Shown here: positions 1 to 19,209 of the stretch, piece by piece | Layout of the letters: each line of letters starts with the position of its first letter | Position numbering within the stretch: the stretch's first letter is position 1 | IMG/VR virus record: IMGVR_UViG_2684622670_000013 | Coordinates: 1 to 19,209 of that record | DNA: 19,209 nt | Source of the DNA: a virus | Lineage: Duplodnaviria; Heunggongvirae; Uroviricota; Caudoviricetes | Direction: 5' to 3' (one strand) | The notes under the pieces: model-generated | The model's database searches: none | What the model saw: the letters and a program-made list of their open reading frames with translations, nothing else | Told to the model about the DNA's origin: nothing | Made by a program: the position numbers and the translations under genes

Positions 1-8480: not shown

Positions 8481-8759
8481 ATGAAAGCAATTGAACACTC
8501 TTACAAAGAGATGATGCACGCACGATTGGTTGCGAGTGGGTATACCCCAGAAGAAGCAGACAAACTCGTAAACCATGATGAAACAGACTTAGCCGCCGTG
8601 ATAAAGCTAAATTTGGCATATTCTCTATCCCTGTGTAGTTTAGAGAGCACACTCAGGTCCATTGTTGCGTCACCTAAATCAACCTCGGCAGACGCGGTAG
8701 AAGCGATGAAGTTGCTAGTAGAGCTATCAGCACGGCATGAGCACTTATTCAAGTCCTAA
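8481..8759 (+). CDS. Hypothetical small protein (92 aa)
   Basis: ORF with protein-like composition (EEADKLVNHDETDLAAVIK...) and a weak ribosome-binding site. Its 3' end overlaps, on the opposite strand, the 3' end of 8745..9161. Coding status uncertain. Confidence 0.4.
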   Translation: MKAIEHSYKEMMHARLVASGYTPEEADKLVNHDETDLAAVIKLNLAYSLSLCSLESTLRSIVASPKSTSADAVEAMKLLVELSARHEHLFKS

Positions 8760-9161
8760 CTTGTCATGGAGTATTTTTGCAAACAACTTCGTGGCAATCT
8801 GCTTTGCGGCCGCCATAGGGGCTTCTGAAAAATCTTTTTTAATTCTTTCTTGAATTGGATTTTGACTAAGAGCCATGGCAAAGTCATGACCTTCTGATGT
8901 GAGAACAATGTCACATTCACCACCATGAAGTATTCCGTCTCCGCTAAAGTAGATTCCGGTGATATCCTCAAAGGAAGAGTATTTCAACTCTCTATCTCTG
9001 ATAATCCCTTGGTCAACCAGTAGGGTCAGGTGAAAAATTAGCTTAGACAGATCTTCTTGGTTTTTTTCGTAGAAACCTAAATCTCTGATTGTTATGTATG
9101 GTTTATCGGAGGTTAAGAACGTCGACAACACTTCTTTCAGATAGTCATAATCAATTTTCAT
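8745..9161 (-). CDS. Hypothetical protein, 138 aa (possibly DUF2513-like winged-helix protein), last gene of the RHH operon
   Basis: GAAGGA ribosome-binding site. Starts 10 nt after the stop of the upstream RHH gene (9172..9408), implying co-transcription. The DUF2513 resemblance is recalled from the N-terminal pattern MKIDYDYLKEVL and is unverified. Confidence 0.62.
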   Translation of the reverse strand: MKIDYDYLKEVLSTFLTSDKPYITIRDLGFYEKNQEDLSKLIFHLTLLVDQGIIRDRELKYSSFEDITGIYFSGDGILHGGECDIVLTSEGHDFAMALSQNPIQERIKKDFSEAPMAAAKQIATKLFAKILHDKLGLE

Positions 9162-9171
9162 ACGTTGTCCT

Positions 9172-9408
9172 TCACTGTTTGTCCTTGCTGTACATTTTTG
9201 TTAAGGTCTCAAGAAGCGCCTCTTTGAACTTTTCAGCTTCACGAGAAGCGAATTCCTCTTTGCTACTCACATCGTTGGAAACAGCATCAAGGAGAATTTG
9301 AACAATTTCAGCATTCATAGATCTTCTGTTGTTCTTTGCACGCAACCTTATTTTCTCTTTTAACTCATTGGAAACGCGGATATTTATCTGCGGCTCTTCT
9401 CTAGACAT
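9172..9408 (-). CDS. mnt: Mnt-like ribbon-helix-helix repressor
   Basis: 78 aa. Its N-terminus INIRVSNELKEKIRLRAKNNRRSMNAEIVQIL parallels the P22 Mnt/Arc RHH motif (FNFRMP...AEANGRSMNSELLQIV), and the C-terminus LLETLTKMYSK resembles the Mnt C-terminal helix. GGAGG ribosome-binding site 5 nt upstream. Confidence 0.75.
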   Translation of the reverse strand: MSREEPQINIRVSNELKEKIRLRAKNNRRSMNAEIVQILLDAVSNDVSSKEEFASREAEKFKEALLETLTKMYSKDKQ

Positions 9409-9455
9409 GATGCCTCCGTGGTGTAACCGTAATGCAACCTCGTAATATCGTCTTC

Positions 9456-9698
9456 TTACTTGATGTTTACTTCCTTAATGGCTGCAACCTCTCTCTCAAG
9501 AGCTATTAATCTTTCGGTTAAGGAAGAAAGGCTAAGCGAGTGAACATTTTTATTTTCTTCTGCCCATGCACTTAGAGCTGCAACCATTTCTGCATTTAAA
9601 GATCTGCCATTCGCCTCAGCTAACGCGGTTAGGCGATCCTTTATCTCCACAGGAAGTCGAAGATTAACTTGTGGGTTCTTGTACCTGCGTTCAGACAT
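9456..9698 (-). CDS. Arc/Mnt-family ribbon-helix-helix DNA-binding protein (second paralog)
   Basis: 80 aa. VNLRLPVEIKDRLTALAEANGRSLNAEMVAAL matches the Arc-family RHH signature. First gene transcribed leftward from the divergent promoter region. Confidence 0.78.
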   Translation of the reverse strand: MSERRYKNPQVNLRLPVEIKDRLTALAEANGRSLNAEMVAALSAWAEENKNVHSLSLSSLTERLIALEREVAAIKEVNIK

Positions 9699-9803
9699 CA
9701 GCGTATCCTGAATAATTTTTTACCACAGGATATGTAGGTATCTATTGACTATCAATGCGTACCTAAATACTATGTATGCGTACCACATGCAGCGGAGGAT
9801 GCA
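9699..9803. promoter_or_regulatory. Divergent promoter/operator region (Pant-like rightward, Pmnt-like leftward)
   Basis: Candidate rightward promoter: -35 TTGACT (9745-9750), 17 bp spacer, -10 TACTAT (9768-9773), then GGAGG and ATG at 9804. A 13 bp palindrome ATTGA-cta-TCAAT (9744-9756) overlaps the -35. Direct repeats of GCGTACC (9758-9764 and 9778-9784) flank the -10. The repeats could be operator half-sites. Confidence 0.5.
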
Positions 9804-9944
9804 ATGAAGGTAAAAACACTGCGTATGCCAGAGAAGTTAGAAAAAATCCTTGAAGAGAAAGCAAAGGAAGAGTGTCGCTCATTTAGCGCAGAAGTAATTA
9901 AAAGGGTGTTGGACAGCTTGAAAAGAGAGGGGATAACAGTATGA
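9804..9944 (+). CDS. arc: Arc-like ribbon-helix-helix repressor (46 aa)
   Basis: Not in the ORF track (too short). The translation MKVKTLRMPEKLEKILEEKAKEECRSFSAEVIKRVLDSLKREGITV aligns position by position with P22 Arc (...FNLRWPREVLDLVRKVAEENGRSVNSEIYQRVMESFKKEGRIGA). GGAGG ribosome-binding site. Its stop overlaps the next gene's start (ATGA). Confidence 0.72.
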   Translation: MKVKTLRMPEKLEKILEEKAKEECRSFSAEVIKRVLDSLKREGITV

Positions 9945-10144
9945 GTAAAGAATGTTGTTTCTGCGGCATTAGCGAATCAGACGCTGATCAAACATACATT
10001 TACTCTAAAGAAACAGGTCGGATGCTGTGTAGTGACTGCGTGTTGGACATCATAAGATACAAGCATCTTGGATGTTCTGCCAGCATTAGCAATATAGGTG
10101 AAGTATACGAAGGGAAAGATATAACTGATAGAGCAGAAAGTTGA
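9941..10144 (+). CDS. Small zinc-finger protein, ClpX N-terminal C4-type-like (67 aa)
   Basis: CCFCGISE...(17 aa)...CSDCVLDIIR has the CxxC...CxxC spacing and flanking residues of the ClpX-type zinc-binding domain (CSFCGK...CDEC in ClpX). Translationally coupled to the arc-like gene and upstream of the antirepressor. Confidence 0.6.
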   Translation: MSKECCFCGISESDADQTYIYSKETGRMLCSDCVLDIIRYKHLGCSASISNIGEVYEGKDITDRAES

Positions 10145-10207
10145 AGCCCCAACTGCTGTAACAGTCAGGGCTTCGGTATCGTAAAACCACGCATAGGAAT
10201 TAACGAC

Positions 10208-11067
10208 ATGAAAAGTATAGCAACAGCGGTATCTACTATCAACGTGCCATTCCACGGCGCAGAGCTTTATGTTGTCAATCACAACGGCGAACCGTACACC
10301 CCAATGAAACCTATCGTTGAGGGAATGGGCTAGACTGGAAATCTCAACATAAGAAGATTTCTCAACGCTTCTCGAAGGGTATGGTGGAAATCACCATACC
10401 TTCTGCCGGTGGGGTGCAAGCCATGATTTGTATGGCTTTGCGAAAATTGGCAGCTTGGTTGAACAGCATCAGTCCTAACAAAGTCCGCCCTGAAATCCGC
10501 GACAAGGTAATCCAGTATCAGGAAGAGTGTGACGATGTGCTCTACGAGTACTGGACTAAAGGCCATGTGGTTAACCCGCGCAAAGCTAAAAAGACGTTGC
10601 CGGGAAAAATCACCACTGAACAGCAGGAAGCCATTAAACAACTCGTCATGAGTCGCGGTCAGTCTCTGCCAAAAGAAAAACAGGCGAAGGCGATGATCAC
10701 CATGTGGTCGTCACTGAAATCCCATTTTGGATGTTCGTACAAAGAAATCAGTGAGGAGCAGTTTACCGAAGCACTATCACTTGCGGCTCGTATTCCACTT
10801 GAAGGCGAATTCATCGGCAAGTCGGAACATAATGAGATGAGTTGTTTTGATTGGAGGATGAATGTTCATAACCTGAACTCGGCGTGCATTCACCTGGATG
10901 CCATGTACAGAATATGGAGAGACGAAATGGAACCCGCTTTACGATTGCTTGGCTCTCCGGTTGCGGCAAGATTTTACGGAAGAATTGCAGATTGCTATTC
11001 CGTAACTGCAAGCGTTAAGAAAAGTCTGGAGGATGCCGCAGGGCTGAAAGGCTTACAACCATTTTAA
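10208..11067 (+). pseudogene. ant: Phage antirepressor (P22 Ant-type, AR N-terminal domain), apparently disrupted by a 1-nt frameshift near 10327-10330
   Basis: ATG at 10208 encodes MKSIATAVSTINVPFHGAELYVVNHNGEPYTPMKPIVEGMG, then stops at 10331-10333. The next frame continues ...LDWKSQHKKISQRFSKGMVEITIPSAGG... to 11067. Joined, the sequence reads ...KPIVEGMGLDWKSQ..., which is the conserved core of the antirepressor N-terminal domain. The break lies in a GGG run. Confidence 0.62.
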
Positions 11068-11070
11068 CTA

Positions 11071-11089
11071 CCTGCACGAAAAGTGCAGG
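11071..11089 (+). other. Hairpin CCTGCAC-gaaaa-GTGCAGG immediately after the antirepressor stop
   Basis: Perfect 7 bp stem with a 5 nt loop; no following U-run. Forms a tandem pair with the downstream terminator. Confidence 0.4.
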
Positions 11090-11107
11090 TCAATAACCAA
11101 CGCAACG

Positions 11108-11133
11108 ACCCAGCTTCGGCTGGGTTTTTGTTT
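11108..11133 (+). terminator. Rho-independent terminator (ACCCAGC-ttcg-GCTGGGT followed by TTTTGTTT)
   Basis: GC-rich 7 bp stem, TTCG tetraloop, T-rich tract. Lies 40 nt after the antirepressor stop and 12 nt before the ATG at 11146. Confidence 0.72.
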
Positions 11134-11145
11134 AATGGAGAGTAG

Positions 11146-11961
11146 ATGGGCATAATCGATTTAAACACAGCAGACATATTCAATGCTATCGGTGGTGGCT
11201 CTCCGCTTTCGATCATCGACAGCGTTCTGCATCCCCAGTATGTGATTCGTGACAGGGAAACTGGCGAGGTTGCTCTTGAGTTCAGTGGTATGGCATCCGT
11301 ACAGCCAAGTGGAAGGGCGCAAATAACAAACGCTCCGGTGGAGAAAGGGAAATACCAGTCCATCAACAAAGTTAAAGAACCAGCCAGAGTAAGATGCGCA
11401 ATCATCGTAAATGGTCTTACTGGTTTTTCCGGCAATATCCCGAATATTTTCGATCTCACATTCACAAGCCAGAACAGCACGCTGAACACAATCAAAACGA
11501 TGCTGTCCTCTGCAAAAACATACGATATTGAAACGCCAAAGGAAACTCTGGAGAGTTTCGACCTTGTTGACCACTATTACGAAGTTAACTCTCAAAAAGG
11601 GGTGACTCTTCTGACGGTTTATCTTGATTTTCAGGAGGTCATTCAGCAAATGGAGGTTATCCTCTCTAGCTCTCAGTCAGAACAGAAGCCAACGGATAAC
11701 AATAAGTCACAGGGAGATGTAGGAGTTGATCCGCAAATAACCAATGGCGGAGCCAGGGAATCTACTGTCGATGAGCTAAGTGAGTCATGGTCATCACTGA
11801 AGTCATCTGTTGGCGACATCACTGGAAAAATCTCTGACACAATCAAGACTGAATTCCAGAGTGCTCTTGATACGGTGTCCAAACCAATACTCGAAGTTAC
11901 AAACAGCGCAACAAAAAAAGCGGCAGATATTGCAAAAAATATAGTTAAGGCGAGCACATGA
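11146..11961 (+). CDS. Phage tail/baseplate-associated protein, function unknown
   Basis: 271 aa; first gene of the resumed plus-strand late operon. Its stop overlaps the next gene's start. Low-complexity Ser/Thr-rich C-terminus. Confidence 0.6.
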   Translation: MGIIDLNTADIFNAIGGGSPLSIIDSVLHPQYVIRDRETGEVALEFSGMASVQPSGRAQITNAPVEKGKYQSINKVKEPARVRCAIIVNGLTGFSGNIPNIFDLTFTSQNSTLNTIKTMLSSAKTYDIETPKETLESFDLVDHYYEVNSQKGVTLLTVYLDFQEVIQQMEVILSSSQSEQKPTDNNKSQGDVGVDPQITNGGARESTVDELSESWSSLKSSVGDITGKISDTIKTEFQSALDTVSKPILEVTNSATKKAADIAKNIVKAST

Positions 11962-12260
11962 TTACAGTATCTGTTCTTCCCAGCAAATCTCAGTCCATTT
12001 CGGTAAGTCTGGCTGGTCAGCAATGTAATATAAAACTTGTTCAGCGACAGAGTTTTATGTACATGGATTTAACTGTTAATGAAGTCCCAATTATGCAGGG
12101 CGTTCCATGTCTGTATGGGAATAAGATGGTAAGATATTCCTACCTTGGATTTAAGGGAGACCTTATTTTCATTGATAATGATGGGGAATCGGATCCGCAA
12201 TGGGAAGGCTTGGGTAGCCGTTACTTGCTGTATTACATCGAGGAAAACGAGCTTGTATAA
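11958..12260 (+). CDS. Small phage baseplate/tail protein (100 aa), function unknown
   Basis: ORF coupled (ATGA) to the upstream gene; operon context. Confidence 0.55.
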   Translation: MITVSVLPSKSQSISVSLAGQQCNIKLVQRQSFMYMDLTVNEVPIMQGVPCLYGNKMVRYSYLGFKGDLIFIDNDGESDPQWEGLGSRYLLYYIEENELV

Positions 12261-13134
12261 AAATCACAGTCTTCGGTTTGACTTCACGAATGAATCATCA
12301 GCATTTGATAAAAATGGAAACAATAAAATCTCCATCAGAAATGTTAAGTCAACAGTATCCCTGAACTTTGTTACCGGTCGGGGAGGTGCTCAGGCTGATA
12401 TATCTCTTTACGGGTTAGGAATTGAAAGACTTGCTGATATATCAGGGAAGGCTGATGGTATTGTTGGGGAAGGTCAGAAGTTAAATGTTGAGGTATTTGC
12501 TGATGATTCTCTTGTTTTCTCCGGCACGATGCTTTCATCAATAGCAAACATGAATTCTGCTCCTGAAAGCAGTCTGATGATAACAGCCTCTTCTAATGTT
12601 GATTTACAGAACATGCCAGCAAGCCCGTTTACAGCGCAGGGTGCGCAAAGTGTTGAAGATGTCATCTCATCCATTTGTGCAAGTGCAGGTTATGAGGCTG
12701 TGTTTAATAATGTAAAAGGGATGACAACATCAGGAAGTCCGCATTTTGAAGGAAGTGTTTTTGAGCAACTTTATAGGGTCTGTTCAGATTATGGACTGGC
12801 GATGTCAGCCACGCCACCGACAAAAGTAGAGTTCTGGCCTTCAGAAAAAAACAGAGACGATGTAATTCCGTTTATATCCAGAGAATACGGACTTGTTGGA
12901 TATCCTGTATTTTCAAATGGGGGACTGATGTTTCAGACGCAACATTCATCTCTCCTTTGCATTGGAAGATATGTGGATATCAAAACAGAACTACCACATG
13001 CAAGCGGAAGGTATAAGTTAACCTCCGTTCGGCATGAATTATCATCATGGATGCCAAATGGTTCATGGCACTCAATATGTATTGCCGCCAGAACAGCAGA
13101 ACAAAGAGCAGAGGCGCAACAGAATAATGGATAA
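12253..13134 (+). CDS. Baseplate protein (possibly hub-like); start uncertain (TTG 12253, or ATG 12145/12181 overlapping upstream gene)
   Basis: The frame is open from at least 12145, but that start would overlap the previous gene by 116 nt. TTG at 12253 has a GAGG about 10 nt upstream. Ends at 13132-13134, overlapping the next start. Confidence 0.5.
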   Translation: MYKNHSLRFDFTNESSAFDKNGNNKISIRNVKSTVSLNFVTGRGGAQADISLYGLGIERLADISGKADGIVGEGQKLNVEVFADDSLVFSGTMLSSIANMNSAPESSLMITASSNVDLQNMPASPFTAQGAQSVEDVISSICASAGYEAVFNNVKGMTTSGSPHFEGSVFEQLYRVCSDYGLAMSATPPTKVEFWPSEKNRDDVIPFISREYGLVGYPVFSNGGLMFQTQHSSLLCIGRYVDIKTELPHASGRYKLTSVRHELSSWMPNGSWHSICIAARTAEQRAEAQQNNG

Positions 13135-13819
13135 GCAACTATTTACTCCAACGCCTGCTCAGGTAAGTGAGGCTCAATCTCAGGAATATATTTTTGAGAT
13201 GCTGATGTCTGGATATTTCTTCATTGAGTTAGCGAGAGTTCAGGAAGTCAGGGGGGAAGCACCGGATTTAGTTGTTGACGCTCTTCCTTTACTAACCAGA
13301 ACAGACCGTACAGGAAAAATGATTTCTAACTCGGTTTTATATGATCTTCCAGTATGGCGGTTGCAGAGAGGAAACAGCGCTGTAATTATGGACCCTGTGG
13401 CGGGTGATATTGGTCTGATTGCGGTCTGCGACAAAGACACATCACTGGTAAGAAAAAATCGTAAAGAATCAGTACCTGGAAGCAAAAGGCGACACAGTAA
13501 ATCTGATGCAATTTATCTTGGTGGGGTATTAAATATTGCACCTGCTCAATTCATTGAATTTGCTGATGGTGCAATAAACATAACCACGCCTAACCCACTA
13601 AATATTAAATGTTCATCGTTAAATATTGATGCTCCTGATGGAGTCAACATGAATACTCCTTTACTTAAAGTTAGCGGTGATATTCAGGATAACGCAAGTT
13701 CACAGTCATCTACTGTTAAAAATTTAAGGGACAATTATAACAATCACAAACATTCTGTTTCAGGTGTACAAAGTGGTGGGGCAACAATAAATTCCAATGC
13801 AACGGATAAACCGACATGA
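13127..13819 (+). CDS. Baseplate spike / assembly protein (gpV / Mu gp45-like)
   Basis: I prefer the ATG at 13127 (MDKQLF...) over the ORF-track start at 13034. About 230 aa, with a PVAGDIGLIAVCDKD segment resembling the gpV OB-fold region, followed by a Ser/Asn-rich C-terminus. Position fits V-W-J-I order. Confidence 0.55.
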   Translation: MDKQLFTPTPAQVSEAQSQEYIFEMLMSGYFFIELARVQEVRGEAPDLVVDALPLLTRTDRTGKMISNSVLYDLPVWRLQRGNSAVIMDPVAGDIGLIAVCDKDTSLVRKNRKESVPGSKRRHSKSDAIYLGGVLNIAPAQFIEFADGAINITTPNPLNIKCSSLNIDAPDGVNMNTPLLKVSGDIQDNASSQSSTVKNLRDNYNNHKHSVSGVQSGGATINSNATDKPT

Positions 13820-14175
13820 CATACAGAACTATGCAACTGGACACTTCTACGTGGGACTTGACGCTTGACGGAAATGGCAATCTGGCGATCGCAGAAGAAT
13901 CATATTCTGTTGCTCAGGATGTCGCCAGTGCGTGCCTGGTGTTTTCTGGAGAGTGTTATTACGACAATACGCTTGGGATTCCATGGAAGGCAGAAGTTCT
14001 TGGCAGGCGACCATCTCCTGGTTTTATTGCTCAGAAAATGCAGGCTGAAGCACTCAAATTACCCGTCGTTGAGGATGCTCTGGCATCAGTTTTCTTTGAC
14101 AAGAATACACGTACAACTCGCGGCACAATCCGCGTTACAGATATCAATGGTAATATTGCACAGGCCACCTTATGA
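13816..14175 (+). CDS. Baseplate wedge protein (gpW / gp25-like, Mu gp46-like)
   Basis: 119 aa, ATGA-coupled on both sides, located between the V-like and J-like genes. Confidence 0.62.
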   Translation: MTYRTMQLDTSTWDLTLDGNGNLAIAEESYSVAQDVASACLVFSGECYYDNTLGIPWKAEVLGRRPSPGFIAQKMQAEALKLPVVEDALASVFFDKNTRTTRGTIRVTDINGNIAQATL

Positions 14176-15401
14176 CGATATTAAATACGGCTGTTCCTGA
14201 TGTAACCATCACTGAAAACGGTCTTTCAGTTCCCGACATAGCGGATGTGCTGGCGGGAAGACTTACAGACATGTCAACGGTTCTTGGCGGTGGCGCAAGT
14301 CAGTCACTGAGTTCACCGCAAGGTCAGATCGCACAGTCTGACACTGAAATCATTGCTCAGGTATACGACAAGCTTCTTTGTTTGTTTAATCAAATAAACC
14401 CTGACTTCTCAACCGGTAGATTCCAGGACGGGATTGGTCGGATTTACTTTATGGAACGGATCGCTGCTCAGGGGACAGTTGTTACAGCAACATGCATTGG
14501 TCAGGTTGGAACAACAATACCTGCAGGGAGTACCGCTGTGGATACGAGCGGGTATATATATCAGTCAATTGATAATGCTGTAATACCCTCATCAGGCTCT
14601 GTTGATGTGCAGTTTGTCAACACAACAACCGGGCCGATTCCGTGTGCCGCAGGTTCACTGAACCAGATTTATCGAGCCGTTTCCGGGTGGGATGCTGTAA
14701 ATAATACTAGCCCTGGAGTCGTTGGTGTTGATGTTGAATCACGGATCGCCTTTGAAACTCGCCGGAGACAATCAGTTGCCAGAAACAGTCGAAATCAGGA
14801 CGCATCTACATTAGCCGCGTTACTTGCGACTGATGGTGTGCTTGATGCTTACGTATGGTCAAACAGAACTGCAGAAACAGTAAATAAAGGAACAACGAAT
14901 TTCCCTATTCTGGCGCATTCTGTTTATATTTGTGTTTATGGTGGTGCTGATGAGGATGTTGCTGAGTCAATATTCAATACTTATAATCCTGGTGCCAATA
15001 TGAATGGTGATACAACGTTCACTGTTTACGACAACGTTAATTACATGCCTCCATATCCATCATATGTGATGCAATGGCAAAAAGCATCGCCGACGCGAGT
15101 TTACTTTAAGGTTAATATTGATTCATCTCTAAATCCTCCAAGTGACATATCTAAGCAAGTAAAGGGAATAATATCCACAGTGTTCAATGGTGGGTATGAT
15201 GGTATTGGAAAGGCGCGTATTGGATCAACAATAAATGCTGGTAAATATTATTCACCAGTTATTTCAATCAGCCCCGATACAGTAGGTATTTTGTCTCTTG
15301 AAGTGTCTCTGGATGGTTCTCTATACGGTCCGGCTGTTACTATGGGTATAGATCAAGTTCCAACCATTCAGGAATCAGATATAACTGTTACTTTATCGTA
15401 A
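14172..15401 (+). CDS. Baseplate J-like protein (gpJ / Mu gp47 family)
   Basis: 409 aa; size and position match baseplate J proteins. Followed by a gp48/I-like gene and the tail fibre gene. Confidence 0.75.
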   Translation: MTILNTAVPDVTITENGLSVPDIADVLAGRLTDMSTVLGGGASQSLSSPQGQIAQSDTEIIAQVYDKLLCLFNQINPDFSTGRFQDGIGRIYFMERIAAQGTVVTATCIGQVGTTIPAGSTAVDTSGYIYQSIDNAVIPSSGSVDVQFVNTTTGPIPCAAGSLNQIYRAVSGWDAVNNTSPGVVGVDVESRIAFETRRRQSVARNSRNQDASTLAALLATDGVLDAYVWSNRTAETVNKGTTNFPILAHSVYICVYGGADEDVAESIFNTYNPGANMNGDTTFTVYDNVNYMPPYPSYVMQWQKASPTRVYFKVNIDSSLNPPSDISKQVKGIISTVFNGGYDGIGKARIGSTINAGKYYSPVISISPDTVGILSLEVSLDGSLYGPAVTMGIDQVPTIQESDITVTLS

Positions 15402-15412
15402 GAGAGGGCTGT

Positions 15413-16051
15413 ATGTGGGAAGACACAATTCTTACCCAATACTCAGCAAGCAAAAAATTGCTATCTATCATTGATACTTTTGATCAGGCAGTTAACCTTG
15501 ATGATTTCACTGATGAGTTTATTACAAAAGTATGGGATTTGACCACATGTGAAACATTCGGACTAGATATGTGGGGTAAAATAGTTGGAATAAGTCGTTA
15601 TATTAATGCTCCAATAGAAACCAGTTCTTTCGGATTCAGTGAGGCTAATAGTGCGGACATAAATTACCCAACACCTTTCAATGGAGATCCATTTTTTGGT
15701 GGGATACAGGAAACAACGAATGTTAGGCTGAGTGATGATGCTTACAGAACTCTTATATTTTGCAAAGCGTTCACAAACATTAGTATTGCTACAATTCCAG
15801 AAATCAACCGGTTTCTAAAGATATTGTTTTATCAAAGAGGAAGAGCATACTGTGTAAATTATCGTGATATGACAGTAGGAATAACATTCGAGTTTGAACT
15901 TGCACCATACGAAGAATCTATTCTTACGAATTATGATGTAACACCTGTTCCGAGTGGTGTGCTCGTAGGAATAAACCAAGTGGTAAGTCCTTACTTTGGA
16001 TTTTCATCAGATGCTTATCCGTTTAATGATGGTACATTTTACAGAGATTAA
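15413..16051 (+). CDS. Tail protein, gpI / Mu gp48-like (DUF2313, YmfQ-like)
   Basis: 212 aa, GAGGG ribosome-binding site, immediately upstream of the tail fibre gene. Resembles e14 YmfQ-type proteins (from memory). Confidence 0.68.
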   Translation: MWEDTILTQYSASKKLLSIIDTFDQAVNLDDFTDEFITKVWDLTTCETFGLDMWGKIVGISRYINAPIETSSFGFSEANSADINYPTPFNGDPFFGGIQETTNVRLSDDAYRTLIFCKAFTNISIATIPEINRFLKILFYQRGRAYCVNYRDMTVGITFEFELAPYEESILTNYDVTPVPSGVLVGINQVVSPYFGFSSDAYPFNDGTFYRD

Positions 16052-16053
16052 AT

Positions 16054-17250
16054 ATGAATCGTTCAGACGCGCCAAAAAAACAAACTAAACCATTTGGAAT
16101 CAATGGACAGAGGGGGGAGATTTTACCAACAACTCCGTCAGGTGATAATACAGCATCATATGACTTAGGATTTCCTCCAATAACCATGATCCTTAAATCT
16201 GCAGGGGGATTACCACCAAAAGGTCAAGATATGAATCAAATTCTGTTTGAACTATCTTCTCTATGTAGATGGTTTAGTGCAGGAGCAATAAACTCTTTTG
16301 ATAGTGATTTTGCTATCGGTATTAATGGTTATCCAAAATACGCTCTTATAGTTTCAGATGATGGCAGCGCTTTGTATTTGAACACTGTCGATGGAAATAC
16401 TAATAATCCAAACTCAGTAAGTGATGGATGGTTAAATCTTATATCATATTTAGGCATTGATGAAAAACAGGGTAAAAACCAGAACTTAACTGCGTTATCA
16501 TCTCTTTCTGGAATACCGGATGGATTGGCATTTTTTACAGGTGCCGGAACAATGGATATGACAGCGCTGACTCAAAATGGCAGGGAAATTTTAAGTAAAA
16601 AAAACGTATCGGAAACTCTACAATATTTAACACTTGGTGATGGAACAGGAAGGCTTTTGGGGGTTCAGGCATTTGGATCATCTGGGACTTATCACAAATC
16701 ACCTGGTGTAACGAAAATTATAGTGGAAGCCGTTGGTGGAGGTGGTGCCAGTGGTAATTTGTCGGCAACTGCATCTGGTAACTGTGGTGTAAGTGCTGCC
16801 GGTTCCAACGGGTCATATGCTAAAGCATTTTTTTATCAGTCTATACCTGAATCCGTGCAAGTAACTATTGGAAGCGGTGGTGTAGCAGGAACAGGACCAG
16901 GAGGCTCTGGAGGTGACGGTGGGAATACAAGCTTTGGTGATTTGCTTGTATGTCCGGGAGGAAGGGGATCAACTCAAGTTCAGCAGGTACCTCCATTTTC
17001 AGGGGGCAGTGCAACAGAAGCATCAATTCCTACAGGGCAAGGGATTCTGTTCCATTCAGTTTCACGATCAAATTTATGTGGGGCACTTGGACTTGGTGAT
17101 GATCAGGCGATTGGCATTGAAAGTATAACCACTACTATGCTTGGGACATACGGTATTGGCGGGACAGGTAAATACAATAAGGCGTCATCAGGTCCAGCGA
17201 CAGGAAATAATGGAAATCAGGGATATATTCTTGTGTGGGAGTATCAGTAA
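16054..17250 (+). CDS. Tail fibre protein with glycine-rich C-terminal domain
   Basis: 398 aa. Start is 2 nt after the upstream stop. C-terminal half is strongly Gly-rich (VEAVGGGGASGN...VTIGSGGVAGTGPGGSGGDGGNTSFG...GIGGTGKYNK). AT-rich compared with the upstream tail genes. Confidence 0.72.
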   Translation: MNRSDAPKKQTKPFGINGQRGEILPTTPSGDNTASYDLGFPPITMILKSAGGLPPKGQDMNQILFELSSLCRWFSAGAINSFDSDFAIGINGYPKYALIVSDDGSALYLNTVDGNTNNPNSVSDGWLNLISYLGIDEKQGKNQNLTALSSLSGIPDGLAFFTGAGTMDMTALTQNGREILSKKNVSETLQYLTLGDGTGRLLGVQAFGSSGTYHKSPGVTKIIVEAVGGGGASGNLSATASGNCGVSAAGSNGSYAKAFFYQSIPESVQVTIGSGGVAGTGPGGSGGDGGNTSFGDLLVCPGGRGSTQVQQVPPFSGGSATEASIPTGQGILFHSVSRSNLCGALGLGDDQAIGIESITTTMLGTYGIGGTGKYNKASSGPATGNNGNQGYILVWEYQ

Positions 17251-17456
17251 TGAGCGATATTTATGCAGTCGTACAAAATGGTGTCGTTACAAATCTTGTT
17301 GTATGGGATGGTAAGTCAGAGTTTAAGCAAGAAAAAGCGGATATAGTTAAATGTGTTGGAGATGTTGGTATTGGCTGGTTATATGATGGTAAAAAATTCA
17401 TCAAGCCCTCCTTAAAACCAGATGTAGTTACTCCTCAAGATGAGTTAGTCAGTTAA
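17250..17456 (+). CDS. Small protein downstream of tail fibre (68 aa), possible tail fibre assembly/chaperone fragment
   Basis: I prefer the ATG at 17250 (MSDIYAVVQNG...), which has a GGGAG ribosome-binding site and overlaps the fibre gene stop, over the ORF-track start at 17235. It is much shorter than typical tail fibre assembly proteins. Confidence 0.45.
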   Translation: MSDIYAVVQNGVVTNLVVWDGKSEFKQEKADIVKCVGDVGIGWLYDGKKFIKPSLKPDVVTPQDELVS

Positions 17457-17465
17457 TTGTTAGTA

Positions 17466-17499
17466 CGCTGGAGATTTTGATAATTTCCAGCGCATTTTT
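17466..17499 (+). terminator. Terminator-like hairpin (CGCTGGA...TCCAGCG) followed by CATTTTT
   Basis: 7 bp GC-containing stem extended by A-T pairs, then a T-run, 10 nt downstream of the last plus-strand tail gene. Confidence 0.5.
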
Positions 17500-17745
17500 C
17501 CTTCTGCAGTAATGGATGAAATACCGCGAGTATAATGTTTTTATGCATATGAACCGTTTAAACCAGAGGAGTCCTGACGAAATTGGTTATTGCGCCGAGA
17601 GTTGTCGGAGGGGGGTGATATAGGTTATCTAATGGAGTAATCATTTTAACATTAATCAGTTTCCCCATGACATCCTCTAAACCCTATATAAACGATTTCC
17701 TGCTACTGGCATTCAAACGAAATAATTTGAAAGCAATTTAAAGAT

Positions 17746-18021
17746 TTATTTGTCTAATGTTGGAAGCCGCGGCACGTCGTATGCAAGAACGTGCCGCGGT
17801 TGGCTGGTAAACTTTTCGATAGCACGAGTATTGAATGATTTCCAGCCGTTACCGATTTTACATGTTAATACTTCCACATCATTTAAACGGTTTGTAAGTT
17901 CCTGGTAGGTAATTCTCCCGTTAACATGCCTATGGCGCCGTTTGGTTTCAGGCTTATCTTTTTTTGCGTAATAAAAGGTGAGACAAAAATGAGACACACA
18001 ACGCTTTGTACTGGATTGCAA
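17746..18021 (-). CDS. Hypothetical small ORF downstream of integrase (91 aa), coding status doubtful
   Basis: Only ORF in the junction. Basic, Cys/His/Arg-rich composition; contains the 11 bp palindrome; no recognisable motif. Confidence 0.25.
   Translation of the reverse strand: MQSSTKRCVSHFCLTFYYAKKDKPETKRRHRHVNGRITYQELTNRLNDVEVLTCKIGNGWKSFNTRAIEKFTSQPRHVLAYDVPRLPTLDK
17767..17799. repeat. Perfect 11 bp inverted repeat CCGCGGCACGT-(11 nt)-ACGTGCCGCGG
   Basis: Read directly from the sequence. Lies in the tail-fibre/integrase junction, inside the 3' end of the weak minus-strand ORF 17746..18021. Confidence 0.6.
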
Positions 18022-18051
18022 GGCTTTGTGCCATTCGATAGTTAAGGTGGA

Positions 18052-19209
18052 TCACTCCACCTTTTCATCAAGCCAGTCCGCCCACCACTGCATCATTTCT
18101 CTGCGCTTATCGAGATACTGAGCATGGTTGTAAATTCCACGCACAGAACCGCCGTTGGCATGTGCCAGTTGCACTTCAATAGCATCAGCGGGCCATTCGT
18201 GCTCGTTCATAATCGTGCTGAATTCATGCCTGAATCCGTGACCGCTTTCCAGACCCTCATATCCGATTTGTTTGATCACAAGTAGCACTGCGTTCTCACA
18301 GATTGGCTTCTTCTTATCGTTGCGCCCGGCAAAAACAAACTCTGATACTGGTTTGGTGATTGAGATTAGCGTAGTGAGAAGTTCAACTACTTGGTCTGAC
18401 ATAGGAACCACATGAATTTTGCGTCCCTTCATCACACTGGCGTCAATGGTGATAATCCTGTTTTCAAAATCGACGTTCTTCCATAGCATGGAACGAAGCT
18501 CTTTCGTTCTTAGGGCTGTGTAGCGTAAAACTTTGGTCGCAATGAGCGATACGATACTTCCTGAAAATGTTGCCAGTGCTTTGTTGAATGCCGGGAGCTG
18601 GTCTGCAGGAAGAAACGGGAAGTTCTTCTTGCGGTATCCTTTCATGGCGTCTGCAAGGTCAGGTGCCGGGTTATATTTAGCCCTTCCGGTGACAATAGCG
18701 TAACGGAAAACCTCGCCGCATCTTCTGCGTGCTTTGTTGGCTCGCTCCATTGCACCGCGATCTTCAAACCTGCGGATTACTTCAAGAAGTTGCATCGGCT
18801 CAATATCCTGAATTTCAAGGCTGCCGATGATAGGTAAAATGTCGTCATCAAACATTTTTGCAAGTTCATTTGCATAGCCTACCGACCAAACTTGCTTCTT
18901 GTGCTCGTACCATTCCTTGTAAACTGCACTAAAGGAATTGTTGTTAGACGAAGCCTTTTTCGCCTTTACCGGATCTATGCCAACCGAGATGTCTTTCCTC
19001 GCAGTCCATGCTTTATCCCTTGCCTCCTGCAAAGTCATAAGCGGATATTTTCCGACAGTCAGGATTTTCTCCTTACCGTCAATCTTGTAGCGAAGCTGCC
19101 AGACCTTTTTTCCAGATACAGGGACATAAAGGTACAGACCATTACCATCAACAAGTCGGTATGGTTTCTCTTTCGGCTTTGCCGCTTCAATCTGTTTAAC
19201 GGTGAGCAT
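18052..19209 (-). CDS. int: Tyrosine site-specific integrase (P4-type)
   Basis: 385 aa. N-terminus MLTVKQIEAAKPKEKPYRLVDGNGLYLYVPVSGKKVWQLRYKIDG is the characteristic P4-family arm-binding region. The C-terminal catalytic domain has ...GHGFRHEFST... and ...AHANGGSVRGIYNHAQY (candidate catalytic Tyr). The start codon is the last three bases of the window (reverse complement of ...gagcat). Confidence 0.9.
   Translation of the reverse strand: MLTVKQIEAAKPKEKPYRLVDGNGLYLYVPVSGKKVWQLRYKIDGKEKILTVGKYPLMTLQEARDKAWTARKDISVGIDPVKAKKASSNNNSFSAVYKEWYEHKKQVWSVGYANELAKMFDDDILPIIGSLEIQDIEPMQLLEVIRRFEDRGAMERANKARRRCGEVFRYAIVTGRAKYNPAPDLADAMKGYRKKNFPFLPADQLPAFNKALATFSGSIVSLIATKVLRYTALRTKELRSMLWKNVDFENRIITIDASVMKGRKIHVVPMSDQVVELLTTLISITKPVSEFVFAGRNDKKKPICENAVLLVIKQIGYEGLESGHGFRHEFSTIMNEHEWPADAIEVQLAHANGGSVRGIYNHAQYLDKRREMMQWWADWLDEKVE

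Follow-up and report, generated by a model that had tools for sequence, protein, structure and literature searches.

Two Mnt-type repressor genes and a DUF2513-like cargo gene as the probable leftward arm of a P22-type immI module in a prophage tail operon

The three tightly spaced leftward genes at 8745-9698 of the window, the whole 19,209-nucleotide stretch of viral DNA analysed here, are best explained as the leftward arm of a P22-type immI module that sits in a tail operon and carries cargo made in the lysogen, a reading to which we assign a probability of about 0.6. The locus is very likely a compound form of the 'ant moron', and the ant moron is a kind of element already described for P22-like phages, in which mnt, arc, sar and ant are accompanied by variable cargo, such as sieA in P22 or hkcB/C (Villafane et al. 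2008, PMC2629481).

The leftward operon starts with mntA (9456..9698, minus strand), which encodes an 80-aa Arc/Mnt-family RHH repressor of the CUS-3 type, continues with mntB (9172..9408, minus strand) for a 78-aa Mnt-type RHH repressor, and ends with the DUF2513-like cargo gene (8745..9161, minus strand, 138 aa) 10 nt downstream of mntB. The intergenic gaps are 47 nt (9409-9455, mntA/mntB) and 10 nt (9162-9171, mntB/138-aa gene), and Shine-Dalgarno motifs are seen before each gene: AGGAT 6 nt 5' of the mntA ATG, GGAGG 4 nt from mntB and AAGGA 6 nt from the 138-aa gene. Three leftward genes with these gaps and with their own ribosome-binding sites had been described in an earlier, sequence-only reading of this DNA, whose coordinates agree exactly with the list of open reading frames. 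The arrangement also resembles the operon that it proposed. A consensus scan of the minus strand from the leftward promoter-like site (9755-9727) to the end of the 138-aa gene yields no promoter- or terminator-like site except for a single weak promoter-like match near the 3' end of the 138-aa gene, and in all close relatives an identical stretch of 10 nt separates the 138-aa gene from the proximal RHH gene. We infer that mntA, mntB and the 138-aa gene are co-transcribed.

Beyond the operon, a GC-rich hairpin followed by TTTTTT on the plus strand (8434..8455), just upstream of ORF92, resembles an intrinsic terminator for rightward transcripts. The hairpin at 8434-8449 was also considered as the terminator of the leftward operon and rejected, as the minus strand has no T-run there and its fold gives a z of -0.97 against shuffles. 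Further left, at the left end of the moron, a gene for a 152-aa protein (7915..8373, minus strand) with an N-terminal signal-peptide-like segment occupies a variable cargo slot that holds other genes in relatives; its product matches no family in Pfam, PHROG, NCBIfam or PADLOC.

Both regulators, as had been supposed, belong to the Arc/Mnt family. The mntA product matches Pfam Arc at 1.8e-10 and, among PDB entries, 1mnt at 1.2e-5 and Arc at 1.5e-5; it is 63% identical to ECRS218_0005 of CUS-3, and its C-terminus is a heptad-like helix. The mntB product matches Pfam Arc at 3e-12 and 1mnt at 6.4e-9 across residues 3-64, and its C-terminus aligns with the tetramerisation region of P22 Mnt. Neither protein matches PF11423 (Repressor_Mnt) at E<=0.1. 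At the DNA level mntB is 87-91% identical to three related loci (L030/L031/L033), its dN/dS against orthologues of 76-98% identity is 0.05-0.16, and in related prophages it accompanies the DUF2513 gene as its ancestral partner. The cognate palindrome of MntB, GTATAACCGTTATAC, as seen in L030, finds 6 matches in the window at <=3 mismatches against 3.6 expected, which is not above chance, and MntB may therefore be idle in this prophage.

Upstream of mntA lies a 105-bp divergent promoter/operator region (9699..9803) with candidate operators. A consensus scan places a rightward promoter-like site at 9745-9773 (TTGACT/TACTAT) and the leftward one at 9755-9727 (TTGATA/TATCCT), so arranged that both -35 hexamers overlap inside a 31-bp palindrome (9735-9765), whose pattern is unique in the window and has 0 matches in 200 shuffles. 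In addition, ATGCGTACC is present twice, at 9755 and 9776. We regard these repeats and the palindrome as putative operators.

The rightward arm opens with an arc-like gene (9804..9944, plus strand), divergent from mntA and coding for a 46-aa RHH repressor (Pfam Arc, 3.7e-8), whose orthologue is named by PGAP as an Arc family or YlcI/YnfO family protein. Its stop codon is overlapped by the start of orf67 (9941..10144, plus strand), which encodes a 67-aa Cys-rich protein of phrog_7150 (3.4e-50). Immediately upstream of the start of ant, and opposite to it, lies a sar antisense RNA as in P22 immI (10139..10206, minus strand), which ends 2 nt short of the ant ATG; it matches Rfam RF00262 over its full length (1-68/68) with 82.3 bits, compared with a gathering score of 43, and an E of 5.4e-17. 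The antirepressor gene ant itself (10208..11067, plus strand) is broken by a -1 frameshift into ORFs of 41 aa and 228 aa, and P22_AR_N is matched (3.3e-8 and 2e-23). Pairwise alignment and frame translations trace the break to a 1-nt deletion near 10326/10327 relative to the CUS-3 ant, and the identical split is present in two independent assemblies (L027, L029). The gene is probably a pseudogene. Since ant is frameshifted, the module may be decaying, with nothing left for the repressors to repress. The analogy to P22 immI drawn in the sequence-only reading is stronger than its author knew, as the divergent arc, sar and ant are all present.

The module is located between the gene at the tape-measure position (591 aa) and the baseplate genes. 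The flanking genes belong to the E217 sheath/tube, Baseplate_J and Pam3_gp18 families and thus mark the tail operon of a contractile-tail prophage. Sequence identity reveals a mosaic. Positions 9541-10400, comprising the N-terminus of mntA, the operators, arc, orf67, sar and the N-terminus of ant, are 92% identical to CUS-3, whereas 8419-9439 are 87-91% identical to L030/L031/L033 and 8398-9253 are 97.5% identical to another relative (L001). The relatives carry a single mnt and a DUF2513 gene, likewise with a 10-nt spacer; in other E. coli P22-like prophages, mntA is directly followed by unrelated cargo, and the cargo varies among relatives.

Judged by its sequence, the 138-aa protein is a divergent DUF2513/YjcQ-like member of phrog_585. 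It matches PHROG 585 at 2e-17, 78 of 122 family representatives found as profile-search relatives match PF10711 (best 9.2e-15), and a 99%-identical E. coli protein is named DUF2513 by PGAP. The earlier suggestion of DUF2513-like features is hence right in substance; the direct comparison with PF10711 does not carry it, as the score of 12.4 bits (E 0.21) is below the gathering threshold of 29.6. The family comprises 516 representatives, about 135 aa long and mostly acidic. The AlphaFold model of the 138-aa protein (pLDDT 87.8) is a winged helix with C-terminal helices. The protein is acidic, with a pI of 5.06 and a net charge of -7, and its putative recognition helix (residues 36-50) is rich in Asp/Glu and hydrophobic residues, with nearly no basic ones. 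Moreover, the wing Arg, 98% conserved in the family, is replaced by Val in the clade of this protein. DNA binding is therefore doubtful, as judged from charge and residue composition in the sequence.

In NCBIfam and PADLOC, neither the 138-aa protein nor its neighbours have a useful match, with none at E<=1 in PADLOC-DB v2 for the six proteins scanned. Searched against PDB sequences, the family profile returned chance-level matches only, Foldseek against PDB and BFVD gave nothing below E 1e-3, the top viral matches being uncharacterised or YjcQ proteins, and the longer members of the DUF2513 family contain no informative fused domain. In full-text literature, 'DUF2513' occurs in one unrelated paper, as an incidental mention, and the YjcQ/winged-helix literature holds nothing informative. 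A scan of genome contigs yielded one distant locus only.

In Mu-like phages the homologue lies antisense between gam and gemA, and in a Serratia prophage it lies antisense between the Q antiterminator and holin genes; certain distant homologues are co-oriented with lytic genes. Because the homologues are placed as morons classically are, in many cases on the strand opposite to a lytic operon, we infer that the 138-aa protein is lysogen-made and binds protein or nucleic acid. One distant homologue directly precedes large-terminase and portal genes. A small-terminase role, suggested by this placement and by a motif in ORF92 described below, was entertained and dropped as unsupported, the contexts here not being packaging modules. 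Linkage to RHH genes is restricted to the close clade and absent in Mu-like, lambdoid and other contexts. The sequence-only reading had named a lack of such linkage in other genomes as evidence against its proposal of a cargo gene under the Mnt-like proteins; the linkage is indeed missing in distant homologues and retained in close ones. Its option of an exclusion or regulatory cargo gene under Mnt control may hold and agrees with the position of the gene.

A second conserved element is ORF92 (8481..8759, plus strand, 92 aa), which is convergent with the DUF2513 gene and overlaps it by 15 nt at the 3' ends; its recognition as a conserved convergent partner is new in this analysis. Its AF2 model (pLDDT 74.6) is all-helical with six helices, and it matches no family in Pfam. 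Searches with phmmer and jackhmmer find matches only among convergent neighbours of DUF2513 homologues. ORF92-like genes adjoin DUF2513 homologues in Mu-like prophages, with the convergent pairing kept and with about 30% identity over the full length, and ORF92 always has the same orientation as the lytic operon. It contains a 'GY-x-x-EA' motif, which we take to be the one known from TerS and RuvA domain III, and its RuvA matches have E values of 0.17-0.9. Other Mu-like prophages have ORF92-like genes without DUF2513, and a 47%-identical DUF2513 homologue occurs without ORF92. As each gene is thus found alone, the two could be paired because their 3' ends overlap and link them physically, and not because they share a function. 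Purifying selection acts on mntB, on the 138-aa gene (dN/dS 0.13-0.23 against orthologues of 76-98% identity) and on ORF92 (0.15-0.28), the three genes tested. With the Arc and PHROG 585 matches, such values mark the leftward ORFs as more than chance frames.

Taken together, these features suggest how the locus may have arisen and may work. A CUS-3-like block, consisting of the N-terminus of mntA, the operators, arc, orf67, sar and ant, would have been joined by recombination to the front of an older unit composed of mntB, the DUF2513-like gene and ORF92. As mntB retains only 31 nt of its own leader, it and the 138-aa gene would now rely on the promoter of mntA. From the 105-bp control region, the leftward promoter would then transcribe mntA, mntB and the 138-aa gene as a single unit, and the rightward promoter would transcribe arc, the 67-aa ORF and ant, with the sar RNA complementary to the leader of ant. 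If P22 is a guide, an Mnt-type tetramer at the palindromic operator would keep the rightward promoter off and the leftward operon on in the lysogen. In CUS-3-like phage Kapi1, mnt transcripts are undetected in lysogens (PMC12922286), and lysogen expression of the operon therefore cannot be assumed. The 138-aa protein would be cargo without an enzymatic domain and not a toxin, most plausibly acting in phage-phage conflict or in the control of lytic genes, and ORF92, together with transcription through it, might antagonise or silence the DUF2513 gene in lytic growth. That the 138-aa protein is a lysogen-expressed accessory factor is a tentative proposal, to which we give slightly less than even odds. 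A bolder version holds that the DUF2513-like gene and ORF92, in Mu-like and ant-moron contexts alike, form a previously unrecognised mobile prophage module, in which a lysogen-made winged-helix protein excludes or aborts superinfecting phages or silences their genes, while ORF92, transcribed with the lytic operon, and antisense transcription neutralise it as a protein-based self-immunity. We consider this version improbable.

The predicted fold invites another explanation, in which the 138-aa protein acts as an ordinary winged-helix transcription factor and the third regulator of the locus, binding DNA as a PadR/MarR-like dimer formed through its C-terminal helices; it might, for instance, repress ORF92 or the 152-aa gene, or else genes belonging to an incoming phage or to the resident one. 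The acidic character of the protein and its atypical recognition helix speak against such binding, and we regard both the assignment and these targets as rather unlikely. It is also conceivable that the block of mntB, the DUF2513 gene and ORF92 is a passive remnant of recombination, and that only mntA, arc and sar matter, perhaps as vestiges given the broken ant. However, the dN/dS values of mntB, the 138-aa gene and ORF92 amount to 0.05-0.28 among relatives with dS up to 0.6, and the reading frames are all intact in every relative examined, so that we attach little probability to a remnant.

The toxin-antitoxin-like option of the sequence-only reading fares worst. A type II pair of mntB and the 138-aa gene, which would stabilise the prophage or abort infection, is suggested by the gene order with the RHH gene first, by the 10-nt spacing, by weak FitA/HicB/RelB-like matches of the RHH proteins and by a YafO-toxin-like gene in the equivalent cargo position of CUS-3. 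The 138-aa protein, on the other hand, belongs to no toxin family in Pfam, NCBIfam or PADLOC, and the structure prediction that had been proposed as a check argues against a toxin, as the winged helix is no known toxin fold. Along residues 3-64 MntB is a homologue of P22 Mnt, and its C-terminus is of the Mnt kind instead of a toxin-binding tail. Furthermore, the DNA-binding N-terminal half of the upstream RHH gene has been exchanged between relatives while the cargo was retained, and RHH genes are missing beside the more distant homologues of the 138-aa protein, so that a conserved two-gene linkage fails. A toxin-antitoxin pair is accordingly very unlikely; the 138-aa gene is instead phage cargo of a common sort.

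The locus indicates that the P22 immI ant moron, including its sar RNA, is not confined to P22-like podoviruses and also occurs within a tail operon, that of a family of prophages with contractile tails. It further indicates that an ant moron can be compounded, so that a unit of mnt and cargo follows a second mnt. DUF2513/phrog_585, a family of several hundred 50%-identity clusters, is tied here to a maintenance-repressor operon and a conserved convergent partner. The practical value lies in the cargo; failing a phenotype, the locus is another example of variable moron cargo.

Among known systems, MarR/PadR winged-helix regulators may resemble the 138-aa protein at the level of the predicted fold and its helical C-terminal extension, but share no detected sequence relationship with this acidic protein, whose recognition helix is atypical and whose helix and wing, by composition, are not basic. 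The uncharacterised phage proteins of PF10711 (DUF2513), PF09639 (YjcQ) and PHROG 585 are closer: they share the length of about 135 aa, the N-terminal MKID motif, the FH-L-LL helix, the RLT-x-x-GHDF wing junction and a predicted winged-helix fold, and the window protein departs from PF10711 in its sub-threshold score and in the Val that replaces the near-invariant wing Arg in its clade. We know of no defence phenotype for DUF2513. BstA of the P22-like phage BTP1 is a prophage-encoded defence gene with cognate self-immunity, the self-immunity element being a DNA site and not a protein. It offers an analogy only, in that a prophage-expressed position is combined with an element that spares the phage's own lytic growth, the role hypothesised for ORF92; no homology to BstA is known.

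The E. coli K1 phage CUS-3 (CP000711) likewise has two tandem mnt genes followed by cargo. Its second mnt, however, encodes a close P22-Mnt homologue that matches PF11423, and its cargo comprises a 199-aa protein, a YafO-toxin-like protein and hkcB, without a DUF2513 gene; in its record, arc and orf67 are unannotated and the region is labelled 'bsq2 boundary sequence'. With the P22 immI region and its ant moron, the present locus shares a leftward Mnt-type RHH gene, a divergent Arc-type gene, sar and ant, a position within a late (virion) operon, and unrelated cargo downstream of mnt. It differs in that the element which carries it is a prophage with a contractile tail and E217/Pam3-like tail genes rather than a P22-like podovirus, in that two mnt paralogues stand in tandem and ant is frameshifted instead of intact, and in that a 67-aa ORF separates arc from ant and a DUF2513-like gene, paired with a convergent one, serves as cargo.

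The leftward trio consists of mntA (9456-9698, minus strand, 80 aa), mntB (9172-9408, minus strand, 78 aa) and a 138-aa gene (8745-9161, minus strand), preceded by the Shine-Dalgarno-like motifs AGGAT, GGAGG and AAGGA, respectively, and separated by gaps of 47 and 10 nt. The ORF listing and inspection of the sequence thereby bear out the coordinates, spacing, separate ribosome-binding sites and operon arrangement proposed in a sequence-only reading of this DNA. The two small proteins are indeed ribbon-helix-helix (RHH) regulators, as they match the Pfam Arc family (1.8e-10 for the 80-aa and 3e-12 for the 78-aa protein) and also the Mnt and Arc repressors of solved structure. Comparison with orthologues of 76-98% identity gives dN/dS values of 0.13-0.23 (138-aa gene) and 0.05-0.16 (mntB). 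The three are real genes.

The proposed analogy with the immI (immunity I) region of P22 holds as well, since arc, sar and a P22_AR_N antirepressor are all found beside the operon. Divergent from mntA lies an arc-like gene of the Arc family (9804-9944, plus strand, 46 aa; Pfam Arc 3.7e-8), followed by a Cys-rich 67-aa ORF (orf67, 9941-10144, plus strand; phrog_7150). The 3' end of the latter is overlapped by a P22-type sar antisense RNA (10139-10206, minus strand; full-length Rfam RF00262, 82.3 bits versus a gathering score of 43), just upstream of the plus-strand ant antirepressor gene with its P22_AR_N domain. The genes around the operon compose a complete P22-type immunity-I set. Compared with ant of phage CUS-3, one nucleotide is deleted near 10326, which disrupts the reading frame, and the identical split is present in independent assemblies; the immI module may therefore be decaying.

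The divergent control region (9699-9803, 105 bp) contains two promoter-like sites, TTGACT-17-TACTAT rightward (9745-9773, plus strand) and TTGATA-17-TATCCT leftward (9755-9727, minus strand). Both -35 hexamers overlap within a 31-bp palindrome, TAGGTATCTATTGACTATCAATGCGTACCTA, at 9735-9765, a pattern that occurs once in the window and in none of 200 shuffles. The palindrome and repeats of this region are candidate operators. Two exact copies of the 9-mer ATGCGTACC, 21 bp apart, lie at 9755-9763 and 9776-9784, on either side of the rightward -10 element, and TACCACA occurs at 9721 and 9781; both repeats may represent additional repressor sites.

BLAST comparison of the window with related loci places the mosaic junctions within the operon. 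Positions 9541-10400, covering the mntA N-terminus, candidate operators, arc, orf67, sar and the ant N-terminus, are 92% identical to CUS-3. The stretch 8419-9439 comprises mntB, 31 nt of leader in front of it, the 138-aa gene and the sequence farther left; it shares 87-91% identity with Salmonella-type relatives (L030, L031 and L033), where the 78-aa mnt is the sole mnt and adjoins its own divergent promoter region. Two further loci (L001 and L032) have in common with the window only the C-terminal part of mnt and the cargo, and the N-terminal DNA-binding half of their mnt differs. Immunity specificity has thus been exchanged repeatedly around a constant unit of Mnt C-terminus, 10-nt spacer and 138-aa gene. 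In the window, a mntA/operator/arc block of the CUS-3 type was placed upstream of mntB. The promoter and palindrome of mntB itself (GTATAACCGTTATAC in L030) are missing, and a search of the window for this palindrome gave nothing above chance. Therefore, mntB and the 138-aa gene are most simply read as driven from the mntA promoter.

The 138-aa protein scores below threshold against Pfam DUF2513 (12.4 bits, E 0.21). The DUF2513-like label suggested earlier is nonetheless justified by a match to PHROG 585 (2e-17), by PF10711 matches in 78 of the 122 relatives scanned (some also match YjcQ) and by the PGAP name of a 99%-identical E. coli protein, 'DUF2513 domain-containing'. Among 1.84 billion representatives, a profile search recovered 516 relatives (E<=1e-3), almost all with lengths of about 130-145 aa. 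The AlphaFold2 model is confident (pLDDT 87.8, pTM 0.81), with three helices, a beta wing and three C-terminal helices; Foldseek found nothing below E 1e-3 in PDB and BFVD. Canonical DNA binding is uncertain because the protein is acidic (pI 5.06, net charge -7; family median pI 5.3), its putative recognition helix is acidic and hydrophobic, and a wing Arg conserved in 98% of the family is Val in its clade. A literature search on DUF2513 found no tested function.

A toxin-antitoxin (TA) role had also been considered, and the linkage to RHH genes is conserved in part. Only one of 5,426 complete E. coli genomes carries a close homologue (76-98% identity), so these are rare; all of them belong to the same prophage family and follow an mnt gene at a distance of 10 nt, whereas distant ones (24-47%) have no RHH neighbour. 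The latter are antisense between gam and gemA in Mu-like prophages, antisense between the Q antiterminator and holin genes in a Serratia symbiotica lambdoid prophage, and otherwise near integrases or between lysis and terminase genes. Such scattered sites, often antisense to lytic operons, are moron placement and count against an obligate RHH partner. Since Pfam, NCBIfam and PADLOC scans also found no toxin, enzyme or defence-system signature, a TA pair of mntB and the 138-aa gene is not supported; overall, the sequence-only interpretation is partly supported.

Convergent with the 138-aa gene, and overlapping its 3' end by 15 nt, is ORF92 (8481-8759, plus strand, 92 aa), which is intact in all close relatives (dN/dS 0.15-0.28), lacks a Pfam family, is limited to Enterobacteriaceae among the sequences searched and is predicted with moderate confidence to be all-helical. 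Searches with phmmer and jackhmmer against all ORFs of the loci collected matched, apart from orthologues, only convergent 3'-overlapping neighbours of DUF2513 homologues in Mu-like loci; these align end to end at about 30% identity and have motifs in common. Loci with this arrangement are L005-L023 and L046-L049 (e.g. 3001-3312 with 3274-3690 in L046). In the abundant Mu-like prophage type of E. coli the pair recurs, overlapping by 39 nt. The orientation is constant between the two backbones, ORF92 pointing in the direction of the lytic operon and the DUF2513 gene opposite to it. Exceptions to the pairing exist: an ORF92-like gene occurs without DUF2513 in some Mu-like prophages, and ORF92 is absent beside the Serratia homologue. 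The link may reflect shared function or simply the physical constraint of the overlap.

A 152-aa protein (7915-8373, minus strand) has a signal-peptide-like N-terminus (MKSRFFTIAIFSSVLLSLAAYAAS) and no family match. Its slot holds different genes in relatives (77, 121, 133 or 209 aa) and is therefore a second variable cargo position.

Regulation of P22 immI is well established and serves as our model. By analogy, an Mnt-type tetramer bound to the palindrome would keep the rightward arc-ant promoter silent in the lysogen, while sar would reduce translation of ant. MntA, MntB and the winged-helix 138-aa protein would come from the leftward operon; the last of these is most likely an accessory factor expressed in the lysogen and acting by binding rather than catalysis. 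Lacking its own operator here, MntB may be idle or may target heterologous ant morons in trans. A plausible antagonist in the lytic phase would be ORF92, together with transcription across it. Expression in the lysogen is put in doubt by the related phage Kapi1, in whose lysogens mnt expression was not detectable (PMC12922286).

The integrase end of the window (17776-19209; integrase 18052-19209, minus strand) is 94-96% identical to P22-like/lambdoid integrases (CUS-3, HK633, HF4s), while the virion genes are of a contractile-tail type unrelated to those phages. An HNH_3/AP2-domain (homing-endonuclease-like) gene lies among them, directly upstream of the tail-terminator gene (~2567-3067, plus strand; 14095-14595 in the independent assembly L027). 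Precomputed annotation of the source contig (GCA_001514785.1) includes the E217 sheath and tube, Baseplate_J, Pam3_gp18 and Sheath_initiator families, which mark the tail as contractile; the tail genes have no match above about 70% identity among sequenced phages of the collection. The immI module is located between a 591-aa gene at the tape-measure position and the baseplate genes.

Comparable arrangements exist elsewhere: in CUS-3, cargo that includes a YafO-toxin-like protein follows a tandem pair of mnt genes, and other E. coli P22-like prophages carry unrelated small genes directly after mntA. The CUS-3 protein, ECRS218_0008 (L002 3575-3994, minus strand; PF13957 3.2e-11), is annotated as hypothetical only and is preceded by a 199-aa protein without assignment. 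The CUS-3 counterpart of the Arc-family and phrog_7150 ORFs (window 9804-10144, plus strand) is L002 5169-5650, annotated only as 'bsq2 boundary sequence'. According to the epsilon34 paper, arc is apparently absent from CUS-3, whereas the 92%-identical sequence of the window encodes a clear Arc-family protein.

The ant moron of P22-like phages is a fast-evolving late-operon insert of mnt/arc/sar/ant with unrelated cargo such as sieA or hkcB (PMC2629481). The present locus is such a moron with yet another cargo, and the novelty is modest: the conserved convergent DUF2513/ORF92 pair, and a virion-gene backbone that differs from that of P22-like ant morons, the module residing here in a contractile-tail prophage.

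Follow-up and report, generated by a model that had tools for sequence, protein, structure and literature searches.

The window analyzed here, a stretch of viral DNA of 19,209 nucleotides, very probably (at about 0.85 in our estimate) carries in and around the block at 9541-10820 a P22-type secondary-immunity (immI) cassette, or "ant moron," set among the late genes of a contractile-tailed lambdoid prophage. This reading of the sequence is based on three Arc-family RHH genes, a sar RNA, a P22_AR_N domain, the ant terminator core, close identity to the immI region of CUS-3 and a P22-like gene order, all in a slot that is polymorphic among relatives. All of the immI parts that can be tested by sequence are found, sar and the ant terminator included, and the genes are ordered and oriented against the late operon as they are in P22, with the leftward prophage-expressed genes first followed by arc and ant running along the structural genes. 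The slot is a cargo site between the tape-measure gene and the Dit-like/baseplate genes of an Escherichia coli prophage with a PB1/E217-like tail. The ant moron, a term from Villafane et al. 2008, has been described, as has what mnt, arc, sar and ant each do (PMC2629481, PMC8022706); the kind of system is thus already known and its logic is unchanged by the present locus, the new element being the setting, a different tail type, for a well known module.

The genes bordering the cassette are as follows.
6131-7906, plus strand: tape-measure-position protein with a lytic-tail/transglycosylase-like part (phrog_873, phrog_2013, phrog_2276)
7915-8373, minus strand: 152-aa protein (ORF) with a signal-peptide-like segment at its N terminus, encoded by the first of the leftward cargo genes
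8745-9161, minus strand: 138-aa protein of phrog_585 (E 2e-17), named DUF2513 by PGAP in the homologue of the nearest relative, L002
11146-11961, plus strand: Dit-like protein (phrog_1830 E 8.5e-74; Pfam Dit_like 22.5 bits, just under the cutoff)
11958-12260, plus strand: baseplate plug (Pam3_gp18 E 1.7e-24)

The tape-measure-position gene belongs to the late operon and lies on the same strand as ant, with a tail-assembly-chaperone-like gene upstream, and its homologues are named "transglycosylase SLT domain" by PGAP. An earlier note on this DNA had placed the insertion in a contractile-tail cluster between tape measure and baseplate, and this location stands, but its label of a Mu/SfV-type tail is rejected on Pfam content (DUF3383 sheath, E217_Gp32 tube, Phage_tail_terminator_9 neck and Pam3_gp18 plug), a judgement at the level of protein families. 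By its domain content the tail is PB1/E217/Pam3-like and contractile. The only DNA match to the sheath-to-chaperone genes (3108-5917) among phage records is a Vibrio phage at 70%.

The tape-measure/Dit junction is assigned as a swappable moron slot because same-tail E. coli prophages differ in the cargo they hold there, which is P63C, a Panacea-domain gene pair, a LexA-type repressor with ant, two Arc genes with ant, or nothing, between flanking tail genes that are 91-99% identical. Four of these relatives, L003 (WS4437A-1), L005 (Z1323CEC0001), L006 (EC16) and L007 (TW10590), share the tail genes, insertion slot and terminator boundary with the present locus. L005 and L007 match it at 91-94% nucleotide identity from the proximal mnt across the spacer into the beginning of arc, whereas L006 has a LexA-family repressor in place of the RHH regulators and L003 a different Arc-family gene with a P22AR_C-type ant; none of the same-slot relatives has the combination of distal mnt and zinc-finger gene. 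A homologue of the 152-aa protein, which is without a match in Pfam, PHROG, PADLOC and NCBIfam, stands at the same place in L002, L003 and L004. One same-tail relative has a lambdoid early region with a LexA-family CI, Cro, CII and a Q antiterminator.

When the insert at 7907-11145 is compared with related prophage tail clusters it appears as variable, dispensable cargo in a late operon, with ant oriented along the late genes and the ant terminator at its end, as in known immI regions. That its genes might instead be conserved in this tail type for structure or assembly, as their position inside the tail cluster alone would suggest, is refuted by the pattern of presence and absence, with relatives holding 91-99% identical tape-measure and baseplate genes around other content or, in L004 and L008, around a slot without ant and RHH genes. 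Half of the insert genes lie on the opposite strand and the same block occurs in podoviruses, and we give this alternative practically no weight.

The RHH genes and the regulatory region between them comprise the following features.
9172-9408, minus strand: distal Mnt-like RHH repressor, 78 aa (Pfam Arc E 3e-12)
9456-9698, minus strand: proximal Mnt-like RHH repressor of CUS-3 type, 80 aa (Pfam Arc E 1.8e-10)
9699-9803, no strand: regulatory spacer between proximal mnt and arc, with repeats and divergent promoters
9755-9727, minus strand: Pmnt-like promoter, TTGATA-17-TATCCT (sigma-70-like promoter scan)
9745-9773, plus strand: Pant-like promoter, TTGACT-17-TACTAT (sigma-70-like promoter scan)
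9731-9748/9752-9769, no strand: 18-nt inverted repeat, candidate Arc operator (by analogy with P22)
9773-9791, no strand: palindrome-like TGTATG-N7-CATGCA over the Pant start, candidate Mnt operator (by analogy with P22)
9804-9944, plus strand: 46-aa Arc-like RHH repressor, encoded at the head of the rightward operon (Pfam Arc E 3.7e-8)

The three small ORFs, taken as Arc/Mnt RHH proteins in the earlier note, each score above the Pfam cutoff for Arc (PF03869). The likeness of the 46-aa protein to P22 Arc is also borne out, with a gapless alignment at 36% identity over 39 aa (pairwise E 2e-9), and copies 98% identical to it occur in P22-like IMG/VR contigs; an Arc-like gene thus appears to stand first in the rightward operon, and two predicted Mnt-like genes diverge from that arc-ant operon, in the immI manner. 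The distal Mnt is similar to P22 Mnt from end to end, its C-terminal region not excepted (37% identity over 84 columns, E 8e-18), and is 63-64% identical to the sole Mnt of loci L024 and L046, which assigns it by sequence to their specificity type, unlike the proximal Mnt; the survey of specificity types is partial, the pattern-based extraction of spacers having missed many P22-type loci. The proximal Mnt is 47% identical to the P22 Mnt N terminus over 32 aa and 59% identical overall to the proximal Mnt of CUS-3, with an identical β-strand (KNPQVNLRLP). Its gene adjoins the operator/promoter region and it is presumably the cognate repressor of Pant. The candidate cognate operator of the distal Mnt, the L024-type site GGTATAACGGTTATACC, is not found in the window at up to 3 mismatches, and the P22 Omnt is not found in the CUS-3 locus. 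The gene for the phrog_585 protein is probably the last of the leftward mnt operon, since it begins only 10 nt past the distal mnt stop; the protein is without a Pfam or PADLOC match.

RHH folds are common among antitoxins, and there are weak sub-threshold matches to FitA-like, HicB and RelB-like antitoxin models in Pfam and NCBIfam, so that the RHH proteins could in principle be antitoxins or regulators of unrelated cargo, for example a toxin-antitoxin or defence pair with the phrog_585/DUF2513 protein; the slot of relatives with a Panacea-domain gene and a hypothetical neighbour is possibly toxin-antitoxin-like by domain name only. The top matches of the RHH proteins are, however, Arc (PF03869) and PHROG families containing P22 Mnt, similarity to P22 Mnt extends over the full length, and sar, ant and the ant terminator remain syntenic with them. 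For defence or toxin-antitoxin functions no insert gene gives a PADLOC match, and NCBIfam returns sub-threshold matches only. We consider the antitoxin explanation very improbable.

The palindrome and direct repeats that had been noted between the RHH genes are present in the 9699-9803 spacer, where the direct repeats are of 21 nt, and the divergent promoter noted there corresponds to two sigma-70-like candidates. The -35 hexamers of the Pmnt-like and Pant-like promoters abut back to back, placing the start sites ~60 bp apart; P22 differs in that its Pmnt and Pant coincide over nearly their whole length. Over the full promoter scan, 6 sites were found against 7.5 expected in shuffled sequence, which is no excess; the credibility of the spacer promoters comes from their position and from near-100% conservation with CUS-3 and not from their count. 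The spacer is near-identical in CUS-3 and in at least nine IMG/VR loci. The assignments of candidate Arc and Mnt operators by P22 analogy are guesses, because the sequences are unrelated to those of the P22 operators.

The remaining features, from the zinc-finger gene to the terminator, are listed below.
9941-10144, plus strand: 67-aa Cys4 zinc-finger protein (phrog_7150 E 3.4e-50)
10139-10206, minus strand: sar antisense RNA (Rfam RF00262)
10208-11067, plus strand: ant antirepressor gene, interrupted (Pfam P22_AR_N over two ORFs)
10208-10333, plus strand: ant 5′ ORF, 41 aa (P22_AR_N positions 2-31, Pfam)
10214-10242, minus strand: Psar-like promoter, TTGATA-17-TATACT with TG, inside the first ant codons (promoter scan)
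10381-11067, plus strand: ant 3′ ORF, 228 aa (P22_AR_N positions 53-114, Pfam)
11095-11130, plus strand: ant terminator, hairpin 11107-11126 followed by a T run (terminator scan)

The extra zinc-finger gene reported between arc and ant is the 67-aa Cys4 ORF, the start codon of which overlaps the arc stop (ATGA), suggesting translational coupling. The ORF is without a Pfam match at E ≤ 0.1. The fold predicted in its AF2 model (pLDDT 63.5 for the model and ~75 for residues 1-40) comes nearest to the zinc-binding domain at the N terminus of ClpX, the top two Foldseek matches being the ClpX ZBD structures 2ds5 and 2ds8 (probabilities 0.96 and 0.84, TM on target 0.67, rmsd 2.1 Å, yet E 0.13). BLASTP against an approximate E. 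coli ClpX N-terminal query aligns 11 aa at E 0.029, and phmmer against the PDB gives only marginal RING-finger matches. A word-indexed homologue search returned 5 near-identical clusters, one of them called as an Arc-Znf fusion, and an exhaustive HMMER search returned one 68-aa relative and otherwise mostly long Cys-rich repeat proteins, which are regarded as spurious. The ORF is missing from several CUS-3-type loci and thus seems an optional accessory gene even among them.

The sar RNA, its promoter and the P22-identical ant terminator were not mentioned in the earlier note. The sar match is full length (1-68) and scores 82.3 bits where the gathering threshold is 43 (E 5.5e-17); the RNA is antisense to the 5′ leader of ant and to its Shine-Dalgarno sequence. 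The expected start of the Psar-like promoter is ~10206, in agreement with the annotated P22 Psar, so that a predicted sar covering the ant ribosome-binding site with its promoter within ant reproduces the geometry of the annotated P22 sar. The terminator lies immediately 5′ of the ribosome-binding site of the next tail gene, and P22, CUS-3, the contractile-tail relatives and the lambda-like locus L043 all have the same 21-nt core, which is present in 68 of the 111 fetched loci. Judged from these alignments, the sar 3′ hairpin is the conserved left boundary and the ant terminator the right boundary of the ant cassette, which appears to be a mosaic joined at these two elements, both common to podovirus and siphovirus versions; the sar and terminator sequences are likely recombination joints. 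A scan of species representatives for the sar hairpin gave 0 matches, which with one genome per species is little informative.

The antirepressor gene expected downstream is present, with a P22_AR_N domain and a PHROG match to "anti-repressor Ant" (E 2e-42), but it is split by a 1-nt deletion into ORFs of 41 and 228 aa. Alignment to CUS-3, L005 and L002 reveals G3 instead of G4 at 10327-10329, which leads to a TAG stop at 10331-10333. Because ant is frameshifted, the defining output of the circuit may be missing, and as assembled the cassette can apparently supply only repressors and sar, which by analogy with P22 would confer trans-immunity against the ant genes of incoming phages.

If the frameshift is real, the locus could be a decaying, repressor-only remnant that makes no Ant and either persists through trans-protection by Mnt, Arc and sar or is on its way to being lost. 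Other disrupted copies are consistent with such decay, including the independently disrupted ant of L002 in the same slot (PGAP: missing C terminus) and the ant fragment of L007, and morons with a degraded ant or with mnt only are documented in HK620, Scho1, ST64T and L (PMC2629481, PMC8022706). Against it, the lesion is single, and insertion of one G restores a 286-aa ORF that is 91.6% identical to the intact 286-aa orthologue in the same slot of strain Z1323CEC0001 (L005). Among 5,426 complete E. coli genomes none matches the G3 allele exactly over the full length, there are 0 matches in GTDB representatives and in JGI metagenomes, and 36/36 IMG/VR matches at the G run carry G4. This pattern of a single lesion in a private allele fits a homopolymer sequencing error equally well, and the deletion is accordingly best described as either a very recent lesion or such an error; in the latter case the whole switch is intact. 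We place the chance of a decaying remnant slightly below even. The remnant question bears on the functional state only, the immI identity of the cassette being undisputed by it. An annotation of the locus should mark the frameshift in ant and include sar and the arc-like and zinc-finger genes, which have gone unannotated.

Comparison with the P22 immI region (NC_002371 14240-16035, comprising mnt, Pmnt/Pant, arc, sar, ant and the ant terminator) shows that the parts and their order, the late-operon polarity, the P22_AR_N Ant, sar and the terminator core are shared. The proteins are only 33-37% identical (Ant 33%), and a second Mnt paralogue and the zinc-finger ORF are present here and not in P22, whereas the Ant C terminus is not of the P22 type. 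The flanks also differ, being the ejection-protein gene 16 and tailspike gene 9 in P22 and contractile-tail genes here. The P22 immI natively lies in the late structural operon between these two genes, beside other prophage-expressed cargo (PMC2629481), and for this reason the novelty of the present position is the tail type and not the late-operon location.

The immI of the Lederbergvirus CUS-3 (CP000711) is close, with 94% nucleotide identity over 9541-10820, a block that runs from the proximal mnt through the spacer, arc, the zinc-finger ORF and sar to two thirds of the way into ant; the earlier proposal that the module was acquired as a unit is supported by this identity, by the presence of each sequence-testable part and by the other cargo, or none, that same-tail relatives have at the junction. 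Morons of CUS-3 type also occur in UTI89, RS218 and APEC prophages. CUS-3 already has two tandem leftward mnt genes, an Arc-like ORF and a zinc-finger ORF, so that the arrangement of two leftward RHH genes and a zinc finger, read in the earlier note as an altered layout, is present but is not an innovation of this locus. The terminator is identical and is annotated in CUS-3 as "boundary sequence bsq1." The CUS-3 context is that of a podovirus, with a DNA-transfer protein gene and an endosialidase tailspike gene as flanks, its distal Mnt is of P22 type (β-strand DDPHFNFRMP) whereas that of the present locus is of L024 type, and its ant is intact with a C terminus that is P22-like by sequence inspection. 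A 2008 comparison stated CUS-3 to be without arc (PMC2629481), and the arc-like and zinc-finger ORFs are unannotated there, inside "bsq2"; the Pfam match reveals the Arc-family gene of the CUS-3-type locus and corrects the published impression that such morons lack arc.

The present locus takes the known range of the P22 ant moron beyond short-tailed P22-like phages to a lambdoid prophage whose contractile tail is PB1/E217-like, and IMG/VR loci widen it further to lambda-like siphovirus tail clusters. Three such sar-bearing ant cassettes were found in siphovirus-type clusters, two of them (L043 and L011) between homologues of lambda gpL and gpK/I/J and the third (L062) after a long ORF that is placed like a tape measure and is without a Pfam match; the non-contractile nature of the tail is given by Pfam for L043 only and for L062 by reading ORF N termini. 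These cassettes share the sar hairpin, the ant terminator, an Mnt-like RHH gene divergent from ant and the orientation of ant along the tail genes, but have other Ant N-domains (Bro-N, ORF6N), and in L043 no arc is detected and a Clp-protease-like gene is co-transcribed with mnt.

By analogy with P22, the leftward Pmnt operon would in the lysogen supply both Mnt proteins together with the phrog_585 protein, and the proximal Mnt, bound at the candidate site 9773-9791 near the Pant start, would keep arc, the zinc-finger gene and ant silent. Upon infection or derepression Pant would fire, and Arc acting on the symmetric 9731-9769 element over the abutting -35 hexamers would turn off both promoters, while sar, transcribed from Psar inside ant, would pair with the ant ribosome-binding site and reduce translation. 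Any Ant produced would act by binding and inactivating a repressor of CI/C2 type; the prophage's own repressor lies outside the window, and such a CI is known only from a same-tail relative. As in P22, Q-modified late transcription would cross the cassette and reach the baseplate genes.

A wider reading, which taken as a whole we regard as doubtful, is that ant cassettes may be portable immunity units, delimited by sar hairpin and ant terminator, that may have recombined into lambdoid late operons of all three tail morphologies, always with ant along late transcription. The units would carry "stacked" Mnt proteins of different specificity, the distal one being of L024 type here and of P22 type in CUS-3, and both distal Mnts, each without its presumed operator in cis, would act only in trans. 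A distal Mnt would then silence the antirepressor promoters of heteroimmune phages, leaving the resident prophage not inducible by a superinfecting phage, and the testable idea follows that tandem Mnt genes of differing specificity may broaden secondary immunity in polylysogens. The ClpX-ZBD-like zinc finger of the present cassette and the Clp-protease-like gene of L043 would, as a further part of this reading, link turnover of Ant or the repressor to Clp proteolysis.

The immunity module lies inside a contractile-tail gene cluster, as the earlier note had claimed, and its finding is real and its interpretation correct in outline: the locus is an ant moron of the P22/CUS-3 type, a known module in a new tail background. 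Arc/Mnt proteins, a sar RNA, an ant terminator and a 94% identical stretch, 9541-10820, in immI of CUS-3, a P22-like podovirus, carry this assignment. The sar RNA and the terminator had both been overlooked. The elements of the module are as follows.

9172-9408, minus strand, distal Mnt-like RHH protein (Pfam Arc PF03869, E 3e-12, above cutoff)
9456-9698, minus strand, proximal Mnt-like RHH protein (PF03869, E 1.8e-10, above cutoff)
9699-9803, 105-bp spacer, with predicted rightward (plus, TTGACT-17-TACTAT) and leftward (minus, TTGATA-17-TATCCT) promoters
9731-9748 / 9752-9769, 18-nt inverted repeat in the spacer
9804-9944, plus strand, Arc-like RHH protein (PF03869, E 3.7e-8, above cutoff)
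9941-10144, plus strand, 67-aa Cys4 zinc-finger ORF overlapping the arc stop codon (phrog_7150, E 3.4e-50)
10139-10206, minus strand, sar antisense RNA (Rfam RF00262, full length, 82.3 bits against a gathering score of 43, E 5.5e-17)
10242..10214, minus strand, predicted TG-extended sar promoter
11107-11130, P22 ant terminator, hairpin and T run

The three small RHH ORFs noticed earlier are thus all present, and in profile searches they match the PHROG families of Arc-like repressors and P22 Mnt as well as Pfam Arc. The near position-by-position likeness of the 46-aa protein to P22 Arc holds in a pairwise alignment free of gaps (14/39 identical, E 2e-9). The distal 78-aa protein can be aligned end to end with P22 Mnt (37% identity, E 8e-18), the proximal 80-aa protein only in the N-terminal RHH part (47% over 32 aa).

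The spacer contains the divergent promoter, palindrome and direct repeats that had been described, in the form of two consensus-like predicted promoters with abutting -35 hexamers, the 18-nt inverted repeat and 21-nt direct repeats. Shuffled sequence yields at least as many promoter-like sites, so the support for the promoters comes from position and conservation and not from number. A candidate Mnt operator at 9773-9791 reads TGTATG-N7-CATGCA in the window, whereas in CUS-3 and the IMG/VR loci of CUS-3 type it is a perfect 6+6 palindrome, TGTATG-N7-CATACA; the window copy therefore has one half-site change. The predicted sar promoter would start transcription at about 10206; sar thus overlies the ant leader to the base just ahead of the ATG (10208), exactly the geometry annotated in P22. 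A 21-nt terminator core is identical in P22, CUS-3, related contractile-tail prophages and one lambda-like contig; of 111 loci retrieved, 68 have it.

Two RHH genes and an extra zinc finger had been taken as peculiar to this locus. Two leftward mnt genes are already present in CUS-3, as are arc-like and zinc-finger ORFs, unannotated, inside the feature "boundary sequence bsq2", so the layout is that of CUS-3 and not an innovation here. A 2008 survey of ant morons described CUS-3 as apparently lacking arc (PMC2629481); contrary to this, Pfam identifies an Arc-family gene in it. Between the spacer and mid-ant only a few positions differ between the window and CUS-3. Comparison with relatives shows the insert to be a mosaic in which four blocks can be told apart. 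The 152-aa gene matches the E. coli prophage WS4437A-1. The phrog_585 gene (8745-9161, minus) and the 3' end of distal mnt match L002, the closest relative, up to a junction near 9253 within mnt. The stretch from proximal mnt to mid-ant matches CUS-3, and the 3' part of ant with the terminator matches the prophage Z1323CEC0001 and L002. In L002, identity to the window is 97.5% across the phrog_585 gene and the final (C-terminal) third of the distal Mnt, but the N-terminal DNA-binding part differs; the junction suggests shuffling between the RHH and C-terminal domains of Mnt. The integrase gene (18052-19209, minus) is 94-96% identical in DNA to int of HK620, Sf6, CUS-3 and HK633 (IntS type), so the prophage shares int and the ant cassette with P22-like podoviruses while its virion is different.

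Among the spacers compared, at least five types unrelated in sequence can be distinguished, and each goes with particular β-strand sequences in Arc and Mnt; the survey covers the loci whose spacers were extracted and is partial for P22-type loci. The proximal Mnt strand KNPQVNLRLP and the spacer are common to CUS-3-type loci. The distal Mnt is instead similar to the single Mnt of two IMG/VR loci, L024 and L046 (63-64% identity, same PQINIR strand), and their spacer has a perfect 17-bp palindrome, GGTATAACGGTTATACC, overlapping the predicted -10 hexamer of Pant. The P22 Mnt operator has the same length and central base and lies just downstream of the Pant -10. A search of the window that allowed up to three mismatches finds no copy of this palindrome. 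In CUS-3 the distal Mnt is instead of P22 type, and the P22 operator is absent from that locus. The distal mnt genes may be scars of cassette replacement; a more interesting alternative is that the distal Mnt proteins may act in trans as repressors of the ant promoters of other phages.

The antirepressor gene noticed earlier does encode a P22_AR_N domain, but its reading frame is split, and ant is broken as assembled. The domain is divided between a 41-aa ORF (10208-10333, profile positions 2-31) and a 228-aa ORF (10381-11067, positions 53-114), since a G4 run in CUS-3 is GGG at 10327-10329 in the window and brings TAG (10331-10333) into frame. With one G added, the frames join into a single 286-aa protein, which shares 91.6% identity with the complete Ant encoded in the same slot of Z1323CEC0001. 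The deleted allele is absent from 5,426 complete E. coli genomes (the best full-length matches all span 62 bases), from all 36 IMG/VR copies, from GTDB species representatives and from JGI metagenomes, which leaves two readings, a private mutation of very recent origin or a sequencing error in the homopolymer. An independently truncated ant in L002 and an ant fragment in the prophage TW10590 make decay of ant in the contractile-tail slot plausible. By homology with P22 at each step, Mnt made by the prophage would repress Pant; on firing of Pant, Arc would shut down both promoters, sar would block translation of ant, Ant would inactivate a CI/C2-type repressor, and Q-dependent transcription of the late operon would continue across the cassette to the baseplate genes. 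Whether the locus is a full switch or a set of repressors only depends on the state of ant.

The tail itself is not of the Mu/SfV type proposed earlier, a label ruled out by the Pfam families of the sheath (DUF3383), tube (E217_Gp32), neck (Phage_tail_terminator_9) and plug (Pam3_gp18). Deposited phages include no close DNA-level relative. WS4437A-1 is a lambdoid E. coli prophage, 98% identical over shared parts of the tail region, with a P22/lambda-like early region, LexA-family CI, Cro, CII, nin genes, Q antiterminator and IntS integrase, which places the window cassette in a Q-antiterminated late operon. P22 immI lies within the late operon between genes 16 and 9 (PMC2629481, PMC8022706), and the polarity agrees: genes expressed in the prophage come first and point leftward, and arc and ant follow in the orientation of the structural genes.

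The module is cargo in a slot between the tape-measure-position gene (6131-7906) and the Dit-like and baseplate plug genes (11146-12260). Modular acquisition, as had been suggested, is borne out by relatives that match at 91-99% identity in the tape-measure and baseplate genes and vary in slot content: another Arc-family gene and a P22AR_C-type ant (WS4437A-1), a small gene and a P63C gene only (L004), two Arc genes and ant (Z1323CEC0001 and TW10590), a LexA-family repressor and ant (EC16) or a Panacea-domain gene pair (L008). Homology with the window restarts at the terminator (11093-11108) in all slot relatives compared. Of 5,426 complete E. coli genomes, only 19 have this tail family's junction at the Dit-like gene, against about 520 with the ant terminator itself.

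Directly past the tape-measure gene, a 152-aa protein with a signal-peptide-like N terminus (7915-8373, minus), without a family match in any library, holds the place of sieA in the P22 moron; relatives have a homologue or different small genes there. A plus-strand terminator-like hairpin (8434-8455) lies just upstream of its start. The 92-aa ORF that fills the gap before the phrog_585 gene (8481-8759, plus) has no family match and no PGAP call in the 97.5% identical L002, and is thus probably not a gene. At the left end, 5' of the head-tail genes, an IS66-family transposase (31-1557, plus; DDE_Tnp_IS66 E 1e-102, zf-IS66 and LZ domains) has copies of 97% identity in Escherichia phage GER2 and PPwrbA_EC3734. 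Just 5' of the neck-terminator gene, a 177-aa HNH_3 and AP2 protein of homing-endonuclease-like architecture (2534-3067, plus) is likely another selfish insert in the late operon.

An exact search places the sar hairpin in 66 IMG/VR contigs, most of them P22-like with gp16 on one side and the gp9 N terminus on the other. In L043 and L011 a cassette of a Mnt-like gene, a Clp-protease-like gene, sar and a Bro-N/P22_AR_C Ant lies between homologues of lambda gpL and gpK/I/J. In L062, a siphovirus-like cluster by reading of ORF N termini, mnt, arc, sar and ant directly follow a long ORF in the position of a tape-measure gene; this ORF and one downstream have no Pfam match. The contractile tail has a distant relative in L045 (UViG_2907847951_000001), with 33% identity in the sheath, 34% in the Dit-like protein and 46% in the plug. 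Its immI occupies a different junction, where mnt, arc and sar of P22 type follow a baseplate gene and not the tape-measure gene. A Rha-like regulator gene, assigned from the N-terminal sequence alone, lies between its tube and tape-measure genes. Throughout, ant runs in the same direction as the tail genes.

The zinc-finger ORF has very few relatives in homologue searches and is optional: in several IMG/VR loci whose Arc is 98% identical, sar follows arc directly, and two loci have an identical zinc-finger ORF beside a different arc. A 112-aa protein from a Logan assembly (P0001) matches PF03869 and fuses the Arc-like and zinc-finger ORFs in one call, probably through a 1-nt indel at the ATGA overlap, though the fusion could also point to joint action of the two. 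The AlphaFold model, from a five-sequence alignment, is of moderate confidence (pLDDT about 75 for residues 1-40, 63.5 overall), and in the PDB it most resembles two structures of the ClpX N-terminal zinc-binding domain, 2ds5 (probability 0.96) and 2ds8 (0.84), with an rmsd of 2.1 Å and E only 0.13. Sequence tests are not significant, and the possible link to ClpX is a lead and not a finding. The Clp-protease-family protein of L043 (178 aa, 11077-11613, also in L011 and L074; PF00574, E 1.6e-11) is encoded directly 3' of the Mnt-like gene and, beside the ClpX-ZBD-like zinc finger, is a second hint that immI may be tied to Clp proteolysis.

Follow-up and report, generated by a model that had tools for sequence, protein, structure and literature searches.

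Positions 9699-9803 of the window (the whole stretch of 19,209 nucleotides of phage DNA analysed here) probably correspond, with a probability of about 0.75, to the promoter-operator region of an immI-type (secondary immunity) cassette controlling the phage antirepressor, in which several repeated boxes are the putative operators. These 105 bp make up the complete intergenic gap between the ATG of a leftward gene (9698) and that of a rightward gene (9804). As judged from the sequence, they form a real, functional-looking operator-promoter region that represents a conserved and previously undescribed variant of a well-known phage switch. No operator-level description of this type of control region was found in the literature consulted; the PDB entry 9PIO belongs to an unrelated ClpXP substrate study.

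A sequence-only reading of the same DNA had proposed a compact divergent operator layout for Arc- and Mnt-like RHH repressors, and this proposal is supported by three lines of evidence: both flanking genes are Arc-family genes in Pfam (PF03869) whose products align to the solved structures of P22 Arc and Mnt, the cassette has sar and ant like P22 immI, and the promoters and the repeated box are kept in distant relatives under clear purifying selection. Of the elements expected of an immI cassette, divergent mnt-like and arc-like RHH genes, an ant gene (frameshifted), sar and divergent, overlapping predicted promoters are present (Table 1). The motifs listed in that reading (TTGACT, a 13-bp palindrome, TACTAT, two GCGTACC and two TACCACA) were all found in place, and mechanical scans added a third box, a leftward promoter, a palindrome (I1) and an inverted repeat (I2) that were absent from it.

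Genes on either side of the cassette (3576-7906 and 11146-17250) are of myovirus type: their products are tail sheath and baseplate (hub and wedge) proteins, tail fibres and a lytic tail protein resembling a tape measure. Because of these sheath, baseplate and tail fibre genes, the cassette is assigned to a contractile-tail phage and not to a P22-like podovirus.

Table 1. Features of the control region and of the surrounding cassette (window coordinates)
Feature	Position	Strand	Description
mntB	9172..9408	-	78-aa Arc-family RHH protein; PF03869, E 3e-12
mntA	9456..9698	-	80-aa Arc/Mnt-family repressor gene; PF03869, E 1.8e-10
Inverted repeat I2	9693..9743	.	inner arms TATCCTG 9704-9710 and CAGGATA 9726-9732
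Control region	9699..9803	.	mntA / arc-like intergenic gap
Possible fourth, degenerate box	9701..9707	+	GCGTATC, matches RSRTAYC; beside mntA start codon, overlaps SD complement
PL -10 hexamer	9727..9732	-	TATCCT; scan; predicted start ~9720
Box A	9736..9743	.	AGGTATC (other strand AGATACC); within PL spacer
PR -35 hexamer	9745..9750	+	TTGACT; scan; in 21/22 representatives, L097 has TTGACG
PL -35 hexamer	9750..9755	-	TTGATA (TTGCTA in one subgroup); overlaps PR -35 by 1 bp
Box B	9755..9763	+	ATGCGTACC; within PR spacer, ~-25 to -17 from predicted start
PR -10 hexamer	9768..9773	+	TACTAT; 17-bp spacer; predicted start ~9780
Box C	9776..9784	+	ATGCGTACC; over predicted PR start
arc-like gene	9804..9944	+	46-aa Arc-family protein; PF03869, E 3.7e-8; SD GGAGG 9794-9798
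67-aa Cys-rich ORF	9941..10144	+	CxxC...CxxC; phrog_7150, E 3.4e-50, function unknown
sar antisense RNA	10139..10206	-	Rfam RF00262, 82.3 bits (gathering threshold 43), E 3.5e-17, full length 1-68
Putative sar promoter	10214..10242	-	TTGATA-17-TATACT, TG ahead of -10; scan, 10/12 matches
ant antirepressor	10208..11067	+	P22_AR_N domain (PF10547); frameshifted, domain split over two ORFs

Arc-family repressor genes next to the control region

Three genes located beside the region encode Arc-family proteins whose Pfam scores (40.9, 46.6 and 33.5 bits) pass the PF03869 cut-off of 20.4 and whose beta-strand and helix A can be aligned to those of P22 Arc and Mnt in the solved structures. MntA displays the beta-strand PQVNLRLP and matches both Mnt (1mnt, 1.2e-5) and Arc (1baz, 1.5e-5) in the PDB. 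In BLASTP it aligns to P22 Mnt over the RHH domain only (residues 8-39); its C-terminus (LTERLIALEREVAAIKE) is not that of Mnt, and the same comparison detected no homology to the C-terminal tetramerisation region of P22 Mnt. The Arc-like protein, which starts with MKVKTLRMP, aligns to residues 11-49 of P22 Arc and is labelled "Arc family" in its RefSeq homologues.

The third product, MntB, is a full-length homologue of P22 Mnt, C-terminal region included (37% identity over residues 1-75, BLASTP). Its gene has 91.8% DNA identity to a gene of Cronobacter phage ES2, whose counterpart heads its own mnt / arc-sar-ant cassette with a different control region (L145, 1498-2052) containing the inverted repeat TAACCGT...ACGGTTA. 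In the window, just ca. 25 bp of this ES2-type upstream DNA survive 3' of mntA, with one copy of the repeat retained near 9423-9430, and mntB is missing from several loci having the same control region as the window. This absence, together with the DNA identity to ES2 and the distinct control region found there, makes MntB unlikely to act on 9699-9803, and it was rejected as a regulator of this region. MntB is probably a captured repressor of other specificity and, as an orphan, may confer immunity against Ant expression by ES2-type phages. CUS-3 likewise stacks two mnt genes.

Divergent promoters and the palindrome at their junction

Promoter scanning returned a rightward sigma-70-type promoter, PR (TTGACT-17-TACTAT), and a leftward promoter-like site, PL (TTGATA-17-TATCCT). 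The scan by itself is non-significant (4 promoters found vs 3.1 expected), and support was drawn not from this count but from conservation across relatives and from P22 as a positive control, in which the identical scan returned just the annotated Pant and Pmnt and nothing else. Conservation was assessed on 22 de-replicated representatives from E. coli, Salmonella, Photorhabdus, Pantoea and metagenomic phages, anchored on TTGAC and having cores less than 92% identical to one another.

The near-consensus -35 and the candidate -10 noticed in the sequence-only reading stand as the two hexamers of PR, the former lying within the 13-bp palindrome (9744-9756; ATTGA-cta-TCAAT, with 5-bp arms and a 3-bp centre) and the latter 17 bp past this -35. 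A -10-like hexamer occurs at this distance from the PR -35 in 19 of the 22 representatives, PR taking the form TTGACT-17-TACTAT or TTGACT-17-TAATAT. As for PL, a -10-like hexamer is found exactly 17 bp from TTG(A/C)TA in 18 representatives and at 18 bp in two more, the other offsets from 8 to 33 bp giving 0-3 of 22. This slot is filled by ten different hexamer sequences, and the PL -10 looks real because its position is conserved without conservation of its sequence. A leftward promoter of the P22 style, fully overlapping PR, was also considered; it reaches just a 7/12 match, is not conserved and was rejected.

With PR and PL in place, the best account of the 13-bp palindrome is a pair of -35 hexamers overlapping by one base. 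Alternatively, the palindrome (ATTGActaTCAAT) could itself be an operator at which a single RHH protein would block both -35s, in parallel with P22 Arc, which represses both Pant and Pmnt. Its centre at 9750 lies exactly halfway between boxes A and B and coincides with that of I1 (see below), and TTGACTA.CAAT is near-invariant, which goes beyond the usual conservation of a -35 hexamer. However, the right arm TATCAAT has become TAGCAAT, with GCAAT in place of TCAAT, in a large subgroup in which the beta-strands of both proteins are unchanged, and reads TTGACGAGCAAT in L097; the symmetry is broken in these loci while TTG is kept on both strands. Such a pattern of arm changes is more readily reconciled with a pair of -35 hexamers than with a symmetric operator, and the latter was downgraded to an unlikely explanation since symmetry decays with neither protein changed.

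A phased array of three boxes

The two GCGTACC copies reported to flank the -10 are real (9757-9763 and 9778-9784) and turn out to be part of a three-box array, the boxes A, B and C, that occurs as direct copies of 8-9 bp spaced exactly 21 bp apart, with the profile (A/G)T(G/A)(C/G)(G/A)TA(C/T)C. In boxes B and C the GCGTACC pair extends to an exact 9-mer (ATGCGTACC) found twice, 21 bp apart, these being the sole exact copies in the 19.2 kb. Box A is the weaker match in the window, and reads GCGTACC, GCATACC or AGATACC in distant relatives. Each box has a GTAC-type pseudo-palindromic core (centres at 9739.5, 9760.5 and 9781.5) of the size read by one RHH dimer, and the spacing of 21 bp, corresponding to two helical turns, places all three boxes on one face of the DNA. 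It also explains a 21-nt tandem duplication seen at 9738-9758 and 9759-9779.

When the 105 bp were submitted to dinucleotide shuffling, a direct repeat of at least 9 nt was obtained in 76 of 5000 shuffles; at least three RSRTAYC boxes were obtained in 4 of 5000 and a trio with the exact 21-bp spacing in none of 5000, counts that are optimistic because the box pattern was drawn up after viewing the family. Boxes A and B mirror each other about the shared -35 region, each starting 6 nt past the -35 of its own promoter, and this mirrored arrangement is what constitutes I1, a 39-bp imperfect palindrome (9731-9769, centre 9750) with 14/18 matches, a level reached in 4 of 1000 shuffles.

Other repeated elements were less convincing. 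The TACCACA repeats of the sequence-only reading do exist at 9721-9727 and 9781-9787, but they occur at chance level (3 in the window vs 2.0 expected) and the first copy is not conserved outside close relatives, so that TACCACA was rejected as a conserved motif. The possible fourth box (GCGTATC) is located 35 bp from box A, out of phase with the array; degenerate versions are found in close relatives only and none in distant ones, and its status as a box is uncertain. Finally, box C is flanked by an imperfect inverted repeat composed of GTATG (9774-9778) and CATGC (9786-9790), the latter being CATAC in most relatives, and an ATACA element is conserved at +42 to +46 from TTGAC.

Conservation and recombination of the control region

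Besides CUS-3 and the Salmonella phage SEN22, the control region is present, at the megablast level, in 462 of the 5426 complete E. coli genomes, and it also occurs in viral and genomic contigs, Photorhabdus and Pantoea included, with MntA 47-73% identical to that of the window. Among the 22 representatives, no indels were found between ca. -14 and +46, and the hexamers and boxes show high information content; the conserved string reads TA.gT...TA.cTa, directly followed by TTGACTA.CAATgCGTAcc.aaatA.TATGtaTGC.TACc..aTacA.

Conservation of this kind might simply reflect a recent horizontal spread of the cassette, its motifs being non-regulatory. The cassette is mobile, being known in podo-, sipho- and myovirus contexts, and the window itself is a recombinant with a junction within the control region. 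Yet core identity to the window amounts to 77-97% in the relatives whereas the third codon positions of the adjoining mntA (first 44 codons) are saturated at 32-52%, a contrast that shows the region to be under purifying selection and not simply a recent transfer. The leftward -10, moreover, is retained by position and not by sequence, and an explanation by recent spread alone is very improbable.

The recombinant nature of the window appears from its identity to two different relatives. Left of ca. 9767, it is 95-100% identical to an E. coli prophage (L005) and 17-88% identical to CUS-3, while right of ca. 9768 the identity is 88-100% with CUS-3 and 30-70% with L005. The crossover (9728-9767) thus falls inside the conserved operator core, which suggests that shared operators act as a joint at which mntA and arc alleles are swapped. 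The immI cassette is found between gene 16 and the tailspike gene in the podoviruses CUS-3 and SEN22 and between tail genes in a lambdoid prophage (L007). Its occurrence in myo-, podo- and lambdoid tail contexts points to a mobile moron moving among the tail operons of all three morphotypes.

Comparison with P22 and with CUS-3-type cassettes

P22 immI and the Arc and Mnt proteins are textbook models of protein-DNA recognition and, to our knowledge, operators of this kind of cassette have been characterised for P22 only. The region described here would define a second, widespread specificity type, present in E. coli and in several other genera. Its promoter geometry, divergent from that of P22, and its phased three-box array offer a natural comparison, in which RHH proteins having the same Gln/Asn/Arg beta-strand would face different DNA. 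Antirepressor cassettes determine both the induction of prophages and the cross-immunity of phages, and known operators would help predict which prophages cross-repress each other's ant genes.

In the P22 circuit, Mnt is the repressor of arc and ant, Arc is that of mnt and has a moderating effect on ant, and sar is an antisense RNA to ant (PMC11016777). The annotated P22 record was used as reference, with the immI control region at 14771-14860 of NC_002371 (Pant/Pmnt, Oarc, Omnt). As in P22, leftward mnt-type and rightward arc-type RHH genes flank a control region of ca. 100 bp with sar and ant downstream, the rightward promoter is strong with a near-consensus -35, one repressor site (putative in our case) sits in the promoter spacer and another over the start, and the whole is a moron embedded in a late/tail operon (PMC2629481). 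The geometry differs in that the P22 promoters overlap almost fully, each -35 lying over the other's -10 and the starts being ca. 37 bp apart, whereas here only the -35 hexamers overlap and the predicted starts are ca. 60 bp apart. The operators of P22, moreover, are two distinct palindromes (21 and 17 bp), in contrast to a single box occurring three times as direct copies with 21-bp spacing. Neither Oarc (ATGATAGAAGCACTCTACTAT) nor Omnt (AGGTCCACGGTGGACCT) is present here, the best matches being 12/21 and 10/17 respectively, which indicates a different specificity (heteroimmune) type. Unlike P22, the cassette also includes a 67-aa ORF and a second mnt gene, and its operator-adjacent gene, mntA, has no Mnt-type C-terminus.

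A closer resemblance was found with the "ant moron" of CUS-3 and SEN22 (CP000711 and KT630648), which has a core 95-97% identical to that of the window and the same MntA-type, Arc-like, sar and ant components. Over its right half, the cassette of the window shares 93-100% identity with that of CUS-3. These two are P22-like phages whereas the phage studied here is contractile-tailed; compared with CUS-3, mntA is a different, L005-like allele and the second mnt gene is of ES2 type. Villafane et al. 2008 (PMC2629481) described the CUS-3-type moron as apparently without arc and suggested a different control mechanism. In the CUS-3 record (CP000711; L001 locus, 3256-3396), a 46-aa Arc-family ORF nevertheless lies unannotated in a segment labelled only "bsq2 boundary sequence", and RefSeq prophage copies do annotate the 46-aa Arc-family gene. 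On sequence grounds, arc is present in CUS-3-type cassettes and has simply been left unannotated, which corrects the published impression of cassettes devoid of it.

Candidate reader of the boxes and proposed mechanism

In every locus found, the boxes accompany a MntA with the beta-strand PQVNLR(L/M)P and, in almost all box-bearing loci, an Arc-like protein with the N-terminus MKVKT(L/V/I)RMP. No natural chimera separating the two proteins was detected, all 46 distinct intergenic sequences carrying both of them and the boxes; since MntA and the Arc-like protein always occur together, co-variation cannot assign the boxes to one or the other. At the family level, however, operators and proteins do co-vary, as loci with other beta-strands (P22, the O145 lambdoid prophage L007 and Proteus prophages) have other repeats. 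A second specificity class was observed in L007 (1328-1436), L025 and related Proteus loci, with repeats of the TGTGATATCACA / TCACAGTG type and with beta-strands that differ in both repressors (SVRMP and ILVRMP). In Photorhabdus loci, the Arc-like beta-strand is altered (VSVRMP, with a 3-aa insertion) while the MntA strand and the consensus boxes are kept, which weakly favours MntA as the reader of the boxes.

In the proposed mechanism, PR (putative start ~9780) would drive the arc-like gene, the 67-aa ORF and ant, and PL (putative start ~9720) would drive mntA and mntB. In the lysogen, MntA bound to the perfect boxes B and C would shut PR, so that no Ant is made, and occupancy of box A, weaker in this lineage, would turn down PL and result in autoregulation. 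After infection, the Arc-like protein produced from PR would feed back on the same region, and sar would block ant translation.

The flanks of box C may, however, indicate that the two repressors use separate sites, with MntA reading the GTAC boxes and the Arc-like protein reading GTATG (9774-9778) and CAT(A/G)C (9786-9790). Such an arrangement would resemble the distinct Omnt and Oarc of P22 and would fit the difference between the Arc-like beta-strand (V/T/R) and that of MntA (Q/N/R). Two elements, ATACA on the 3' side of box C and the GTA lying between it and the -10, are conserved beyond promoter needs, and Photorhabdus loci with the different Arc-like strand duplicate an CATACAAA element, 11 bp apart. 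On the other hand, the window has a mismatch in the right arm (CATGC), the symmetry counted from the sequence covers just 5-6 of 8 positions and is not significant alone, and the elements lie in the 5' UTR and discriminator, where other reasons for conservation are possible. Separate sites are a plausible arrangement, although we hold them to be less probable than even odds.

With regard to MntA acting on several boxes, the distance of 21 bp exceeds that of an Arc-type dimer-dimer contact and a bridging oligomer would thus be needed, via the C-terminal amphipathic segment of MntA. That this segment is unlike the Mnt tetramerisation domain counts against bridging; it is the C-terminus of MntB that resembles that of Mnt. 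NikR-type RHH tetramers bind half-sites located ca. 21-22 bp apart on one DNA face by means of a separate oligomerisation domain. The parallel is an analogy only, given that there is no C-terminal domain homology and that NikR half-sites are inverted whereas the boxes are direct.

A more elaborate and speculative scheme, which we consider rather unlikely, would make the boxes a three-site switch resembling lambda OR for one RHH repressor, MntA, whose non-Mnt, zipper-like C-terminus would bridge either B and C (PR off, PL on) or A and B (both off) through alternative pairwise cooperativity across 21 bp, the shared operator core serving also as a recombination joint for mntA and arc alleles between podo-, sipho- and myoviruses. 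If true, such a three-site, single-repressor switch would be an operator architecture undescribed for the Arc/Mnt family.

Inverted repeat I2 at the start of mntA

Inverted repeat I2 (TATCCTG-N15-CAGGATA, extendable to 18-nt arms) pairs the SD and start of mntA with the leftward -10 and box A, and its RNA fold has z values of -3.7 on the minus strand and -3.9 on the plus strand. It is kept in loci L001, L002, L013 and L015 and not in L011, L016 and L019-L023, more distant relatives being devoid of it. The hairpin was not retained as a conserved RNA element because it is limited to some lineages and its 5' arm precedes the predicted start of PL.

It could nonetheless point to an additional control of mntA at the RNA level, with the hairpin hiding the SD and AUG of a transcript initiated upstream of 9743. 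One candidate source of this transcript is a weak overlapping promoter of the P22 style, TACATA-17-GATAGT, which has a 7/12 match at the right place. On the mntA-sense strand, the fold z values of the window and of CUS-3 are -3.7 and -4.1, respectively, and differences between the two preserve pairing via G-U pairs on that strand only. Several observations speak against this alternative: the well-conserved PL would start at ca. 9720, within the loop, and leave the 5' arm untranscribed; the hairpin is absent from the seven loci cited above; the TAGCAA subgroup lacks the A2 of the alternative -10; and the complementarity of the AGGT-containing box to the SD complement can be a by-product. An RNA-level control of this type appears quite doubtful.

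Downstream genes of the cassette

Sar covers the ribosome-binding region and translation start of ant, and the position of its putative promoter agrees with the sar 5' end at 10206 and mirrors that of P22 Psar within ant. The ant frameshift, as deduced from alignment to CUS-3 and from translation, is due to a 1-nt deletion in the G run at 10328-10333, with GGGG in CUS-3 and GGG here; it reflects either a pseudogene or a sequencing error, and the switch of this phage may be undergoing decay.

The 67-aa ORF, which separates arc from ant and which P22 does not have, shows a zinc-ribbon-like CCFCG...CSDC pattern and no Pfam match. It overlaps the arc stop codon (ATGA) while its own 3' end is overlapped by sar. 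Finally, many O157:H7 genomes contain unannotated DNA with 94% identity to ca. 90 bp of this ORF.

Follow-up and report, generated by a model that had tools for sequence, protein, structure and literature searches.

The interval between arc and the terminator of the antisense RNA sar, which is empty in phage P22, is occupied in the stretch of DNA studied here by a small gene that is very probably exchangeable cargo, and not a core element of the immI circuit or a regulator specific to Ant. We refer to the whole stretch that was analysed, 19,209 nt of the IMG/VR virus record IMGVR_UViG_2684622670_000013, as the window. The explanation that we favour, if only tentatively, is that this cargo is a small zinc-ribbon (treble-clef) protein, made in a burst, that serves as a decoy for the ligands of the ClpX N-domain.

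The gene and its place in the immI module

The window carries an immI module of the P22 type. As in P22, arc, sar and a P22_AR_N antirepressor gene follow one another in this order, with a divergent ribbon-helix-helix (RHH) gene on the mnt side and divergent promoters (Table 1). Unlike in P22, two RHH genes stand in tandem on the side of mnt, Arc has 46 aa and ends in ...SLKREGITV, ant is frameshifted, and an extra gene lies between arc and the sar terminator. The RHH genes of the window did not match Pfam Repressor_Mnt. In a near-identical locus (L003), PGAP calls arc an 'Arc family DNA-binding protein'.

The extra gene is co-oriented with arc and lies behind the Pant-like promoter, which faces the divergent Pmnt-like promoter. 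It encodes a protein of 67 aa, MSKECCFCGISESDADQTYIYSKETGRMLCSDCVLDIIRYKHLGCSASISNIGEVYEGKDITDRAES, whose cysteines are laid out as C5-x2-C8 ... C30-x2-C33, with an additional C6. Its ATG (9941-9943) shares the letters ATGA with the stop codon of arc (TGA, 9942-9944), so that the two genes overlap by 4 nt, and the GAGGGG Shine-Dalgarno sequence that precedes the ATG by 8 nt is embedded in the 3' end of arc. At the other end of the gene, the last 6 nt of the ORF coincide with the 3' tail of sar, as follows from where Rfam places sar (Table 1); the terminator stem comes directly past the stop codon, and 63 nt separate this codon from the start of ant.

The original prediction, made from the DNA letters and a list of ORFs, had described a 67-aa ORF with a CxxC...CxxC motif, joined by an ATGA overlap to an Arc-like gene and located upstream of an antirepressor, at a place where P22 immI has nothing between arc and ant. 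This description holds in all its parts. The ORF and both cysteine pairs (C5/C8 and C30/C33) were found at the same coordinates, Pfam identifies the upstream ORF as Arc, and the downstream gene is of the P22_AR_N type. In P22, arc (14861-15022), sar (15021-15090) and ant (from 15091) leave no room for a further gene.

Table 1. Features of the immI module, in coordinates of the window, with the basis of each assignment
Feature	Position	Strand	Basis and remarks
Second tandem RHH gene, 78 aa	9172..9408	-	Pfam Arc, 46.6 bits; mnt in CUS-3
RHH repressor gene at the mnt position, 80 aa	9456..9698	-	Pfam Arc, 40.9 bits; mnt in CUS-3
Pmnt-like promoter, divergent, overlaps Pant	9727..9755	-	consensus scan only
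Pant-like sigma-70 promoter, TTGACT-17-TACTAT	9745..9773	+	consensus scan only; positioned as P22 Pant
arc, 46-aa RHH repressor	9804..9944	+	Pfam PF03869, 33.5 bits
Shine-Dalgarno sequence of the mini-protein gene, GAGGGG	9927..9932	+	read in the sequence; within the arc 3' end
Mini-protein gene, 67 aa, predicted C4 zinc ribbon	9941..10144	+	phrog_7150; cargo of the arc-sar slot
sar antisense RNA	10139..10206	-	Rfam RF00262, 82.3 bits (gathering 43), E 1.9e-17
ant, P22_AR_N antirepressor gene, disrupted	10208..11067	+	domain matches; alignment to intact copies
Psar-like promoter, TTGATA-17-TATACT with TG, in the ant 5' end	10214..10242	-	consensus scan; as P22 Psar
Terminator-like hairpin 3' of ant	11107..11126	+	sequence scan

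The lesion in ant is small. Compared with the intact copies of CUS-3 and L003, one nucleotide is deleted in the G-run at 10327-10329, and the shifted frame runs into a TAG at 10331-10333. The frame that remains extends from 10381 to 11067, and the two ant fragments match P22_AR_N with 83 and 34 bits. In the same module, arc and the mini-protein ORF are both intact.

The module as a whole sits in very different surroundings. P22-like phages carry it in the gap from gene 16 to the tailspike gene, and O157:H7 has it among lambdoid tail genes. The window belongs to a myovirus-type prophage (DUF3383 sheath, baseplate J, IntS integrase), in which tail genes and baseplate genes flank the module. Judged from these contexts, the immI module moves between phage types. 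In Salmonella loci, a ClpP-like gene of 178 aa adjoins mnt. A partnership between this gene and the zinc ribbon was considered and dropped, because six E. coli phages carry the ClpP-like gene (98-99% identity) and have no zinc-ribbon gene.

Conservation of the gene and turnover of its slot

The ORF is almost certainly a real gene, and the decisive line of evidence comes from Salmonella. There, P22-like prophages encode a 68-aa relative (P0014, P0019), about 35% identical to the window protein, in the matching slot: the order is arc, a 4-nt overlap, the 68-aa ORF, the sar terminator and ant. Beyond their first 27 nt, the window and Salmonella ORFs are about 50% identical in DNA, and frame 1 is open in both types, the other frames being interrupted by 3-9 stops. 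In fact, the frame-1 protein similarity between the two types lies above that of 2000 out of 2000 shuffles. A protein identical to that of the window is encoded by phage CUS-3 (100%) and is found on at least 1000 public contigs, from E. coli and a few from Salmonella, always under the label 'hypothetical protein'. The window protein also matches phrog_7150 from end to end (E 3.4e-50).

Twelve positions are invariant in the 20 family members, namely C6, C8, C30 and C33 together with E4, F7, G9, K23, T25, I37, Y40 and K41. The expectation that related elements would keep their cysteines intact is thus borne out for C6, C8, C30 and C33 (20 of 20) and fails for C5, which is replaced by Tyr in two rare variants. 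A phmmer search of 1.84 billion representative sequences returned 13 matches, in which the only real relative was the 68-aa Salmonella protein P0014. The other 12 were long proteins and were all treated as spurious; the three that we inspected consist of TPR or Ig repeats, and their scores are sums of many weak stretches, such as 'AASFNNLGEVYRNKG' against 'CSASISNIGEVYEGKD'.

It could be argued that the product of the gene is unimportant, either because its translation only relays ribosomes from arc toward the sar-target/ant leader or because the gene is a neutral or decaying passenger. Several observations are in line with such a reading. The ORF is missing from RefSeq PGAP annotation, which leaves the gap empty. 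The O157:H7-type copy (L002, in a lambdoid prophage beside nleL) is frameshifted by an additional T in a T-run, an insertion that recurs in 12 IMG/VR loci and destroys the first Cys pair. Between two Salmonella alleles, dN/dS is about 1.2; these alleles differ at 17 positions, none of them in nt 56-143, a pattern that may be due to recombination. The haplotypes of the gene in E. coli differ at about five sites and are too alike to inform on selection.

A precedent for a role in translation exists in phage P1, whose immI region resembles that of the window: a small ORF, icd (73 aa), lies directly 5' of the antirepressor gene ant1, the region is under antisense-RNA control, and there is a 4-nt overlap. 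The annotation of P1 icd reads 'apparently required for expression of ant'. The geometry is different, however. In P1, icd overlaps ant1 itself, whereas the ORF of the window overlaps arc and ends 63 nt before ant, which makes direct translational coupling to ant unlikely; a translation-only role on the icd-ant1 model is less likely for this reason. Homology to Icd was also rejected, given that Icd lacks the C4 motif and has no evident sequence similarity to the window protein, so that the architecture alone is analogous. More generally, P22 manages with arc alone, cysteines at four positions, along with K23, T25 and I37 of the core, have persisted at about 35% protein identity while the DNA is saturated, and the C4 fold recurs in the slot as five or six sequence types. 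Taken together, we consider an unimportant product quite unlikely.

The recurrence of the C4 fold became apparent in a survey that took the conserved sar terminator, AGCCCCAACTGCNNNAACAGTCAGGGCT, as its anchor and covered at least 120 IMG/VR loci, of which 111 could be evaluated. Among the matches listed, Arc abuts the sar terminator as in P22 in 63 of the 111 loci, and arc is absent from 5. A C4 mini-ORF fills the slot in 24 of the 111, again among the matches listed, five of these copies being truncated, and in the remaining 19 the slot holds a small ORF unrelated to it. The C4 proteins among the matches listed fall into the window type and types of 63 aa (L159), 61 aa (L138), 60 aa (L186) and 74 aa (L176), to which the Salmonella protein adds a sixth sequence type. 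The unrelated ORFs are of four kinds, with 57 aa (phrog_17642), 73 aa (phrog_11805), 89 aa (phrog_27312, a membrane or coiled-coil protein) and 80 aa.

Whatever the cargo, the junctions are the same. On the left, the 3' end of arc reads ...CTGAAGAGAGAGGGG.T..CGGT and is followed by [A/G]TGA, the Shine-Dalgarno sequence within it being kept for all cargo types; on the right, a TGA stands immediately 5' of AGCCCC. The 3' half of arc, the mini-protein ORF and the sar terminator form a conserved block between mosaic junctions. We therefore read the interval from the arc stop codon to the sar terminator as a sharply bounded cargo slot. No earlier description of this slot turned up in our literature searches, which were aimed at other questions.

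The variety of slot genes also bears on a second possibility raised by the original prediction, namely that the mini-protein regulates the activity or stability of the antirepressor. A dedicated modulator of immI would have Ant, Arc or the target repressor as its binding partner. The position of the gene fits this idea: its place is always between arc and ant, it would share a transcript with them, and its translation is coupled to arc. However, intact mini-protein genes are found upstream of at least four types of antirepressor N-terminus (variants of P22_AR_N and two others), unrelated ORFs take their place in other modules, and P22 as well as 63 of the 111 modules (among the matches listed) work with no slot gene at all. 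The composition of the conserved block (3' half of arc, ORF and sar terminator) points the same way. In the window itself, moreover, the ORF has stayed intact beside a broken ant. A modulator of the antirepressor circuit is thus improbable. Slot genes that vary or are missing, combined with at least four antirepressor partners, argue instead for cargo.

Likeness to the ClpX zinc-binding domain

The window protein likely has the fold or the ancestry of the ClpX zinc-binding domain (ZBD), a rating that we base on the intermediates that lead from it, by way of phrog_5259 and the L186 type, to ClpX. Taken alone, it resembles ClpX at a distance and, by score, would fall outside the Pfam family zf-C4_ClpX (PF06689), for which the gathering threshold is 27 bits. 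The full-length protein yielded nothing against this family at E<=1; scores were 11.9 bits for its N-terminal 42 aa, and 10.2 and 13.2 bits for the Salmonella relatives. Still, zf-C4_ClpX is the sole or top Pfam match of all the relatives (E 0.0015 to 0.75). ClpX is likewise their sole or top match in NCBIfam, where the window protein itself has no match, and it alone was matched when the family profile was run against PDB sequences (6vfs, E 0.74). Aligned by hhalign with 60 gammaproteobacterial ClpX N-domains, the family gives a probability of 71-74% (P 2.8e-5 to 3.6e-5) over 33 columns.

The term 'ClpX-type' used in the original prediction must therefore be qualified: it does not survive the Pfam cut-off (in round numbers, at most 13 bits against 27), and its support is indirect, from the hhalign probabilities, the PDB and NCBIfam matches and the bridge through phrog_5259. 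UniRef names the Salmonella relative a 'ClpX-type ZB domain-containing protein', which is an automatic label.

Signatures common to the window protein and the ClpX ZBD (PF06689; PDB 1OVX, 2DS5-8) are the four cysteines, 'C-x-F-C-G' and '[IL]-C-x-x-C-V', and the beta-hairpin, strands and C-terminal helix predicted for the window protein would add to the likeness. The window protein is predicted to bind zinc and to adopt a ClpX-like fold. The differences are also clear. The window protein is a stand-alone chain of 67 aa with no AAA+ module, its spacer between C8 and C30 counts 21 residues and that of E. coli ClpX 18, and it has a 25-residue tail, modelled with low confidence, that the ClpX ZBD lacks. 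A BLASTP comparison with the E. coli ClpX N-domain aligned 11 residues only.

Structure predictions gave models of middling confidence (pLDDT 62 and 71). Searched with Foldseek against the PDB, the window-protein model had no match at E<=0.001; for the Salmonella-type model, ClpX was absent among the structure matches of a search in which 36 of 40 work units came back empty. The best matches of the window protein are protein-binding modules of the treble-clef, RING and ZZ kinds. One candidate of this sort, the RING finger of RNF4 (phmmer against PDB, E 0.005), was set aside: it comprises two weak half-site matches, and homology was not accepted.

Such protein-binding matches also speak against a nucleic-acid-binding zinc-ribbon regulator, for instance a transcription activator of the Ogr/Delta kind. 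The size of the protein and its C-x2-C...C-x2-C motif do recall small phage zinc-finger transcription factors. However, at E values up to 10 Pfam returned no match to Ogr_Delta or to any other DNA-binding zinc-finger family, and the protein is acidic to neutral, its sequence suggesting no obvious basic surface. A regulator of this kind is highly improbable.

A further link to ClpX is provided by another occupant of the slot. The L186-type protein (MNKEDGFKCSFCGKPQHECAMLIRAKAEIFICSSCVSLCVEAM...) is an unambiguous ClpX-type zinc finger: it scores 43 bits against Pfam zf-C4_ClpX, aligns with ClpX at an hhalign probability of 97.6% and 44% identity over 41 residues, and matches ClpX in NCBIfam at 2e-8. 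It has the slot, the junctions and the approximate size in common with the window protein. Both proteins match phrog_5259, the window protein at 6.7e-5 and L186 at 1e-7, in a common region; the L159 protein and the Salmonella protein P0019 match phrog_7150. A direct hhalign comparison of the window family with the L186-type group is weak (25%, P 7.6e-4). In current annotation, phrog_5259, the L186-type family and the window family all carry the description 'unknown function'.

Possible roles of the mini-protein

By analogy with P22, the slot would impose a characteristic schedule on its cargo. Pant would transcribe the mini-protein gene together with arc, to which its translation would be coupled, and for this reason the gene would come under repression by both Mnt and Arc. 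Mnt would repress the cargo in lysogens and Arc would do so after the first minutes of infection. Repression of the P22 type would thus restrict the mini-protein to a short burst, just after infection or upon loss of Mnt repression.

Once made, the mini-protein would most likely act as a stand-alone protein-binding module. Thibault et al. are said to have found in 2006 that the isolated ClpX ZBD inhibits in trans, a point that carries no weight in the argument here. The adaptors SspB and RssB dock on the ClpX N-domain, and certain substrates, MuA and FtsZ among them, are recognised by it (PMC7226468, PMC5415555). The favoured targets of the mini-protein would be these N-domain ligands, that is SspB and RssB among the adaptors and lambda-O, MuA or FtsZ-type proteins among the substrates; by titrating them, the decoy would transiently block N-domain-dependent recognition by ClpXP. 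That the window mini-protein is such a decoy is possible, if somewhat doubtful.

The main competing explanation accepts the fold and gives it another target. In this case the likeness to ClpX would extend to the fold only, and a probably dimeric small zinc finger would bind and inhibit a different protein, be it of the host, of a prophage or of a defence system, as an early-burst takeover or counter-defence cargo that has nothing to do with ClpXP. The precedent is the sigma-factor inhibitor CsfB (Gin) of B. subtilis, a small treble-clef zinc finger that stands alone and inhibits its target directly. In structure it is closest to the ClpX NTD; this free dimer is an anti-sigma factor all the same, and its authors doubt that it shares partners with ClpX (PMC5890618). 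The treble-clef fold may thus be a convenient small binding scaffold that can be aimed at a different target.

Within the slot itself, Pfam Gin is the second match of the L138 protein (E 0.097), and the window protein had no match to Pfam Gin (PF10764). The window protein has diverged strongly from ClpX, and unrelated small proteins also occupy the slot, as expected for a generic accessory-gene site. PADLOC, the library of which does not cover anti-defence genes, gave no match for the window protein or for the Salmonella protein P0019. On the other side stands the L186 type: its 44% identity to the ClpX ZBD over 41 residues suggests that ClpX-like surfaces have been retained, at least in this type. 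We give a target outside ClpXP some credence, though limited.

Returning to the decoy of ClpX N-domain ligands, a broader version of it would extend to the slot as a whole. The interval from arc to the sar terminator would deliver early-burst mini-proteins for host takeover or counter-defence, of which the commonest would be diversified ClpX N-domain decoys. In this general form the proposal is rather unlikely. If true, the decoys would transiently blind ClpXP to adaptor-dependent and N-domain-dependent substrates. This might, for example, keep phage proteins of replication or regulation stable, or prevent toxin-antitoxin or abortive-infection responses that are triggered by the protease.

Phages are known to act on host proteases by other means. 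T4 PinA and T7 gp4.5 are phage inhibitors of Lon, and SPO1 Gp53 is a phage adaptor for ClpC. If the mini-proteins are decoys of ClpX N-domain ligands, they would give temperate phages a new means of adjusting the proteolytic network of the host at infection or induction, and they would provide a simple natural tool to separate adaptor-dependent from direct recognition by ClpXP. No work on the function of a phage protein that resembles the ClpX N-domain and stands alone came up in our literature search.

The protein family itself is not new to databases: it is filed as phrog_7150 and under 'hypothetical protein' entries, and its Salmonella branch bears the automatic UniRef domain label. What is new is that a domain of a known type occurs here as a mini-protein on its own, in a defined slot with exchangeable content within a classic regulatory module. 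Whatever the function of the mini-protein, the slot is a defined site for accessory genes in a much-studied phage regulatory region.

The record of phage CUS-3 is corrected as well. A comparison of 'ant morons' published in 2008, and made at the level of whole genes, described CUS-3 as lacking arc (PMC2629481). In CUS-3, the stretch that covers arc and the ORF is annotated just as 'bsq2; boundary sequence', and the comparison overlooked both: arc is present, though unannotated, and so is the mini-protein gene.

The interval between arc and the sar terminator

Judged from sequence comparison, the interval that runs from the arc stop codon to the sar terminator is a cassette site. Among the matches listed, 43 of 111 modules from IMG/VR loci (L132-L251) hold cargo there, and the repertoire comprises five sequence types of C4 zinc ribbon together with four unrelated small ORFs of 57, 73, 80 and 89 aa. 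When the cargo junctions of L132-L251 were aligned to window positions 9905-9944 and 10127-10178, they proved identical across all cargo: [A/G]TGA on the left and TGA|AGCCCC on the right, the right edge of the slot being the sar terminator itself.

The 67-aa zinc-ribbon ORF of the window has a counterpart in phage CUS-3, where the stretch spanning arc and the mini-ORF carries the sole label "bsq2; boundary sequence" in the GenBank record (CP000711, 6505-6986). Arc was inferred to be absent from CUS-3 in a 2008 paper (PMC2629481); we find that Arc (46 aa) is present there, as is the 67-aa ORF, and that each is intact.

Decay of the cargo and disruption of ant

Inactivated copies of the ClpX-type slot gene that passes the Pfam zf-C4_ClpX profile exist at two loci (L257, 1501-1680; L218), and thus slot cargo decays repeatedly. 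In one inactive allele, the Gly codon that follows the first pair of cysteines has become a stop (CSFC*K); another copy is a 5'-truncated 40-aa remnant. A decayed copy of the module also lies in an E. coli O157:H7-type lambdoid prophage adjoining nleL (L002, 2389-2801). There, Arc is shortened, one extra T (+1) in a run of Ts leaves a 40-aa remnant of the zinc-ribbon ORF, and the N-terminus of the antirepressor belongs to another type. Partial matches of this sort occur in about 500 complete E. coli genomes; the inspection covered L002 and 12 IMG/VR loci.

In the window, it is ant that is disrupted. A G-run that reads GGGG in CUS-3 and in E. coli E200086 reads GGG here, and this 1-nt deletion creates a TAG at 10331-10333 that splits the gene into pieces of 41 and 228 aa. 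The lesion could mean that ant is a pseudogene here, or it could be a sequencing error in the homopolymer. This gene also differs from CUS-3 Ant in its C-terminal third and is therefore mosaic.

Features of the window and of comparison loci (window coordinates unless a locus is named)
Feature	Position	Strand	Match or remark
IS66-family transposase, left end of window	31-1557	+	DDE_Tnp_IS66, 344 bits
Tandem ribbon-helix-helix genes (two), mnt side	9172-9408 and 9456-9698	-	Pfam Arc
sar antisense RNA, full-length	10139-10206	-	Rfam RF00262, 82.3 bits
Psar-like promoter of sar	10214-10242		
ant, disrupted	10208-11067		lesion site 10327-10333
IntS-type integrase, end of tail/baseplate cluster	18052-19209	-	
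ClpP-family gene, comparison loci	L005-L010, 2967-3503	-	Pfam CLP_protease
ClpP-family gene, comparison locus	L130, 2501-3037		Pfam CLP_protease
YafO-toxin-like gene ECRS218_0008	L001 (CUS-3), 4183-4602	-	Pfam YafO_toxin, 43.6 bits

Backbone and neighbours on the mnt side

Likeness to related prophages begins at about 1588 of the window. The stretch from there to 19209 belongs to a myovirus-type prophage, and the immunity module sits within its cluster of tail and baseplate genes (DUF3383 sheath-like, E217 gp32-like, Dit-like and baseplate J proteins), so the same moron is found in podovirus, siphovirus and myovirus backbones.

Whereas P22 has one ribbon-helix-helix gene on the mnt side, the window has two; neither matches Pfam Repressor_Mnt, and both are labelled mnt in the CUS-3 annotation. 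Directly after mnt, Salmonella P22-like prophages carry a ClpP-family gene of 178 aa (CLP_protease, 45 bits), as do the E. coli phages phiv205-1, EC.P3, E212 and PhiR12. The label "head maturation protease" is given to it in one record, despite its location in the immunity region. This gene lies beside mnt without a specific link to the zinc-ribbon gene. In the CUS-3 ant moron, the YafO-toxin-like gene occurs downstream of the mnt genes.

What the first reader, a model, noticed from the sequence alone, without database searches (positions are those of the whole stretch)
10208..10381. Antirepressor gene split by a single-base frameshift in a G-run
A 41 aa ORF ending ...KPIVEGMG-stop is followed, one frame over, by ...LDWKSQHKKISQRFSKGMVEI... 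Together they reconstruct the conserved antirepressor N-terminal core. The junction is at GGG (10327-10329), where an intact gene would need one more base. The antirepressor is therefore a pseudogene, a sequencing error at a homopolymer, or a slippage-prone switch. Inactivating ant while keeping mnt/arc would fit prophage domestication.
Basis: partly seen in the sequence, partly recalled or inferred. Interest (0 to 1): 0.5.

Follow-up and report, generated by a model that had tools for sequence, protein, structure and literature searches.

The report
Frameshifted prophage antirepressor (ant) pseudogene
A prophage's antirepressor gene (ant) has lost one G from a GGGG run, which splits it into a 41-codon stub and an out-of-frame remainder; the deletion looks real and private to this strain, and it is an ordinary case of prophage gene decay, not a regulatory device.

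Summary
ORF 10208-10333 (41 aa, ...EGMG-TAG) and the -1 frame running to 11067 are two halves of one P22-type antirepressor gene. Adding one base after GGG (10327-10329) gives a 286-aa protein with one continuous P22_AR_N domain (E 5.8e-45).

- **Homologues:** every homologue checked across this junction has the extra base. That covers 102 complete E. coli genomes, 36 IMG/VR contigs and 21 metagenome contigs (G in 54 and T in 6 of the fetched loci). The closest intact allele is 98.3% identical, with the same length and stop.
- **Not an assembler artefact:** a separate Logan re-assembly of run DRR017159 is identical over 6,126 bases, including GGG-CTAGAC. In 12.3 kb aligned to a related prophage, 170 homopolymer runs of 4 or more bases show no indel.
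- **Not a switch:** no homologue shares the shifted arrangement, G_GGC is a poor -1 slippery motif, and a 3-4 base run is too short for phase variation.
- **Context:** a complete P22-like immI module (two mnt-like genes, arc, sar RNA, terminator), in an argW-integrated myovirus-like prophage of a non-coli Escherichia.
- **Second lesion:** an IS66-family element interrupts a head-tail gene of the same prophage. This points to early decay, not demonstrated domestication.

Interest is low.

The parts
10208..10333 (+). ant 5' fragment: codons 1-41 plus premature TAG; would give a 41-aa peptide
   Evidence: ORF list and translation. Pfam P22_AR_N profile positions 2-31, E 3.3e-8.
10327..10329 (+). 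GGG run, the site of the 1-bp deletion. Intact alleles read GGGG (54 loci) or GGGT (6 loci), i.e. Gly41 GGG/GGT.
   Evidence: Alignments. Pattern scans with an optional base. 81-nt query against 5,426 E. coli genomes: best full-length hits span 82 nt at 98.8% identity, none at 100%.
10330..11067 (+). ant 3' fragment (codons 42-286 plus stop) in the -1 frame. It is still fully open. Its first ATG is at 10381 (228-aa ORF).
   Evidence: Translation. Pfam P22_AR_N positions 53-114, E 2e-23. Same stop and C-terminus as the intact 286-aa Ant of E. coli Z1323CEC0001 and L057.
10378..10400 (+). Hairpin GGUAUGGUGG-AAAUC-ACCAUACC that buries ATG 10381. The only SD-like AAGGG lies 1 nt from the ATG. Independent translation of the 3' fragment is therefore expected to be poor.
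   Evidence: MFE and centroid fold; sequence reading. Inference, not shown.
10139..10206 (-). sar antisense RNA, complementary to the ant ribosome-binding region
   Evidence: Rfam RF00262: 82.3 bits against a gathering score of 43, E 5.5e-17, model positions 1-68 of 68.
10214..10242 (-). Psar-like promoter inside ant codons 3-12 (TTGATA-17-TATACT with an extended TG)
   Evidence: Consensus scan, 10 of 12 matches. Its position is right for a transcript starting near 10206.
9804..9944 (+). arc (46 aa, Arc-family ribbon-helix-helix repressor), first gene of the rightward ant operon
   Evidence: Pfam Arc, E 3.7e-8. Annotated 'Arc family DNA-binding protein' in relatives.
9941..10144 (+). 67-aa CxxC...CxxC ORF between arc and ant, start overlapping the arc stop (ATGA). 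Conserved phage family of unknown function.
   Evidence: phrog_7150, E 3.4e-50, full length. No Pfam hit. Called as a 67-aa gene in CUS-3-like loci L068-L072.
9456..9698 (-). Leftward mnt-like Arc-family repressor gene (80 aa)
   Evidence: Pfam Arc, E 1.8e-10.
9172..9408 (-). Second leftward Arc-family repressor gene (78 aa)
   Evidence: Pfam Arc, E 3e-12. CUS-3 also carries two 'mnt' genes here.
9727..9773 (.). Overlapping divergent promoter-like sites between the mnt-like gene and arc (candidate Pmnt/Pant)
   Evidence: Consensus scan: + strand 9745-9773 and - strand 9755-9727, 9 of 12 matches each. Weak evidence, because the number found does not exceed shuffled controls.
11107..11136 (+). 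Intrinsic terminator after ant (GACCCAGC-TTCG-GCTGGGTT followed by a T-run)
   Evidence: Terminator scan. It corresponds to 'bsq1 boundary sequence' of CUS-3.
1..1587 (+). Right end of an IS66-family insertion sequence (508-aa transposase ORF 31-1557; terminal ...CCGCTTAC at 1580-1587). A second lesion of the same prophage.
   Evidence: Pfam DDE_Tnp_IS66 1e-102, plus zf-IS66, LZ_Tnp_IS66 and IS66_C. phrog_688 transposase. Junction sequence.
1588..1767 (+). 3' remnant (last 60 of 143 codons) of a DUF4054 head-tail gene cut by the IS66 element
   Evidence: 100% aa identity to codons 85-143 and the stop of the DUF4054 gene in the WS4437A-1 prophage.

Best explanation
A genuine, recent, strain-private deletion of one G from a GGGG run (Gly41 codon GGG followed by CTA) has inactivated the P22-type antirepressor gene ant. 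The gene sits in an argW-integrated prophage of a non-coli Escherichia.

- **Mechanism of origin (inferred):** ordinary replication slippage at a short homopolymer.
- **Consequence:** the ribosome reads codons 1-41 and meets TAG at once. The 41-aa stub carries only about a quarter of the P22_AR_N domain. The remaining 245 codons lie in the -1 frame with no usable start: the first ATG (10381) is 1 nt from its only SD-like element and sits inside a hairpin stem. The allele is therefore expected to be null.
- **Why it is tolerated:** in a lysogen ant is kept silent by Mnt, Arc and sar, and in P22 ant is dispensable for lytic growth and lysogeny (established knowledge). Its loss costs the prophage nothing immediately, so the lesion is neutral decay.
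- **Age:** the 3' part has no further lesions and differs from the closest intact allele by 11 synonymous and 3 non-synonymous codons, so the event is young.
- **Supporting context:** an IS66-family insertion in a head-tail gene of the same prophage shows that the element is already accumulating inactivating hits.
For: - **Gene and lesion:** (frames; one domain split across two frames; single-base gap at ATGGG-GCTAGAC).
- **Homologues are a single ORF:** CUS-3 ant 924 nt, E200086 924 nt, Z1323CEC0001 861 nt, which is the length the window would have with one more base. Of the ant ORFs that begin with the same 20-nt start sequence in the fetched loci, 31 are complete: 28 of 307 aa, 2 of 286 aa and 1 of 288 aa.
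- **No other carrier:** 102 E. coli genomes cover the junction and the best identity is 98.8%, spanning 82 nt in the record for the 81-nt query. All 36 IMG/VR and 21 metagenome matches are 37 nt long, i.e. they have the extra base. The extra base is G in 54 and T in 6 fetched loci. An exact-peptide look-up in about 15 billion proteins finds the stop-terminated 41-aa product only in GCA_001514785.1 and in the Logan assembly of DRR017159. The other eight contigs examined simply end there and read GGGG or GGGT.
- **Real in the data:** the Logan contig is 100% identical over 6,126 nt, including the GGG. There are zero indels in 12,311 aligned bases containing 170 homopolymers of 4 or more bases, up to 8.
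- **Young lesion:** 15 differences in 861 nt from L057, 11 synonymous and 3 non-synonymous.
- **Module context:** sar, Arc-family genes, terminator and Psar.
- **Precedent:** degraded ant genes in 'ant morons' of P22-like phages (HK620, Scho1) are described in PMC2629481.
- **Second lesion:** IS66 insertion in the DUF4054 gene.
Against: - No read pile-up was seen.
- DRR017159 is probably the same read set that produced the GenBank assembly. Both are DDBJ records and the sequences are identical, but this link is inferred. The re-assembly therefore excludes an assembler or polishing artefact, not a systematic read error.
- The sequencing platform is unknown.
- A single lesion in an otherwise perfect ORF is also what a consensus error would look like.
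- Loss of function is inferred from domain disruption, not measured.
Confidence: 0.8

Rival explanations
1. Sequencing or consensus error: the strain really has GGGG and an intact ant, and one G was dropped at the homopolymer in the reads.
For: The lesion is a -1 change in a homopolymer, the classic error type. The rest of the gene is flawless. No other genome has the allele. The source is a draft assembly.
Against: An independent Logan assembly from the raw run gives the identical sequence. There are zero indels in 12.3 kb against a 98.5-98.8% identical complete-genome relative, across 170 homopolymers of 4 or more bases, including 53 of 5 or more. A 4-base run is short for a systematic consensus error.
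Confidence: 0.13
2. Leaky translational correction. A -1 slip of tRNA-Gly would restore the frame, either at G_GGC next to the TAG stop (10327-10333) or at G_GGA (10321-10324). At G_GGC the product would be exactly wild-type Ant. The allele would then be a strongly attenuated ant, not a null.
For: The -1 frame is open from 10321, so a slip on either Gly codon rescues the protein. A stop codon in the A site is known to favour P-site slippage ('shifty stops'; my knowledge, and the concept of translational correction of indels is reviewed in PMC5009743). A weak A/U-rich hairpin starts about 7 nt downstream at 10337-10362.
Against: The arrangement is not conserved: none of about 160 homologues has it, so it cannot be a programmed site. 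In E. coli reporters, Z_ZZ.N tetramers without a stimulator are barely above background (about 0.15% against 0.11%). G_GG.C is not among the six motifs that respond even to a strong pseudoknot (PMC4066793). The downstream hairpin is also present in in-frame alleles and the fold z-score is only -1.8.
Confidence: 0.05
3. Phase-variable (contingency) switch: the G-run expands and contracts at the DNA level to turn ant on and off in the population.
For: The lesion is in a homopolymer and is reversible in principle by a +1 slip.
Against: The tract is only 3-4 bases. Known phase-variable tracts are typically 7 or more (established knowledge). There is no length polymorphism among about 160 alleles, and six alleles read GGGT, breaking the run with a synonymous change.
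Confidence: 0.01
4. The two ORFs are normally separate genes.
For: Gene callers annotate a 41-aa and a 228-aa (or 214-aa) gene in this genome.
Against: Every homologue is one ORF of 286-307 aa, with a single Pfam domain spanning the junction.
Confidence: 0.01

Closest known systems
Phage P22 immunity I (immI) region / 'ant moron' of P22-like phages (mnt, arc, sar, ant); nearest sequenced example phage CUS-3
   Same: Same gene order and orientation: leftward mnt-like repressor(s), rightward arc then ant, sar antisense RNA across the ant ribosome-binding site with its promoter inside the ant 5' end, and a terminator after ant. About 97% nucleotide identity to CUS-3 over arc through ant codon ~205. 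Integrated at argW with an IntS-type integrase, like CUS-3.
   Different: ant is frameshifted here. There are two Arc-family leftward genes and an extra 67-aa ORF between arc and ant (as in CUS-3-like morons, unlike P22). The ant C-terminal 80 residues are a different cassette. The module sits in a contractile-tail prophage, between the tape-measure/transglycosylase gene and the baseplate genes, not between gene 16 and the tailspike of a podovirus.
Degraded ant genes reported in the ant morons of HK620 and Scho1 (Villafane et al. 2008, PMC2629481)
   Same: Loss of a functional antirepressor within an otherwise recognisable ant moron, interpreted there as a gene 'no longer needed'.
   Different: Those are described as degraded remnants. 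Here the gene is complete apart from one missing base, so the event is much more recent.
Intact 286-aa Ant alleles: metagenome contig Ga0153950_1001451 (L057) and E. coli Z1323CEC0001 (WP_244576973.1)
   Same: Same length, start, stop and C-terminal cassette. L057 is 98.3% identical at the DNA level.
   Different: They carry GGGG (L057) or GGGT-ATG (Z1323CEC0001) at codons 41-42 and are in frame.
Programmed -1 frameshift sites using a Gly slip (for example lambda G/GT, G_GGA_AAG)
   Same: A tRNA-Gly could re-pair from GGC or GGA to GGG one base back, and the -1 frame then encodes the rest of the protein.
   Different: There is no heptamer, no conservation, no demonstrated stimulator, and the tetramer is not shifty in E. 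coli reporters. This is a resemblance in form only.

Membership tests
P22-type antirepressor Ant (Pfam P22_AR_N; PHROG 524/245) | N-terminal P22_AR_N domain | tested here: met
   The repaired 286-aa sequence scores E 5.8e-45 over profile positions 2-114 of 115. It also matches phrog_524 at 7.6e-75 and phrog_245 at 1e-67, both 'anti-repressor Ant'.
P22-type antirepressor Ant (Pfam P22_AR_N; PHROG 524/245) | One uninterrupted reading frame encoding the whole protein | tested here: not met
   Stop after codon 41, with the remainder in the -1 frame. It is therefore a pseudogene of the family, not a functional member.
P22-type antirepressor Ant (Pfam P22_AR_N; PHROG 524/245) | Binds and inactivates a c2/CI-type prophage repressor | not testable with these tools
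   No solved structure of a relative is available (0 PDB hits). This needs an induction or pull-down assay.
P22 immI module | sar antisense RNA overlapping the ant translation start | tested here: met
   RF00262: 82.3 bits against a gathering score of 43, full length, at 10139-10206 on the minus strand. It ends 1 nt before the ant ATG.
P22 immI module | Arc-family repressor upstream of ant in the same operon, and a divergently transcribed Mnt-type repressor | tested here: met
   Pfam Arc hits for 9804-9944 (+), 9456-9698 (-) and 9172-9408 (-). The Mnt-specific C-terminal domain (PF11423) was not detected in the window's copies but is detected in CUS-3-like loci. The name 'mnt-like' therefore rests on position and fold.
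P22 immI module | Overlapping divergent promoters Pant/Pmnt with Arc and Mnt operators | tested here: inconclusive
   Two overlapping promoter-like sites at 9727-9773, but the scan finds no more sites than in shuffled sequence. Operators were not analysed.
Programmed -1 ribosomal frameshift | The frameshifted gene arrangement is conserved among homologues | tested here: not met
   None of 102 E. coli genomes, 36 IMG/VR contigs or 21 metagenome contigs has it.
Programmed -1 ribosomal frameshift | Efficient slippery motif (X_XXY_YYZ, or a shifty Z_ZZN) | tested here: not met
   The site is G_GGC_UAG (or G_GGA_AUG). G_GG.C is not among the tetramers above background in PMC4066793.
Programmed -1 ribosomal frameshift | Stimulatory RNA structure 5-9 nt downstream | tested here: inconclusive
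   A weak A/U-rich hairpin at 10337-10362. The fold z-score for the whole region is -1.8. The same sequence is present in in-frame alleles.
Phase-variable homopolymer (contingency locus) | Long tract with length polymorphism between isolates | tested here: not met
   The tract is 3 bases here and 4 elsewhere. It is invariant in length across about 160 alleles, and 6 alleles read GGGT.
Assembly or sequencing artefact | Not reproducible in an independent assembly; accompanied by other homopolymer indels | tested here: not met
   The Logan assembly of DRR017159 is identical. There are no indels in 12.3 kb or 170 homopolymers. Read-level confirmation is not possible with these tools.

The most novel reading that the evidence does not exclude
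The deletion created, by accident, a 'shifty stop' (G_GGC_UAG, with a hairpin about 7 nt downstream). There, a rare -1 slip of tRNA-Gly would yield Ant of exactly wild-type sequence. The prophage would then keep a roughly 100-1000-fold attenuated antirepressor, not a null. This would be a natural example of translational correction of an indel that tunes a toxic regulator.
Probability: 0.04. Interest if true: 0.35.

Novelty: already known. Interest (0 to 1): 0.1.

Why it matters
It matters little beyond annotation. The two ORFs should be annotated as one ant pseudogene (frameshift at codon 41), not as two small genes.

The case is a clean example of very early prophage decay: two young inactivating hits in an otherwise intact element, a 1-bp deletion in ant and an IS66 insertion in a head-tail gene.

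If ant is null, this prophage cannot use Ant to lift repression of itself or of co-resident prophages. That could slightly stabilise lysogeny in this strain.

It does not open a new question about antirepressor biology or recoding.

Tried and rejected
- **Programmed or leaky frameshift.** I checked conservation (none), motif shiftiness in the literature (PMC4066793: not shifty) and downstream structure (weak). Rejected as a designed feature and kept only as a low-probability leak.
- **Phase variation.** Rejected on tract length and the absence of length polymorphism.
- **Deletion produced by recombination at a mosaic joint.** Allele families diverge exactly after ATGGG, and eight short-read contigs end there. 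However, intact alleles identical to the window on both sides of the junction exist (11 E. coli genomes at 81 of 82 bases; L057), so a simple 1-bp deletion suffices.
- **General indel-prone assembly.** Rejected.
- **Independent expression of the 228-aa ORF.** Judged unlikely: SD spacing is 1 nt and the ATG is in a hairpin. The alternative ATG at 10423 chosen by Logan's gene caller would remove 72 residues of the domain.
- **PDB sequence search** for an Ant relative: no hit.
- **Literature search** for the accession or run identifiers, to name the organism: nothing found.
- **Genome-contig scan** for the junction: no match.
- **Structure prediction and the large protein searches** were not run, because the answer did not depend on them.

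Full report
**Observation.**
- From ATG 10208 the frame reads 41 codons (...KPIVEGMG) and stops at TAG 10331-10333.
- The frame one base back is open from 10321. It reads GNG-LDWKSQHKKISQRFSKGMVEI... without interruption to the stop at 11065-11067. Its first ATG is at 10381, giving a 228-aa ORF.
- Separately, the 41-aa piece matches Pfam P22_AR_N profile positions 2-31 (E 3.3e-8) and the 228-aa piece matches positions 53-114 (E 2e-23).
- Inserting one base after GGG 10327-10329 gives a 286-aa protein that matches the domain in one stretch, positions 2-114 of 115 (E 5.8e-45). It also matches the PHROG 'anti-repressor Ant' families at 7.6e-75 and 1e-67.

**Where exactly the lesion is.** DNA alignments with phage CUS-3, E. 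coli E200086, E. coli Z1323CEC0001 and metagenome locus L057 all place a single one-base gap in the window, within ...GAG GGA ATG GG(G) CTA GAC TGG.... In those relatives ant is one ORF.
- It is 924 nt in CUS-3 and E200086.
- It is 861 nt in Z1323CEC0001, which is exactly the window's 860 nt (10208-11067) plus one base, with the same C-terminus ...LKGLQPF.
- L057 encodes an intact 286-aa Ant that differs from the repaired window gene at 15 of 861 nucleotides: 11 synonymous and 3 non-synonymous codons.

The 3' part therefore shows no decay beyond the frameshift, and the lesion is young.

**How common the allele is.** It was found in no other genome.
- An 81-nt query across the junction finds 102 complete E. 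coli genomes with full-length matches. The best reach 98.8% identity and span 82 nt in the record, so all carry the extra base. None is 100% identical.
- A pattern with an optional base at the site matches 36 IMG/VR and 21 metagenome contigs, all at the 37-nt length. It matches nothing in the species-representative genomes.
- Among all fetched loci the extra base is G in 54 and T in 6, both giving a Gly codon. Synonymous variation at this position is what a coding frame running through the site predicts.
- An exact look-up of the 41-aa product returned 12 contigs, of which 10 were shown. Two of these carry the stop: the source record and a Logan assembly. The other eight are contigs that end at that point and read GGGG or GGGT.

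**Is it real?** The window is bases 3-19211 of BBVP01000002.1 (GCA_001514785.1).
- The Logan project's separate assembly of run DRR017159 is identical to the window over 6,126 bases, including GGG-CTAGAC. This excludes an assembler or polishing artefact.
- I infer, but cannot show, that this run is the read set behind the GenBank assembly. A systematic read error is therefore not formally excluded.
- Against a read error: four blocks totalling 12,311 bases align to the related WS4437A-1 prophage without a single indel. The two large blocks (11.7 kb) are 98.5-98.8% identical. These blocks hold 170 homopolymers of 4 or more bases, 53 of them 5-8 long.
- I put the probability of a real mutation at about 0.8-0.85.

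**Consequence (inferred).**
- Translation ends after residue 41, inside the P22_AR_N domain.
- The 3' fragment lacks a credible start. The AAGGG before ATG 10381 is 1 nt away, and the ATG lies in the stem of a 10-11 bp hairpin at 10378-10400.
- An internal ATG at 10423 would give a protein missing 72 residues of the domain.
- The allele is most likely null.

In P22, ant is dispensable for growth and lysogeny and is kept off in lysogens by Mnt (established knowledge; the primary papers are listed in PMC2629481). A silent, non-essential gene is a natural early casualty.

**Rivals.**
- *Programmed or leaky -1 frameshift.* A slip of tRNA-Gly from GGC to GGG at G_GGC_UAG would regenerate the wild-type protein exactly. 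A slip at G_GGA (10321-10324) would give a protein with M40N. However, no homologue has the arrangement. G_GG.C was not above background in the systematic E. coli tetramer study, even with a pseudoknot: motifs alone gave about 0.15% against 0.11% background (PMC4066793). The hairpin 7 nt downstream is weak and is also present in in-frame alleles. At most this is a trace leak.
- *Phase variation.* Excluded by the tract length and the absence of length polymorphism.
- *Two normal genes.* Excluded by every homologue.

**Context.** The gene sits in a complete P22-type immI module ('ant moron').
- Two leftward Arc-family genes lie at 9172-9408 and 9456-9698, and arc at 9804-9944.
- A conserved 67-aa CxxC ORF of unknown function (phrog_7150) lies between arc and ant.
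- The sar antisense RNA is at 10139-10206 on the minus strand (Rfam 82.3 bits). A Psar-like promoter lies within ant codons 3-12, and an intrinsic terminator at 11107-11136.
- Unlike P22 and CUS-3, the module is embedded in a contractile-tail prophage (DUF3383 sheath-like gene, baseplate J, wedge), between the tape-measure/transglycosylase gene and the baseplate genes. Several E. coli prophages share this arrangement.
- The prophage is integrated next to tRNA-Arg(CCU) and mlaA-fadL-fadI-fadJ, with an IntS-type integrase.
- The host flank is only 88.5-88.8% identical to all 5,426 E. coli genomes. The host is therefore another Escherichia species. E. albertii is my guess, untested.

**A second lesion.** Window 1-1587 is the right end of an IS66-family element (transposase ORF 31-1557; Pfam 1e-102; terminal ...CCGCTTAC). 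It interrupts a DUF4054 head-tail gene after codon 84. The remaining 60 codons (1588-1767) are 100% identical in protein to the WS4437A-1 copy. Two fresh inactivating hits in one prophage fit early decay.

**Comparison with what is known.** Degraded ant genes in ant morons (HK620, Scho1), and the high genetic flux of this region, were described by Villafane et al. 2008 (PMC2629481). A metagenome contig (L047) carries an independent 8-bp deletion in the same gene. The finding is a correct and well-localised pseudogene call of a known kind. Novelty is nil and interest is low.

Noticed in passing
window 1-1767: The right end of an IS66-family insertion sequence (508-aa transposase ORF 31-1557, terminus ...CCGCTTAC at 1580-1587) interrupts a DUF4054 head-tail gene. 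Only its last 60 codons (1588-1767) remain. The source contig starts here, so the left junction is on another contig.
   Followed up: yes
window 2534-3067 (likely start ATG 2564): A free-standing HNH_3 + AP2 homing-endonuclease-like gene sits between two neck/tail genes (Pfam 5.2e-21 and 3.9e-7). It is absent from the otherwise 98% identical WS4437A-1 prophage.
   Followed up: partly
window 10139-10242, minus strand: A full-length sar antisense RNA (Rfam RF00262, 82.3 bits) ends 1 nt before the ant ATG. A Psar-like extended -10 promoter lies inside ant codons 3-12. sar also overlaps the last codons of the 67-aa ORF.
   Followed up: partly
window 9941-10144: A 67-aa ORF with CCFCG...CSDC (a zinc-ribbon-like spacing that recalls the ClpX N-terminal zinc finger; resemblance from memory only). 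It is ATGA-coupled to arc and matches phrog_7150 (unknown function) over its full length. It has no Pfam hit. It is conserved in CUS-3-like ant morons, where older annotation shows only a 'boundary sequence'.
   Followed up: partly
window 10208-10330; loci L068-L075: The first 41 codons of ant are almost invariant in DNA across allele families that then diverge sharply right after ATGGG. Eight unrelated short-read contigs end exactly there, which marks an assembly-graph branch point. The frameshift site thus coincides with a mosaic boundary. Intact alleles identical on both flanks exist, so recombination is not needed to explain the deletion.
   Followed up: partly
L047 (metagenome contig OBZD01008706.1), about 670-680: An independent ant lesion: an 8-bp deletion (CACCATAC) inside the hairpin that corresponds to window 10378-10400, truncating Ant at 87 aa. 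This may be a real mutation or a low-coverage assembly error.
   Followed up: partly
L076 1-6000 (host flank of the window's int end): The prophage is integrated at tRNA-Arg(CCU), next to mlaA-fadL-yfcZ-fadI-fadJ. The host flank is only 88.5-88.8% identical to every one of 5,426 E. coli genomes, so the host is a different Escherichia species. The prophage genes themselves are 93-98% identical to E. coli prophages.
   Followed up: partly
window 6131-11146 compared with L001 (CUS-3): A P22-type ant moron, normally found between the ejection-protein gene and the tailspike gene of podoviruses, sits here in a contractile-tail prophage between the tape-measure/transglycosylase gene and the baseplate genes. 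It is flanked by the same 'boundary sequences' annotated in CUS-3 (bsq1, bsq2).
   Followed up: no
L004 3058-3441 (E. coli Z1323CEC0013): RefSeq flags this ant as 'incomplete; missing C-terminus', yet the DNA encodes an uninterrupted 288-aa ORF with the normal stop. The pseudogene flag looks like an annotation artefact of a mosaic allele.
   Followed up: partly
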